Assembly: GCA_963789955.1 (NCBI GenBank)
Contig: CAWBMV010000037.1
Location: 128,001 to 192,000, forward strand
DNA length: 64,000 nucleotides
Direction of reading: 5' to 3'
Source: an uncultured Candidatus Rokubacteria bacterium
GTDB taxonomy: Bacteria > Methylomirabilota > Methylomirabilia > Rokubacteriales > CSP1-6
Every line of letters starts with the position of its first letter. Position 1 is the stretch's first letter. This document shows positions 1 through 64,000 of the stretch, in pieces. A program made the translations under genes and the position numbers. The notes beneath the pieces are model-generated. The model was not told where the DNA came from, made no database searches, and saw nothing but the letters and a program-made list of their open reading frames with translations.

Positions 1-135
1 GAGTTCGTGCAGGAAGTCGCCGTCGCCCGCATCTATGACGGCGTGCACTACAGAAACTCGACGGTGGTCGGCAGCGCGATGGGCAAGCAGATCGGCGAGC
101 TCGCGGTGAAGAGCTTCCCCAAACCGATCCGCTGA
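1..135 (+). CDS. Vanadium-dependent haloperoxidase / PAP2-superfamily protein, C-terminal part (truncated by window edge)
   Basis: Frame 1 reads EFVQEVAVARIYDGVHYRNSTVVGSAMGKQIG...PIR*. The R-IY-x-G-V-H motif is typical of this family. Confidence 0.65.
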   Translation, partial: EFVQEVAVARIYDGVHYRNSTVVGSAMGKQIGELAVKSFPKPIR

Positions 136-159
136 ACCGCGAGAGCGACGGCGCGGGGC

Positions 160-1488
160 CTACCCCTCGTAGGTCTCGCGCTTCGCCAGAGCCCGCTGGG
201 CGGCGAGGTAGCTCGCGCGAGTCATCGGCGGCTTGGCCTTGGCCATCACCTCGCGGGCGCCGGCGGCGCCGTCCCAGAGCATATCGACCACCATCGCCGC
301 CAGCGCCTTGGCGGGACCGAGGTACGCGAGCGGCTTGTCGACGATGGCGAAGTCGGCGCCGTGTCCGGTGCCCCGAGCGCCGCCGATGTACGGATGGAGG
401 ATGGGCATGACCTGCGAGAGGTCGCCCATGTCGGTCGATCCGGTCCGGTGACCGATCTGCCGGTAGTGCTCTTCGCCGAAGAGCCCGGTGACGGTGTCGC
501 GGAAGTGGCGGGCCATGATCGGATCGCAGGTCATCGGCATATAGCCCGGTATCGTCTCGATCTCGACCTTGGCGCCGAGCGCCAGCGCTCCGGCACGCAG
601 CGCGCGATCGACCTTCACGTTGGCGTCGAGGATCGCCTGCATCGTCTTGCCGCGCACGTACGTCTCGATCCGCACCTCGCCCGGGATGACGTTCACCTGC
701 GAGCCGCCGTGCGTGATGATCGGATGCACGCGGATCGTGTCCTCGTCGCGGAACGTCTCGCGGATGGCGTTGATCGACATGAGGCCGATGTTCGCGGCGT
801 AGAGCGCGTTGATGCCCATGTGCGGCGCGCCGCCGGCGTGGGCCGCGCGACCGATGTAGCGCACGGTCTTCACGATGCAGCCGTTGTTCGAGGCGGGCAC
901 GCCCGCCTTGCCCTCCTCCGCTCGCGACGTCGTATGGATCATCATCGCCAGGTCCACGTCGTCGAAATGACCGAGCCGCAGGAGCTCGGGCTTGCCGCCG
1001 AGGAACTCGAGCTTGCCGGCGCGCGCCTGGGACATGCGCCACTCGATGTCTCCGTACTCCTCGGCGGGCACCGAGAAGAACACCGCGCGGCCCGCGAGCT
1101 GGTCGAAGGCCTTGGCGTCGAGCAGACCCATCGCCGCGCCGAGCATCCCGGCGATCTGCGCGTTGTGACCGCACGCGTGCGCGGCGCCCGTCGCCGGGTC
1201 GCCCTCGGGGTGGCCGGCGACGACCAGCGCGTCGAGCTCGCCGAGCACGGCGAAGGTCGGGCCGTCACCGCCGCGGCCGGCCACGTCGGCACGCACGCCC
1301 GTCATCGCCAGACCCGACCGCGGAGCCAGGCCGAGCTTCTTGAAGGTCTCCTCGACCAGGCGCGCGGTCTTGACTTCCTTGAATCCCAGCTCCGGCTGCC
1401 GCCGTATCTGCTCGCCCAGCCCGATGATCTCGTCGCCTCGCTGATCGATCGCCTGGAAGACCCGCTGCTTCAGCTCGTCCTTGGTCAT
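160..1488 (-). CDS. M20/M40 family amidohydrolase
   Basis: Motifs PELGFKE, ELDAL, HACGH, PAEE, GSTDMG. ATG at 1488 has a GGAGAGG-like RBS. Confidence 0.85.
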   Translation of the reverse strand: MTKDELKQRVFQAIDQRGDEIIGLGEQIRRQPELGFKEVKTARLVEETFKKLGLAPRSGLAMTGVRADVAGRGGDGPTFAVLGELDALVVAGHPEGDPATGAAHACGHNAQIAGMLGAAMGLLDAKAFDQLAGRAVFFSVPAEEYGDIEWRMSQARAGKLEFLGGKPELLRLGHFDDVDLAMMIHTTSRAEEGKAGVPASNNGCIVKTVRYIGRAAHAGGAPHMGINALYAANIGLMSINAIRETFRDEDTIRVHPIITHGGSQVNVIPGEVRIETYVRGKTMQAILDANVKVDRALRAGALALGAKVEIETIPGYMPMTCDPIMARHFRDTVTGLFGEEHYRQIGHRTGSTDMGDLSQVMPILHPYIGGARGTGHGADFAIVDKPLAYLGPAKALAAMVVDMLWDGAAGAREVMAKAKPPMTRASYLAAQRALAKRETYEG

Positions 1489-1609
1489 CTCGCCTCTCCG
1501 TGCGTCAAGAGTTTCTGGCAACGGTTGAACGGCAGACATTCTACTGCCGCCGACCGCGTCCGCGCCTGCATACTGACGGGAGCCGAACCCACTCGGTCAA
1601 GAGGGGCAC

Positions 1610-2519
1610 ATGGACGTTCTGCGCGCGCTGATCCTCCGGCTCTCGGTGGACATCCATCACGTCATCGAGGCCGCGGGCATCGTGGTGCTGGGCCTCGTCT
1701 TCTACTCCTACGCCCGGCGGTGGCTCGACGCGCATGGGCGCATCGATCCCCGGCTGCGCGCCCTGGTGACCGGCGCCATCTTCGGCGATGCTGACGATCG
1801 CGCTGATGATCTCGCGGATCGAAGTGGGCCCGGGCGCCTTCGTCGACGCGCGCGCCCTCCCGATCGCGCTGATCACCCTGGTCGAAGGCGGCGGCGCGGG
1901 ACTGGTCGCGGCGCTCGTCGCCTGCGCCTATCGAATCTCGCTCGGCGGCGCGGGCGCTCCGGCCGGCGTGATCGGGCTCCTGGCCACCGCCGGCGCCGCC
2001 ACCCTGGCCCTCGTGTGGGCGCGAAGATCGGGAGGGGTGCGGTCCCGCCACGGCTGCGTCCTGGGCGTCGCCGTCTATCTCATCACGTTCGCCTCGTTCG
2101 CGCTGCTGGGTGCTCGGGGCGTGGAGCTCTTCAAGCGCGACTGGCTGCCGCTCTTGTTCGTCAGCGTGGTCGGCATCGGCGGCTTCACGCGGCTCTTCGT
2201 CGACGTGGTGAACGCCCAGGCGGCCGAAGCGGCGCGGCGTGACGCCGCCGAGCTGCGCGCCGTGAACCTGCTCGCGCGCGCCGCGGCGCACGAGATCAAC
2301 AACGCGCTCATGATCGTGGGTGGCGGGCTCGCGATCCTCGCCCGTCGGCTTCCGGCCGACAGCGAGGACGCTCAGTGGGCGGCGCGCGCGCGCGATGGTG
2401 TGAACACGGTCAAGGACATCGTCACACGCATGAACACGATCACGCAGATCGAGGAAGTCCCCGGGCGCGGCGCGCTGTCCCCGATGCTCGACATTCGCCG
2501 GTCTAGCGCTTCGGAATAG
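1610..2519 (+). CDS. LytS/YhcK-type multi-TM sensor with a HisKA-like H-box and no ATPase domain (frameshift near 1788)
   Basis: Joins ORFs 1610 and 1788. Shows the 'GAFVDARALPIAL..GG' receptor motif, several TM helices and 'AAAHEINNAL'. Confidence 0.65.
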
Positions 2520-2946
2520 CGTCAGGACCCAGGACTCGAAAGCCTTCGCGTTCGGCGGCCTGGGCCTGGCGGCGGTCGAAGGTCACGAACTCCAGGGTCG
2601 CGGGCTCGTGCTCGGCGGCGACCAGCGCCGCCCCGATGTGGAGGGCGTCCGACGCGCGGAGCGAATGCGTCACCACGATGCGTTCGGCGTGACGCCGGAC
2701 GATGTCGGCGGCCGTGACTTCGGACCAGCGCTCCCAGGCGTCGAGGAAGTGCCGCCGCACGAGGGTGAGCTGCCGCGCCGCGGCGGGCTCACCGTGGCTT
2801 CGGCGCGCCAGCGCCGCCAGCATCTCCACGCGGGCCAAGGTCCAGACGACGACCTCAGGATCGTCTCGGAGACAGCGCACCGCGGTCCCCGACTCGCGCT
2901 CGGCGATGAACAGCGGCACGAGAGCGGACGTGTCCCAGAATCTCAC
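2503..2946 (-). CDS. vapC: Type II TA toxin, VapC/PIN domain
   Basis: Motifs FWDTSAL, LRASDALHIGAA and FVTFDRRQ. Confidence 0.85.
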   Translation of the reverse strand: MRFWDTSALVPLFIAERESGTAVRCLRDDPEVVVWTLARVEMLAALARRSHGEPAAARQLTLVRRHFLDAWERWSEVTAADIVRRHAERIVVTHSLRASDALHIGAALVAAEHEPATLEFVTFDRRQAQAAEREGFRVLGPDAIPKR

Positions 2947-3238
2947 CAGCCGCGCTCGCGCTCCTCCAGCAAGACCGCGCAGGACACCGCCCGGAAGACG
3001 AGTGGGCTTGCGCGCCCGCAGGCCGGTGGACCGTCGGCCGGCGCCGCGGCGGATAAGCCCCTGGCGCTCGAGCCGTAGCCAGCCGTTCGGACGCTCCGCG
3101 CGCGCCGTCGTGCGGCAGGGGAACGAGCCGGGCGACCGGCCGGTCGCGGTCCAGCACGATCACCGAGCCGCCCCGGCGCACGTGGTCCAGATAGCGCGAG
3201 AGGTTGTTCTTCAAGTTGGCTATCTTGGCCTGTTTCAT
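2943..3238 (-). CDS. Phd/YefM-family antitoxin (frameshift near 3080)
   Basis: Reads MKQAKIANLKNNLSRYLDHVRRGGSVIVLDRDRPVARLVP. The C-terminus LEERERGW* overlaps the toxin GTG. Confidence 0.8.
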
Positions 3239-3247
3239 ATGGCTATG

Positions 3248-4351
3248 TTAGCTATGTAGGCCTCGAGACACAAATCTTCCGGGCAGGAAGTCCTTCACGG
3301 CCAGACTCGGCTGGCGGCCGGTGATCCATTCGGTCATCAGGCGAGCGGTGATCGGCGCCAGCAGGATCCCGTTGCGAAAATGCCCGGTGGCGACGAAGAG
3401 CCCCTCGACGCCGGGCCACGGACCGAGCACGGGCAGGCTGTCGGGCGCCCAGGGCCTGAAGCCGCACCAGGTCCGCGCGATCGGCAAGTCGCGGAGCGAC
3501 GGCACGAGCGCGATCGCGGCTTGAAGCAAGCCGGCGATCCCCTCGGCGGTGACGGCGCGGTGAAATCCGGCGCGCTCGACGGTGGCTCCGATCAAGAGCT
3601 CCCCTGACGGCCGCGGGACGAGGTAGACCTCGCCGTGGACGCAGTGCGTGACGACGGGCGGCACGTGGGCGAGCGCGACCATCTGGCCGCGGCGCGGCTC
3701 GATCCGGAGCGGCGCGCCGAGCGCGGTCATCAGCTCGCTGCTCCAGGCACCGGCGGCCAGCAGCACCGCGTCGCCCTCGATTCGCTCGCCCTCCGTCACC
3801 ACCGCGCGCGCCCGGCCGCTCTCCACGATCAGCCGTGACACGTTGCAGGCGGTGCGGAGCTCGACGCCGATCGACACCGCCGCCTGGGCGTACGCCAGCA
3901 CCAGCCGCTGGTTGTTCAGCCAGTGGTCGCCCTTGACGAAAACCGCGTGCCGGATCTTCGGGGACAGAGCGGGCTCGCGCCGGTGAATCTCGTCGCCCTC
4001 CAGGCGCTCCACGCCGAATTCCGCGAGGTCCGCCCATTGCGCGACGTCACGCTGCTTCTGAGCCGCGGACGTGGGATAGATCGTTCCGCGGGTGACGTAC
4101 TCCACGTCGATGCCGGTGCGCTTCTGGAGATCGCGGACGACCTCGGGATAGAGGCGCCAGCTGGCGAGGGCGAGCCGCGCGAAGTTCGTTTCGGTCGACT
4201 CGTCGATGGGCGCCAGGAGGCCCGCGGCGGCGCTCGAGGCTTCGGCGCCCGGCGTGGCCCGCTCGAAGACGGTGACCTGGCACCCTGCCCCGGCGAGCTC
4301 ATAGGCCGCCGCGCAGCCGATGATCCCGCCGCCGACGACCAGAACCTTCAC
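3248..4351 (-). CDS. thiO: Glycine oxidase
   Basis: Motifs GGGIIG, AAAGLL and GHFRNGILLAP; lies within the thi operon. Confidence 0.85.
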   Translation of the reverse strand: MKVLVVGGGIIGCAAAYELAGAGCQVTVFERATPGAEASSAAAGLLAPIDESTETNFARLALASWRLYPEVVRDLQKRTGIDVEYVTRGTIYPTSAAQKQRDVAQWADLAEFGVERLEGDEIHRREPALSPKIRHAVFVKGDHWLNNQRLVLAYAQAAVSIGVELRTACNVSRLIVESGRARAVVTEGERIEGDAVLLAAGAWSSELMTALGAPLRIEPRRGQMVALAHVPPVVTHCVHGEVYLVPRPSGELLIGATVERAGFHRAVTAEGIAGLLQAAIALVPSLRDLPIARTWCGFRPWAPDSLPVLGPWPGVEGLFVATGHFRNGILLAPITARLMTEWITGRQPSLAVKDFLPGRFVSRGLHS

Positions 4352-4974
4352 GCGCCGCGGTCGAGCGCGTCGAGAAAGCGGCGGGTCGCGTCGGCCGGAG
4401 ACTCGGCCGCGATGATTCCGGAGATCACGGCGATACCGCGCGCGCCGGCCGCCAGCACGTCGCGCACGCGATCCGGGGTGATCCCGCCGATCGCGATCAC
4501 CGGAAGGCGTACGGTCGCCGCGACCCGCGTCAACCGCTCGAGCCCCTGCGGCGGGCCGTACGGGCGCTTCGACGGCGTGTCGTAGACCGGCCCGAACACG
4601 ACCCAGTCGGCGCCCTTCAGCTCGGCCTCGACCGCCTCATCGAGCGAGTGCGTGGACACGCCGATCCGCAGACGCTTGTCGGCGATCGCGCGGATGTCCT
4701 GGATCGGGAGCGAGGTCGAGGTGCGCTGGACGGCGTCGGCGCCGACCGCGAGCGCCACGTCGACCCGGTCGTTGACGATCAGGAGCGCTTGCCGGTCCTG
4801 CGTGAGCGCGCGAATGCGCCGGCACAGGAAGGCAAGATCGGCCGCGCCGAGATCCTTCTCGCGGACCTGGACGGCGGGCAGGCCCGCCGCCAGGCACTCG
4901 CCCACGACCGCGGTGAGATCGCGGCCGTGCGTCTGGGTGCGGTCAGTGACGAGACAGAGCTTCAGCTCGTCCAA
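4348..4974 (-). CDS. thiE: Thiamine-phosphate synthase
   Basis: Motifs [24 protein letters not shown] and AIGGI. Confidence 0.85.
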
Positions 4975-5741
4975 TCGGGGACGCCCTCGAGCGGCGAGGA
5001 CGCGGTGGCGTAGAGCTTCTTGCCGATCCGCCCGGCCTTGAACGCCAGGCGCCCGGCCTCGACGCCGAGCCGCATCGCGCGGGCCATGTCGACCGGGTCC
5101 TGGGCGCCCGAGATCGCCGTGTTCATCAGCACCCCCTCGCAGCCGAGCTCCATCGCGATGGCAGCGTCCGACGCGGTGCCCACCCCCGCGTCCACGATGA
5201 CCGGCACGCTGACCGTCTCGAGGATGATCTTGATGTTGTACGGATTGCGGATGCCGAGGCCGGAGCCGATCGGCGCGCCCAGCGGCATGACGACGGCCGC
5301 GCCCGCGTCCTCGAGCTTCTTCGCCATCACCGGGTCGTCGTTCGTGTAGGGCATCACCGTGAAGCCCTCGCGCGCGAGCGTCTTCGTCGCCTCGAGCAGC
5401 CCGAAGACGTCCGGGAACAAGGTGCGCGGATCACCGATGACCTCGAGCTTGACCATCTCGCCGAGCCCGGCTTCGCGGGCCAGGTAGCATGTCCGGATCG
5501 CCTCGTCGGCAGTGTAGCAACCCGCCGTGTTCGGCAGGAGCGTATAGCGCGTGGTGTCCAGGTGATCGAGGATCGATTCGCCCGACGGCAGACTGACTCG
5601 ACGCAGCGCCACCGTGACGATCTGAGCGCCCGACGCCTCGTGCGCTCGCTTCATGACGTCCATCGACGCGTACTTTCCCGTTCCGACGATGAGTCGCGAC
5701 GAGAATTCCTTGCCCCCGATGACCAGATTCGTATCGCTCAT
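4962..5741 (-). CDS. thiG: Thiazole synthase
   Basis: Motifs [24 protein letters not shown] and [10 protein letters not shown]. Confidence 0.95.
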
Positions 5742-5758
5742 GGCTCGACCTCCCTGCT

Positions 5759-5959
5759 CTATCCGCCGCCCATCGGTCTGACGATCTCGACCCGGTCGCC
5801 ATCGTGCAGCACGGTCGCCTCGTACGCGCTCTTCGGGGTGACCTCACGGTTCACGGCGACCGCGGTGTACTGGCGCTTGACGTTGAGATGCACGAGCAGC
5901 CCTTCAACGTTCAGGCCGTCGGCGACTTCCAGGTCCTTTCCGTTGACGCTGATCTTCAT
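5759..5959 (-). CDS. thiS: Sulfur carrier protein
   Basis: 66 aa, MKISVNG...[10 protein letters not shown], ending in a Gly-Gly motif. Confidence 0.92.
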
Positions 5960-5996
5960 AAACAAAACGGCCGCGTCCCCTTGACGGGTGCGGCCG
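5960..5996 (-). terminator. Intrinsic terminator / expression platform of the TPP riboswitch
   Basis: Minus-strand hairpin CGGCCGC...GCGGCCG followed by TTTTGTTT, directly before the thiS ATG. Confidence 0.75.
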
Positions 5997-6006
5997 CTCA
6001 TTTCCT

Positions 6007-6094
6007 CGCCGTGTTCCCTTCGCTGGAATTACCCAGATCAGGTTCGAGGGGTCCCGGGCCGCACCCGGTTCTCAGGAATCCTCCCCCCACGACG
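6007..6094 (-). promoter_or_regulatory. TPP riboswitch aptamer
   Basis: Minus strand reads GGGG..CTGAGA...ACCC..GAACCTGATCTGGGTAATTCCAGCGAAGGGA. P1 is CGTCGTG/CACGGCG. It lies upstream of thiSGEO, with a -10 TATACT at 6104-6109. Confidence 0.93.
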
Positions 6095-6117
6095 TCAGGC
6101 CGGAGTATACCACCGCG

Positions 6118-7440
6118 TTAGGCGAGCGTGAGCTGGCGGCCGGGCTTGGCCATCACCCGCGGCAGCGCGCCCTCCACCCACTTGGCGCCCGGCGAGAGTA
6201 CGACCGACGCCGAGCGCACGTGAAACGACTCGGGATCGCGGCCCGGGGCCGGCGTGCCGCGCTCGCGCAAGGCGCGGGCGGCGCTCATGAGACGACGCCG
6301 CACGTGGATGATCGCGGTGTCGCTGGTGCCCAGGTGCTCGAGCGCGCGGTCGACGATGCCGCCCTGGCTCTCCTGGATCGCCTGGTCCTGGACGCCGAAG
6401 CCGGGAATGCCGCAGAACATGCGCGTGCGGTGCGCTTCCCAGTCCATGCCGTAGTCGTTGTCGCGATTCGCGGCGGTGCGGATGTCGCCGTAGGGCTCGG
6501 AGGTCGGGGGCAGATAGTCGCAGACGTGAGCGCCCCGCCCGGCGACGTTGAGGTCGATCTCTTCACGCGTCAGCGGGCGATCCGGATGCCACGTCACCAT
6601 CCAGTTGATGACGTTCGCGTCGTCCATCGGCACCCAGATGTGCGACTGCGTGATCTTCTCGTCGAGATCGGTCGGCGGCATCGTGTAGAACGGCATCAGG
6701 AACTGGGTGACGCGCCACAGATGCTGACCGTCGGGGCGCGAGCGCTGCGCGCCGATCAGCACGCCGTAGTCGGTGTCGACCACGTCGAAGCGCGGCGCGC
6801 GGTCGGCCGTCTGCACCGCCGAGCCGACGCCGAAGCTCGCCGCGTCGAGCTCGCGCGTGACTTCCGCGTCGGCGTGGTCGAGCGGCGCGTGCAGGAACGA
6901 GATGTGGCTCGAGTCGATGCCGCCCTCCATCGCCTGGAACCAGTTGCACTCCTGCACCCGCTTGGACGCGAAGCTGTGCGAGTCCGGCAGGAGCGTCCAT
7001 TCCAGATGGGGCATCGGCGGCGGCGGGCTCGCCGGCCCCATGTACGCGAAGATCATGCCGCCGCGCTCCTCGCAGGGATACCCGGCGTGGCGGATCTTCG
7101 AGCAGAAACCGCCGCCGGGCTCGTTCGGCATCTCGAGGCACCGGCCGTCCATCCCGAACGCCCAGCCGTGATAGACACAGCGCATGCCCGCGTCCTCGAC
7201 GCGGCCGAAATAGAGCGAGGCCAGCCGGTGCGGACAGAACTCGCCGATCAGCCCGGGCCGGCCGTTCTTGGCGCGAAACGCGATCAGCCGCTCGCCCAGC
7301 AGCTTCACGCGCTTCACCCGCCCGCCGGCGACGAGCTCGCCCGAGGTCACCACCGGGATCCAGTACTGTCTGATCAAGGCACCCATCGGCGTGCCCGCAT
7401 CCGTCCGCGTCAGTAGCTCGTTGTCTTCGCGGCTCAGCAT
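6118..7440 (-). CDS. Rieske non-heme iron oxygenase alpha subunit (phthalate 4,5-dioxygenase-like)
   Basis: Rieske ligands CPHR...CVYHGW; mononuclear Fe motif EGGIDSSHISFLH. Confidence 0.88.
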   Translation of the reverse strand: MLSREDNELLTRTDAGTPMGALIRQYWIPVVTSGELVAGGRVKRVKLLGERLIAFRAKNGRPGLIGEFCPHRLASLYFGRVEDAGMRCVYHGWAFGMDGRCLEMPNEPGGGFCSKIRHAGYPCEERGGMIFAYMGPASPPPPMPHLEWTLLPDSHSFASKRVQECNWFQAMEGGIDSSHISFLHAPLDHADAEVTRELDAASFGVGSAVQTADRAPRFDVVDTDYGVLIGAQRSRPDGQHLWRVTQFLMPFYTMPPTDLDEKITQSHIWVPMDDANVINWMVTWHPDRPLTREEIDLNVAGRGAHVCDYLPPTSEPYGDIRTAANRDNDYGMDWEAHRTRMFCGIPGFGVQDQAIQESQGGIVDRALEHLGTSDTAIIHVRRRLMSAARALRERGTPAPGRDPESFHVRSASVVLSPGAKWVEGALPRVMAKPGRQLTLA

Positions 7441-7458
7441 GGTGTCCTCACTCCTGGC

Positions 7459-9408
7459 TCAGGATGCTTCGGTGATGGCGTTGACGGCGCTGGGATTCTC
7501 GAGCGACGAGAGATCGCCCGGCTCCTTGCCCAGATAGGTCGCGCGAATCACGCGCCGCATGATCTTGGCGCTGCGGGTCTTCGGCAGATCCTTCGTGAAC
7601 AGGACGCGCTCGGGCTTGAGCGCCTTGCCCATCTGCCGGGCGACCAGGTCCGAGAGCTGAGTGCGCAGCGGCTCGGAGGCTTGATGGCTCGGCCGCAGCA
7701 CGACGAAGCAGACGATCGCCTCGCCCTTCACCTCGTGCGGCACGCCGACGACGCCGGCCTCGGCGACGGCCTCATGAGAGACCAGCACCGACTCGACCTC
7801 CGCCGGGCCGAGCCGCTTGCCGGCGATCTTCAACGTGTCGTCCGAGCGGCCCTGGATGAACCAGAAGCCGTCCTCGTCGACGTAGGCCCAGTCGCCGTGG
7901 ACCCACACGTTCGGCCAGCGCGACCAGTACGTCTCCTCGTAGCGCTGCGGGTCTTTCCAGAAGCCCTGCGTCATCCCCGGCCAGGGCGCGGTGACGACGA
8001 GCTCGCCGACCTGGCCGCGCACGGGGCGCCCGTCGTCGCCGAAGCAGTCGGCCGCCATGCCCGGGATCGGCCCGGTGAACGAGCACGGCTTGATCGGCGC
8101 GATCGGGAACGAGCTCAGAATGCCGCCCGAGATCTCGGTGCCGCCGGTGTAGTTGATGATCGGCACGCGCGCCTTGCCGGCGTTCTCGAAGAGCCAGCGA
8201 TACGGCTCGGGATTCCAGGGCTCGCCGGTCGAGCCGAGCACCCTGAGCGAGCCGAGCTCGTGAGCGTGCACGTGCTCGGCGCCGTGAGGCATGAGCGCGC
8301 GGACGGCCGTCGGCGAGAGTCCCATGACCGTGATCTTGTGCCGCTCCACGAGCGACCAGAGGCGATCGGGCTTCGGGAAATCGGGCACGCCCTCGAAGAG
8401 CACGGCGGTGCCGCCGTGAAAGAGTCCCGCGGTGATGAGCATCGGGCCCATCAGCCAGCCCAGGTCCGTCAGCCAGAAGAGCCGATCACCCGGGCCCACG
8501 TCCATCAGGTAGCCGAAGTCGTGGGCGCACTTGAGCAGGAAGCCGCCCTGCGTGAGCACCGCGCCCTTCGGCCGGCCCGTCGTGCCCGACGTGTAGATGA
8601 TCAAGCACGGGCGATCGAACGCGCCGGGCAGCGCGGGGCAGACGTCCGACTCTTGCCCGATCAGCTCGTGCCACCAGCGATCGCGTCCCTCAGTCCACGG
8701 GATCTCGCGGCCGAGACGCTTGTAGACGATCACGTTCCGGATCGACGGGGACGCCGCCGCCGCCTCGTCGGCGGTTTCCTTCATCTTCACGATCTGACCG
8801 CGGCGATAGAAGCCGTCGGCGGTGACGAGCGCCTTGGCCTCGCAATCTTGCAGGCGAGAGGCCACCGCTTGAGCGCCGTAGCCCGAGAAGCACGGCGTGT
8901 AGATCGCGCCGATCCGCACGATCGCGAGCGTGGCGATCGCGGCCTCGGGCGACATCGGCAGGAACACGCCGACGCGATCCCCCTCGCCGACGCCGAGTCG
9001 CCTGAGCGCGTTGGCGAGCTGGTTCACCTCGCGCGCCAGCTCGTGATAGCTGAGGGTCCGCGTTCGACCGTCGTCGCCTTCCCAGATGAGCGCGGCCTGG
9101 TCGCCGCGCCCGCTGTCGACGTGGCGATCGACGCAGTTGTCGGCGAAGTTCATCAGACCGCCCTCGAACCAGTGCGGCCACTGGACGCCGCGCGAGATGT
9201 CGCGCACCCGCGTGTACGGGCGGCTGAACCGCAGACCGAGATCGCGGACCACGGCGTCCCAGTACCAGTCCGGCTCGGCGATGCTCCGCCGCTGCAGCTC
9301 CTCCAGCGACCCCACGCCGAGCGAGCGCATGAACCGGGCGAGACGCGTGCGCTCGGCATACTCGCGGGTGGGTCGCCAGACGATCTCTTCCCGGCCGGTC
9401 TCGGTCAT
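7459..9408 (-). CDS. Acetyl-CoA synthetase family AMP-binding enzyme
   Basis: Motifs YTSGTTGRPKG, GRSDD and LPKTRSAKIMRR. Confidence 0.88.
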   Translation of the reverse strand: MTETGREEIVWRPTREYAERTRLARFMRSLGVGSLEELQRRSIAEPDWYWDAVVRDLGLRFSRPYTRVRDISRGVQWPHWFEGGLMNFADNCVDRHVDSGRGDQAALIWEGDDGRTRTLSYHELAREVNQLANALRRLGVGEGDRVGVFLPMSPEAAIATLAIVRIGAIYTPCFSGYGAQAVASRLQDCEAKALVTADGFYRRGQIVKMKETADEAAAASPSIRNVIVYKRLGREIPWTEGRDRWWHELIGQESDVCPALPGAFDRPCLIIYTSGTTGRPKGAVLTQGGFLLKCAHDFGYLMDVGPGDRLFWLTDLGWLMGPMLITAGLFHGGTAVLFEGVPDFPKPDRLWSLVERHKITVMGLSPTAVRALMPHGAEHVHAHELGSLRVLGSTGEPWNPEPYRWLFENAGKARVPIINYTGGTEISGGILSSFPIAPIKPCSFTGPIPGMAADCFGDDGRPVRGQVGELVVTAPWPGMTQGFWKDPQRYEETYWSRWPNVWVHGDWAYVDEDGFWFIQGRSDDTLKIAGKRLGPAEVESVLVSHEAVAEAGVVGVPHEVKGEAIVCFVVLRPSHQASEPLRTQLSDLVARQMGKALKPERVLFTKDLPKTRSAKIMRRVIRATYLGKEPGDLSSLENPSAVNAITEAS

Positions 9409-9445
9409 CCGATCCTCCCGAGAGGGCAGTGTACCCGGACGCGAG

Positions 9446-10306
9446 CTACTGGGCCAACGCGGCGGGCCCTTCGGCTCCCCCAACGGACAAGGTCGCGACG
9501 AGCCCGAGCACCAGGGCCGCGTACGCGAGCGCGATCAGCGCGCGCTGGCGCGGAGTCAGCGCGTCGTACTCGGATCCGGGATTCCGCCAGCGCTGCACCA
9601 CCGACCAGAGGCCGACGATCAGGACGAGGAGGAGAATCGGCGACCGGCTGGCCAGGAGCGCGACGATCCCGACGGCGTAGCCGATCACCCAGTACGTGCG
9701 CGTGAAGGCGGTCACGATGCGGCCGCCGTCGAGCGGCGGCACCGGGATCAGGTTGAAGAGATTGATCAGGACCGCGCTGTGGCCGAGCGCGCGCAGCAGC
9801 GGGAGCTCGAGCTCGATCCCGGCCCAGAGCGTCGCCCAGGCGGCGAGCGAGCCGGCGATCGGGCCCGCCATGGCCACCCTGGCCTCGACGGCGGCGTTGC
9901 GCGGTTGGCCCTTCATCGCGATGAAGGCGCCGACGAACGGGATGAACACGGGCGCGCCGGCCGGAATGCCCTCGAGCCGCATCGCGACGGCGTGGCCCAT
10001 CTCGTGGACGAAGATCAGCAGGACGAAGCCGGCGGCGAAGAGCCAGCCCCACTCGATCGCGTAGGCACCGATCGAGAGGAGCATGGTCGCAAGCGTCTTG
10101 AACTTCAGCACGCCCGCCAGCAGACCCAGGAGCTTGGCCTTGCCGAGGACGAAGAGCAGGCCGGCGCCGGCGACCCCCGCCGCCGTTCTGCCGGCGTGCG
10201 ACGACCGAGCTTCGTCCTGAGCCTTCGGCTGCTGAAGTCTCTGGTACACCGCCCGGAGATTCTCGATCTCGCGGGCGCGGCGCTCGGCCTCGGACGGCTC
10301 GGTCAC
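9446..10306 (-). CDS. Site-2 protease (M50) family intramembrane metalloprotease
   Basis: Motifs HEMGH and FNLIPVPPLDGG; TM helices. Confidence 0.9.
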   Translation of the reverse strand: MTEPSEAERRAREIENLRAVYQRLQQPKAQDEARSSHAGRTAAGVAGAGLLFVLGKAKLLGLLAGVLKFKTLATMLLSIGAYAIEWGWLFAAGFVLLIFVHEMGHAVAMRLEGIPAGAPVFIPFVGAFIAMKGQPRNAAVEARVAMAGPIAGSLAAWATLWAGIELELPLLRALGHSAVLINLFNLIPVPPLDGGRIVTAFTRTYWVIGYAVGIVALLASRSPILLLVLIVGLWSVVQRWRNPGSEYDALTPRQRALIALAYAALVLGLVATLSVGGAEGPAALAQ

Positions 10307-10903
10307 GCCGGCGGCAGCTTGATCGGACGCGGGATGAACCAGGCCTCGTACATGATGATGCCGAGGAACACGAGCTTCATGATCCCGAAGTTCGCCGCGA
10401 TGACGTGATAGAACGCGTTGAGGCTCGGCGGCGGAAAGGTCACGCGAAACGCCTCACCGCGCTGCGCGAGCGCGGCGTTGATGAAACGTCATGTTGACGA
10501 GAAAGACGGCCACGAGGAAGGACAGCGCGCCGACCGTCACCGCCAGGATCTGAAGCCCGACGCTCCGCTTGCCGCCGGCGAAGCGGAGCGTGCCGTGGCC
10601 GACGAGCAGGCCGATGACCACCGCCACCAGCCCGAAGCCGATCTTGGTCATCGCGGTGACGCCCCACCACGCGAGCGCGCCGGCGGTGCCGCCGAGGATG
10701 GCGCCGACCGCCGCCATCGGGTAGTTGATGTCCTGTGACAGGGCGGCGACACCCGTCCGGACCTGAAGCTTGAGGATGTCGAAGCACGTGCGGCAGAACA
10801 CGCGGTCGCCCGCGGGGACCCGCTCGCTCTCGCTGAGCGCCGACTGGCAGCGCCCGCACCTCGTGGCGACCGGCATCGTCGTGGCTGGGTTCACATCGGC
10901 CAT
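10303..10903 (-). CDS. Membrane protein with an N-terminal CxxC...CxxC zinc ribbon (frameshift near 10490)
   Basis: CGRC...CRTC followed by 3-4 TM helices. The C-terminus ...PRPIKLPPA* overlaps the S2P start (GTGA). Confidence 0.6.
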
Positions 10904-11109
10904 GATGGGCCTCCCTCGCGAAAATCTGGGATAGATCCACGATAGATTCCGGGTCGCGGCAGGGTCAACTATTGCGGCCCACCGGCGCGCTCGCGAAACG
11001 ACACCGCCGGTCGGGCTCGGCGCCTCGCCACATGCGGTCCGTAGTGCCGCCGCGGGCTACACTGGGCGCACGCCATGCGAACTTCGTCCCGCGGCGCGCG
11101 GAGCACGAC

Positions 11110-11511
11110 GTGACTCAGTTCGCGACGACGCGCCGTCCGCACGAGCGAACCGTCGCGGCGCCGGACGGCTCGGACGTCCGAGTCCTGCTGGGCCTCGCCG
11201 GCGGCGGCATGGCCGAGTTCGAGCTGGCCGCCGGACTGGTATCCGCGGCGATCACTCACCGAACGGTCGAAGAAATCTGGTACGTCCTGACCGGCCGGGG
11301 CGAGATGTGGCGGCGCCAGGATTCGCGCGAAGAAGTCGTCGCCCTGGAGCCCGGCGTCTGCCTCACGATTCCGCGGGGCACCCACTTTCAGTTCCGAGCG
11401 CTCGGCGACACCGCGCTGCGAGTCATCGGCGTCACGATGCCCCCCTGGCCCGGCGCCGACGAAGCGATCGCCGTGAAAGGCCCGTGGACCGTCAGCCCTT
11501 CAGGGCGCTGA
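11110..11511 (+). CDS. Cupin domain protein
   Basis: Motifs THRTVEEIWYVLTGRG and PRGTHFQFR. Confidence 0.8.
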   Translation: MTQFATTRRPHERTVAAPDGSDVRVLLGLAGGGMAEFELAAGLVSAAITHRTVEEIWYVLTGRGEMWRRQDSREEVVALEPGVCLTIPRGTHFQFRALGDTALRVIGVTMPPWPGADEAIAVKGPWTVSPSGR

Positions 11512-12340
11512 CCCTGACTCCTTCGACGATTCGTCGGTTGGCCACCAGGAACACGATCAGCAGCGGCAGCGCGCTCAGGACCGCACCGGCCATGATCGGC
11601 CCGTACGACTCCGCCGCGTAGGCCCCGCGCAGCAGCGCCAGCGCGACGGGCAGCGGGAACATGTCGGGCTTGTTGACCGCGATCAGCGGCCACAGAAAAT
11701 CGTTCCACGCCGACCGGAAGGCAAAGATCGCGAGCGCGCCGAGAACCGGCTGCGAGAGCGGCAGCACGATGCGGGTGAAGATCTGCCAGGGATCGGCGCC
11801 GTCGATGCGCGCCGCGTCCTCGAGCTCGGACGGAATCGTCAGGAAGAACTGGCGGAGCAGGAAGACGCCGAACGCGAACGTCATCGCCGCCTCGGGAACG
11901 ATGAGCCCCTGATACGTGCTGAGCCAGCCGAGCCGCTGCACGAGCACGTACTGCGGCACCAGGATCACCGCGTTCGGGATCATGAGGCTGCCGACGAGCA
12001 GCCCGAAGATCAGGCTGCGGCCGCGAAAGCGCATCCGCGCGAGCGGATAGGCGGCCATCGCGCTGGTCAGCACGACCACCGCCACCGAGCCGAGCGACAC
12101 CACGGTGCTGTTGAAGAACGCGCGGCCGATGCGCGCCGTGCGCGAGCTGCTGAAGAGCACCTCGCCGTAGTGCGCGATCGTCACCGGCCACGGGATCCAC
12201 TCGGGCGGCACGCGCACGATGTTCTCGGTCAGCTTCAGCGAGGTCACCAGCACCCACACCGCGGGCAGCAGCCAGGCGATCGCCACGAGCACCATGAGCC
12301 CGGTGAGACACGCGCGCCAGAGGCGAGCCGATCGGCCCAT
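11492..12340 (-). CDS. Carbohydrate ABC transporter permease (MalG-like)
   Basis: Motifs ELEDAARIDGA and WNDFLWP. Confidence 0.9.
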   Translation of the reverse strand: MGRSARLWRACLTGLMVLVAIAWLLPAVWVLVTSLKLTENIVRVPPEWIPWPVTIAHYGEVLFSSSRTARIGRAFFNSTVVSLGSVAVVVLTSAMAAYPLARMRFRGRSLIFGLLVGSLMIPNAVILVPQYVLVQRLGWLSTYQGLIVPEAAMTFAFGVFLLRQFFLTIPSELEDAARIDGADPWQIFTRIVLPLSQPVLGALAIFAFRSAWNDFLWPLIAVNKPDMFPLPVALALLRGAYAAESYGPIMAGAVLSALPLLIVFLVANRRIVEGVRVSALKG

Positions 12341-12347
12341 GTCGGCG

Positions 12348-13235
12348 TCAGTACTGCGTGTGGCCGCGCAGCAGCCGGAACTGGAGCAGCGAGAACGCGA
12401 GGATGATCAGGAACAGCACCCACGCCATGGCCGAGGCCGAGCCGAAGTGGAAGAAGTTCTGGAAGGCGGTCTCGTAGAGGTGCTGGACCACGGTCCGCGT
12501 CGCGTCGCCCGGTCCGCCGTTGGTGAGGACGAACACCTGGCCGAAGATCTGGAACGAGCCGATGACGTGAGTCACCAGCACGAAGAGAAAGACCGGGCGC
12601 AGCAGCGGCATCGTGATCGACCAGAAGCTGCGCCACCCGCCGGCGCCGTCGAGCGCCGCCGCCTCGTAGAGCTCACGCGGAATGTCCTGGAGGCCGGCCA
12701 GGTAGATCACGAGGTAGTACCCGGTCACCCACCACACGGTCGTCAGGATGATCGCCCACATCGCGGTGTTCGGATCGGCGAGCCACGAGCGAACGGGAAT
12801 GCCGGCCGCGCGCAGATAGTAGGTCGACGGACCGATCACGGGGTCGAGCAGCCAGAGCCACGTGAGGCCGACCGTGACGACCGACAACGTGAACGGAAAG
12901 AAGAACGCGCCGCGCAGGAACGTCCGCAGCGCCACGCCGCGATTCAGCGCCACCGCCAGCAGAAGCGGGACGGCCAGGATCGGGATGGTGCTGGCGATCG
13001 TGTAGTAGGCGGTATTCAGAAGGCTCACGTGAAACCGCGTGTCGTCGAGGAGCCGCGCGTAGTTCGCGGTGCCCACGAACACGTGCTGGGCGCGGCCGAG
13101 CCGCGCGTTGGTGAACGAGAGCCAGAGGCCCTCGAGCAATGGATAGACGCGGAAGACCGCGAACAGGGCCAGGCCGGGCGCCAGGAACAGGTAGGGTGTC
13201 CAGGCGCCTCGGCGGCGCGCGCGGCGCGGCTTCAC
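12348..13235 (-). CDS. Carbohydrate ABC transporter permease (MalF-like)
   Basis: Motifs LAGLQDIPRELYEAAALDGA and TNGGPG. Confidence 0.9.
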   Translation of the reverse strand: MKPRRARRRGAWTPYLFLAPGLALFAVFRVYPLLEGLWLSFTNARLGRAQHVFVGTANYARLLDDTRFHVSLLNTAYYTIASTIPILAVPLLLAVALNRGVALRTFLRGAFFFPFTLSVVTVGLTWLWLLDPVIGPSTYYLRAAGIPVRSWLADPNTAMWAIILTTVWWVTGYYLVIYLAGLQDIPRELYEAAALDGAGGWRSFWSITMPLLRPVFLFVLVTHVIGSFQIFGQVFVLTNGGPGDATRTVVQHLYETAFQNFFHFGSASAMAWVLFLIILAFSLLQFRLLRGHTQY

Positions 13236-13247
13236 CGGGCTCGCGGG

Positions 13248-14519
13248 CTAGTCGGGCAGCGCGTTGATCTGCCGCGCCAGCTCGCCCATGGCCGCGGCGG
13301 CCGGCTTCTGGCCGATGTAGACGTTCTCGATGACCGGCCGGGTGATGTTTTCCGCCGCGACCCACTTCGGCGTGGGCTGCCCCGACTGCCACTGCCCGGC
13401 TTGCGCGAGCAAGGTGCGGAAGACGGGATCGCCGGTGATGCGCGGGTCGCTGTGCGGCTTGCGGAGCGCGGAGACCTGCCCGGCCTTCAGGGTCCACTCC
13501 GCCACGTGATCGCTCATCCAGCGGATGTGGGCCCACGCCGCGTCGCGCTTCGCCGCGTCGACCGCCTTTTTCTTCGGCAAGGTGAACTGGTGCGGCATCG
13601 TCCACACCGTCGCCTGCTTGAAGATGCGCGGCACCGGCGCCGCGACGAAATCGACCTTGGCCTCGCGCAGCCCCGTGAAATTCCACGAGCCGGCGATCCA
13701 GAGGCCGAGCTTGCCGGCGATGAACGCGTCACGGCAGTTGGCGTTCGACGGCGGCGCGATCTTGTGCTGGTTCTGGATCGCGCTCCAGAACTCGGCCACC
13801 TCGATCGCCGCGGGCTCCCCGAGGCCGGACTTCTTGAGGTCCGCCGCGTAGACGTTCGCGCCGTTCTGCCAGAGCAGGTTGTGGAAGCCCCAGGTGTAGC
13901 GGCCCGGGTTGACGGTGCCGATGGAGAACCCGAAGGTGTCGCCCTTCGTGATCTGCTTGCCCATCGCCAGCACTTCGTCGCGTGTCGTGGGAATCTTCGG
14001 CTTGCCGTCCGGTCCGGCGAGACCGGCGTCGCGCAGCACCTTGGTGTTCACGTAGAGGAGATGCTGAGGCACGTCGAGCGGGATCGAGTACCGCTTGCCC
14101 TGATACGTCCCGCCCTGCCACGTCGACGGCAGATAGTCCTCTGCCTTGAAGCCCTTCGCGGCTGCCGTCGCCTCCGCCATCGGCTCGAGAATGCCGTCGC
14201 TGGCGAAATGCGGAACCTCGACCGTGTGGATCAGCGCCAGATCCGGGCCCTCGTCGGCCGGCACCGCGACCTGCAGCTTCGCGTAGAGATCCGCCCAGAC
14301 GATCCGCTGCTGCTCCATGCGGATGCCGGTGTCGCGCGTGAACTGGTCGATGAGCTCGTCCATGATCTTGCCGTCGGCGCCGGTGAGCCCGTTCCAGTAG
14401 GTGATGGTGGGCTTCGCCTGGGCCGAGGCGCGGCGTGAGCCGAGCGTGAGCGCAGTGGCGCCGACCGCGGCGCCTCCGAGGAAGCGACGGCGGCTGAGCG
14501 ACGATGTCGGCTTTGACAT
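13248..14519 (-). CDS. Sugar ABC substrate-binding protein with a Tat signal
   Basis: Twin-arginine motif SRRRFLG, WNGLTGADG, and operon context. Confidence 0.85.
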   Translation of the reverse strand: MSKPTSSLSRRRFLGGAAVGATALTLGSRRASAQAKPTITYWNGLTGADGKIMDELIDQFTRDTGIRMEQQRIVWADLYAKLQVAVPADEGPDLALIHTVEVPHFASDGILEPMAEATAAAKGFKAEDYLPSTWQGGTYQGKRYSIPLDVPQHLLYVNTKVLRDAGLAGPDGKPKIPTTRDEVLAMGKQITKGDTFGFSIGTVNPGRYTWGFHNLLWQNGANVYAADLKKSGLGEPAAIEVAEFWSAIQNQHKIAPPSNANCRDAFIAGKLGLWIAGSWNFTGLREAKVDFVAAPVPRIFKQATVWTMPHQFTLPKKKAVDAAKRDAAWAHIRWMSDHVAEWTLKAGQVSALRKPHSDPRITGDPVFRTLLAQAGQWQSGQPTPKWVAAENITRPVIENVYIGQKPAAAAMGELARQINALPD

Positions 14520-14609
14520 GACTTCTCCTCTGACTCGAGGCACATCCAGTGACCGTGCGGGAGTATAACAGGGCGGCGGGACGTCCCTTCACTCTCGCGG
14601 GAGGACTCA

Positions 14610-16106
14610 ATGGCCCGGATCGGCATCGACCTGACCAGGCGGATCGGCACCGTGGACCGCCGCATCTTCGGAAACTTCATCGAGCACCTCGGCCGCTGCA
14701 TCTACGGCGGCATCTACGAGGAAGGCTCGCCGCTGAGCGACGCCGCGGGCTTTCGCCGCGACGTGCTCGACGCGGTCCGCCCGCTCCGCGTGCCGGTGCT
14801 CCGGTGGCCGGGCGGCAACTTCGTGAGCGGCTACCACTGGCTCGACGGCGTCGGGCCCGCGGCCGAGCGCCCGCGGCGCATGGAGCTGGCCTGGCACGCC
14901 GAGGAATCCAATCGCTTCGGCACCAACGAGTTCATCCAGTACTGCCGCGTGATCGGCGCCGAGCCCTACATCTGCGTGAACATGGGCTCGGGCACGATGG
15001 ACGAGGCGCAGGCGTGGCTCGAGTACTGCAACGGCACGGGCAACACGCACTGGGCGAACCTGCGCCGCGCGCACGGCTACCCCGAGCCGCACCGCGTCCA
15101 CTACTGGGGCCTCGGCAACGAGATGTACGGCGGCTGGCAGATCGGCAGCCTGAGCGCCGAGGACTACGTGAAGAAGGCCAAGAGCTTCGCGTTCGTGATG
15201 AAGCGGACCGACCCCAGCATCGAGCTGATCGGCTGCGGCCACAACGGCGTGAGCGACTGGGACGTGACGGTGCTCGACGGCCTGGCGCCGTTCGTCGACT
15301 ACCACAGCATTCATCTCTACACGGGCCAGCGCGACCACTACGCGACCGTGTTCCAGTCGCACCAGGCCGAGCGCGCCGTCCGGATCTGCGCCGCGATGAT
15401 CGAGCGCGTGCGGCACGTGCAGCGCATCGAGCACCCGATCGCCATCGCCTTCGACGAATGGAACGTGTGGCATCGCACGCGCAGCCTCGAGGACCGCATC
15501 GGCGGCGTCGAGGAGCGCTACAACCTGACCGACGCCCTCGCGATCGCGACGTACCTGAACGGGTTTCTTCGTCATTGCCGCGAGGTGCGGATCGCGAATC
15601 TCGCCCAGCTCGTGAACGCGATCGCGCCGATCTTCACCCGGCGCGACGGGCTGTTCTTGCAGACGATCTATCACCCGCTGCGCCTCTACGCGGAGCACAC
15701 GCGGGAGATCGCCCTGGATGTGGCCGTGGAGAGCCCCACTCACGAGCTGGCCCCCGGACAGGAAGAGAGCGGCTGGGGTCGCGTGCACCACGTCGCCGAC
15801 CTCGGGCCGTTCTCGATGCTCGACGCCACCGCCACCTGCGACCCGAGCGGAACGCAGCTGACCATCGCGGTGGTCAACCGGGATCGCGACCGCGCGCATC
15901 GGGCGTCGATCGAGCTGGGCGAGGCCGCCGCGAAGGGCGATGCGCTGGTGTCCGAGGTCAACGGCGCCGGTGTCGAGGCGACCAACTCGTTCGACACCCC
16001 GCGAGCCGTCGACGTGCGCGAGAGCCGAGTCTCGGCCCGGGGCCATCGCTTCGAGCACGAGTTCCCGGCGCACTCGATCAGCGTGCTCCGCGTGCCGCTC
16101 GGCTGA
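14610..16106 (+). CDS. abfA: Alpha-L-arabinofuranosidase (GH51)
   Basis: Motifs FIEHLGRCIYGG, RWPGGNF, LGNE, FDEWN and AQLVN. Confidence 0.9.
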   Translation: MARIGIDLTRRIGTVDRRIFGNFIEHLGRCIYGGIYEEGSPLSDAAGFRRDVLDAVRPLRVPVLRWPGGNFVSGYHWLDGVGPAAERPRRMELAWHAEESNRFGTNEFIQYCRVIGAEPYICVNMGSGTMDEAQAWLEYCNGTGNTHWANLRRAHGYPEPHRVHYWGLGNEMYGGWQIGSLSAEDYVKKAKSFAFVMKRTDPSIELIGCGHNGVSDWDVTVLDGLAPFVDYHSIHLYTGQRDHYATVFQSHQAERAVRICAAMIERVRHVQRIEHPIAIAFDEWNVWHRTRSLEDRIGGVEERYNLTDALAIATYLNGFLRHCREVRIANLAQLVNAIAPIFTRRDGLFLQTIYHPLRLYAEHTREIALDVAVESPTHELAPGQEESGWGRVHHVADLGPFSMLDATATCDPSGTQLTIAVVNRDRDRAHRASIELGEAAAKGDALVSEVNGAGVEATNSFDTPRAVDVRESRVSARGHRFEHEFPAHSISVLRVPLG

Positions 16107-16191
16107 GCCCGCCCGCAATCGCGGTGATAGAATCCGCTTCACCGGGCCGAGCTCGCGGCTCCGAGTGACGCGCGTAGGAATCGAGGACGAC

Positions 16192-17022
16192 ATGGCCGAC
16201 GCACAGCGCTTCGACATACCGGATAGCTGGGGACTGAACGACAAGGTCGCGATCGTGACCGGCGGCGGCGCCGCCGGTGACGGCATCGGGAACGGCCGCG
16301 CCGCGGCGCTCCTGCTGGCGCGTGCCGGCACGCGCGTGATCGTGGTCGACCGCGACGTCGCGCTCGCGAAGCGGACGGTCGAGATGATCGAGGCCGGCGG
16401 CGGCCAGGGCCTCGCCTTCCAGGCGGACATGACCCGCGCGTCCGACTGCGCGGCCGTCGTCGAAGCCGCGATGGACCGCTATGGCCGGCTCGACTATCTG
16501 GACAACAACGTCGGCATCGGCAGCCGCGGCTCCGTCGTCGACGAGACCGAGGAGAGCTGGCGGCGGCTCATGAACGTCAACGTCGACACGATGTTCCTCG
16601 CGGCGAAGCACGCGATCCCCGCGATGCGGCGCACGGGCGGCGGCGCGATCGTCAACGTGTCGTCGATCTCCGCGCTGCGTCCGCGTGGTCTCACCGCCTA
16701 CTCCGTCTCGAAGGGCGCGGTCATCGCGCTGACCAAGGCGATGGCGGTCGACCACGGGCCCGAGGGCATCCGCGTGAACTGCGTCGCGCCCGGGCCCGTC
16801 TACACGCCCATGGTCTATCAGCGGGGCATGAGCCCGGCGGCGCGCGATCGCCGGCGGACCGCCTCGGCCCTCAAGGTCGAAGGCACGGGCTGGGACATCG
16901 GGCACGCCGTGCGCTTCCTCATGTCGGACTACGCGCGCTACATCACCGGCCACGTGCTCGTCGTGGACGGCGGCGCGACCCTGTCAGGCCCCGAACGCGA
17001 CGCCGGCGGGGCCGGCGGCTGA
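16192..17022 (+). CDS. SDR family oxidoreductase
   Basis: Motifs TGG..G.G.G, NNVG, YSVSK and RVNCVAPG. Confidence 0.88.
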   Translation: MADAQRFDIPDSWGLNDKVAIVTGGGAAGDGIGNGRAAALLLARAGTRVIVVDRDVALAKRTVEMIEAGGGQGLAFQADMTRASDCAAVVEAAMDRYGRLDYLDNNVGIGSRGSVVDETEESWRRLMNVNVDTMFLAAKHAIPAMRRTGGGAIVNVSSISALRPRGLTAYSVSKGAVIALTKAMAVDHGPEGIRVNCVAPGPVYTPMVYQRGMSPAARDRRRTASALKVEGTGWDIGHAVRFLMSDYARYITGHVLVVDGGATLSGPERDAGGAGG

Positions 17023-17058
17023 AACCGGTCCAGTTTCAGCCGCCTGCCGCGCGGGGAG

Positions 17059-17421
17059 CTAGCTCGAGGACGAGCGGCTCAGATTGCGGGACCAGCCGCC
17101 CGACAGGACGAAGCGCGGGAACGTGATCCATTGCTCGGCGAAGAAGCGGCTCACGAAGTCGATCGGGCCCGCGAACGGCGTCGGAGCTTCGTGCTCGCGC
17201 CGGTGGCCGCGTCCCTGGATCACGACCGCCGCCACCATGCCGATGAGGGCGAGGCCCATCGCGAGGCCGGAGCGGTCGCGAGACCCACGATGAGCGTGAT
17301 CGACGGCGATCTCGAACAGCGGCACGGCGACGATGTGAAGCCGCAGATTGGTCCGGTCCTGGTGCTTCGCCGAGTAGTCGCTCCACTGCCATTCGAGCAA
17401 GCGCGGTCGAACCAGTCCCAT
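17059..17421 (-). CDS. Mpo1/DUF962-like small membrane protein (probable internal indels)
   Basis: Motifs Y..H..R.N...H, QGRGH..E and EQWITFPRF. Confidence 0.55.
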   Translation of the reverse strand: MGLVRPRLLEWQWSDYSAKHQDRTNLRLHIVAVPLFEIAVDHAHRGSRDRSGLAMGLALIGMVAAVVIQGRGHRREHEAPTPFAGPIDFVSRFFAEQWITFPRFVLSGGWSRNLSRSSSS

Positions 17422-17441
17422 CGGGCGTGCCCCTCCCGGCG

Positions 17442-18266
17442 ATGAGCCTACCGCCGCACGACCCGCTCCTCAATGCACGCCGCACCGGCTACACGCGGAG
17501 CGGGTTCGGCGCTCGCTATCACGCTCACCGGCCGAAACCGCCGGCGGCTCTCGTGGACGTGCTCCTGCAGCTGGCGGGCACGCGGCGGCCGCGGCTCGTC
17601 GTCGATCTCGGCAGCGGTACCGGCATCTCGACGATGCTCTGGGCGCCCCACGCCGAGCGCGTCGTCGGCGTCGAGCCGCTCGACGAGATGCGGAAGATCG
17701 CCGAAGCCGGCAACGCGTCTGCCAACGTGAGCTTCAAGGCCGGCGTCGCGCAGCAGACCGGAGTTGCGGACGGCGCCGCCGACATCGTGACGTGCGCCCA
17801 GTCGCTGCACCACACGGAGCCCGCGGGCACCATGGCGGAGATCGGCCGGATCTTGCGGCCGGGCGGCGTCTTCGCGGCGTACGACTACGACTGGCCGCCG
17901 ATGGTCCACTGGGAGGCCAACCAGGCGTTCGCCGTGTTCATGGACGGCATTCGCGCGCTCAGGACGAAGCACGGAATCCAGAGCGAGGAGGAACAGTGGG
18001 GCAAGGACGAGCACACCGACCGGATCGACCGGAGCGGCGTGTTCCGTCACGTCTCGGAGATCTCGTTGCACAACGTCGAGCGGTGCACGGCCGAGCGCCT
18101 GGTCGGGTTCGCGTGCACGATCGGCATCGTCCTGCCGGTGCTCGATCTCGGACTCTCCGACGGCGAGCTGGGATTGACGGCCCTGCGCGACGTCGCCGAG
18201 CGCACGCTCGGCGCGGACGGCCTGCCGTGGTACGTGAGCTATCGCGTCCGCGCGGCGGTCAAGTGA
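17442..18266 (+). CDS. Class I SAM-dependent methyltransferase
   Basis: Motifs VVDLGSGTG, AQSLH and RILRPGG. Confidence 0.85.
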   Translation: MSLPPHDPLLNARRTGYTRSGFGARYHAHRPKPPAALVDVLLQLAGTRRPRLVVDLGSGTGISTMLWAPHAERVVGVEPLDEMRKIAEAGNASANVSFKAGVAQQTGVADGAADIVTCAQSLHHTEPAGTMAEIGRILRPGGVFAAYDYDWPPMVHWEANQAFAVFMDGIRALRTKHGIQSEEEQWGKDEHTDRIDRSGVFRHVSEISLHNVERCTAERLVGFACTIGIVLPVLDLGLSDGELGLTALRDVAERTLGADGLPWYVSYRVRAAVK

Positions 18267-18834
18267 ATGCCGTCCGTCTTCTCGCACGCGATCGCCGCCG
18301 TCGCGGTGGGGGGCGCGGCGGTCGGCGGGCCGTCCCGCGTTCGCATCTGGGTCCTCGGCGCGCTCTGCGCCGTGGCGCCTGACCTCGACGTCGTCTCGTT
18401 CCTGTTCGGCATCCGCTACGGCGACATCCTGGGCCACCGTGGGCTCTCCCACTCGATCTTCTTCGCGGCCGTGCTGGCCACGGTCGTGACCATCTTCGTG
18501 CGCCACATCTGGCCGGAGAGCCCGGGCTGCCGCCAGGCTCTGGCCATTCTTCTTCGTGGCCACGGCCTCGCACGGATTGCTCGACTCGATGACCAACGGC
18601 GGCCTCGGCGTGGCGTTCTTCGCGCCGTTCTCCAACGATCGCTACTTTCTTCCCTGGCGGCCGATCCTGGTCTCGCCGATCTCGGTCCACGTGTTTCTGG
18701 GCTACCGCGGCATCAGGGTGATGTGGAGCGAGCTCGGCTGGATCTGGCTGCCAGGAGCGCTGCTCTTCCTGGCCGGTCTGGCGCTGCGACGGCGCCGCTC
18801 TCGAGAGCCCGTCGAGACACGCGGTCGAGACTAG
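18267..18834 (+). CDS. YdjM/YbcI-like inner-membrane metal-dependent hydrolase (frameshift near 18535)
   Basis: Motifs PDLD, GHRGLSHS and SHGLLDSMTNGG, spread over two frames. Confidence 0.8.
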
Positions 18835-18839
18835 CCGCT

Positions 18840-19562
18840 CTACTTGGCGAAGACCTCTTTCAGGAGAGAGGTCACGCGCGCCGCCGGGTCCGAGCGAATC
18901 TTGCGCTCCTCGTCCCCGACCACGTGGAAGAGGCCGTCGAGCGCCTTGCCGACGACGTAGCGATCGAGATCGTAGCTCTCGGTCTTCAAGAACGGGATCG
19001 CCTTGGCCTGGCCGAGCAGCTCGTTGTACTGCTTGACCGTGCCGACCTCGTCCATCGCGCGGTCGACGATCGGCCGAAACGCCAGGGTCAGCGAGGCTGA
19101 GGTCTTGCCCTTGAAGTAGTCGGTCGCCGCGGTCGGCGTCCCGTTGAGAATCCTCTGGGCATCGTCGATCGACATCTTCCCGATCGCGTCCCAGAAGATC
19201 TTCTTCGCTTCCGGCGCCGCGCGTTCCGCCGCGCGGTTCATGCTGAGCACGAGCTTGTCGACGTCGGACCCGTAGCCCGCCGCGCGCAGCCCCTTCTCGA
19301 CCGTGCGCAGCTTCTCGGGCATCAGGATCTTGATCGCCTGGTTGGAGAAGTAGCCGTCGGTCTTGCCCGTGAGCTTCACGGCGTTCTCGGTCCCGACCTG
19401 GAGCGCTTGCTTGAGCCCGGCACCGATCTTCGAGTCCGCCGACGTTCCGATTCCGGGCTTCGAGTAGGTCTCGACCTCCTTGAGAATCGAATCGAGCTGG
19501 GCCGAGGCGGGTGCGGCGGACAGCAGAACGAGCGCAGAGAGCAGCAGAATCACTCGTCGCAT
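18840..19562 (-). CDS. DUF4197 family exported protein
   Basis: Signal peptide; motifs GLKQAL, MNRAAE and EERKIRSDPAAR. Confidence 0.85.
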   Translation of the reverse strand: MRRVILLLSALVLLSAAPASAQLDSILKEVETYSKPGIGTSADSKIGAGLKQALQVGTENAVKLTGKTDGYFSNQAIKILMPEKLRTVEKGLRAAGYGSDVDKLVLSMNRAAERAAPEAKKIFWDAIGKMSIDDAQRILNGTPTAATDYFKGKTSASLTLAFRPIVDRAMDEVGTVKQYNELLGQAKAIPFLKTESYDLDRYVVGKALDGLFHVVGDEERKIRSDPAARVTSLLKEVFAK

Positions 19563-19563
19563 G

Positions 19564-21580
19564 TCAGGCCTCCTCCAGCTGACGGGCCAGCTCGGCGCGA
19601 TCGGTCACGGGAAGCTCGCAGGCGTAGTTCCGGCAGACGTACGCGGTCGCCTTGCCGCCCACCGCTTCCCGTCCCTGGAGCAGTGGAATCCCGGCCGCCC
19701 CGGCGCCGTCGCCGCTCACCATCCCCGTCACCACACGGTTGGGAAGGTAGCGGCCGAACACCTCGTTCACGAGCGCGCCGAGCCCGTCGCCCGCGACGGG
19801 AGCCACCAGCGCCACCTCGACCACGGGCCCGAGATGAAAATCGAGCGCGCACAGGAAGCGGCCGAAGCCGCTGGCGTGTCGGGCCATCAGATCCGCCATC
19901 GGCCTCAGCGCGGTCAGCGCCGTCGTTTCGTAGCGCGACTCGCCCGTCAGCACCGCCAGCCGGAAGAGCGTCTCGATGGCGACCGACGTGCCGCACGGCA
20001 CCGCGTTGTCGAACAGATTGCGCGGCCGCACGATGAGCGGCTCGCCATCGCTCCCGGTGTCGTAGAAGCCGTCGAGCCGATCGTCCCAGAAGAGCCGGAT
20101 CATGTCGTCGGCCAGCGCGCGCGCCTCGTCGAGCCATCGCCGGTCGAACGTCGCCTCGTAGACTTCGAGCAGCGCCACCGCGACCATCGCGTAGTCTTCG
20201 AGATAGCCCTTGAGCTTCGCCCGGCCGCCCTTCCACGTTCGGAGCAGGCGGCCGTCGGCCCGCATCGAGCCCAGGATGAACTCGGCGTTCTTGACGGCGG
20301 CGGCGATGTAGTCCGGCCGCCCGAGCGCCCGGCCCGCCTCGGCGAACGCCCGGCAGGCGAGGCCGTTCCACGACGCGAGCACCTTGTCGTCACGACCCGG
20401 GTGGACACGCTTCTCGCGCGCGTCGTAGAGCTTTCGCTTGATCGCCGCGATCCGCAGCGGATCCGGCTCGCCCGCGACGTAGAGGATGCTCTTGCCCTCG
20501 AAGTTCGGGCCGCGGTCCACACCCCAGTACCGGCCCGCGTACTCCGCGTCGGCGGCCCCGAGCACCTCGCGCAGCTCGTCGGGGCTCCACACGAAGAACT
20601 TGCCCTCGTGGCCCTCGGAATCCGCGTCCTGCGACGAATAGAAGCCGCCGGCCGGGTCCGTCATCTCGCGCAGGAGGTAGTCGAGCGTCTCCTCGCACAC
20701 GCGGCGGCACTCCGGGTCGCCGAGCGCGAGCCAGCCGTGCAGGTAGAGCGAGGCGAGCTGCGCGTTGTCGTACAGCATCTTCTCGAAGTGCGGCACCAGC
20801 CAGTGCGCGTCGACCGAGTAGCGATGGAAGCCGCCGCCGACCTGGTCGTACATGCCGCCGCGCGCCATCATCGTCAAGGTGGTGTGCGCCGTCTGGCGCG
20901 CGCGCGCGTTCTGCGTGCGCTTCCAGTAGCGCAGCACGAACTCCCAGATCATCGGCTGCGGGAACTTCGGCGCGCCGCCCAGCCCTCCGTCGGCGTCGTC
21001 GAACTGCGCCGAGATGAACTGAAACGCGTCGCCGAGGATCGCGGGCGGTCAGGAGCTCGGTCGCCGCGCGCAGGCGCTCGGACTGGCCGAGCGCCTCGCT
21101 GATCTTTCGCGACGACTCGACGACTTCGCCGCGGCGTGTCGCCCACGCGTCGGCGATCGCCGCCAGCAGGCGCGGGAACCCCGGCAGGCCGTGACGGTCG
21201 ACCGGCGGGTAATACGTACCGCCGTAGAACGGCGCGCCGTCGGGTGTGAGGAACACGGTCATCGGCCAGCCGCCGTGACCGGTCATCGACTGGACGGCCT
21301 GCATGTAGATCTGGTCGACGTCGGGGCGCTCCTCCCGGTCGACCTTCACGCTCACGAAGTGCCGGTTCATCACGCCGGCGATCTCGGGATTCTCGAACGA
21401 CTCGTGCTCCATCACGTGACACCAGTGGCAGGCCGAGTAGCCGACCGAGAGCAGGAGCGGCTTGTCCTCGGCGCGCGCCTTGGCGAAGGCCTCGTCGCCC
21501 CACGGATACCAGTCGACGGGGTTGTGCGCGTGCTGGAGCAGGTACGGGCTGGTTTCCTGAGCGAGACGGTTGTCAGCCAC
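19564..21580 (-). CDS. YyaL/SSP411 thioredoxin-domain protein (frameshift near 21040)
   Basis: Motifs [26 protein letters not shown] and [10 protein letters not shown]. Confidence 0.88.
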
Positions 21581-21587
21581 GGCGTCG

Positions 21588-22571
21588 TCAGCGCGCGAAC
21601 GGCAGCGCGCTGACCGTGGCCGCCACCGTCGTGCCGGAGAAACGAACCGACACACGCGTGCCCGGCTCGGCGTGCTGGCGGCGGACGAACGCCAGGGCGA
21701 TCGGACGCGAGAGGCCGAACGACCGGGCCGCGCTCGTGACCTTGCCGATCGTCGTATCGTCGGCCAGGACCTCGGCTCCCGGCTGCAGGCACCTGGTCGC
21801 CGTCGATCACCAGGCCACGGAGCATGCGGTTCACGTGGCCTCGGTCGCGAATCCTGACGACGACCTCCTGGCCGGGATAGCAGCCCTTCGTGTGAGAGAG
21901 CAGATTCTCGAACGGGATCTCCGGCAGCAGCACGGACTCGTCCACGTCGTGACCGAACAGCGGCGTGCCCGCCTCGATCCTCAGCGATTCGTAGGCCTCG
22001 TGGCCGATCGGCCGGGCACCGGCTGCCGACGAGCGTCTCGCGCACGTTCGCCGCCTCGCCGGCCGGGCACATGATCCACACCTCGGCCTCGCCGGTCTCG
22101 CGCGCGCCACTCACGAGCCGTATCGGCGTCTCGCCGAGCTTGGCGGCGACGTGCGACCACGGGCTGTCGGGCGGCGCCGCGCCCGCGAGTCGGGTGGTCG
22201 TCTCGCGAGCGGCCGGACCGGCCAGCACGAAGAGCGCGTACTCGCGTGAGACGTCCTCGATCGCCACCTTCTCGGAGAAGAGATAGTGATCGAGCGCCTC
22301 GGCGGTCTTCGCGGCCATCGCCGGCGGCGTGACGACGAAGATCCGGTCGTCGGCGACCCAGACGAACAGGACGACCTGCACCTTGCCGTGGATGTCGAGC
22401 AACGTCGCCGCGCACCCCTGCCCCGGCGCCCAGCGCCTTGATCTCGTTGCTGACGAGCGCGTGAAGGAAGCTGGCCCGATCGCGGCCGGTGAGCTCGAGG
22501 ACGCCGAAATCGCTGCGGTCGAGGAGGCCGACCTGACGTCGCACGAGCGCGTACTCTTCGGACGGAGCCAT
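21588..22571 (-). CDS. ygfZ: YgfZ/GcvT-family folate-binding protein (several frameshifts)
   Basis: Signature [19 protein letters not shown] at the N-terminus. Confidence 0.78.
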
Positions 22572-22612
22572 GGCGTCATTCTACATGACGACCGCGTGCT
22601 AGACTGCGCCCG

Positions 22613-23272
22613 GTGCGACCGCCACCACGCTCCACGATTCGCCGCTTCCAGCGACGACTGCTCGCGTGGTACGCGGAGCACGGCCGTGACCTGCCCTGGC
22701 GGCGCACGCGGCAGCCGTATCGCGTGCTGGTGTCGGAGATCATGCTGCAGCAGACGCAGGTCGACCGGGTCGTCCCGAAGTATCACGAGTTCCTGCGTCA
22801 CTACCCGACCATCGAGAAGCTCGCCGCGGCGCCGGTCGACGCCGTGCGACGTCTCTGGTACCCGCTCGGCTACAACATCCGTCCGATCCGGCTTCACGCG
22901 ATCGCGTGCGAGAGCGTCGCCCGCTACGGTGGACGGCTCCCCGACCGCGAAGAAGCGCTGCGGCAGATGCCGGGGATCGGCCGCTACACGGCCGGCGCGA
23001 TCCTGTCGTTCGCCTACGGACAGGACGCCGCCGTGCTCGATACCAACGTGCGGCGCGTCCTCGGTCGCGTCTTCCTCGGGCCGCGGCGGCTCGCGCGGGT
23101 GCGCGGGCAGCGGATCTTCTGGGATCTCGCCGCGGCGCTCGTCCCACGCGGCCGCGGCTACGACTTCAATCAGGCGCTCATGGATTTCGGGGCGACGTGG
23201 TGCACGCCGCGCAAGCCCCGCTGTGCTCCCTGCCCCATGAAGCGCTTCTGCGCCACGTACCGGGTTGCCTGA
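22613..23272 (+). CDS. mutY: A/G-specific adenine glycosylase, HhH-GPD + 4Fe-4S core
   Basis: Motifs [28 protein letters not shown] and C-x6-C-x2-C-x5-C. Confidence 0.88.
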
Positions 23273-23651
23273 TCTCGTCGAGGTCGTCGCGGGCTTGATC
23301 CAGGACGATGCGCGCCGCTATCTGATCACGCGGCGCCGCGGCAGCTCGCATCTCGCGGGGATGTGGGAATTCCCGGGCGGCAAGCGGGAGGCCGGCGAGT
23401 CGCTCGAGGACGCGCTTCGGCGCGAGCTCACCGAGGAGCTATCGGCGCGCTTCGAGGTCGGCGAGAGGGTCGAGACCGTCCGGTGGGAGTATCCCGAACG
23501 GACGGTCGTCATCCACTTCTATCGCTGCCGACACGAGTCGGGGACGATCGAGCCGCGCGAGTCGCAGGCGATGGAATGGGTCGCGCCGGAGCGTCTCAAG
23601 GAATTCGAGTTCCCGCCGGCCGACCGGGAGCTGATCGCCCGCCTTCGCTGA
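23265..23651 (+). CDS. mutT: MutT/NudG-family Nudix hydrolase
   Basis: Nudix box [26 protein letters not shown]. Confidence 0.8.
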
Positions 23652-23662
23652 CCGGCCGCATC

Positions 23663-25243
23663 TCAACGATCTCGGGTCCACGCCCGTTGCCAGAGATCCA
23701 GGCGGGGCTTCAGTGGATCGGTACCGACGATCACGCCCGAATTGGTGAAGTGTATGAGCCGATCGACTTCGCGATCGTGCCGCGGCCACAGCGGCCTGCC
23801 GCCGCCGTTGGGGTCGGTGGTCAGTCCGAAGCTCACCCAGTAGGCGCTGACGAGATCCGCCATCGCCTGGTCGGTTGGGGTCACCTTCTTCGGCCCCACG
23901 AGCGCGGCCGGGACGTTCATGGCGAATGGGATCTCGTAGCCGTGCAGGGCGCCCATGTTCTGGCCTCGCTGCGCTTCCGACACGTAGGCGAAGCGGTAGA
24001 GCCAGACGGTCTGGCCGGTGCGCGCCATCTCGTTCGCGAGGTGCCGCGCCGGTTCCACGAGCGTCCGGTCGGCGAAGATTTGCTGCTTGAGCTCGTCGAG
24101 CGTGGAATCGCCGAGCGGGTCGTAGAGCCTGCGCGCCTTGTCCGCGTCCGGACCGAACAGGCCGAACAGCTCGTACTTGGTGCTCGCCGAGCCGAGCGCG
24201 AGGTCGCGGTCGTTGGCGCCGATGATGACGGGCACCACCGTCTGGCGACCGGCCGCGAGCGCGGCCTCCGGACGCTCGGTCAGGAAGCGGCCGTCGATGA
24301 TCGACATCGCCATCCCCGGCGGGGTGGTGTCGGCCGCCAGCGCCTTCAAGGTCGCGGCAGCGCTGACGCCCTCGAGAAGCTTCGCGGCCGGCAGGGCGCG
24401 CAGCTCCTTCAGAGCCGCGACGCCCTCGCCGGTCACGCCGACCGAGCGGCTCCAGTCCGTCGCGATCTTCTCGGCCGTCGCGAGGTCGGAAGACGGGATC
24501 GCTCTCGCCCGCGGACCCGGCGTGCCGGGCGACTGCAAGATCGCGCGCTGGAAGAGCCCGCGCGACATCGGCGAGACGAGGTGCGCGAGCACCGAGCCGC
24601 CGCCGGCCGATTCGCCGAAGATGGTGACCTGGTCCGGATCGCCGCCGAAGGCGGCAATGTTGTTCTGCACCCAACGCAACGCGGCGAGCTGATCCATGAA
24701 TCCGTAGTTGCCGCGTACGTCGTCCGGCGCCTCGTCGCCCAGCGCCGGATGCGCGAAGTATCCGAAGCGACCGAGCCGGAAGTTCATGCTGACGACCATG
24801 ACGCCCTTCGCCGCCATGGCGTCGAACGGGTAGAGGGAAGCGCCGCCGTGCACCATCGCGCCGCCGTGCATCCAGACCATGACCGGCAGCGGTCGGGCCG
24901 GAGCCTGGGCGGGGCGCCAGACGTTGAGCGTGAGGCAATCCTCGGACTTGGGCACGTTGTCGGTCTGCATGCAGGCGGGCCCGAACCGATTCGTCTCCTT
25001 CACCCCCGTCCAGGGCAGCACCGGCTGCGGGTTTCGCCAGCGAAGCTCGCCGACCGGCGCCGCGGCATAGGGAATGCCCTTCCAGCTGATCACGCTGTTC
25101 GCGAGCACGCCGCGCACGGTGCCGTCCTCGAGGGTGGCCATGGTCGCGGTTCCGTGCACCTGCGCGCACGCCTGTCCGGTGACGAACAGGATCGCTCCAG
25201 CCGCGGTGAGCGCCGACAGTGTCCGAAGACGCCGAGTCACCAT
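23663..25243 (-). CDS. Type-B carboxylesterase, exported
   Basis: Motifs KGIPYA, EDCL.LNVW and FGESAGG; signal peptide. Confidence 0.9.
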   Translation of the reverse strand: MVTRRLRTLSALTAAGAILFVTGQACAQVHGTATMATLEDGTVRGVLANSVISWKGIPYAAAPVGELRWRNPQPVLPWTGVKETNRFGPACMQTDNVPKSEDCLTLNVWRPAQAPARPLPVMVWMHGGAMVHGGASLYPFDAMAAKGVMVVSMNFRLGRFGYFAHPALGDEAPDDVRGNYGFMDQLAALRWVQNNIAAFGGDPDQVTIFGESAGGGSVLAHLVSPMSRGLFQRAILQSPGTPGPRARAIPSSDLATAEKIATDWSRSVGVTGEGVAALKELRALPAAKLLEGVSAAATLKALAADTTPPGMAMSIIDGRFLTERPEAALAAGRQTVVPVIIGANDRDLALGSASTKYELFGLFGPDADKARRLYDPLGDSTLDELKQQIFADRTLVEPARHLANEMARTGQTVWLYRFAYVSEAQRGQNMGALHGYEIPFAMNVPAALVGPKKVTPTDQAMADLVSAYWVSFGLTTDPNGGGRPLWPRHDREVDRLIHFTNSGVIVGTDPLKPRLDLWQRAWTRDR

Positions 25244-25333
25244 ATGTGCGCCTGATTGTTCGGCCCACGCGTGCCGACGACAAATTGGACTTTGGTCCGA
25301 TGGTCGTCGCCGGTACAATCGGCTCCTTCCAAC

Positions 25334-26495
25334 ATGGACCTACCGAAGACGGCAAGCGCGGTGGTGATCGGCGGCGGTGTCGTGGGCTGCAGCATCGCCT
25401 ACAATCTCGCACGGCGCGGTCTCGCCGGCGTCGTCGTCGTGGAGCGCGAGACCGTCGGCTCGGGAACGACGAGCAAGGCGGCGGGCGGCATTCGTGTCCA
25501 GTTCCCGACCGAGACCGAGATCCGCTTCTCGCTGGAAGCGATCCGCGTGTTCGAGCGCTTTCAGGACGAGTTCGGCGTCGATCCCGGCTACAAGAAGATC
25601 GGCTACCTGTTCCTCGTCTCCGATCCCAAGCAGCTCAGCGCATTCGAGAAGCGGATCGCGCTGCAGACCAAGCTCGGCGGCGACGTGCGGGTCATCACGC
25701 CCGATGATGCCCGGAAGCTCGTCCCGGCCCTCCGGGTCGACGATCTGATCGCGGCGGTGTGGGGCCCCGGAGACGGGCTGGCCGGGCCGGCCGAGGTCAC
25801 GGCCGGCTTCGCGCGGCGGGCGCGCGAGCTCGGCGTGAAGATCATCGAGGGCGTGCGCGTCGAGTCGATCGAACGGACGGAAGGCCGGGTGACCGGCGTG
25901 ACGACGACGACCGGAGCGGATCTCCTCGCCGCTGGTGATCAACGCGGCCGGACCCTCCGCCGCGCGCGTGGCGCGGCTCGCGGGTGTCGATCTGCCGGTG
26001 CACCCGCGGCGCCGGCACATCTTCTTCACCGAGCCCTTCCCCGCCATTCCCGGACCCGTGCCGCTGACGACCGACGTGACGAGCGGCTTCTACTTCAGGA
26101 AGGAAATGGAGCAGGTGCTGCTGAGCCCGGGCGACGTCGAGGACATCGGCGAGGACTTCGACGTGCCGATGGATCCCGGGAAGGTCGAGGAGGCCGTGCA
26201 GAAGGCGATCCAGCGCCTGCCGATCATCGGTGACGCGCGCATCGCCGGCGGCTGGGCCGGGCTCAGGCCGCTCACGCCCGACGATCACGCGATCATCGGC
26301 TGGGCGCCTGGTGTCGGCGGCTTCTTCCAGGCGGTCGGCTTCGGCGGCCACGGCTTCCAGCACTCGCCCGCGACCGGCCGCTACGTGGCGGAATGGCTGC
26401 TCGACGGCAAGCCGTCCATGGACCTGTCGCTCTTCGATCCCCGGCGATTCAGCCGCGGGCGAGCCGCCGCGGACCTCAAGGTCGACGCCGAGTAG
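25334..26495 (+). CDS. FAD-dependent oxidoreductase, sarcosine oxidase beta/DAAO family (frameshift near 25920)
   Basis: Motifs IGGGVVG, NAAG, WAGLRPLTPD and GHGFQHSPA. Confidence 0.82.
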
Positions 26496-26499
26496 CTCG

Positions 26500-27612
26500 A
26501 TGAAGATCGCCGACGTTCGCGTGATCCTCGCGGATATTCCCGTCACGCGCCCGCACAAGATGTCCTTCACCACGCTCGAGGCCGTCAACTTCGCCTTCGT
26601 TCGCCTCGAGACCGCCGACGGCCTCGTCGGCTGGGGCGAAGCCGCGTGCCTGGGCGGCCCGACGTGGAGCGAAGAATCGTCGGAGTCGGTCGCCGTCACC
26701 ATCGAGCGCTACATCGCACCGTGGCTCGTCGGGCGCGATGCGACTTTGATCGAGGCACTGAGCCGCGAGATGGCGAAGCGCGTCCAGGGCAATCCCTTCG
26801 CGCGCGCCGCGGTCGAGATGGCGCTCTGGGACCTGAACGGCCGGGCGCTCGGTGTTCCCGTCCATCGCCTGCTCGGCGGCCGTGTGCGCGACCGCGTGCC
26901 GCTCTCGTGGTCGCTCGCGGTCGAGAGCCCCGAAGCCGAGATCGCCGAGGCGCGCGAGAAGGTGGCCCGCGGCCACCGCATCTTCAAGATCAAGACCGCC
27001 GCGCATCCGGTGGCCCACGACGTCGACCGGGTCCGGCGACTCCGCGAGGCTGTTGGGCCCGACGTCTCGCTCCGCGTCGACGCCAATCAGGGATGGGATC
27101 GCGCGACGGCGCTCCAGGCCATCCGGGCCTTCGAGCCCTATCACCTGGATTTCGTCGAGCAGCCGGTGGCGCGCTGGGACGGCGACGGGATGGCCGAGAT
27201 CGCGCGGGCGGTGACGGTGCCGGTGATGGCCGACGAGTCCTGCTGCTCGACCCACGACGCGCTCGCGATCACCCGGCGTGGCGGCGTGAGCATTCTCGCG
27301 CTCAAGCTGACGAAGTCAGCCGGCATTCTCAACACGATGGCGATCGCGCGCATCGCCGAGGCCGCCGGGATGAGCTGCTACGTGGGCTGCATGATCGAGA
27401 CGTCGCTCGGCACCGCGGCCTACCTGCAGGTGGCGCTCGCGGCAGCGCCGGTCACGTGGGGCTGCGAGCTGTTCGGCCCGTTGCTCCTCAAAGGCGACGT
27501 GGTACGCCGGCCCGTGCAATACGCCGACGGCGCGATTCTGGCGCTCGACGGCCCAGGCCTCGGCGTCGAGATCGACGAGGCGCTCCTGAAGGAGTGGTCG
27601 CGCCCTCGCTGA
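26500..27612 (+). CDS. Muconate cycloisomerase-like enolase superfamily enzyme
   Basis: Motifs GWGE, FKIK, DANQGW, EQP and ADES. Confidence 0.82.
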   Translation: MKIADVRVILADIPVTRPHKMSFTTLEAVNFAFVRLETADGLVGWGEAACLGGPTWSEESSESVAVTIERYIAPWLVGRDATLIEALSREMAKRVQGNPFARAAVEMALWDLNGRALGVPVHRLLGGRVRDRVPLSWSLAVESPEAEIAEAREKVARGHRIFKIKTAAHPVAHDVDRVRRLREAVGPDVSLRVDANQGWDRATALQAIRAFEPYHLDFVEQPVARWDGDGMAEIARAVTVPVMADESCCSTHDALAITRRGGVSILALKLTKSAGILNTMAIARIAEAAGMSCYVGCMIETSLGTAAYLQVALAAAPVTWGCELFGPLLLKGDVVRRPVQYADGAILALDGPGLGVEIDEALLKEWSRPR

Positions 27613-27623
27613 GCCGGTCACAC

Positions 27624-28384
27624 TCAGCGCTGCTTGGTGAGAAAGGCCTCCATCCCGCGCTTGGCGTCTCCCGCCGCGAACGACGCGTGATGCGCGCTCT
27701 CGCAGAATCGAGCGCAGGCTCGGAAGTCGGACTCGGTCCGCCGCCGCGCGTACTGCTTGTTCTGCTTCATCGCGATCGGCGCGAACTGCGCCAGCGTTGC
27801 GGGCCAGCGCGGTCGCCTCGGTCATAAGCTCGCGCCGGGGAACCACCTTGATCGTCAGCCCGGCGTCCTGCGCCTGCCGGGCGTCGAGTGAATCGCCGCT
27901 GAGGACGAGATAGAGGCCACGGCTCATCCCGATCGTGTTCCAGAGGAGCTCGAGGCCGAAGACGGCCGGGATCCCGTCGCGGATCTCGGGCATCCCGTAG
28001 CGCGCGTTCTCGGACGAGATCCGGATGTCGGCCAGCAGCGCCAGCTGACAGCCCGCGCCCATCGCCCAGCCGTTCACCGCGGCGATCACCGGGACGTCGA
28101 GCATCCGGATCTGGTCGTACAGGGTCTCGAACTCCCGTACCCACTCCTCGGCCTCGGGCCCGCTCATGTCCTTCGCTTCGGTCAGGTCCTGCCCGGCGCT
28201 GAACGCCTGCTCGCCCGCGCCCGTCATGACGACGGCGCGAATGCTCTCGATCGTGCTTGATCTGCGCCAACGCGTCGGCCAGCTCGCCCTTGAGCGCGCG
28301 ATTGAGCGCGTTCAAGACGCGCGGCCGATTGAGCGTGATGACGACGACGTTCTCCGTTCGCTCCCACACGATGTTTGCGTACAT
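27624..28384 (-). CDS. Enoyl-CoA hydratase/isomerase (frameshifts)
   Basis: Motifs TLNRPRVLNAL, FSAGQDL, AAVNGWAMGAG and GMPE. Confidence 0.8.
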
Positions 28385-28452
28385 GCACGCCTCCTCCTGA
28401 GTCGATCGTCGCCGACTCTAGCATGCGCGACTTCAGCCGTGACCGTCGGCCC

Positions 28453-29744
28453 CTACCTCGCCAACGGATGCAGTACGTCGATGGCGTAGGCGACGTCGAG
28501 ACGCTCCCCCAGCCAGTGCGGCAGCGCCGTGCGCGCGTGAAGAGCCAGCCCGTTCTCTTCGTTTCGCGATCGAATGACGGCCACAGGATCCGCCGGTAGA
28601 TCTGGAGACGGCGGGACCTGCGGGATCGCCACGCCATTGGGCCGCTTGAATTGAAGCTCGCCGTCCGGCTGGCGTTCCACCAGAAAACCCTGCTCGTGAA
28701 CCGCGCGGTGATGCCGGCGGCACAGCATCGTGAGGTTCGAGAGCGTCGTCGGGCCGCCGTGCGCCCAATGGCGGATGTGGTGACCCTGCCCGAAGCGCAC
28801 GCCGCAGCCCGGGAAGCGACAGCCCTTGTCACGATGCTGAAGCGCTCTTCGAATCGCCGGGGGAATCGTCCGTGTTCGGGCGCCGACCTCTATCACTCGC
28901 CCCTCGGCGTCCTGACACATGAGCACTCGGGTCGCGTCGCAGGCGAGGCGCTGCGACGTTCCGGCCGGAACGCGCGCCCCGCCCTCGAGCACCGATTGCC
29001 CGGGTTGCTCGGCGTCGGCCAGGACGGCAGCATCGACGTGCACAACCACCTGATAGCGCTCTCCTGGGGCACCGGGATCGATGCCCTTGTGGAGCGCGGT
29101 CTCGGCAAGCAACGTAAGTGCGTCGGCTTGTAACTGCTCCATCGTCGGCGGATTGTCGTCGAGCGCTTCGTCACGGCGTCTCTGGCACAGGCACTCCCGG
29201 GCCGCCTCTAGCGCCTTGAGGAGCAAGGCACCTACCTCCGGAGTCAATCGTCCGTGGATCCTGACGGTACCGTCTTCGTCCTGATACACGTGCAGCGCGC
29301 GAGCGGCGTGGTGGCGATTGGCCACCTGGTTTTCGGTCTTGAGGTCCATCCGGCGCCAGCCACGGACGATGCGCTCGACATGTTCAGCGGTACCGGCCCG
29401 GCCGACCGCCAGCAGTGTTTCTTCAGTCTCGGGCGTTGCCACACGGGTCAGCTCACGAACCTTGGCATAGGACAGCTCGCCGCGGGCAAGCGCCTGCGCC
29501 AGCAACGGCAGCGTGCCGAGGGCACGTGCAACCCGCACGTGCTCCCGAGCCGCGCCCGGAGCGTAGCCCACGCGCCAGCTCAGCCACGCGGCGCACGAGC
29601 TGAAGCCCGAGTTCCATCCGCCGCGCGCGTCGAACTCGCGGATGAGATCGAGCAGCCGCGCGGTCGCCGCTTCGAGATGCGCCGAGAGCTCGGCGATCTC
29701 GTCACCGAGGCGATCGATAGCCGCGTAGTAAGATCGGGGTCCAT
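28453..29744 (-). mobile_element. DUF222 (13E12-repeat-like) HNH endonuclease gene, putative selfish element (frameshift near 29725)
   Basis: N-terminal GDEIAELSAHL...AWLSWR and RLACDA. C-terminal RDKGCRFPGC..HHIRHWAHGGPT.LSNL..LCRRHH. RBS AAAGGAG. More AT-rich codons than the neighbouring genes. Confidence 0.8.
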
Positions 29745-29989
29745 GACGAGTCTCCTTTCGCTAGATCGACCCTACACCCCGGTCTTGGGAGCACGCCGAC
29801 GGCGCTGAGAACGACGATCGCGGATGGTCCCCGGTCATTTTCGCGAGACCACACGGTCCTCGTTCGTTCGCGGTCCCTGGACGTTCCTGGAGCGATCTCC
29901 GAGATATGCTCGCGACGTGCCCCGATCGCCGCGCCGAACGCTGTCAAGGTGCAATTTTTTAGACACTAGGCCTCTGCTACCGTAGGCCG

Positions 29990-31552
29990 ATGGAAGCGAT
30001 CTCGGACCTGCTGGACCGCCGAGCGCGCGACGACTCGGCGAAACCGTTCTGCGTGTTCGACGGCTCAGTGGTCTCTTTCGGTGAGCTCCAGCAGCGAGTG
30101 AACAGTCTGGCTACAGGCTTCGCCGCCCTCGGCATCCGCTCCGGCGACCGCGTCGCGGTCATGCTCGCGAATCACCCCGAGCACCTCGTGGTCTTTCTGG
30201 CGCTCGTGAGGCTCGGAGCGACGCAGATCCCCGTCAACGTCCATCTCCGCGGGCTCGGGCTCGAGTACGTCCTGGCGCACTCCGAGGCGCGGGTCGTTGT
30301 GGCCGACGAGTGCTTTGCTCCGCTACTAGTCGCGCTGCTGCCGAAGAGCTCGATCGGGCTCTCCGTCTGGCGAGGCACGCCAACGCCGGCCGTCGGGCCG
30401 GCACGCTCGATCAGCCTCCTCGACGTCGCCGCGGCCGGCACGTCCGCCGGGCCGCCGAGCACACCGGATGCCGACCGCATCGTGTCGATCACCTACACCT
30501 CGGGCACGACCGGGCCGCCCAAAGGCGTCATGCTCGGCGAGAAGCCCTACTTGATGGCCGGCCATGTGGCCGGGCAGCTTGCCGCAGTTCGTGCGGGCGA
30601 CGTGATGCTCACGTGGGAGCCGCTCTATCACATCGGAGGTAGTCAGGTGATCGTCACCTGCCTCCAGCACGGCGTGTTGATGGCGCTGCTCGAGCGATTC
30701 AGCGCGTCCTCGTTCTGGGATGAGGCGCGGCGCTATCGGGCGACCCAGATGCACTACCTCGGCGGCGTACTCGGCCTGCTTCTCAAGCAACCGCCGCGGC
30801 CCGACGATCGGGAACACGCCGTGCGCATCGCATGGGGCGGCGGCGCCCCCGCGCATCTCTGGGAGCCCTTCGAGCGCCGGTTTGGCGCTCGCATTCATGA
30901 ATGCTACGGCATGACCGAAGCCGCGAGCTTCAGCACGATCAATCTCGCAGGACGCGTGGGCTCGATCGGCCGCCCGGTCCCGCACTTCGAGGTGAAGATC
31001 CTCACCGAGGACGGACGGCCGGCCGCGACCCACGAGACGGGACAGATCGTCGTGCGCGAGCGGGAGCCCGGGCTCCTCATGAAGGGATACTTCAAGGACC
31101 CCGAGCGCACGGCCGAGACCTTGCGCGACGGCTGGCTCTACACCGGCGACTTCGGCGCGACTGACGCCGACGGCTTTCTCTATTTCGCCGGCCGGCGGCG
31201 CGACCGCCTGCGGCGCCGCGGCGAGAACGTCTCGGCATGGGAGATCGAGCAGGTGGTCTCGATGCACGCCGACGTCGAGGCGTGCGCCGCGATCGGCGTG
31301 TCGTCCGACGTGGGCGACGAGGACATCAAGGTGTTCGTGAAGCCGGTCGGCGGAAAGCGGATCGAGCCCCTGGATCTCATTCGCTGGTGCGAGCAGCACC
31401 TCGCCTACTTCCAGATCCCGCGCTACATCGAGCTGGTCGACGCGTTCCCGCTGACGCCCACCGAGCGAATCCGCAAGGACCAGCTCTCGCCGTCGATCAC
31501 GTCGTGCTTCGATCTCGAGCACTCCGGTTACCGAGCCCGGCGCTCGAAGTAG
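29990..31552 (+). CDS. Crotonobetaine/carnitine-CoA ligase-like acyl-CoA synthetase
   Basis: Motifs YTSGTTGPPKG, YGMTE and RRRGENVS. Confidence 0.85.
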   Translation: MEAISDLLDRRARDDSAKPFCVFDGSVVSFGELQQRVNSLATGFAALGIRSGDRVAVMLANHPEHLVVFLALVRLGATQIPVNVHLRGLGLEYVLAHSEARVVVADECFAPLLVALLPKSSIGLSVWRGTPTPAVGPARSISLLDVAAAGTSAGPPSTPDADRIVSITYTSGTTGPPKGVMLGEKPYLMAGHVAGQLAAVRAGDVMLTWEPLYHIGGSQVIVTCLQHGVLMALLERFSASSFWDEARRYRATQMHYLGGVLGLLLKQPPRPDDREHAVRIAWGGGAPAHLWEPFERRFGARIHECYGMTEAASFSTINLAGRVGSIGRPVPHFEVKILTEDGRPAATHETGQIVVREREPGLLMKGYFKDPERTAETLRDGWLYTGDFGATDADGFLYFAGRRRDRLRRRGENVSAWEIEQVVSMHADVEACAAIGVSSDVGDEDIKVFVKPVGGKRIEPLDLIRWCEQHLAYFQIPRYIELVDAFPLTPTERIRKDQLSPSITSCFDLEHSGYRARRSK

Positions 31553-31647
31553 CCAGACCCGCCCCGGAGCGTATTGACGCTGATCCTCCGGCCGCATAGC
31601 ATGAGGGCCGCTCGGCTCCGTACCCAGCCCTTCGGTGGAGGATCACG

Positions 31648-32853
31648 ATGACACGAGCTCGGAATGCTCTGCTGGCAGCTCTCCTGGTGGTCGGGCTCAC
31701 CACGCCGGCTCTGGCCCAGAAGCCCGTAAAGATCGGCGTCCTCACGCCGCTCTCGCCGCCCGGAGACGCGGCTGCCGGACAGTTCATCGTCCGCGGCGCC
31801 AAGATGGGCGCGGAGGAAGTAAATGCGCGCGGCGGCGTCCTCGGCGGGCGGAAGATCGAGCTGGTCATCGAGGACGACTCCGGCACGCCGGAGAAGGGCG
31901 CGGCCGGCTTTCGCAAGCTCGCGTCTCAGGACCAGGCGGTCGCCGTCGTCGGTCAATTCCACAGCTCGGTGATGACGGCCGTGCAGGTCCTCGCCGAACA
32001 GTTCAAGGTCCCGGTGTTCTCCACCCAGGCCTCGGCGCGTCAGGTCACGGAGAAGCACCTGAACTTCACGTTCCGCACGCACGTGATCGATCCCGATCGC
32101 TGCGTAATGTGGACGCGCTGGGCCAAGGAGCGCGGCTTCAAGCGGGTCGCGCTGATCACGGAGAACACCGACTACGGCGTGGGCCTGGTCGACGAGACCA
32201 AGAAGGCGTTCGCGTCGCTGTACCCGGGCGCTGAGCTCAAGACGATCATCTTCGACCGCGCGGTGGTCGATCTCACGCCGCAGCTCCTCGAGATCAAGAA
32301 CTGGAAGCCGGACGCGCTGTTCAACGGCGGGATCGGCACGCCGACGTACCTGATCGCCAAGCAGGCCTGGGACGTGGGGCTGACGCCGGCGGTGCCCACG
32401 CTCATCTCCTACGACGCGCCGTCGCGGCCGGAGTACTGGAAGAACCTGGGCGAGAAGGGCAACTACGCCTCGTTCATCGTCTACTACCATCCGACGATGC
32501 GCCTGACGACGCGCGGCGAGGCCTTCCGCAAGAAGTACATGGCCGAGTTCAAGGAGGATCCGATCTACGGCGCGCTGAACGGCTACGCTCAGGTCGTCCT
32601 GCTCGCCGACGCGCTCAACGCGGCCAAGAGCGACAACACCGACGCTCTGGTCAAGGCGCTGCTGGCCGGCAAGTTCGAGGGCTGGAACGGCACGATCAGC
32701 TTCACGCACGGCGAGGGCCCGTACTGGCAGCAGTGGTCGCCGCCGATGCTGGTGGTTCAGTACACCAAGCCGGAGATGCCGTTCGCCGATGCGAAGATCG
32801 TCTACCCGGCCGAGCTGAAGACGGGGGAGTGGATGGCAACGCCCAAGCAATAG
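31648..32853 (+). CDS. Liv/HAAT-type ABC substrate-binding protein
   Basis: Signal peptide; motifs VKIGVLTPLS, GGVLGGRKIELVIED and ENTDYG. Confidence 0.88.
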   Translation: MTRARNALLAALLVVGLTTPALAQKPVKIGVLTPLSPPGDAAAGQFIVRGAKMGAEEVNARGGVLGGRKIELVIEDDSGTPEKGAAGFRKLASQDQAVAVVGQFHSSVMTAVQVLAEQFKVPVFSTQASARQVTEKHLNFTFRTHVIDPDRCVMWTRWAKERGFKRVALITENTDYGVGLVDETKKAFASLYPGAELKTIIFDRAVVDLTPQLLEIKNWKPDALFNGGIGTPTYLIAKQAWDVGLTPAVPTLISYDAPSRPEYWKNLGEKGNYASFIVYYHPTMRLTTRGEAFRKKYMAEFKEDPIYGALNGYAQVVLLADALNAAKSDNTDALVKALLAGKFEGWNGTISFTHGEGPYWQQWSPPMLVVQYTKPEMPFADAKIVYPAELKTGEWMATPKQ

Positions 32854-32869
32854 TTGCTGAGCGCCGTCC

Positions 32870-33760
32870 TTGGACGCGCTGCTCCTCTCCCAGTACGTGC
32901 TCTCCGGGCTGGTCATCGGCGTGATCTACAGCCTGATGGCCCTCGGGATCACCTTCATCTACAGCATCATGAAGATGATCAACTGGGGGATGGGCGAGTT
33001 CTACATGATCGGCAGCTACGTGCAGTACGCGCTGATCGTGAACCTGGTTGGCCCCCGTCGCTGGTACCTGGCGCTCCCGCTGGCGATGGGGGCCGTGTTT
33101 CTGCTCGGGCTGGTCGTCCAGCGGTTTCTCCTGCGGCCGATGTTCGTGGGCGGCATCGAGCGCCGCGACGAGTACGCGACAATCATCACGATCGCGTTGA
33201 TGGTCTTCTTCCGCAACCTGGCGATCGTCCTCGGCGGGCCGAACCAGTACGCACCGCCCGACTACGCCCGGCCCGTGACGCTCGGCACGCTACCGATCTC
33301 GGGAAACCGCTTCGTCGCGCTGATCGCGACGCTCGTGCTGCTCGGCCTCTTCTATCTGGTGATCAAGAAGACCTGGATCGGCCGCGCGCTGCGAGGCGCC
33401 GCTCAGAACCGCGTGGGCATCCAGACGGCCGGCATCGACGTTCTCCGGCTGGACATGCTGGCGTTCGGCATCGGCGTGGCTCTCGCGGCCGCGGCCGGCG
33501 CGCTCCTGGCGCCCGACTTCCTCGTCTATCCCGAGAACGGCGCGATCTCGACCTTCAAAGGCTTCGAGATCATCGTCATCGGCGGCCTCGGCTCGATCCT
33601 CGGCAGCATCGTGGGCGGCGTGCTGTTGGGCGTGATCGAAGCGCTCGGCTCCGTTTTCATCTCGGCCGCCTACAAAGACCTCTACGGCTTCCTGCTGCTC
33701 ATCGCGCTGCTCGTCTTTCGTCCCACCGGGCTCTTCGGCGAGCGCGAGCGGAGCGTGTGA
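32870..33760 (+). CDS. Branched-chain amino acid ABC permease (LivH-like)
   Basis: Motifs YSLMALG, GRALR and IGGLGS. Confidence 0.88.
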   Translation: MDALLLSQYVLSGLVIGVIYSLMALGITFIYSIMKMINWGMGEFYMIGSYVQYALIVNLVGPRRWYLALPLAMGAVFLLGLVVQRFLLRPMFVGGIERRDEYATIITIALMVFFRNLAIVLGGPNQYAPPDYARPVTLGTLPISGNRFVALIATLVLLGLFYLVIKKTWIGRALRGAAQNRVGIQTAGIDVLRLDMLAFGIGVALAAAAGALLAPDFLVYPENGAISTFKGFEIIVIGGLGSILGSIVGGVLLGVIEALGSVFISAAYKDLYGFLLLIALLVFRPTGLFGERERSV

Positions 33761-33795
33761 GCCGGCTGATCTTCGTCGAGGGCTTCCCTGGCGGC

Positions 33796-35038
33796 TCAAG
33801 ACCGGCCTGAACGCGGCCGGGAGTCGCTTGATGCCGTGCACGAAGTTGGAGCGGAGCTTCTCGGGCTTGCCCGTTGCTTCGATGTCCGGGAGCCGCCGGA
33901 GCAGCTCGGTCATCATCACGACGACTTCGCGGCGCGCGAGATGCGAGCCGAGGCAGAAGTGCGGGCCCCCGGTCCCGAACCCGCCCTGATGATTCGGCTC
34001 GCGCGTGATGTCGAAGCGGTAGGGATCCTTGAAGTGCGCCTCGTCGCGGTTGGCCGAGATGTACCACATCGCGACCTTGGTGCCCTTGAGCATCTCGACG
34101 CCGCCGAATGTGACGTCGCGCGTGAGCGTCCGGCGCATGTGCATGACCGGGCTGCCCCACCGGACGATCTCCTCAGCCGCGGTGATCGCGTGCCCCTCGA
34201 GATCTTGCAGCCATCGCCGCTTCTCGTCCGGGAACTGGGTGAGCGCCCAGAGCCCGTGGCTGATCGCGTTCCGCGTGGTCTCGTTGCCGGCGGCGATGAG
34301 CAGCAGGATGAACGGCCCGAGATCCTCCGGCGGCAGTGCTTCGCCGTCGAGCTCGGCGTGGACGAGCGTCGTCGCGATGTCTTCCTGCGGGTGCTCCAGG
34401 CGGCTCTTGCCGAGCCAGAGGCCGTAGTCGCGCAGCTCGTGACCCGCTTGCGCCAGTGACTCCTTCGTCCCGCCGTACTCCGGGTCGCCGCCCGCCAGCA
34501 GCCGGTTCGTGAGGTCGAGCACCCGCGGGCGGTCGGCCTCGGGCACCCCGACCATGTCGCAGATGATCGCGACCGGCAGGGCCGCGGACACCTCGGACAC
34601 GAACTCTACCCTGCCCTTGGGCGCGATCGTGTCGAGGATCTCGCGCGCCCGGCGCCGCACTGAATCCTCGGCCTTCGCGACCATGCGGGGCGTGAAGCCG
34701 CGATTCACGATCGAGCGGAGCTTCGTGTGCTTCGGCGGATCGGTGGAGATCATCGATCGAATGCCGATGCGATCCGTGTCCTCCGGATCCGTCAGCACCT
34801 GGATGCCGTAGGCCGAGCTGAACGTCTCCCAGTCGCGCGAGGCGGCGACGATGTCGTCGAAGCGGGTCAGCGACCAGAACCCGCGCCCGGAGTCGGGGTG
34901 CTGATGCCAGGCGATCGGCCGCTCCCGGCGCAGGCGGGCCAGCGCGCCCTCGACGTCGTCCCGGAGCCAGAAGTCGAAGCTCCCCGGATTGATCTCGTCC
35001 AGGGCAAGGCTGGTCGTGGGAGTGGGAACGTCGCTCAT
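33796..35038 (-). CDS. Cytochrome P450 (CYP124/125-like); natural stop probably obscured by an indel
   Basis: Motifs AAGNETT, EEIVR and FGTGGPHFCLG. A TGA lies one base out of frame at 33796-33798. Confidence 0.9.
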
Positions 35039-35094
35039 AGGCCCTCCAATCGAGTACCCCATTCGCTACACTCTGGTCAAGGACGGTACCTGAC

Positions 35095-35289
35095 ATGCGA
35101 GTGGTGGTCGACTACACGCTGTGCGAGAGCAACGCAGTATGCATGCGCCTGGTGCCCGAGGTCTTCGAGGTGCGCGACGATGACCGGCTCTACCTACGGA
35201 CGGAACGCCCGCCCGAAGCTCTGAGAGCCCGGGTGGACGAAGCCGTTCGCCGCTGCCCAAAGCAGGCGCTCTCGCTGATCGACGACTAG
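35095..35289 (+). CDS. 3Fe-4S ferredoxin (P450 partner)
   Basis: 64 aa with CESNAVC...CP; divergent from the P450. Confidence 0.85.
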   Translation: MRVVVDYTLCESNAVCMRLVPEVFEVRDDDRLYLRTERPPEALRARVDEAVRRCPKQALSLIDD

Positions 35290-35306
35290 GGACCGTCGCC
35301 GGACCT

Positions 35307-36141
35307 TCAGCGCATCTTCCACACCGGCTTGCGCTTCTCGCGGAAGGCGCGCGGGCCCTCGGCGCCATCCTCGCTCTCGGCGATCTCCTGATCGAGCTGA
35401 CGCGCGTAGGAGACGAGGGACGGATCGAACGCCGCGGTCAGCCGGTAGAGACGGACCGCGGCCTGCACGGCGAGCGGCGAGCTGTCGCAGATCATCTCCG
35501 CCATCTCCTCGCACGTGGCCATCAGCTTCCCTCGCGGGACCACCTTGTTGACGATGGCCTGGCGGTAGCACTCGTCGGCGGTGAGCTTGCCGTTGCACAA
35601 GGTCAGGTAGGCCGCGGTGGTACGCGGCAGCGCCGCATAGAGGTTGTGCGCCGAGCCCAACCGCCCGACCTTGGTGTGGGTATCGCCGATCTACGCGGTG
35701 TCCGCCATAACGCGAAGCTGGCATTGCAACGCCAGCGACAGACCGACGCCGACCGCGAAGCCATTGATCGCGGCGATCAGCGGCTTCTCCAGATTCGCGT
35801 CGCTCGGCTGGCCGCCGCCGCCCCAGTGGAACAAGCGGGTTGTTGGGATCCTCGTGCGGAGTCCGCTTGCCCTGGGCCTGATACCCGGCCAGGAACTTCA
35901 CGTCGCGGCCGGCGCAGAACGCCTCGCCCGTGCCGGTAACGATCCCGACGTAGATGTTCGGATCGAGGCCGATGTCCCGCCAGCAGGACCGCAGCTCGGC
36001 GTAGGCGTAGCTGTGCAGCGCGTTGCGCACCTCGGGGCGGTTGATCGTCACGAACGCGACGTGCCCCTTCTTCTCGTAGATCACGTGCTCGAGGCTCTTG
36101 GGCATCGTCGAGGGATCGTACGGCGACTCATATCTCGGCAT
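35307..36141 (-). CDS. Enoyl-CoA hydratase/isomerase (frameshifts)
   Basis: Motifs [26 protein letters not shown] and [12 protein letters not shown]. Confidence 0.78.
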
Positions 36142-36190
36142 CGCGAAGCTCCATCAGTAGCAGGTGAGCTGCATCTGGCACGCCGGCCGA

Positions 36191-37165
36191 CTAGTCCGAT
36201 TGTCGCTCAGGCCTGAACACGGGCGCCAGCGCGGGGACACGCGCAACGAGGCGCACGCCAACGGCGCGGAAGATTCCGACCAGGCCGTTGGGGTAGCCGC
36301 GAGCGATGAGGATCACGAGCAGGGCGAAGAGCACCATGCGGACCTCGCCCCAGGCTCGGAGCGCTTCCGAGAGCCCCTCGATGAACACCGCGCCGAGGAT
36401 GGGTCCGGCGAAGGTGCGCAGGCCGCCCACGATCACCATGACGACGATCATGGCCATCTCGTTGAACTTCATCGGCGTCGGCGAGAGCAGGCCCACGTAG
36501 TGGCCCTGGAACCCGCCGGCGACCGCCGCGAAGACGGCGGAGATCGCGAAGACGAACCGTTTCCACCTGAACGTGTCCACGCCCATGACCGAGGCCGCTT
36601 CCTCGTCGTCGCGGATCGCGCGCATGTACGAGCCGATTCGCGAGTCCATCAGCTCGCGCGCGGCGAGGGCCGCCACGATCGCGAGGCCCAGGAAGAGGAA
36701 GTAGTACGGCGTCGGGCGCGGAGTGCCGAACAGGAATGGCGCGGCCAGTCCGAGATCGCCTCGGGTGATCTCGTACTCGACCGTGATCAGGAGCCGCATC
36801 GACTCGGCAAAGGCCCAGGTGGCAAGCGCCAGGTAGATCGCGCGCATCCGCAGGCACAAGGTGCCGAGGCCGTATCCCATCGCGGCGGCCACCACGGCCC
36901 CGGCGGCGATGCCCACGAGGATCGGCACATGCGCGTAGAGCACGAGCAACGCCGAGGTGTAGGCGCCGATACCCGCGAACGTGTGATGAGCCAGCGAGAA
37001 CTGGCCGGTGTAGCCGGCGAGCAGATTCCAGCCGATGGCCAGAATCACGTAGTAGAGGCTGATCACGAGGACGTGCGTGTGATATTCCGAGGCGGCCCAC
37101 GGCACCCAGGCGAGCCCCGCGTACGCGAGCAGGCACCAGCCGAGGCGGCGAACGCGCCGTGACAG
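36191..37165 (-). CDS. Branched-chain amino acid ABC permease (LivM-like); start approximate
   Basis: Motifs GWNLLAGYTGQFSL, AIRDDEEAA and VGG. Confidence 0.85.
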   Translation of the reverse strand: MSRRVRRLGWCLLAYAGLAWVPWAASEYHTHVLVISLYYVILAIGWNLLAGYTGQFSLAHHTFAGIGAYTSALLVLYAHVPILVGIAAGAVVAAAMGYGLGTLCLRMRAIYLALATWAFAESMRLLITVEYEITRGDLGLAAPFLFGTPRPTPYYFLFLGLAIVAALAARELMDSRIGSYMRAIRDDEEAASVMGVDTFRWKRFVFAISAVFAAVAGGFQGHYVGLLSPTPMKFNEMAMIVVMVIVGGLRTFAGPILGAVFIEGLSEALRAWGEVRMVLFALLVILIARGYPNGLVGIFRAVGVRLVARVPALAPVFRPERQSD

Positions 37166-37167
37166 GC

Positions 37168-37890
37168 TCAGGCTCCGAGGAGCGCGTCGCGAATGATCTC
37201 GCGAAGCTGGTCGGCGAAGGCTTGCCGCGGTCCCTCGCGGCCCACCCGGCCCATCTCGAGCATGTAGAGATAGTCGGAGATCTCGACGGCCTTCGTGATG
37301 TTCTGGTCGACCAGCAGGATGGTCACGCCGGCGGCCTGGACCTCGCGAAGCCGCTCGTAGACCTGGTCGGCGATGCGGGGCGCCAGCCCTGCCGAAGGCT
37401 CGTCGACCAGGAGCAGGCTCGGCGCCGTCACCAGCTCCTTCGCGACCGAGAGCATCTTCGCCTCGCCGCCCGAGAGTACCGTGGCGCGGAGCCGGCGCTT
37501 TTCCGCCAGGCGCGGGAACGCCGTATAGGCGCGCTCGAGCATCGCCGCCACCCGCGCGCGATCGCGGCGGAAGATCCACGTCCCGATCTGGAGGTTTTCC
37601 TCGACCGTGAGCTGGGGAAAGATGTTCGCGCTCTGCGGCACGTAGCCGATCCCGAGCCGCTTCAGCGCGTGGGGCGCCAGACTTGCGATGTCGCGTCCGT
37701 CGTAGACGATCCGGCCAGTCCGCGGACGCAGAAAGCCGAAGATCGTCTTGAGCGACGTCGATTTCCCGGCGCCGTTAGCCCCGATGATCCCGGTCACGGT
37801 GCCGCGGGCGACGCCGAGGGTCAGGCCGTTCAGGATGTCGATGCCGTCGACGTACCCCGCGACGACCCGGTCGAGCTCGAGCAGCGCCAC
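37168..37890 (-). CDS. ABC ATP-binding protein (LivF-like)
   Basis: Motifs GANGAGKS, LSGGE and DEPSAGLAP. Confidence 0.9.
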   Translation of the reverse strand: MALLELDRVVAGYVDGIDILNGLTLGVARGTVTGIIGANGAGKSTSLKTIFGFLRPRTGRIVYDGRDIASLAPHALKRLGIGYVPQSANIFPQLTVEENLQIGTWIFRRDRARVAAMLERAYTAFPRLAEKRRLRATVLSGGEAKMLSVAKELVTAPSLLLVDEPSAGLAPRIADQVYERLREVQAAGVTILLVDQNITKAVEISDYLYMLEMGRVGREGPRQAFADQLREIIRDALLGA

Positions 37891-38646
37891 CTAGCGCCCC
37901 AGGTAGGCTTCGAGCACCACGGCGTGGTTGGCGACTTCTTCGAAGGATCCCTCGGCAATGAGCTTGCCCTCGTGCATGACCGACACGCGCCGGCACAGCC
38001 GGCGCAACGTCGCCATTTCGTGCGAGACGATGAGGAACGTCACGCCCTCCGTGCGATTCATCCCAAGGATCGTCTCCATAATCGTGTCCTTGATCGTCGG
38101 GTGCACGCCCGCGAAGGGCTCGTCCATCAAGAACAGGCGGATCGGGTGCACCATGAGGCCGCGCGCAATCTGCAACAGCATGCCCTGCCCGCCCGACAGC
38201 TCCTTGGCCGGCGCGTGGCGATGCCCGTCGAGCGTCACGAGCTCGAGCAGCCGGCGCGCGCGGTCGCGGATCTCCCGCATCGGACGGTGGCCTTCGCGGC
38301 CGAGCTCGGCCAGGGCCGGCAGCAGGACATTCTCCATCACGGTCATGCTGCCGAAGACTTTCGGCGTCTGGAAGGTCCGCGCGACACCGCGCGCGGTGAT
38401 CTCGTGCGGCCGCAGCCGGTCGATGCGCTCACTCGCGAGCCGGATCTCACCCGCGTCGGCGTGGTAGAGCCCCGACATCAAGTTGACGGTGGTCGTCTTG
38501 CCGGAGCCATTGGGCCCGATGAGCCCGCGGATCTCGCCGGAACGAATCGCGAGCGGGAGATCGTCCACCGCGACCAGCCCTCCGAATCGCTTCGTGAGGC
38601 CGCGCGTCTCGAGCAGCCATCCGTTCGAGCCGCCGGCGCCGCTCAC
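37891..38646 (-). CDS. ABC ATP-binding protein (LivG-like)
   Basis: Motifs FGGLVAV, GPNGSGKT, DEPFAG and EAYLG. Confidence 0.9.
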   Translation of the reverse strand: MSGAGGSNGWLLETRGLTKRFGGLVAVDDLPLAIRSGEIRGLIGPNGSGKTTTVNLMSGLYHADAGEIRLASERIDRLRPHEITARGVARTFQTPKVFGSMTVMENVLLPALAELGREGHRPMREIRDRARRLLELVTLDGHRHAPAKELSGGQGMLLQIARGLMVHPIRLFLMDEPFAGVHPTIKDTIMETILGMNRTEGVTFLIVSHEMATLRRLCRRVSVMHEGKLIAEGSFEEVANHAVVLEAYLGR

Positions 38647-39002
38647 TGAAGCGGCTCCCAGAAGCGCTGGATCTCGATCAGGTAGCCGTTCGGGTCCCGG
38701 ACGAAGGCGTTGTAGATGCGATAGGGCGGATTGTCGGCAGGCTCCTTGACGAGCTCCACGCCCTCGCGCTCGAGCTGCGCGCACCACTCGTCGACCCGGT
38801 CGGTCACGAAGGTCAGGGTGATGCCGCGCGGCTCCGCCGGCGCGTCCGCTCGCTGGCAGAAGCCGACATACGCGTTACCGCTGACGTGGTAGATGCGGCA
38901 GCTCCCCTGATCGCGAGCCAGCCGCAGACCGAGAACGCGCTCGTAGAATTCACAGGTGCGCGTGAGATCGCGCGTGTCGAGAAAGGTAATCTGCTGAATC
39001 AG
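38643..39002 (-). CDS. VOC/glyoxalase family protein (absent from the ORF track; no canonical start)
   Basis: Hand translation: LIQQITFLDTRDLTRTCEFYERVLGL...FVRDPNGYLIEIQRFWEPLQ*. Confidence 0.78.
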   Translation of the reverse strand: MIQQITFLDTRDLTRTCEFYERVLGLRLARDQGSCRIYHVSGNAYVGFCQRADAPAEPRGITLTFVTDRVDEWCAQLEREGVELVKEPADNPPYRIYNAFVRDPNGYLIEIQRFWEPLQ

Positions 39003-39006
39003 ATGA

Positions 39007-39741
39007 TTACGCGGGCCGGGGCGCCAGGCCGGCGGCGAGCCCGGCGTGGACCATGTTCACGAGTGACACGATGTCGAACACGACGAGCCCGGTCTCGCGC
39101 TGGATATCCGCGGCGTACGGCGGCATGTTGGTGCACTCCAGCACGATCGCCCCGACGTCGGGATGCTCCGCGACGAGCCGGCGCGCGACGCGCACGTGCT
39201 CCTCGCGCGCGATGTCGACGTCGAGCACCATCTCGTTGTCGAGCATCACGCGGGTGAATTCCTTCTCGGTCTCCATCCCCGCGACGGCGATCGGGATGTC
39301 GCCGATGCCCGCGCCGGCGAAGTGCTCCGGCGTCAACCCGGCCGCGTTGACGGTCATGATGCCGACCCGGCGTCCCGGCCCGAGCAAGCGGTGCACGAGC
39401 GGGACCAGGAGCAGGCTCGACGTGAACACGGGCACGCGGACCGACGCGGCCAGCTCGCGCTGGAACTTCACGAGGAAGCCACAGTTGGTCGTGATCGCGC
39501 CGACCCCCTCGTGCTCGAGCCGCCGCGCGCCGTCGATGAACGCCGGCAAGAGCCCAGCGGCACCACGGCGCACGACCAGATCGGGCGCGGCACCGTCGAC
39601 GCGCTGGTAGCGCACCGGGAACGGGAAGGTCGTCGCGTTGCCCATGTCGCCCGGGATACGCGGAAATTGCGTGTCGAGCATGAGGATGCCGACGGTGAAC
39701 CCGAACTGATTGAAGCCGCCCTGGACTCGGCCGGATGTCAT
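39007..39741 (-). CDS. Asp/Glu/hydantoin racemase superfamily protein
   Basis: Motifs FPRIPGD, TTNCGF and LECTNMPPY. Confidence 0.82.
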   Translation of the reverse strand: MTSGRVQGGFNQFGFTVGILMLDTQFPRIPGDMGNATTFPFPVRYQRVDGAAPDLVVRRGAAGLLPAFIDGARRLEHEGVGAITTNCGFLVKFQRELAASVRVPVFTSSLLLVPLVHRLLGPGRRVGIMTVNAAGLTPEHFAGAGIGDIPIAVAGMETEKEFTRVMLDNEMVLDVDIAREEHVRVARRLVAEHPDVGAIVLECTNMPPYAADIQRETGLVVFDIVSLVNMVHAGLAAGLAPRPA

Positions 39742-39826
39742 GGCCCCATACTCTACCCTGCTTCTTCCTTTCGGGGCCGGGTGAGCTTATCCTCGTCCGG
39801 CGGAGGGCCAGTCGCCCCTGAGCCAG

Positions 39827-40843
39827 ATGAAGATCGATATCTTCCCCCACGTCATGCCGCGCCGGTACTTTGACCGGATGCTGCAGGTGGCGCCGCCCGG
39901 GATGGCGCTCCAGAAGCGGATGTCGGGGATCCCGGTCCTGGTCGACGTCGAGCTGCGCCTGCGGATCATGGACCGCTACGAGGGCTACGTGCAGGTGCTG
40001 ACCCTGGCGAACCCTCCGATCGAGGTCGCCGGCGGCCCGGCCGTGAGCCCCGAGCTGGCTCAGCTGGCTAACGACGGGATGGCGGAGATCGTCGCCAAAT
40101 ACCCCGAGCGCTTTCCCGGGTTCGTCGCCTCGCTACCGATGAACAATCCCGACGCCGCGGTCCGCGAGATCGACCGCGCGATCGACCACCTGCACGCGAC
40201 CGGTGTCCAGATCTACACGAACGTCGCGGGGCGGGCGCTCGACGCGCCGGAGTATCGTCCGATCTTCGATCGAATGGCCCAGCGCGATCTGCCGATCTGG
40301 ATGCATCCGGCGCGCCCGGCCGCCTTCGCCGACTACGCGGGCGAGGCGCGCTCGAAGTTCGACATGTGGTGGGCGTTCGGCTGGCCGTACGAGACGTCGG
40401 TCGCGATGGGGCGTCTGGTGTTCTCGGGTATCTTCGACCGCCACCCCGGGCTGAAGATCATCACGCATCACCTGGGCGCCATGGTCCCGTTCTGCGCCGG
40501 GCGCGTGGGTGGCGGCCTCGACCAGCTCGGGAGCCGCAGCGACGATGCCGAGGACGCTCAGGCGCTCGCGCGACTCCGCAAGCGCCCGATCGACTACTTC
40601 AAGATGTTCTACGGCGACACCGCGCTGTTCGGCGCCTGGCACGCGATGGAGTCCGGGCTCGCGTTCTTCGGCGCCGACCACGTGCTGTTCGGGACCGACA
40701 TGCCGTTCGACCCCGAGAAGGGCCCGGGATTCATCCGCGATACGATCGAGGCGATGACGCGCATGCGCGCCACTGAAGAAGAGAAGGCGCAGATCTACGA
40801 CGGCAACGCGCGCCGGCTACTCCGGCTGCGGTTCAAATCATAG
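39827..40843 (+). CDS. Amidohydrolase_2 (ACMSD/LigW-like) protein
   Basis: Motifs IDIFPH, WMHP, THHLG and FGTDMPF. Confidence 0.85.
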   Translation: MKIDIFPHVMPRRYFDRMLQVAPPGMALQKRMSGIPVLVDVELRLRIMDRYEGYVQVLTLANPPIEVAGGPAVSPELAQLANDGMAEIVAKYPERFPGFVASLPMNNPDAAVREIDRAIDHLHATGVQIYTNVAGRALDAPEYRPIFDRMAQRDLPIWMHPARPAAFADYAGEARSKFDMWWAFGWPYETSVAMGRLVFSGIFDRHPGLKIITHHLGAMVPFCAGRVGGGLDQLGSRSDDAEDAQALARLRKRPIDYFKMFYGDTALFGAWHAMESGLAFFGADHVLFGTDMPFDPEKGPGFIRDTIEAMTRMRATEEEKAQIYDGNARRLLRLRFKS

Positions 40844-40853
40844 GGAGACCACG

Positions 40854-42566
40854 ATGACCACCAAGCGAGCGAGCGTCGAAAGCACGGCCGATGCGTATCT
40901 CGAGCTCCTGGCCGCCCGCGGCGTCGAGTATTTCTTCGCCAACTCCGGGACCGATTTCGCACCGCTGATCGACGCCTACGCGCGGCGGCTGGCGCAGGGC
41001 CTGCCCGTGCCGCGGCCGATGACCATCCCGCACGAGGTGCCGGCGGTCGGCATGGCGCACGGCTACGCGCTGGTCACCGGTCGGCCTCAAGTGGTCATGG
41101 TTCACGTGATCGTCGGCGCCGGTAACGCCGTCGGGGGCATCATCAACGCCGCACGCTCGAACGTGCCGATCCTGTTCAGCGCCGGGCGCAACCCGCTCAC
41201 CGAGTCGGGCATGCACGGCAGCCGTAATCGCCCGATCCATTGGGCGCAGGAGTCCTTCGATCAGGCCGGGATGATCCGCGAATACGTGAAGTGGGATTAC
41301 GAGCTCAGGAACTTCTCCCAGCTCGAGACGGTCGTCGACCGCGCGCTGGCGGTCTCGCAGGCCGAGCCGCAGGGGCCGGTCTATCTGACCTTGCCGCGCG
41401 AAGTGCTCGCCGAGAAGCACGAGGTGTTCGAATATTCGGCGGCGAGTCGCGCCCCGAAGCCGGGCGCCGTCGTCGCGGCGCCAGAGACCATCGCCGAGAC
41501 AGCCCGGCTGCTGGTCGAGGCGCGCAACCCGATCATCCTCACGAAGGCCGCCGGCCGCGATCCGCTCGCCGTGCCGGCGTTGGTGAAGCTCGCCGAGGCG
41601 CTCGGCGCGCCCGTGATCGACCAGTTCCACACCTACATGAACTTCCCCCAGGATCACCCGCTGCACGCGGGCTTCGACGCGGCGCCGTACCTCGACGACG
41701 CCGACTGCATCGTGGCCGTCGAGTCCGACGTGCTGTGGTTCCCGGCGATCAAGGCACCGCGTCCCGAGACGAAGATCGTCCAGATCGCGGTGGACCCGCT
41801 CTACGCGCGCTATCCGATCAGGGGATTCCCGGCCGACGCGGCCCTGTCCGGCACGGTCAGCCTGAACCTGGCGGCGCTCGCGGACGCCGTGCGCCAGCGC
41901 GCCGACGGCCGCGCCGTGGCCGAGCGCGCGCAGCGCTGGCACGCCGAGCACCGGCGGCTGCGCGAGGCGTGGGCGGCCACCGCGAAGAAAGCCCAGAGCG
42001 AGAACCCGCTCGAGATGGTCTGGGTGTCGAAGTGCATCGGCGACCTCGTGGACGAGAACACGATCCTGGTCGACGAGTACGACTTCGACCCGACGCAGGG
42101 CTGCTTCCGTACGCCGCGGAGCTACTTCGGCTCCTCGCCGGCCGGCGGCCTCGGCTGGGGCATGGGCGCCGCGCTCGGCGCCAAGCTCGCGGCGCCGGAC
42201 AAGACCGTCATCTGCTGCGTCGGCGACGGTGCGTACATCTTCAGCGCGCCGACCGCAGCGCACTTCGTCGCGCGCGCCTACAACCTGCCCGTGCTGTTCG
42301 TCATCTTCAACAACCGCGCGTGGAACGCGGTCAAGCGCGCGGTTCACAGCCACGCGCCCGATGGCCTCGCCGCCACGACCAGACAGATGCCGCTCTCGGA
42401 CCTCGAGCCGGCGCCGGACTACGAGCTGATCTGCCGGGCCTCCGGCGGCCACGCCGAGAAGGTCGAGGACCCGGCGGCGCTGCCCGACGCGCTGGCGCGC
42501 GCGCTCAAGGTCGTCCGCGACGAGAAGCGCCAGGCGCTCCTGAATGTGATCTGCAAGAAACCGTAG
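40854..42566 (+). CDS. Thiamine-pyrophosphate-requiring enzyme
   Basis: Motifs ANSGTD, PHE and GDG...NN. Confidence 0.85.
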   Translation: MTTKRASVESTADAYLELLAARGVEYFFANSGTDFAPLIDAYARRLAQGLPVPRPMTIPHEVPAVGMAHGYALVTGRPQVVMVHVIVGAGNAVGGIINAARSNVPILFSAGRNPLTESGMHGSRNRPIHWAQESFDQAGMIREYVKWDYELRNFSQLETVVDRALAVSQAEPQGPVYLTLPREVLAEKHEVFEYSAASRAPKPGAVVAAPETIAETARLLVEARNPIILTKAAGRDPLAVPALVKLAEALGAPVIDQFHTYMNFPQDHPLHAGFDAAPYLDDADCIVAVESDVLWFPAIKAPRPETKIVQIAVDPLYARYPIRGFPADAALSGTVSLNLAALADAVRQRADGRAVAERAQRWHAEHRRLREAWAATAKKAQSENPLEMVWVSKCIGDLVDENTILVDEYDFDPTQGCFRTPRSYFGSSPAGGLGWGMGAALGAKLAAPDKTVICCVGDGAYIFSAPTAAHFVARAYNLPVLFVIFNNRAWNAVKRAVHSHAPDGLAATTRQMPLSDLEPAPDYELICRASGGHAEKVEDPAALPDALARALKVVRDEKRQALLNVICKKP

Positions 42567-42579
42567 GTACAATGAGCTG

Positions 42580-42903
42580 GTGAGGACGCGCCGGATTATT
42601 CTGCTCCTGACCGCGTGGCTGTCGTTCGACCTCGCCACGCCCCTGCCCGGCGCCTTCGAGTTCGAGATCCAGGACTCCGAGATCGAGCACTCCGTCCAGG
42701 CCGGGCGCGAAACTCACGCCAAGCGCGCGACCGCCTCGGCCCGGTCGACCGCGCGCGAGCGCGTCGAGCCTGACCGACCGGCGCGGCCGTCCGCCGTGCC
42801 CGCGTCGTTGATCGGCTCGGCCGCCGTCGACCTCTGGGTCAGGCAGGTCAGGCTCGCGCATCGACCGTCCGCCAGTCGCGCCTCGTCTCCCGAAGATCAC
42901 TAG
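42580..42903 (+). CDS. Hypothetical protein with an N-terminal signal/TM segment
   Basis: Begins MRTRRIILLLTAWL. TACAAT lies 6 nt upstream of the GTG. Confidence 0.55.
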   Translation: MRTRRIILLLTAWLSFDLATPLPGAFEFEIQDSEIEHSVQAGRETHAKRATASARSTARERVEPDRPARPSAVPASLIGSAAVDLWVRQVRLAHRPSASRASSPEDH

Positions 42904-43015
42904 CTCCGTCGTCCCGCTCGTCTCCTGACTCACGCCGCTTTCGGGCGGCGGGGCCCCAGCCCCGCGACGGCCCGCGGCGCGCACTTCGCACGTTTTTTAC
43001 CCGGGGAGACACGAG

Positions 43016-43111
43016 ATGACAGTCAATCGCATCGAGGGCCTGGCGATCGCCGTCATGCTGATCGTGGTGGGGCGCCTGCTGGTCGCGCTGCTCAAGGCGT
43101 TGGTGGAGTAA
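43016..43111 (+). CDS. 31-aa single-TM small protein
   Basis: MTVNRIEGLAIAVMLIVVGRLLVALLKALVE* with a GGGGAG RBS. The stop is 3 nt before terC. Confidence 0.5.
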   Translation: MTVNRIEGLAIAVMLIVVGRLLVALLKALVE

Positions 43112-43114
43112 CGT

Positions 43115-43807
43115 ATGATCTTTTTGATGGACCCGGAATTCTGGGCGAGGGTGCTCGGCATCATCATCATCGATCTCACGCTCGCCGGCGACAACGCGCT
43201 CGTCATCGCCCTCGCCGTCAGAAACCTGCCCAAGCGTCAGCAGTTCTTGGGCCGGATCTGGGGCACCGCCGGCGCCGTCGGCCTGCGGCTGGCGTTCATC
43301 GCGATCGCCACGCAGTTGCTGCGGATTCCGTTCCTCCAGCTCGTCGGCGGCCTGCTGCTCCTCTGGATCGCATTCAAGCTCGTGCGTCACGAGACGGGCC
43401 CCGAAGGACACGTCCGTGAGGGCGGATCGCTTCGCGAAGCCATCTGGATCATCATCGTTGCCGACGCCATCATGAGCCTCGACAACGTGCTCGCCGTCGC
43501 CGCCGCGGCCGACGGCGACATGAAGCTGGTCGTCTTCGGCATCGCGCTGTCGATCCCGATCGTCGTCTGGGGCAGCGGGATCCTCGCCACCCTGATGAAT
43601 CGATTCATCTGGATCATCTGGATCGGCGGCGGCATCCTTGGCTACGTCGCGGGCGCGATGATCATGAAGGACAAAGGGTTCGGCTGGATCGACCACTCGT
43701 CGCCGGTCGTGCAGTGGCTGCCGGTAGTGCCGGCCGTGATCATCTTCGTCCTGGGCTGGTGGTTCAACTCTCAGAACGGCAGAAAGAAGGTGCCGGGCCA
43801 CGCCTGA
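43115..43807 (+). CDS. TerC/YjbE family membrane protein
   Basis: Motifs IDLTLAGDNALVIA and ADAIMSLDNVLA. Confidence 0.9.
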   Translation: MIFLMDPEFWARVLGIIIIDLTLAGDNALVIALAVRNLPKRQQFLGRIWGTAGAVGLRLAFIAIATQLLRIPFLQLVGGLLLLWIAFKLVRHETGPEGHVREGGSLREAIWIIIVADAIMSLDNVLAVAAAADGDMKLVVFGIALSIPIVVWGSGILATLMNRFIWIIWIGGGILGYVAGAMIMKDKGFGWIDHSSPVVQWLPVVPAVIIFVLGWWFNSQNGRKKVPGHA

Positions 43808-43826
43808 TTCAGTATCCTAGGCGCCT

Positions 43827-45182
43827 ATGGCGCAAGACCTCCGCAGCTATCTCGATCTCGTCAAGCGGCGCAAGCCCGGCGATTTCGAGATCGTCTCGAA
43901 GCCCGTCGACCCGCGCTTCGAGATCACGGCGCTCGTCGTCAAGCTCGAGCGCGAGGGCAAGCGCCGGCCGGTCATCCTCTTCGAGAACGTCAAGGGCACG
44001 CGCTTCCCCGTCCTGACCAATCTGCACGCCAGCCGCCCGCGCCTGGCCGCCGCGATGAACGCGGCGCCCGAGGCGACGCAGGCGACCTACCTGCGCGCGA
44101 TGGACAAGCCGCTTATCCCGAAGGTCGTGCCGAGCGGCCCCGTGCACGAGGTGGTGCTCGAAGGGGATCAGGTCAACCTCTACGATCTGCCCCAGATCGT
44201 CCATCACGAGGGCGACGCCGGCCCGTACGTCACGGCGGCGATCTCGTTCGCGAAAGACCCGACGCGCGAGATCTGGAACTGCGCCTACAACCGCCTGCAG
44301 ATCAAGAGCCGCAACACGACGTCGATTCACCTGACGACGGGCAAGCACCTGTGGGAGTTCCAGCGGATCGCCGAGGCGCGCGACGAGCCCCTGCCGCTGG
44401 CACTCGTGATCGGCGTCCATCCGGCGATCGCGCTCGGCGCCCTCGCGATCGGCTCGATCGACGAGGACGAGCGCGGCATCATGGGCGGGCTCCTCGGTGA
44501 GCCGCTCGAGCTCGTGAAGTGCCGCACCTCCGACGTGCTGGTGCCGGCGCACGCCGAGCTCGTGCTCGAGTGCGAGATCCTGCCGCGCCAGCGCACACCC
44601 GAAGGGCCGTTCGGCGAGTTCACCGGCTACAGCCTGGGCGAGCGCCAGCGGGAGATCGTCAACGTGAAGGCGATCACGCACCGGCGGGACGCGATCTTCC
44701 AGGACATCACGGTCGCCCATCTGGATCACATGCTCCTGTCGACGATCCCGATGGAGGCGAACCTGTTCCGCGCGGTGCGCGCGATGGTGCCGTCGGTCAA
44801 GGCGGTCCGCGTCCCCGGGCCGTTCACCTGCTTCGTCTCGATCGAGCAGCGCATTCCCGGCCAGGCGAAGAACGCGATCCTCGCGGCGCTCGGCGCCGAT
44901 CTCTACATGAAGCGCATCGTGGTGGTCGACGAGGATGTGGACGTGTTCGACGACCGCCAGGTGAACTGGGCGATCGCGACGCGCTGCCAGCCCGACCGCG
45001 ACATCACGATCATCACCAACGCGCGCGGCTCCGATCTCGATCCGTCGGCCCGCGATGACGGCCACACCGCGAAGTGGGGCGTGGACGCCACGGCCAAGCC
45101 CTCGCTCGCGTCGTACACGCCGCGTCACCGCGTGCCGCCCGACGTCTGGAAGCGGATCGACCTCAAAGACTTCTTCGCCTGA
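43827..45182 (+). CDS. UbiD family (de)carboxylase
   Basis: Motifs EGPFGEFTGY, VVVDEDVD and DLDPS. Confidence 0.9.
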   Translation: MAQDLRSYLDLVKRRKPGDFEIVSKPVDPRFEITALVVKLEREGKRRPVILFENVKGTRFPVLTNLHASRPRLAAAMNAAPEATQATYLRAMDKPLIPKVVPSGPVHEVVLEGDQVNLYDLPQIVHHEGDAGPYVTAAISFAKDPTREIWNCAYNRLQIKSRNTTSIHLTTGKHLWEFQRIAEARDEPLPLALVIGVHPAIALGALAIGSIDEDERGIMGGLLGEPLELVKCRTSDVLVPAHAELVLECEILPRQRTPEGPFGEFTGYSLGERQREIVNVKAITHRRDAIFQDITVAHLDHMLLSTIPMEANLFRAVRAMVPSVKAVRVPGPFTCFVSIEQRIPGQAKNAILAALGADLYMKRIVVVDEDVDVFDDRQVNWAIATRCQPDRDITIITNARGSDLDPSARDDGHTAKWGVDATAKPSLASYTPRHRVPPDVWKRIDLKDFFA

Positions 45183-45190
45183 ACCGCTCC

Positions 45191-46579
45191 GTGGCGGAGA
45201 ACTTCGCCCGGCGCCTCGAAGTCACCGCGCGCCACACGCCTGAAAAACTCGCGCTCGTCTGGGACGACGGGGCGCTCACGTTCGGCGAGCTCGACCGGCG
45301 GGCGAGCGAATTCGCCGAGAACCTCGCCGCCGGCGGCGTGAAGGCCGGCGACAGCGTCGCGCTTTCGATCGGAAACCATTGGGCCTTCGCCGTCGCGCTC
45401 ATCGCGGGCTGGAAGCTCGGCGCGACGGTGGCGCCGCTCGACAAGCTTCTGAAGGAAGAGGAGCGCGCGGAGATCCTTGACGACCTCGCGCCAGCCCTGT
45501 TCATCGACGAGGCGGACGTCCCGGTCCTCCGGCCTCGTGCGGCCGCCAGGCCGGCGGCCACGGGAGCCGCGTCCGGCGCGGCGCTGATTCTCTACACGTC
45601 CGGCAGCACCGGGCGCCCGAAGGGCGCGGTGCTTTCCCACACGGCGCTCGAGCTGGCGATCGAGTCGTGGGCGGGACCGGTCATGGCACTGGTGGCCGCA
45701 GATGTCGTGCTGGCGACGCTCCCGCTCGCGCACTCGTTCGGTCTCAACGGCGCGTTGCTCGCTCCCCTGCTCGTCGGCGCCACCGTCGTGCTGGCAGACA
45801 GGTTCGCGCCCGATCGGGTGGTCGAGGCGATCCGTCGCCATCGCGTGACCGTCTTTCCCGGGGTCGCGACGATGTTTCGCCGACTCCTGGACACAACGGA
45901 GCTCGCGTCCGCCGATCTCAGCTCTGTTCGCATCGCGGTCTCCGGCGCGGCCCCCTGTCCGTGGGAGCTCGCCGAGCGCTGGCGCGGCCGGACGGGAATC
46001 CGGATCGTACGCGGCTACGGGATGACCGAGCTCTTTCGGCCGATCTCCTATCAGGCGGCGAGCCCGACCGAGTCACCTGACTCGATCGGCTGGCCGGTAC
46101 CCGGCGTCGAGATTCGAATCGTCGACGACGAGCTCTGGATCAAGAGCCCGTCGGCGATGGACGCCTACATCAATGCGCCCGACGATACGCGCGACGTGCT
46201 GGTGGATGGCTGGTTCCGTACCGGCGATCTGGCGACGGTCAGCGCCGACGGCTTGGTCACCATCGTCGGCCGCAAGCGCGAGCGCATCCTCCGCGGCGGC
46301 TATTCGGTGTTCCCTCCGGAGGTCGAGGCGGTGCTTCTCACGCACCCGGCGGTGGCCGAAGCCGCCGTCCTCGGCATGCCCCACCCAGAGCTCGGCGAAG
46401 ACGTCGCCGCCTTCGTCGCGCTTCGTCCTCACCAGGTGGCCACCGCCGATGAGCTGATCGCCCACTGTCGCGATCGGCTGGCGGCGTTCAAGTACCCGAG
46501 ACGGCTCATCATGCTCGACGCGCTGCCGAAGTCGCCGACCGGCAAAGTCTTGAAGTCCAAGCTCACGTCCCGGCTGTAG
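45191..46579 (+). CDS. Long-chain acyl-CoA ligase-like AMP-binding enzyme
   Basis: Motifs YTSGSTGRPKG, GYGMTE and LPKSPTGK. Confidence 0.85.
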   Translation: MAENFARRLEVTARHTPEKLALVWDDGALTFGELDRRASEFAENLAAGGVKAGDSVALSIGNHWAFAVALIAGWKLGATVAPLDKLLKEEERAEILDDLAPALFIDEADVPVLRPRAAARPAATGAASGAALILYTSGSTGRPKGAVLSHTALELAIESWAGPVMALVAADVVLATLPLAHSFGLNGALLAPLLVGATVVLADRFAPDRVVEAIRRHRVTVFPGVATMFRRLLDTTELASADLSSVRIAVSGAAPCPWELAERWRGRTGIRIVRGYGMTELFRPISYQAASPTESPDSIGWPVPGVEIRIVDDELWIKSPSAMDAYINAPDDTRDVLVDGWFRTGDLATVSADGLVTIVGRKRERILRGGYSVFPPEVEAVLLTHPAVAEAAVLGMPHPELGEDVAAFVALRPHQVATADELIAHCRDRLAAFKYPRRLIMLDALPKSPTGKVLKSKLTSRL

Positions 46580-46582
46580 GTT

Positions 46583-47026
46583 ATGCGGAGCCCCTTGCGC
46601 CCAGTGCCCGCCGCCGTCGAGCGCTGGATCTTCGCGGCGCGCGCGCTGCGCTGGCTCGACACTCTCGCCGCGTGGCTCGCCCTCTGGGTCGTCGCGGCGA
46701 TGGCTTTCCCGGAGGTGGCGCGCTCGCGGCTGGCGGTCGCGGCCGCCCTCGTCGTCGGGGTCGGGGCGCTCATTCGTCCGCTTCGGACGCGCTGGCGTCC
46801 GGCGAGCGGAACCGTCGCGCTCGTCCTGAGCGCGCGGCTCTCCGCAGGCGATCACGCGTGGTACGTGCGACCTGGCCGCGCCGAGCGCGTCCTGATCACG
46901 GCACGCCGCCGGACACGCATCGTGATCGTGCGCCTCAACGACGAGGGCGCCGAAGGGCTCAGCGTGCGCCGCACGCGAGTCCTGCTCGTGCCGGCCGACG
47001 AGCCGGCTTCGCATCCTCCCGGCTAG
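46583..47026 (+). CDS. Hypothetical membrane protein
   Basis: Two hydrophobic segments; starts 3 nt after the upstream stop. Confidence 0.55.
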   Translation: MRSPLRPVPAAVERWIFAARALRWLDTLAAWLALWVVAAMAFPEVARSRLAVAAALVVGVGALIRPLRTRWRPASGTVALVLSARLSAGDHAWYVRPGRAERVLITARRRTRIVIVRLNDEGAEGLSVRRTRVLLVPADEPASHPPG

Positions 47027-47048
47027 GCCGACCGCGAGCGACCGATCA

Positions 47049-47873
47049 TCAGTTTCGCTCGGCCAGGGTCTGACGAACTCGCCGCAGCTCTTCCTTGAAC
47101 GCCGCGGCGTCGCGGGCTTGAGGATATCGCGTCAGGTAGCGCTCCCATTCCGAGGCGCCCCGGTGCAGCTCACCGAGCTTGACGAGAACGGTGCCGCGAT
47201 CGCGCACGTGCATCGGCGCGTCGGTTTCGACGAGGAGCAGACGGTCGATGACGGCGAGCGCCTTCGCCCAGTCCTCGCGGCGCGCGTAGATACTCTGGAG
47301 GTTCCGGAGCATGCGCACGACGATCTGGGCTTTCGTCGCCGGGACGAAGTGCGCGTCGGTGAGCTCGACCTGGCGCCCCACGGCGCGCGAGGCGATCGCC
47401 TCGGCCTCGTCGCGCTCGAGCCGCCGGCCGCCGCCGAACGGGTCCAGTAGCACCAGCTCGTCGCCGACGCGAGCCCCCACACAGAAATGACCGGGCAGGC
47501 CGATCCCCTGGATCTCCAGGCCCACCCGACGGCCGACCTCCATGATCAGGACCGAGAGGGTGATCGGGATACCGAGCTGGCGATCGAGGACATCGTTGAG
47601 GCAGCTGTTGCGCGGGTCGTAGTAGTCGTCGGCGTTACCGCGGAAGCCGGCTTCGTCGAACAGGAAGTCACGCAATCGCTCGAGCGCGCGGCGGCGATCG
47701 CCGAGCTTCGCCGCGGCGGAGCGGGCCGCGAGCTCGTCGAGCCTCGTGAGCGAGTGCTCCGGCACCAGGTCGGGATACTCGATCCGCGCCACCGCGAGCG
47801 CGGCGCCGCCGAGATCGATCTCGGAGCCACTCACGAGGTCCCGGAAGTCGTGGAGCGCGCGGTCGACGTCCAC
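47049..47873 (-). CDS. SirB1/YchA-family (transglutaminase-like + TPR) protein
   Basis: Motifs GFRGN..DYYDPRNS, GIPITLS, PGHF and RDRG. Confidence 0.88.
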   Translation of the reverse strand: MDVDRALHDFRDLVSGSEIDLGGAALAVARIEYPDLVPEHSLTRLDELAARSAAAKLGDRRRALERLRDFLFDEAGFRGNADDYYDPRNSCLNDVLDRQLGIPITLSVLIMEVGRRVGLEIQGIGLPGHFCVGARVGDELVLLDPFGGGRRLERDEAEAIASRAVGRQVELTDAHFVPATKAQIVVRMLRNLQSIYARREDWAKALAVIDRLLLVETDAPMHVRDRGTVLVKLGELHRGASEWERYLTRYPQARDAAAFKEELRRVRQTLAERN

Positions 47874-47880
47874 AGCTCTC

Positions 47881-48540
47881 TTAGCAGCCCGGGGCGTGGT
47901 GGATGCCCGCGGTCGCCAGCGCCTTCTTCTGCAGCTCGTCGGCGAGCTCCAGGGTCCGGCGGGCCGCACGGGACGCCGCCGCCTGAGCGTCCGGCGTGGT
48001 CGCGAGCCGGAGCAAGAGCGTCCGCCCGAGCTCGTGGTGATAGCGCTCGTCGGGCTCGATCACGTCGCGATACATCGCGGCCGTCTCGCGATCACCCGCG
48101 TGGTCGCAGAACTCGATGAACTGCCGGTTCTTCACGACCGCGATCGCCTCGCGGGTGAACTGGCCGGCCGCGATCCGCTCGACCGTCGACGTGAGCGTAT
48201 CGAGGTACTGAAAGAGAGGGCCGTAGCCCTTCGCCAGCGGATCGAACGATTTCGCATCGAACCCGAGCGCGCGCAGCCGCTCGGCGATCATCCGGTAGTG
48301 CTTCGCCTCGTCGCCGACCTGCCGGGCGAGCGCCAGCTTCACGTCGACGTCGTCGGTGGTGACGAGCCAGCGCGCCGCGATCTCGGTGGCCTCGATCTCG
48401 TTCCGGAGCGCCACCTTGAGGAGATTGAGCACGTTGAGGTCGCCCTCGACTTCGGGCTTCAGGGTGTCGGCGGGCGCCAGCAGGCTGAGGCGCTTCTGGT
48501 TCTCGCCGTCGAGCTGGGCGACGAACTCCTGGGCAGTCAT
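47881..48540 (-). CDS. Ferritin-like diiron protein
   Basis: Paired ExxH motifs: NEIEA...DEAKHY and E...DERYHH. Confidence 0.78.
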   Translation of the reverse strand: MTAQEFVAQLDGENQKRLSLLAPADTLKPEVEGDLNVLNLLKVALRNEIEATEIAARWLVTTDDVDVKLALARQVGDEAKHYRMIAERLRALGFDAKSFDPLAKGYGPLFQYLDTLTSTVERIAAGQFTREAIAVVKNRQFIEFCDHAGDRETAAMYRDVIEPDERYHHELGRTLLLRLATTPDAQAAASRAARRTLELADELQKKALATAGIHHAPGC

Positions 48541-48920
48541 GCGGTCACTCCTTCTTTCAGCAAGCGCGGCAGGTCCTGGGTCAGCGTCTCTTTCGTCACG
48601 ACGCGATCGCAGCGCGAGTGCCAGGGCTGAGTCTGCCGCCCCAGCGCGTGGGTCGTGTAGCCGAGCACGGGCGGGCGGGCGCCGGCGAGCGCGGTGAAAA
48701 TCCGCTCGTAGTCGTAGCCGGCGGTCAGGTCGATCAGCACGAGCCGCGGCGCGTGCGCCAGTGAGGCCTCGATCTGCTCGGGAGTTCGCGCGAACTCGAC
48801 CCGCACGCCAGCGAGCCGGCCGGTTTCCCGGATGCGCGCCACGAAGAAAAGGTCGGTGACGACGGCGAGGACCGGCGCCTCACCATCCCCGGCCTGGCCG
48901 GGATCAGTCGTCTTGTTCAC
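48537..48920 (-). CDS. Atypical single-domain receiver (CheY-like) protein
   Basis: Motifs VLAVVTDLFF, LVLIDL and PVLGYTTH. Confidence 0.6.
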   Translation of the reverse strand: MNKTTDPGQAGDGEAPVLAVVTDLFFVARIRETGRLAGVRVEFARTPEQIEASLAHAPRLVLIDLTAGYDYERIFTALAGARPPVLGYTTHALGRQTQPWHSRCDRVVTKETLTQDLPRLLKEGVTA

Positions 48921-49452
48921 GGATGCCGAGCCAGTGCTTGTTCCACTCGGCGACGTAGGAAAGGGTGGCGAGGTTGCGCATGCGGTCGAGGTAGACCATC
49001 CCGTTCAGATGATCGGTCTCGTGCTGGCACACACGTGCGAAGAAGTCCTTCGCGATGACGTCGACCGTCTGGCCCTCTCGGTCGAGGCACTGCAGGCGCA
49101 CCGAGGTGTAGCGAGGAACCATTCCGCGCATGTCGGGGACCGACAGACAACCTTCCCAGCCCTCTTCCATCTCGTCGGTGAGCGGAGTCACGACCGGATT
49201 GACCAGGACCATCAGGGGCACCGCCGGCGCGTCCGGGTAGCGGGGGTTGCCGAGCACCTCGAGGACGGCGATCTGCTTGAGGGTGTGCACCTGGGTGGCC
49301 GCCAGCCCCGCGCCGTCGTACTCGCGCATCGTCTCGATCATGTCGTCGATGAGGCGCTGCACCGCCGACGTGCGGAGCGACGCGGGATCGACGCGCTCGG
49401 CGACTTTCCGAAGCACCGGATGGCCGAGCCGCGCGACTTTCAGAATCGCCAT
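48904..49452 (-). CDS. def: Peptide deformylase
   Basis: Motifs GAGLAATQ, EGCLS and QHETDHLNG. Confidence 0.95.
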   Translation of the reverse strand: MAILKVARLGHPVLRKVAERVDPASLRTSAVQRLIDDMIETMREYDGAGLAATQVHTLKQIAVLEVLGNPRYPDAPAVPLMVLVNPVVTPLTDEMEEGWEGCLSVPDMRGMVPRYTSVRLQCLDREGQTVDVIAKDFFARVCQHETDHLNGMVYLDRMRNLATLSYVAEWNKHWLGIREQDD

Positions 49453-49481
49453 AGTCCGTTTAATCCTACCATGGCCGGCGG

Positions 49482-51788
49482 CTAGCCCTTCGCGGCCAGC
49501 GCGCGCCAGATCTTTTCGGGGGTCAGCGGCATGTCGAGATGGGTCACGCCGAACGGCGCCAGCGCGTCGACGACGGCGTTCACCATCACCGGCGGAATCC
49601 CGATCGTGCCGGCCTCGCCGATCCCCTTGACGCCCAGCGGATTGTTCGGCGACGGCGTGTGGGCATGCCCGATCTCGGCATGCGGGACGTCGTCCGCCCG
49701 TGGAACGGCGTAGTCCATGAGCGTGCCGGCGAGCAGATGCCCGTCGCGATCGAGCACCGCGTCTTCCATCATCACCTGGCCCCAGCCCTGGGCGAGCGAG
49801 CCCTCGAGCTGACCGTCGGCCAGCAGCGGGTTCACGATCGTGCCGGCGTCGTCGAGCCATACGATGCGCTCGGGCGTCACGGTGCCGGTGTCGCGGTCGA
49901 TGCGCACCGAGACGACGAAGGCGCCCGCGCTCCACACCTCGCCCTCGGCGGTGAAAAAGCGCGTGGCCTCGAGCCCCGGCTCGGTGCCGGGCGGCAGTCC
50001 GGTACCGCGGTAGGCGAACTCGGCCACCCGCGCCCAGGTGACGTGACGCCCAGGCGCCCCGACGACTCCGAAGCCGCCGTCGACCGGGACGATATCTTGT
50101 GGACTGGCCTCGAGCATGCTCGCCGCGAACCTCCGCGCCTTCTCGCGCACGTCGCGCGACGCCAGCGCGAGCGCCGAACCGCCGAGCGCGGTGCTCCGGC
50201 TCCCGAACGTGCCGATCCCTTGCGGCGCGCCGTGCGTGTCTCCGTGGCGAACGGTCACCGCCTCCGGCGGCACGCCGAGCTCGTCGGCGATGATCTGCGC
50301 GAACGTCGTCTCATGGCCCTGGCCGTGGGCGCTCGAGCCGGTGACGGCGAGCACGGCGCCGGTCGACTCGACCCGCACCTGCCCGCTCTCCCAGCCGAGG
50401 CCCGACGGCTCGACGTACGTCGCGACGCCGACGCCGACGATCTCGCCGCGGGCCCGTCGCGCCGCCTGCGCGCGGCGAAGCCCGGAATAGTCGGCCATGG
50501 CGAGCGTGCGGTCCAGCAGATCGGCGTAATCGCCCGAGTCGTAGACCTGTCCCGTCGCGGTCTTGAACGGAAAGCGCTCCTTGGGGATGAGATTGCGCCG
50601 GCGCAGCTCGACCGGATCGACCTTCAAGGTGCGCGCGGCCTCGTCGACGAGCCGCTCGATCAGGAACGCCGCCTCCGGGCGCCCGGCGCCACGATAGGCG
50701 CCGATCGGCGGCGTCGTGGTGAACACGCCGACCGACTCGATGTCCACGTGCTCGATCAGATAGGAGCCCGGCAGGCACCGGCCGTGGTTCTGCGGCGTGC
50801 CGCCCACCGTGACGGCGAGGCTCGACCCGAGAGGCTGGCGGATTCGCGCACGCAGCCCGGTGATCCGGCCGTCGGCGTCGAGCGCCAGCTCGCCGGTCGA
50901 TTTGCCGCCGCGGCCGTGGTTGGTCGTGAGCAGATCCTCCGAGCGGGTCGACATCCACTTGACCGGCCGGCCGAGCCGGCGTGCGAGCCACGCGACGAGA
51001 ATCTCCTCGCGATAGGGACCGCCCTTCACGCCGAACCCGCCGCCCACATCGGGAGCGATCACGCGAACGCGCGCCTCGTCGAGACCGAGCATGCGGGCCA
51101 AGGAGGCGCGGATCCGGAAGGGCGACTGCGTCGACGTCCACATCGTGAGCTCGCCGGTGTCGGCATCCCAGCGAGCGAGGGCGCCGCGCGGCTCCATGGG
51201 CACGCCGCACAACCGCTGCTGCTGGACGGTCAAGGTCACGCGGTGAGCCGCGTCGCGGAACGCGCGCTCCGCATCGCCATGACGCCAGGCCACTGTGAGC
51301 GCCCGGTTGTCGCGGCTCACCGGCACGACCTGCGCGGCGCCCGCCGCCAGCGCGCCATCGGCGTCGGAGACGCCCTCGAGCGGCTCATACTCGATCGCGA
51401 GCCGATCGACTCCGTCCACCGCCGCGTAGGTCGACTCCGCGACCACCGCGGCGACGGGTACGCCCTGGGCCCGGACCACGTCGCCCGCGATCAGCGGGTA
51501 GTCGGGAACGAGCGTGCCGGGCGCCAGTCGCATCAGTGGGACCGGGCCGACCGAGTCGAGATCGCCGGCGACGACGACCGTGACGACACCCGGCGTCTTT
51601 TTCGCCGCAGCGGTGTCGAGCGAGCGAATCCGCGCATGGGCGTGCGGGCTCCTGGCCAGGATCAGGTGCAGGACGCCGGCGACTTTCAGATCGTCGACGA
51701 ACCGTCCGCGACCGGTGACGAGCGTCCGGTCTTCCCGGCGCTTCATCGGTCGTCCGACCCATCCGGTTGGCTCGGCCCCGTGCGTCAC
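49482..51788 (-). CDS. Xanthine/CO dehydrogenase family molybdopterin-binding subunit (form II CoxL-like)
   Basis: Motifs GGGFG, AYRGAGRPEA, GQGHET and KGIGE. Confidence 0.88.
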   Translation of the reverse strand: MTHGAEPTGWVGRPMKRREDRTLVTGRGRFVDDLKVAGVLHLILARSPHAHARIRSLDTAAAKKTPGVVTVVVAGDLDSVGPVPLMRLAPGTLVPDYPLIAGDVVRAQGVPVAAVVAESTYAAVDGVDRLAIEYEPLEGVSDADGALAAGAAQVVPVSRDNRALTVAWRHGDAERAFRDAAHRVTLTVQQQRLCGVPMEPRGALARWDADTGELTMWTSTQSPFRIRASLARMLGLDEARVRVIAPDVGGGFGVKGGPYREEILVAWLARRLGRPVKWMSTRSEDLLTTNHGRGGKSTGELALDADGRITGLRARIRQPLGSSLAVTVGGTPQNHGRCLPGSYLIEHVDIESVGVFTTTPPIGAYRGAGRPEAAFLIERLVDEAARTLKVDPVELRRRNLIPKERFPFKTATGQVYDSGDYADLLDRTLAMADYSGLRRAQAARRARGEIVGVGVATYVEPSGLGWESGQVRVESTGAVLAVTGSSAHGQGHETTFAQIIADELGVPPEAVTVRHGDTHGAPQGIGTFGSRSTALGGSALALASRDVREKARRFAASMLEASPQDIVPVDGGFGVVGAPGRHVTWARVAEFAYRGTGLPPGTEPGLEATRFFTAEGEVWSAGAFVVSVRIDRDTGTVTPERIVWLDDAGTIVNPLLADGQLEGSLAQGWGQVMMEDAVLDRDGHLLAGTLMDYAVPRADDVPHAEIGHAHTPSPNNPLGVKGIGEAGTIGIPPVMVNAVVDALAPFGVTHLDMPLTPEKIWRALAAKG

Positions 51789-52177
51789 GTGCGTCCACCT
51801 TTCGGGCGATAGCCGACGAGCTCGAGCAGGTTGCCGTCGGGATCGAGGAAGTAGAGGCAGTCGTGGTCACCCCAGTCGATCGGCGCGTGGTACGGCACGC
51901 CGCGCGCGGTGAAGAGCGCCTCGGCAGCCTTCAAATCGTCCCAGCCGACCTCGAAGGCGTGGTGGCTCTTGCCGAGCGGGTGGCGCACGTGCTCGAGGTC
52001 GGCGGGCGCGCGATCCGGCCGGAGGAAGAGCGCGCACGACGTCTCGCCGCCACGCATGACCACCTGATCGGCGAGGCGCATCTGGACGGACATCCCGAGG
52101 ACGTCGCGATAGAAGCTCTCGGCTCGTCCGAGATCGGCGACGTCGACACCGAAGTGATCGAGTCGCTTGACCTTCAC
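51785..52177 (-). CDS. VOC/glyoxalase family protein
   Basis: Motifs LDHFG, FYRDVLG, HHAF and DPDGNLLEL. Confidence 0.85.
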   Translation of the reverse strand: MKVKRLDHFGVDVADLGRAESFYRDVLGMSVQMRLADQVVMRGGETSCALFLRPDRAPADLEHVRHPLGKSHHAFEVGWDDLKAAEALFTARGVPYHAPIDWGDHDCLYFLDPDGNLLELVGYRPKGGRT

Positions 52178-53219
52178 GGCGCCACCTCACGCGCGGTGTC
52201 GAGCTTCTCGAGCGCCCACGCGGCGGCGTGACGCACCACCGCGTCCTCGTCACCGAGCGCCCGGGTGAGCACCCCGGCGGCGCGCCGCTCGCCACGGTTC
52301 GCCAGCACGATCGCCGCGTTTCGGAGAAGGCCGGCGCGCTTCGTCCGCGTGATCGCCGAGCCACGGAACCGCCTGCGAAATGCCTCGGGATCGAGCTCGA
52401 GCAAGGCCTCCAGCGTCCCGAACGATCCGGACGGCCCGAGGGCCGGCTCGTGACCGGGCTCGGCCTTGCGGTTCCACGGACACACGTCCTGGCACACGTC
52501 GCAGCCGAACAGCCACTCGCCGATCTGATCGGCGAGCTCGCCGGCGATGTCGCCGCGGTGCTCGATGGTCAGATACGAGATGCAACGGCGCGCGTCGAGC
52601 ACGTACGGTGCGACGAACGCCCGCGTCGGACAGGCGTCGAGACAGGCCGTGCAGGTGCCGCAGCGGTCGGCCTCGCGCTGATCGACCGGCAGCTCGGCGG
52701 TCGTGAGCACGATGCCGATGAAGAAGTAGGAGCCGAGCGCGGGTGCCAGGAGATTCGTGTTCTTGCCGACCCAGCCGAGACCCGCCCGGGCGGCGAGATC
52801 GCGCTCGAGCACCGCACTCGAGTCGACGGCGGCCCGGCTCGCGACGTTGCCGCCCGCCGCCGAGCCGATGAACTCCCCGAGCTCGACCAGGCGCGGTCGG
52901 ATCACGTCGTGGTAGTCGCGGCCGCGCGCGTAGCGCGAGACGGGCCGCCAGTCGTCGTCGACGCTCGAACGCCCGGGTTGTAGCTCATCGCGACGGCGAC
53001 GACCGAACGACACCCCGGCAGCAGGCGGGCCGGATCGAGCCGGTCGGCGCGACCGCGATCGAGATAGCCCATCGTGCCCGCGTACCCGGCATCGAGCCAC
53101 GCCTCGAGCGCGGCGCCGTGCTCCGGTGGCTCGGCCGGACCGATCGCGACTCGATCGAAGCCGAGTGCGCTCGCCCGCGCCTTGACGACCGAGCCGAGGG
53201 CGAGGCCGACCAGGCTCAC
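52174..53219 (-). CDS. queG: Epoxyqueuosine reductase (frameshift near 52970)
   Basis: Motifs SRYARGRDYH, GKN, CGTCTACLDACPT, RCISYLTIE and GCDVCQDVCPWN. Confidence 0.92.
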
Positions 53220-53887
53220 GCCTTGCGTGCCTTGACGACCAGCTGGGCGCGCGTCAAGGTACGCCCGCCGTCCTCGAGGAACTTCACGTACTTGAACCAG
53301 CGGCCGTCCACCTTCCAGCGCTCCTGGAGCCCGACCGCCGCCGCGAGGCCTTCTTCGACCGACGCGAAGGCTTTGACGTCGCGCTCGACCTCGAGGTGCT
53401 CGACCGTGAAGCCGGTCCGCTTCAGGAGCCGGCGCACGCCCGTCTCGCCGTACGCGAAGCGCGAGGGCCGGCCCGTCTCCTTCCACTGATCGTTGTGCAG
53501 GGCGACGAACGCCAAGACCTGGCCGGCACGGAGCGCGCGACTGGCCCGCTCGGCGATCGCGTCGGACATGCAGAGGTACGCGACGACCGCGTCGGGCTTG
53601 AACGGTATGTACTCTTCGACCTCGATGTCGCCGACCACGAACCGGACGTTGGTGAGCTTGGCCGCGGCGGCCTTGCGGCGCGCCTCGTCGATCGCGCGCG
53701 CGTCGCGATCGACTCCGACGACGGCGCGGCAGAGCGGCGCCAGCGCCAGCGCCACCCGGCCCGAGCCGGTCCCCGCGTCCAGGACGGTCAGCTCGCGGAG
53801 CGGCTCGCTCTTGAGTCGCTCGAGGAACGCCGCGCTGAGCTCCTCGCCCGAATCGGCCGGTCGGCTTTCAGCCGGTGACGGCGCCAT
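53216..53887 (-). CDS. Class I SAM-dependent methyltransferase
   Basis: Motifs VLDAGTGSG and VVGVD. Confidence 0.75.
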
Positions 53888-55544
53888 CGGATGCACTCCC
53901 GACGAGGCGCGCGTACTTCGCCAGGGCGCCCCAGGTGTAGCGCGGCTTCGGGCGCTTGACGCTCTTGAGCCGCTTCTTGATCTCGGCGGCCGAAAGCTCC
54001 ACGTCGAGCTTGCGCTTCTTGATGTCGATCACGATCGTGTCGCCGTTGCGGAGCGCCGCGATCGGTCCGCCCTCGGCGGCTTCCGGCGCGATGTGGCCGA
54101 TCATGAATCCGTGCGTCGCGCCCGAGAAGCGCCCGTCGGTCATCAGCGCGACGGTGTCGCCCAGGCCCGCGCCCTGGAGCGCGCCGGTCACGTGCAGCAT
54201 CTCGCGCATACCCGGCCCGCCCTTGGGACCTTCCCAGCGGATGACGATGACGTCGTTCGGCTTGATCTTCCCGGCCTTCACGGCCGCGAACGAATCCTCC
54301 TCGCGCTCGAACACCCGGGCCGGACCGCGATGGAAATCGCGCTTCTGGCCCGAGATCTTGGCCACGCACCCCTCGGGCGCGAGATTGCCCCGGAGGATCG
54401 CGAGGCCGCCCTCGGGCTTGATCGGATCGGACAGCGGCCGGATGACCTTCTGGCCCGGCGCCTCGCGGCCGGCGCGCGCTTCCTCGGCGATCGTCCGGCC
54501 GGTGACCGTCGGCGCGTCGCCGTTCAGCAGGCCCGCCTCGAGCAGCCGCTGGGCCACGACCGCCATGCCCCCGGCGTCGTGCATCTCCGGCGCCGTGTAG
54601 TTGCCCCACGGCCGCATGTCGGCCAGCAGCGGCGTCTTGCGCGAGACCTTGTCGAACTCGTCGATCGTCGAGCTTGACGCCCGCCTCCTTGGCGACGGCG
54701 AGCAGGTGCAGGACCGCGTTGGTCGAGCCGCCGGTGGCCATCACGCCGGCGATCGCGTTGTGCAGCGACTTGCGCGTGATGATCTGACGCGGCAGCAGGC
54801 CCTTGCGCAGGACGTCCATCGACGAGCTTGCCGGTCTCGAACGCGACCTCTTCCTTGCGAGGGTCGGTGGCCGTGACGCCGTTGAACCCCATCGGCGACA
54901 CGCCGAGCATCTCGAACGCGGTGGACATCGTGTTGGCGGTGAACTGGCCGCCGCAGGCCCCGGCGCCCGGGCAGGCGCGGCTCTCGATCTCGTTCAGCTC
55001 CTTCGCGTCGATCTTCTTGGCGTTGAACGCGCCGATCGCCTCGAACACCTCCTGGATGGTGAGGCGCCGGCCCTTGTACTCGCCGAAGGCGATCGAGCCC
55101 CCGTAGAGCATGACGCTCGGCAGGTTGAGCCGCGCCATCGCCATCACCATCGCCGGGATGGTCTTGTCGCAGCCGGAGATGCCGACGAAGCCGTCGAGGA
55201 GATGGCCGCGCACGACCAGCTCGACGGAATCCGCGATCGCCTCACGGCTGATCAGCGAGGCCTTCATGCCCTCGGTGCCCATCGCGATGCCGTCGGTGAT
55301 GCTGATCGTGTTGAACTCGATCGGCGTGCCGCCGGCGGCGCGGATGCCTTCCTTCACCTTCTCGGCCAGCTTGCGGTGGTTCCAGTTGCACGGGGTGATC
55401 TCGATCCAGCAGTGGGCGACGCCGACCAGCGGACGCTTGCAGGTCCTCGTCGGTGAAGCCGATCGCCTTGAAGTACGAGCGGGCGGCCGCGCGGTCGGCG
55501 CCGTCCACGAGGCCACGGCTCTGGTGTCGGGGATCGAACGTCAT
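53868..55544 (-). CDS. ilvD: Dihydroxy-acid dehydratase (about 3 frameshifts)
   Basis: Motifs [25 protein letters not shown] and TDGRFSG across frames. Confidence 0.92.
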
Positions 55545-55952
55545 GCGGATGCCTCCTTCTGTCGCTTGGCGACGAGGAACGTGAACTTGCCCTGCTGCAC
55601 GACCTCGCCGTGTTGATCCAGATATCGTGCGCTCGTCGACGACCAGCCCGCCGTCGCGCAGCGGGCGCTTCGAGACGATCCGCGAGCGGCTGTGCATCGT
55701 GTCGCCCACGCGCAGCTCTTTCATGATCTTCCAGTCGAGACCGACGAAGGCCTGCACCGCCATCGGCGGCGCCTTGACCCGCCAGCCGAGCCCGATGGCC
55801 ATGCACAGCGGCAGGACGTCCGGGATCCCGCCCGAGCCCATCTCGCGCGTCAGGCCCTCGTACATCTCGACGTGGGCGGCGGTCACGGTGATGGCGGGCG
55901 TCAGCTGGACCTGGTCGACCACGACGTCCTCGAAATAGGTGGCGGCGGTCAC
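55541..55952 (-). CDS. MaoC-like hotdog-fold protein, degenerate (frameshift near 55620)
   Basis: Motifs YFED and LRVGDT; lacks the D-N--H motif. Confidence 0.6.
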
Positions 55953-56396
55953 GGACGTTTCTGCACGACCAGGTCGGTCTGGCCCTGCTGGACGACCTCG
56001 TCGCGCTGGTTGAGGATCGTGCGGTCGAGCGTGATCTGTCCGCGATCGGGCTTGTCGAGCGTCCTTCTTGTCCACGACCTTCGCCCGCAGCCTGATCGTG
56101 TCGCCGATCTTGACCGGCGCCTTGAACTTCCAGCGCAGCCCGCCGAACCCGAGCGTGGCGTACGGCGCGGTGGCGCGCGTGAAGAGCCCGGACTGGATCG
56201 CCAGGCACAGGAGGCCGTGCGCGATGCGCTCACCGAAGATCGTCTGCTTCATGAACTCGGCGTCGGTGTGCAGGACGTTGTAGTCGCCGGAGAGTCCGGC
56301 GAACATCACGATGTCGGCCTCGGTCACCGTGCGCCCGGGGGACTCGTACTCCTCGCCGAGCTCGATCTCGTCGAAGTAACGCCTCGGATCGGCCAT
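55949..56396 (-). CDS. MaoC family dehydratase (frameshift near 56065)
   Basis: Motifs RTVTEADIVMFAGLSGDYNVLHTD, IAHG and PVKIGDTI. Confidence 0.85.
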
Positions 56397-56469
56397 GGGC
56401 GCCGCCAAGAATAGCACAGGGGCGCGCGGGGTTCGGCCTCGCGCAGAAGTTTGCGAGCCTGCCCGGCGG

Positions 56470-56834
56470 ACCATGGAATTTAATTCGCGCGTGACGTGGT
56501 CTACGTCCTGCTCGGGGGCCCGCCCGGCGACGCAGATCCTGAGCGTCGCGTTCTCACCGGATCCTCGGCGGCGCGCGATCTCCTGACATCTGGTGCGTCG
56601 ACCGCTCGTCATCCCGATGTCCGGCATCGTGGGACCCTCGCCCAAGACATCGGGCGCGGCGTGGCATCCGTCGTCATCTTCGTTCTGCGTGGGTTCACGT
56701 GGGCCTCATCACGTCGAGCGGCAAGACGTTGAGGGGGGGCGATGGTACGGGGCACGTCGGGGCCGCGATGCGTGCAAGCATCATGGCCCTCTCTCCGACG
56801 CATCTCGGGCTTCACCGTGGGCGCGATCAAGTAG
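56470..56834 (+). pseudogene. Putative heavily degraded carbohydrate ABC permease remnant
   Basis: Ends ISGFTVGAIK*, a MalG-like C-terminus. Scattered fragments LVIPMSGIV and SVVIF lie in different frames. Confidence 0.35.
56803..56834 (+). repeat. 32-bp direct repeat, copy 1
   Basis: TCTCGGGCTTCACCGTGGGCGCGATCAAGTAG, identical to 58434-58465. Confidence 0.95.
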
Positions 56835-57115
56835 TGGACTAAGGCTCGGAAGAATGGACTCCGGGGCACTTGCAGCACGACATCTCGTCGTACCCTGCGG
56901 TCAGCATGGTTGCCGCGCGAGCGCGGGTAGGGCGCGCTTTACGCTCGAACAAACGCGCTCGCGGGCTTGTCGGAGTGACAATTGGTCCGTTTCAATGACC
57001 ACTTCTGTCATAACCGTGCCGTGCCAGCCGCGCGGTTTCGTCAACCGTGCGATAGGTCAGGGGTCGAGGGCGCCGACGGCACGTGGCGAAGATCTTGAAG
57101 GTCGCGAACGGCGGA

Positions 57116-57896
57116 ATGGTGTTTGCGCGCATTTGGCACATAGTCGCCCGCAAGAGGCGACGGTCGACGAGCGCCCAGATGTTCCGACAGGCGCAGACGG
57201 CTTCGGGATGAGGCACGCTACAAGCGTGCGGTCCTGGTCGTCGAGGACGCGTTGCTCCAGGATCCGAGGAGCGTCGTCGGACATCTACTGGCGGCCTCGC
57301 TCCACATGGTTCTGCGCGAGACCGGCCAGGCCAGGGCCTCGTTCGAGCGAGTCCTCGCGCTCGAGCCGACGCAACCCCGCGCTCTGCTGGGGCTCGCGCG
57401 CATCGCGCTCGAGGAAGGCGATGCCGCGGCGTGCCTTGAGCTGCTCACGCGAGCGCTGACGCGATATCCCGATTTCCCGGAGGCACGCGCCCTGCTGGAG
57501 GTCGCCCGAGGACTCGTGGCGACCGCCGACGCGAAGCGCACGGTCGCATCGAACGGAGCGATCCCTGCCGACCGGCTGCGCCTGCCGGCCGAGAGCCTCG
57601 AAGCGCTGTTCATTCGAGCCGATGCGACCGTGGTCTTCGCCGAGCCGCATGGACCGCGTACCAACGCGGTCGCCGGTAGCGCCGTGAAGCTCGCGACAGT
57701 CGCGACGGCGATGCTCGCGGGAGCCGGGCTCGGTCCGTTGCGCCACGCCGTCATCGAGGGAGTGGCCGACACGACGTATCTCCGCGCCGACGACGCGGCG
57801 CTCCTCACCGTGTCGTTCGACCGCGACCTGAAAAGCGCGACCGCAGTCGAGCACCTTAAGCGGGTATGGGACCGCTGCCGCTCGGAGCTCGTATGA
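57116..57896 (+). CDS. TPR protein with a C-terminal roadblock/LC7-like domain (probable frameshift near 57197; start uncertain)
   Basis: TPR helices (ARASFERVLALEP..ALLGLARIA..). C-terminal 'ALFIRADATVVF...GLGPLRHAVIEG..TYL..ALLTV' roadblock pattern. Confidence 0.65.
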
Positions 57897-58288
57897 GCCC
57901 CGCCGCCGTCATCGCGCGGCCCGCGCTCGGCCGCGACCTCCGCGATGTGCTCGCCGAGCTTCTGAAGCTCCAGCACATCATCGGCGGGCTCGTCGTCGCT
58001 CCGGACGGGCTCGTGATCGCCGCCGATCTTCCACGCGAGATACAGGCCGAGCCCCTTGCCGCGCTGGTGGCGACCGTCGGACGCGAGCTCGAGCGACGCG
58101 GTCCTCGGCTCCGGCGCGGAGCGTTCCCGACGGCGCAATTCGCGAGCGTGAGCGGGGCCGCCGCGTTTATCGGCAGCACTCCCGTGGGTTTCATCGTGCT
58201 GCTCGGTGGGCCGCGCGCGGACTACGATACGATTCGCGCAGCGCTGCGCGAGGCGGTCGAAGCCGTCTATCGCGCCTGGGCGGGCTAA
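57893..58288 (+). CDS. Roadblock/LC7 (MglB-like) domain protein
   Basis: IIGGLVVAPDGLVIAADLP..EPLAALVA; ATGA overlap with the upstream gene. Confidence 0.8.
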   Translation: MSPAAVIARPALGRDLRDVLAELLKLQHIIGGLVVAPDGLVIAADLPREIQAEPLAALVATVGRELERRGPRLRRGAFPTAQFASVSGAAAFIGSTPVGFIVLLGGPRADYDTIRAALREAVEAVYRAWAG

Positions 58289-58433
58289 TCCGCCCCGGCA
58301 CGAGCGGCGCGCCGCCGCCACGCGCTCGAGGAGCGTCTGGCACTGTCGCCACCCCGAACAGGGTGGGCTCCAAGTGCGCGGAAGACCTAACTAGCGGGAC
58401 TGAGCGGGACTACCGTAGAAGACCGCCGGGAAT

Positions 58434-58465
58434 TCTCGGGCTTCACCGTGGGCGCGATCAAGTAG
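58434..58465 (+). repeat. 32-bp direct repeat, copy 2 (overlaps the methionine synthase stop codon)
   Basis: Identical to 56803-56834. Confidence 0.95.
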
Positions 58466-59483
58466 CGCCGAGCTCGCGGCGGACGAGCGCCGCCCCGAGC
58501 ACGAGCGCCCGCAGCTTGCCTTGGGCGACCTTACGCGTGAGCGGGACCATCCCGCAGTTCGTGCAGGGATAGAGGCGCTCGGGCGGCACGTACGGAAGTG
58601 CCCGGCGGATGACGTCGGCCACCTGCTCGGGCGTCTCGATCGCGTTCGTCGCGACGTCGACGGCCCCGACGAGCACGTCCTTGCCGCGCAGGAGGCCGAG
58701 CAGCTCGATCGGCACGCGGGAATTGGCGCACTCGAGCGACACCTGATCCAGGCGGCTCGCCGCCAGCAGGGGGAACGTCTTCTCGTACTGGCGCCATTGC
58801 TGGCCCAGGGTCGCCTTCCAGTCGACGTTCGCCTTGATCCCATAGCCGTAGCAGATGTGCACCGCGGTCCGGCAGCCGACGCCCTCGATCGCGCGGTGCA
58901 GCGCCTCGATCCCCCATGCCTCGACGTCGTCCATGTAGACGTTGAAGGCCGGCTCATCGAGCTGGAGCACGTCGAGGCCGAGCGCGGCGAGCTCTCGCGC
59001 CTCTTCGTTGATCACGCGCGCGAACTCGAGCGCGAGCCGCCGCCGGTCGCGGTAGTACTCGTCGGCGAGCGTGTCGACGATCGTCATCGGCCCGGGGATC
59101 GTGAACTTGAGGGCGCGCGCGGTGCCGGCGCGCGCGAAGCGAACCTCGTCGCCGTGGATCGGGCCCCGGCGCCTGATGGGCGCGGTCACCGTCGGCACCT
59201 CGGCCTTGTAGCGATCGGCCCGGATCCCGATCGTGACCCGCCGCGAGAAGTCGACGCCCTCGAGCCGCTCGAGGAATCCGTGGACGAAGTGCTGGCGCGA
59301 CTGCTCGCCGTCGGTCACGATGTCGATCCCCGCCAGCTCCTGATCCTTCAGGGCCAGCAGGACCGCGTCGCGCTGGGCCTCGGCGAGCGCCTCGCCGGTG
59401 AGGCGCCACGGCGCCCAGAGGGTGGCCGGCGTGGCGAGCCACGTGGGCTTGGGCAGGCTTCCGGCGATCGTCGTGCGGAGCAT
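58458..59483 (-). CDS. Core cobalamin-independent methionine synthase, MesD-like
   Basis: Motifs GSLPKP.WLA, DGEQSRQHFV, HICYGYGIKAN.DWK and CTNCGM; 341 aa, catalytic domain only. Confidence 0.85.
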   Translation of the reverse strand: MLRTTIAGSLPKPTWLATPATLWAPWRLTGEALAEAQRDAVLLALKDQELAGIDIVTDGEQSRQHFVHGFLERLEGVDFSRRVTIGIRADRYKAEVPTVTAPIRRRGPIHGDEVRFARAGTARALKFTIPGPMTIVDTLADEYYRDRRRLALEFARVINEEARELAALGLDVLQLDEPAFNVYMDDVEAWGIEALHRAIEGVGCRTAVHICYGYGIKANVDWKATLGQQWRQYEKTFPLLAASRLDQVSLECANSRVPIELLGLLRGKDVLVGAVDVATNAIETPEQVADVIRRALPYVPPERLYPCTNCGMVPLTRKVAQGKLRALVLGAALVRRELGAT

Positions 59484-59587
59484 GGGGTGGTTCTAACACG
59501 CTCACACCCTCGGACCCAAATCTCGACGGCGCGAGCGCCGGCCCGTATAATTCGGTCGACCGAGACGCCTCACCCCGGGAGGAACGA

Positions 59588-60684
59588 TTGCACTTTTCCG
59601 ACACGCGTCTGGCGGCCGTCTGGGACAAGGTCCGCGACGGCGGGCGCCTGAGCCGTGAGGACGGCCTCTTGCTATTCGAGACCGAGGATCTGCTGGGCCT
59701 CGGACGCATGGCCGACCACGTCAAGACCGCGCGCGAGGGCGACCGCGCCTATTTCGTCCTCAACCGGTACATCTCGCCGACCAACATCTGCGTGCTCTCG
59801 TGCGCCTTCTGCGGCTTCGCCCGAAAGAAGGGCGAAGACGGCGCGTTCGAGTACACGGTCGAGGACATCGTCGGCATGGTCAGCGAGGAGGTTCGCGAGG
59901 TCCACATCGTCGGCGGCCACCATCCGGACTGGCCGTTCGAGTACTACGAGCGGATCATCGGCGGCCTCCACGCGGCGCGTCCCTGGGTGCAGATCAAGGC
60001 CTTCACCGCCGCCGAGATCGATTACTTCTGGCGGCGCTGGAAGGTCGAGCCGGTGGAAGCGCTCACGCGGCTGAAGGCCGCCGGGTTGCAGACGATGCCG
60101 GGCGGCGGCGCCGAGATCTTCTCGTCGCGCGTGAGCAAGCTCTTGCGCTATGCGGGCAAGGCCGACGGCGACCGCTGGTGCGAGATCCACGGGATCGCCC
60201 ACTCGCTCGGGATCCGCACCAACGCCACCATGCTCTACGGCCACGTGGAGACCCACGCCGAGCGGGTCGATCACCTGATCCGCCTGCGCGAGCAGCAGGA
60301 CCGCTCCGGCGGCTTCCTCACCTTCATCGCCCTGCCCTATCAGGTCGGGACGACGACGCTCGTGCCGCGCTCGACGCCGCCGGCCGACAACTTGCGCACG
60401 ATCGCGGCCGCGCGTCTGCTGCTCGACAATTTTCCGCACATCGAGGCGTACTGGGTGCTGCTCGGCGAGGAGACGGCGTCGATCGCGCTGCACTTCGGCG
60501 CCGACGACGTGAACGGCACGCTCGAGGACGAGCGCGTGCAGCACATGGCGGGCGCCGAGACGCCGGCCGGCCTCGCGCGCGAGCAGCTCTTCCGGATCAT
60601 CCGCGATGCGGGCAAGGTGCCGGTCGAGCGCGACGCGCTGTACAACGTGATCCGCGTCTGGGATCGCGAGGGGTGGCGGCCTAG
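59588..60684 (+). CDS. mqnE: Aminofutalosine synthase (radical SAM); reads through into mqnC in this sequence
   Basis: Motifs TNICVLSCAFC, EVHIVGG, KAFTAAE, PGGGAEIF, LLLDNFPHI and PVERD. TATAAT at 59546 and a GGAGGA RBS. Confidence 0.85.
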
Positions 60685-60688
60685 CCCG

Positions 60689-61762
60689 ATGCTCGAGACT
60701 ATTCGGGACAAGGTTCTCGACGCTAAGCGGCTCGATCGCGCTGAAGGTCGCTGGCTCCTCGCCGAGGCGCCGCTGCTCGCGCTGGGCGCCCTCGCCGCCG
60801 AGGCCCGCTACGCGCGCTTCCCCGAGAAGGTCGTCACGTTCGTGATCGACTCGAATCCCAACTACACGAACGTCTGCATCACCGACTGCCAGTTCTGCGC
60901 CTTCTACCGCAAGCCGGGCGATCCCGAGGCCTACACCCTGACGGTCGAGGAGGTGCTGGCCAAGATCGAGTTCGCGGCGTCCAAGGGCGCCACGACCGTG
61001 CTGCTGCAGGGCGGTCACAACCCGGCGCTGCCCCTCGACTACTACACGACGATCGTGCGCGAGACGCGGCGCCGGTTCCCCGAGGTCACGCCGCACTTCT
61101 TCACCGCCTCGGAGATCCGCACGGTCGCGCAGGTGGAGAAGATCTCGGTCGGTGACGTCCTCGATCGCCTCTGGGAAGCCGGGCAGCGGACACTGCCGGG
61201 CGGCGGCGCCGAGGTGCTGTCAGAGCGCGTACGCCGGCGGATCGAGCCCAAGAAGGGCGGACCGGAAACCTGGCTCGAGGTGCACCGCGAGGCCCATCGC
61301 CGCGGCTTCAAGTCGACGGCGACGATGATGTACGGCCACGTCGAGGAGGTCGACGACCTCCTCGAGCACCTGGACGTGATCCGCGAGCTCCAGGACGCGT
61401 TCGGCGGCTTCACGGCCTTCGTGCCGTGGTCCTTCAAGCCCAACAACACCCTGCTCGAGAAGTGGATCAAGCATCCGAAGGGTCCGAACATGTACCTGCG
61501 CATGCTCGCGGTCTCGCGCCTCTATCTCGACAATTTCCCTCACGTCCAGGCCTCGTGGTTCTCGGAAGGCAAGCGCACCGGCCAGATCGCGCTCCACTTC
61601 GGCGCCGACGACTGGGGCGGCACCTTGCTCGAAGAGAACGTGCACAAGGCCGCGGCGTTCGTGAACACGATCGGCGTCGACGAGATCGTCACGTTGATCC
61701 GCGACGCCGGCTTCACCCCCGCCCAGCGCACGACCGAGTACGAGATCCTGAAGCGTTACTGA
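60689..61762 (+). CDS. mqnC: Cyclic dehypoxanthinyl futalosine synthase (radical SAM)
   Basis: Motifs NYTNVCITDCQFCAFY, LLQGG, TATMMYG, QASW and EENV. Confidence 0.85.
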   Translation: MLETIRDKVLDAKRLDRAEGRWLLAEAPLLALGALAAEARYARFPEKVVTFVIDSNPNYTNVCITDCQFCAFYRKPGDPEAYTLTVEEVLAKIEFAASKGATTVLLQGGHNPALPLDYYTTIVRETRRRFPEVTPHFFTASEIRTVAQVEKISVGDVLDRLWEAGQRTLPGGGAEVLSERVRRRIEPKKGGPETWLEVHREAHRRGFKSTATMMYGHVEEVDDLLEHLDVIRELQDAFGGFTAFVPWSFKPNNTLLEKWIKHPKGPNMYLRMLAVSRLYLDNFPHVQASWFSEGKRTGQIALHFGADDWGGTLLEENVHKAAAFVNTIGVDEIVTLIRDAGFTPAQRTTEYEILKRY

Positions 61763-61782
61763 GCGGCGGGGGCGACGCCCCG

Positions 61783-62190
61783 CTACTTGATCACTTCGTC
61801 GGCGCGACCCAGAATCTCTGGCGAGATCGTCACGCCGAGCGCCTTCGCGGTCTTGAGGTTGATGACGAGCTCGAAGGTCGCCGGACGCGCGACCGGCAGC
61901 TCCTCCGGCTTGGTGCCCTTCAGAATGCGATCGACGTAGCTCGCCAGACCTCGGAACATCTCGGTCATGCTTGGACCATAGGACATGAGCCCGCCGTCTG
62001 CTACGTAGTCCCGGAACTCGTAGATCGCGGGTAGTCGATACTTGGCGGCAAGCTCGATCAGCACGCGGCGCTGCGCGCCGAAGATCGGGGACGGCAACAC
62101 TTGAATGGCGCCGGCGCGCTCGCGCTGTGCCGTCTTGAAGGCGTTCTCGTATTCCCCGACCGCGGCGACTCTCAACGTACGGACCGTGAG
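61783..62190 (-). pseudogene. C-terminal fragment of an ABC_sub_bind-type substrate-binding protein
   Basis: Motifs RLPAIY..GGLMSYG..VDRILKG.KP..LPV..FELVINLKTAKALG..RADEVI; the N-terminal portion is missing. Confidence 0.75.
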
Positions 62191-62225
62191 ATCGCAGTCC
62201 AGCCGACCGTTCCGACGCTTCCCGG

Positions 62226-63055
62226 CTAAATCGGGTCGATCGGCGGAATCTCGGCGATCACGCCCCTTGGCGTGCGCCATCGCGAAGAGACGCTCGATCG
62301 CCGCGCGACCGTCTCGGCCGAGCGCGAGCGTGTAGTCGTTGACGTACATGAGCACGAACCGGCGGCACGTTTCCTTGTCGATTCCGCGGCCGTAGCGCAT
62401 CGCGTAGTCGAGCGCCTCGTCGATGTTCGCGTAGGCCCAGGCGATCGAGTCGCGCAGCCCCTGCGAGAGCGCGCGATGGAGATCCTCACCCATGTCCCGG
62501 CGCATCACGTTGACACCGAGCGGCAGCGGCAGACCGGTGTCCCGTTGCCATTCTTCGCCCAGGTCGAGAACCTTCGTCAGCCCCATCGTCTGGTGGGTAA
62601 TCTGGCCTTCGTGAATCAGTAGAGCCCAGATCGGCCTGCCCGTCCAGCACGGCTTGAGGAATCTTGTCGAAGGCGACCTCGATCAACGGCGGATCGCCGA
62701 CGTACAGGCTCAGGAGCAGCGCCGACGTCGTGTGCTTGCCGGGGATCGCCACCACGCGATTCTCGAGCTCGGCCCGTGGCACCGGCCCGCGGGCGACCAG
62801 GATCGGGCCGTAGCCCTTCCCCATCGACGAGCCGGGATCCATCATGCGGTAGCGATCGGCGATGAGCAGGTAGGTCGCGAAGGACACCGCGGTCACCTCG
62901 AGCTCGGCGGTGCGCGAGCGGCGATTCAGCGATTCGATGTCCTCGAGCACGTGCTCGATCGTCACCCCGGGAATCTTCACCTTCCCGGCCGTGAGCGCAT
63001 AGAACATGAACGCGTCGTCCGCGTCGGGGCTGTGACCGATCCTCACCGTGGTCAT
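62226..63055 (-). CDS. mqnD: 1,4-dihydroxy-6-naphthoate synthase family (frameshifts)
   Basis: Motifs GHSPDADDAFMFY, DIESLN, GYGP, IHEGQ, LPLPLG and MYVN. Confidence 0.85.
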
Positions 63056-63129
63056 CGAAGACTCCTTGATAGGGTCGTGCCGTGGCACGTGCTCCTGCGA
63101 TTGTAGGTCAGCGGGCGGGTCCGAGGAAA

Positions 63130-63687
63130 CTAGGCGCCGGCAAAGCCGAGCCGAAACTCGCCGGCCCGGATCGCGCGGATGATCGCGTCGCGGCTGCGCT
63201 TGGCGTCGACTTCGACCCACGCCTGGCCGAAATGAATCGAGCCGTGCGCGTCGTCGGTCGCGACCTTCACGAGCGGGATCTCGGACGACTCGTAGATCGG
63301 GTGGCGCCGGCCGGTCTCGGTCACTTCGATCGCGTCGAGCTTGAGCCCCCCGGCGCCGATGCGCCGGATGCGCTCGAGCGTCTGGGCCACGCTGAGGTGG
63401 TAGCGCGCCGGATGGTTCAGCACGTGCAGCGTCTCGCGCTCGCCGGACACCTTGCCGATGTGCTGGTCGAAGCGCGACCAGTTCAGCTCGACGCCGTGGA
63501 ATAGCAGGAGCTTCGACGAAACACGGGGAATCGCATCCCAGTAGCGCTCGTCGATCCAGTTCTCGTGATCGGTGATGGCGAGGAAGTCGTAGCCGAGCGC
63601 TTCGTAGGCGGCGACGAGCTGCGCCGGTTCCTTGACGCCGTCCGAGAACGTGGTGTGCGCGTGGAGGTTACCCCGGAGCCAGGGCAT
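63130..63687 (-). CDS. PHP domain protein
   Basis: Motifs NLHAHTTFSDG, AITDH, NHP and DDAH. Confidence 0.82.
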   Translation of the reverse strand: MPWLRGNLHAHTTFSDGVKEPAQLVAAYEALGYDFLAITDHENWIDERYWDAIPRVSSKLLLFHGVELNWSRFDQHIGKVSGERETLHVLNHPARYHLSVAQTLERIRRIGAGGLKLDAIEVTETGRRHPIYESSEIPLVKVATDDAHGSIHFGQAWVEVDAKRSRDAIIRAIRAGEFRLGFAGA

Positions 63688-63729
63688 CAGCCTCTCGCTT
63701 CCCGGGAAGCGTCCGGTCGCGTCACGGAT

Positions 63730-64000
63730 TCAGGGCTTCGGATTGGGGGCGGGGCGGCGGGCGGGCGGTGGGCCATCCCACGTCATCGAGAACCCGAACG
63801 CGAAGACACCGTTGCTCTCGGGCCAGCCAGTGGCCGCCGCCCCGATCGGCGTGGTCGGCGACATCCACCCGGAGATACCGTAACGCCCGGTCGACTTCGG
63901 AGTCTCGTAAGGCTTGGACGACCGGTCCGACGAACGCGGGATCGTACTGGACCTGGCCGCCTCGCGGATACTTGTCCGCATCACCCGGCCGTGTCTCCTC
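63730..64000 (-). CDS. Hypothetical protein, 3' part (probably continues beyond the window)
   Basis: Coding-like frame ...GRYGISGWMSP...FAFGFSMTWDGPP...*. Confidence 0.4.
   Translation of the reverse strand, partial: RRHGRVMRTSIREAARSSTIPRSSDRSSKPYETPKSTGRYGISGWMSPTTPIGAAATGWPESNGVFAFGFSMTWDGPPPARRPAPNPKP

Follow-up and report, generated by a model that had tools for sequence, protein, structure and literature searches.

The 64,000-nucleotide stretch of uncultured Candidatus Rokubacteria DNA analysed here (the window) contains a 1.6-kb cassette bounded by a direct repeat. GTDB records with the permease end described below next to MaoC, mqnE or mesD are labelled Rokubacterial, as is a homologue of the cassette's TPR protein. 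Comparison with related genomes and with soil metagenome contigs suggests that the cassette is probably the remnant of a larger island that entered the 3′ end of a sugar ABC permease gene by site-specific integration and later lost much of its DNA to deletions. The first-pass annotation had proposed a minimal non-autonomous or deleted integrative element. A deleted element is supported by the data below. A minimal element delivering a signalling module is not, as the cargo appears to be a fragment from a congener, one strain has a longer insert, and none of 158 other family genomes has a second copy.

The two repeat copies (Table 1) are exactly the same 32-mer in direct orientation, as first reported. 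The sequence corresponds to the final 32 nt of the gene for ABC permease 2, whose C-terminus reads FISGFTVGAIK. The last 8 nt of copy 2 double as the end of the convergent mesD-like gene (..ELGAT*), again as described. A search of the 6.77 Mb genome for further copies returned none with up to four mismatches, and one paralogous permease end at six. Exact direct repeats of at least 32 nt, lying 100-5000 nt apart, occur at 44 loci in this genome, so a 32-nt repeat is not by itself rare here, and it is the related genomes that give this one its meaning.

Table 1. Features of the cassette and its surroundings, in window positions
Feature	Position	Strand	Remarks
Eroded three-gene sugar ABC operon	56480..56802	+	Stretch of low quality in the assembly
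Repeat copy 1	56803..56834	+	Last 32 nt of permease 2, in gene register; putative attL
Left-end stretch	56835..56871		~40 nt of unknown origin, same in five strains; putative left end of element
Single-domain response regulator remnant	56872..56900	-	DNA patches 12/13 and 11/13
Divergent intergenic region of native chemosensory locus, putative promoter	56911..57115		75% identity to G000:C15
TPR + C-terminal roadblock-fold protein, ~259 aa	57116..57896	+	Pfam TPR_19
Roadblock/LC7 protein, 131 aa	57893..58288	+	Pfam PF03259, E=9e-5, just below cut-off
Foreign tail, 132 nt	58302..58433		Native downstream DNA ends at 58301
Tandem 9-mer, period 10	58393..58411	+	Similar to arm-type sites of integrases; 22 nt ahead of copy 2
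Repeat copy 2	58434..58465	+	Displaced permease end; putative attR; bridged by X5 contig 58385-58829
Core methionine synthase, mesD-like, flanking host gene	58458..59483	-	PF01717; NCBIfam PRK09121, 557 bits (cut-off 392)

The ancestral arrangement was read from relatives. At 18 loci examined at the MaoC junction, a three-gene sugar ABC operon begins there in five (G004, G006, G013, G021 and G024), MaoC directly adjoins mesD in 11, one has a truncated binding-protein gene, and one gave no probe match. The operon encodes a binding protein and MalF-like and MalG-like permeases, the latter scoring below the MalG cut-off; it is intact in relatives and spans about 3.1 kb. In G006 and G013 a single permease end overlaps the mesD stop by 8 nt, exactly like copy 2, and these two relatives supply the empty site, with none seen within the same species. 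It follows that the repeat consists of the 32 terminal nucleotides of the permease gene and that the DNA before copy 1 is the leftover of the operon. Within it, 56500-56573 matches the end of permease 1 and 56574-56793 matches permease 2, at 70-79% identity to G004, G006 and G013. The predicted integration at a gene end, with an attL/attR-type duplication, is thus supported by the single-copy permease-mesD junction in relatives and by the recurrence of both junctions in other samples. Not mesD but the permease 3′ end is the target, since in G081 and G087 (below) this end is duplicated ahead of MaoC.

Other arrangements around this operon were also observed. In G004 an unrelated gene directly follows the same permease end: a lipoprotein-like gene on the opposite strand (L024:6626-7044), the other end of which is unassembled. 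It may be a second insert at this site, and a homologue with 82% identity lies at G000:C14:26829-27237. The truncated binding-protein gene between MaoC and mesD in L026 (G014:C44) is joined to an unrelated gene fragment and is the same operon, decayed independently. The last 10-30 permease codons outlast repeated operon loss in several genera (L121, L132, L167, L144, L119, L226). A TAGAAT hexamer lies between the permease stop and mqnE, directly before the latter, in L132 and L144, and the permease gene end may double as promoter DNA.

Duplication of the same gene end was also found in another genus. A search for the permease end gave 54 places in 48 of 159 family genomes and, at looser stringency, positives in 102 of 251 class genomes. 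The regions inspected comprised all 54 of these places plus 40 more, the remainder being for the most part the end of a paralogous permease. In G081 the duplication is perfect over 31 nt, with 35 nt between its copies; in G087, where the permease is eroded, two diverged copies follow it at a distance of about 70 nt from each other. A 10-nt motif precedes copy 2 in both genomes, and MaoC, not mesD, comes next; as G081 and G087 belong to one genus, they may represent a single further event. Identity between copies starts 4 nt before the GGC codon in G081 and G087 and one base further out, at 5 nt, in the window; in all three it runs up to the stop. The same target position seems to have been reused, and the near-identical left boundary in two genera points to site-specific integration. 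Single orphan copies in G059, G129, G068, G134, G097 and L226 were not accepted as attR sites, as operon deletion explains them; that in G059 remains ambiguous. Two-copy genomes G100, G108 and G151 hold paralogous permeases, and G109 reflects a contig overlap. In G137, a 7.7-kb stretch after the permease end held neither an integrase nor a second copy.

The right end of the cassette was examined for traces of an integrase. After the roadblock gene, L056 continues into the native downstream promoter region, so that the insert of this strain extends further right than that of the window, which switches to the foreign tail at 58302. No homologue of the tail was found in 17 genus genomes, 159 family genomes, phages or plasmids, other than short GC-rich chance matches. 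It opens with ERRAAATR-X-EERL, read over a one-base frame change, which resembles ERRQTASRLEAQL, the end of a G133 integrase. An integrase C-terminal profile scored the tail at p ~0.07 among 1500 random windows, which is not significant, for a family picked after the sequence had been seen, and a DNA profile from another integrase clade gave no match. On this faint likeness, the tail could possibly derive from the 3′ terminus of a tyrosine integrase gene that has been lost. Tandem repeats of 7-9 nt occur within 220 nt in 18 of 23 Rokubacterial tyrosine-integrase ends, compared with 21% of random 220-nt windows; an exact tandem 9-mer occurs in 1.8% of random 140-nt windows. Near the cassette core, one such arm-like 9-mer is apparent on the right and none is clear on the left, and across 251 genomes a short arm motif occurred at control level.

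As first noted, no recombinase lies between the copies, with no match there in this assembly, and the cassette is thus no intact integrative element. Nor was a recombinase found at any of the sites examined: when 45 reference frames were compared with 162 overlapping loci (1.2 Mb), the sole match lay 8 kb away, beyond mqnE, and the integrase genes retrieved had no core-like sequence nearby. In this genome PF00589 has 10 matches and PF07508 has two. Its recombinases are at or near tRNA genes or XerC/D-like, none with the core nearby, so the suggested search for a recombinase acting in trans yielded no cognate. Viral contigs gave no match to core or tail and no relative of the G133 integrase, only two unrelated matches. 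A family scan with PF00589 returned mostly XerC/D-type top matches and was not used. An RNA gene was rejected as the target, there being no tRNA or tmRNA in the window and no Rfam match near threshold. Just past the window end, an intact-looking tyrosine integrase gene (G000:C37:193284-194572) lies by tRNA-Val with an NYN-like gene adjoining; this is a separate island about 7 kb from the cassette. In L403 (G133:C9:774573-777911), serine recombinase and tyrosine integrase genes converge on a tRNA-like stretch, probably as stacked islands.

These data bear on whether a site-specific integrase was involved at all. The duplication could instead have arisen by illegitimate or homology-assisted uptake of congener DNA, or from an insertion sequence with a long target-site duplication, followed by erosion. 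Such an origin would suit the lack of an integrase, a cargo of ordinary congener chromosomal DNA, the different gene in G004, which indicates a spot that collects inserts, and the single permease-end remnants that persist after operon loss (G068, G134, G097, G129, L226). It would not readily produce duplications that begin within one base of each other in two genera and finish exactly at the stop, nor an arm-like tandem repeat before copy 2, and no terminal inverted repeats or transposase of an insertion sequence or composite transposon were seen at the cassette. Overall we consider an integrase-free origin unlikely, and site-specific integration is retained as the preferred reading.

The two cargo genes overlap by 4 nt (57893-57896), in agreement with their description as coupled. 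One extra base near 57197 in the TPR gene, absent from the X3, X5 and soil contigs, most likely reflects an error of sequencing. Contig C15 of this genome holds a second copy of the pair together with its intergenic region, at 75-80% identity and without flanking repeats. There the pair is divergent from genes for a response regulator, CheW, a periplasmic binding protein, an MCP, a CheA-like kinase and two more receiver proteins, a cluster that is presumably Pil-Chp-like. This locus (L001:8680-18819, G000:C15) encodes three roadblock-domain proteins (TPR-roadblock, roadblock and receiver-roadblock) and a receiver-DUF4388 protein. Frameshifts in the C15 copy are most likely errors, since the pieces of this copy match intact 291-aa proteins at 97-99% identity. 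Among the 158 other family genomes, 74 have a single match and none has two; the roadblock gene follows the TPR-roadblock gene at all 29 family loci fetched. Relatives do, then, carry these genes stably without the duplication, which had been named as evidence against an integrative element, though at a different locus.

Phylogenetic analysis indicated that the cargo is foreign to the host lineage. The window cargo groups with G006 and G014 (support 99/96), and a clade uniting it with the C15 copy of the same genome was rejected (AU test, p=0.0002). The closest relative, G004, was too short for the cargo tree; its 198 available nt are 91% identical to C15 and 80% to the window. Together, the tree and the AU test suggest that the species holds a native pair plus an acquired pair. 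The cargo gene tree is itself discordant with that of the flanks, which leaves some room for hidden paralogy. Judged by sequence comparison, the cargo appears to be a piece of a congener's chromosomal chemosensory locus, cut within the neighbouring gene.

That neighbouring gene accounts for part of what had been taken for merely a regulatory-looking spacer. A broken response regulator gene lies inside it, and the right-hand tail is also foreign to the native locus of the cargo. In the soil strains the regulator remnant covers residues ~8-50 of 120, and it is shorter in the window; tblastn with the G006 regulator gene gave 77-90% identity in all four soil contigs and no match in the window itself. 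The gene is cut two codons ahead of the predicted phospho-acceptor Asp52, at the same point in all strains, and its 5′ deletions of 110-175 nt differ among strains. The window's left-end stretch has three single bases fewer than the soil contigs. The divergent intergenic region is conserved in congeners and gave no match to a sigma-70 consensus. GC content dips only slightly at 56800-57200 and was uninformative.

Erosion of the operon also differs among strains. Relative to G004, deletions measured 46 and 209 nt in L054, 2674 and 25 nt in L056, 2392, 24, 173 and 153 nt in L057, and ~2395, 24 and 151 nt in L058, the first two being common to L057 and L058. Differences between the leftover permease and that of G004 are mostly silent, indicating that the decay is recent; that young pseudogenes are rapidly deleted is established (PMC2916853). 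Microhomology at the deletion ends was 0-2 nt on a reference 93-95% identical, and for this reason no repair mechanism is claimed. The genome has two Ku genes (G000:C1:185761-186300 and C30:15838-16332). Going by gene content, end-joining repair could contribute to the many small deletions.

The strain-variable ends argue against a minimal non-autonomous element still mobilisable by a recombinase in trans. The cargo ends are deletion scars rather than fixed ends, and only ~40 nt of left end remain. There is one genomic copy, with none in 158 family genomes or in viral contigs, and the genome's own integrases, at tRNA genes or XerC/D-like, offer no helper. No excised-circle joint was found among those listed for four metagenome runs, in which contigs drop rare forms. 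Continued mobility would be compatible with the identity of the two copies, survival of the right-hand arm-like repeat, the number of PF00589 and PF07508 matches, and a protein cluster of 98 members, but we hold it to be quite improbable. The remnant of a worn-down island is probably immobile now.

The reliability of the assembly was assessed from independent soil samples, with four of 24 listed metagenome runs compared with the window. Five metagenome contigs contain 27 nt of the repeat. Four of them (L054, L056, L057 and L058) place copy 1 after permease codons and run on into the same left-end sequence and the TPR gene; the fifth has a more distant permease followed by mqnE. L056 extends as one contig from MaoC to past the roadblock gene, the X3 and X5 contigs cover both cargo genes and are near-identical, and an X5 contig crosses the right junction. 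The duplication is not chimeric: four independent soil contigs share the left junction and one contig bridges the right. No contig among those listed in the four runs bridges 58288-58385. As this part is unbridged and L056 continues differently, a length of 1.6 kb and the lack of an integrase are shown for this assembly alone; on the right, the deletion may be peculiar to the strain or reflect a collapsed assembly. Single bases common to the four soil contigs are missing from 56480-56935, so fine detail of the window there is unreliable. Frameshifts affect ilvD and the two MaoC genes, and mqnE with mqnC reads as an apparent single 724-aa frame (window 53868-56396 and 59588-61762). Most indels in these flanking genes are likely sequencing errors, as soil contigs lack several of them. 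In X1 and X2, joints lacking 56404-58446 carry 40 other letters at that place and were rejected as precise excision; they represent relatives that have neither operon nor cassette. An artefact of error-prone long-read assembly, whether a chimera or a collapse during polishing, to which the frameshifts, missing bases and unbridged segment might have pointed, is very improbable given these junctions: it is refuted for the duplication and left junction and bears only on exact length.

Structure prediction gave a model of the TPR protein with pLDDT 87, for which the best Foldseek match was MglB (E=1.8e-5, C-terminal domain). The pair of roadblock domains reached a complex score of 0.81, compared with 0.10 for the best control; contacts agreed by at least 92% between runs, with partner pLDDT of at least 80. 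The mark used for this score is reached by 116 of 157 solved pairs and two of 215 mismatched pairs. The two cargo roadblock domains are thus predicted to bind each other, though the score may reflect mere likeness to the roadblock dimers already solved. The C-terminal fold and predicted dimer are shared with Myxococcus xanthus MglB, a roadblock/LC7 protein (PDB 6HJM), from which the cargo TPR protein differs in its 15% identity, its TPR fusion and its place at a chemosensory cluster; any GAP activity is putative.

Selection on the cargo was also considered. Alignment gaps relative to G006 total 11-14 bases in 1.35 kb, and no large deletion was found in the cargo in the window, L056, X3 or X5, while the left-hand DNA is riddled with them. 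The cargo branch, which covers time in the donor too, had a dN/dS of 0.37 (95% 0.24-0.61), compared with 0.15-0.27 for five native copies. Between the window and L056, nine non-synonymous and six synonymous differences, few as they are, gave a pN/pS of ~0.57; the MaoC genes had 0.02-0.14 within the species. In the cluster of TPR-roadblock proteins, from a catalogue that shows open frames only, without genomic context, 13 of 15 listed (of 40 read) are 238-270 aa long; one member of the cluster is recorded on a 940-kb contig. A fair reading is that the cargo is retained under relaxed constraint.

The following sequence of events is proposed. The ancestral site was one permease end overlapping mesD, as in G006 and G013. 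An element, probably with a tyrosine integrase gene beside the right copy, would have recombined ~31 nt before the stop codon, bringing a replacement permease gene end. It would have carried part of another species' chemosensory locus, a transfer suggested by the cargo phylogeny. Once the ABC operon was dispensable, deletions that differ among strains removed it along with the response regulator and further DNA of the element, and the TPR-roadblock and roadblock genes, whose products are a predicted heterodimer, escaped. The cargo pair would likely add to the native pair in pilus/chemosensory polarity control. The integrase itself is putative, none having been found at any such site.

The kind of object is already familiar as the genetic scar of an integrated island. 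Islands and prophages are integrated at the 3′ ends of protein-coding genes by tyrosine integrases, an example being e14 at icd. Many attB sites are reported to lie within protein-coding genes, which the incoming island often reconstitutes (PMC12884075). The cassette resembles such islands in the duplication from crossover to stop, the empty site in relatives and the arm-like tandem repeat by one copy, and differs in that the integrase is gone, the target gene is now a pseudogene and the cargo is congener chromosomal DNA. This genome also has at least two integrase-free islets, at tRNA-Leu (C1:71149-72180) and tRNA-Phe (C1:523008-525992), the latter with a short integrase C-terminal remnant inside. 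Like the cassette, they hold 1-3 kb between duplicated gene ends, with no PF00589 match on that contig; unlike them, the cassette targets an ABC permease. For a Streptococcus pneumoniae prophage site, PPH115, a 27-nt att core is listed at a sugar ABC permease gene (PMC8637289). The tie to a sugar ABC permease is shared, while the sequence is unrelated and the phylum is different. PMC8191103 proved irrelevant. Neither this site nor a Rokubacterial island was named in the literature searched, which included few subscription papers and lay outside the TIGER/Islander tables.

The cassette offers a clean case, in five strains of an abundant uncultured soil species, of an island remnant in the middle of erosion, with differing deletions to either side of two kept genes. 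It also carries a caution, as 'integrase-free mini-elements' recognised from one assembly can be end points of decay. The permease end provides a candidate protein-coding integration site for a phylum without genetic tools. More tentatively, and with the odds somewhat against it, an undescribed Rokubacterial integrase family might target the conserved 3′ end of the MalG-like permease gene and move pieces of congener chromosomes, here installing a second roadblock polarity module that was kept while its surroundings were deleted within very little sequence divergence. The finding further draws attention to the TPR-roadblock/roadblock pair conserved in the chemosensory cluster of Rokubacteria, of which an extra copy has apparently been kept.
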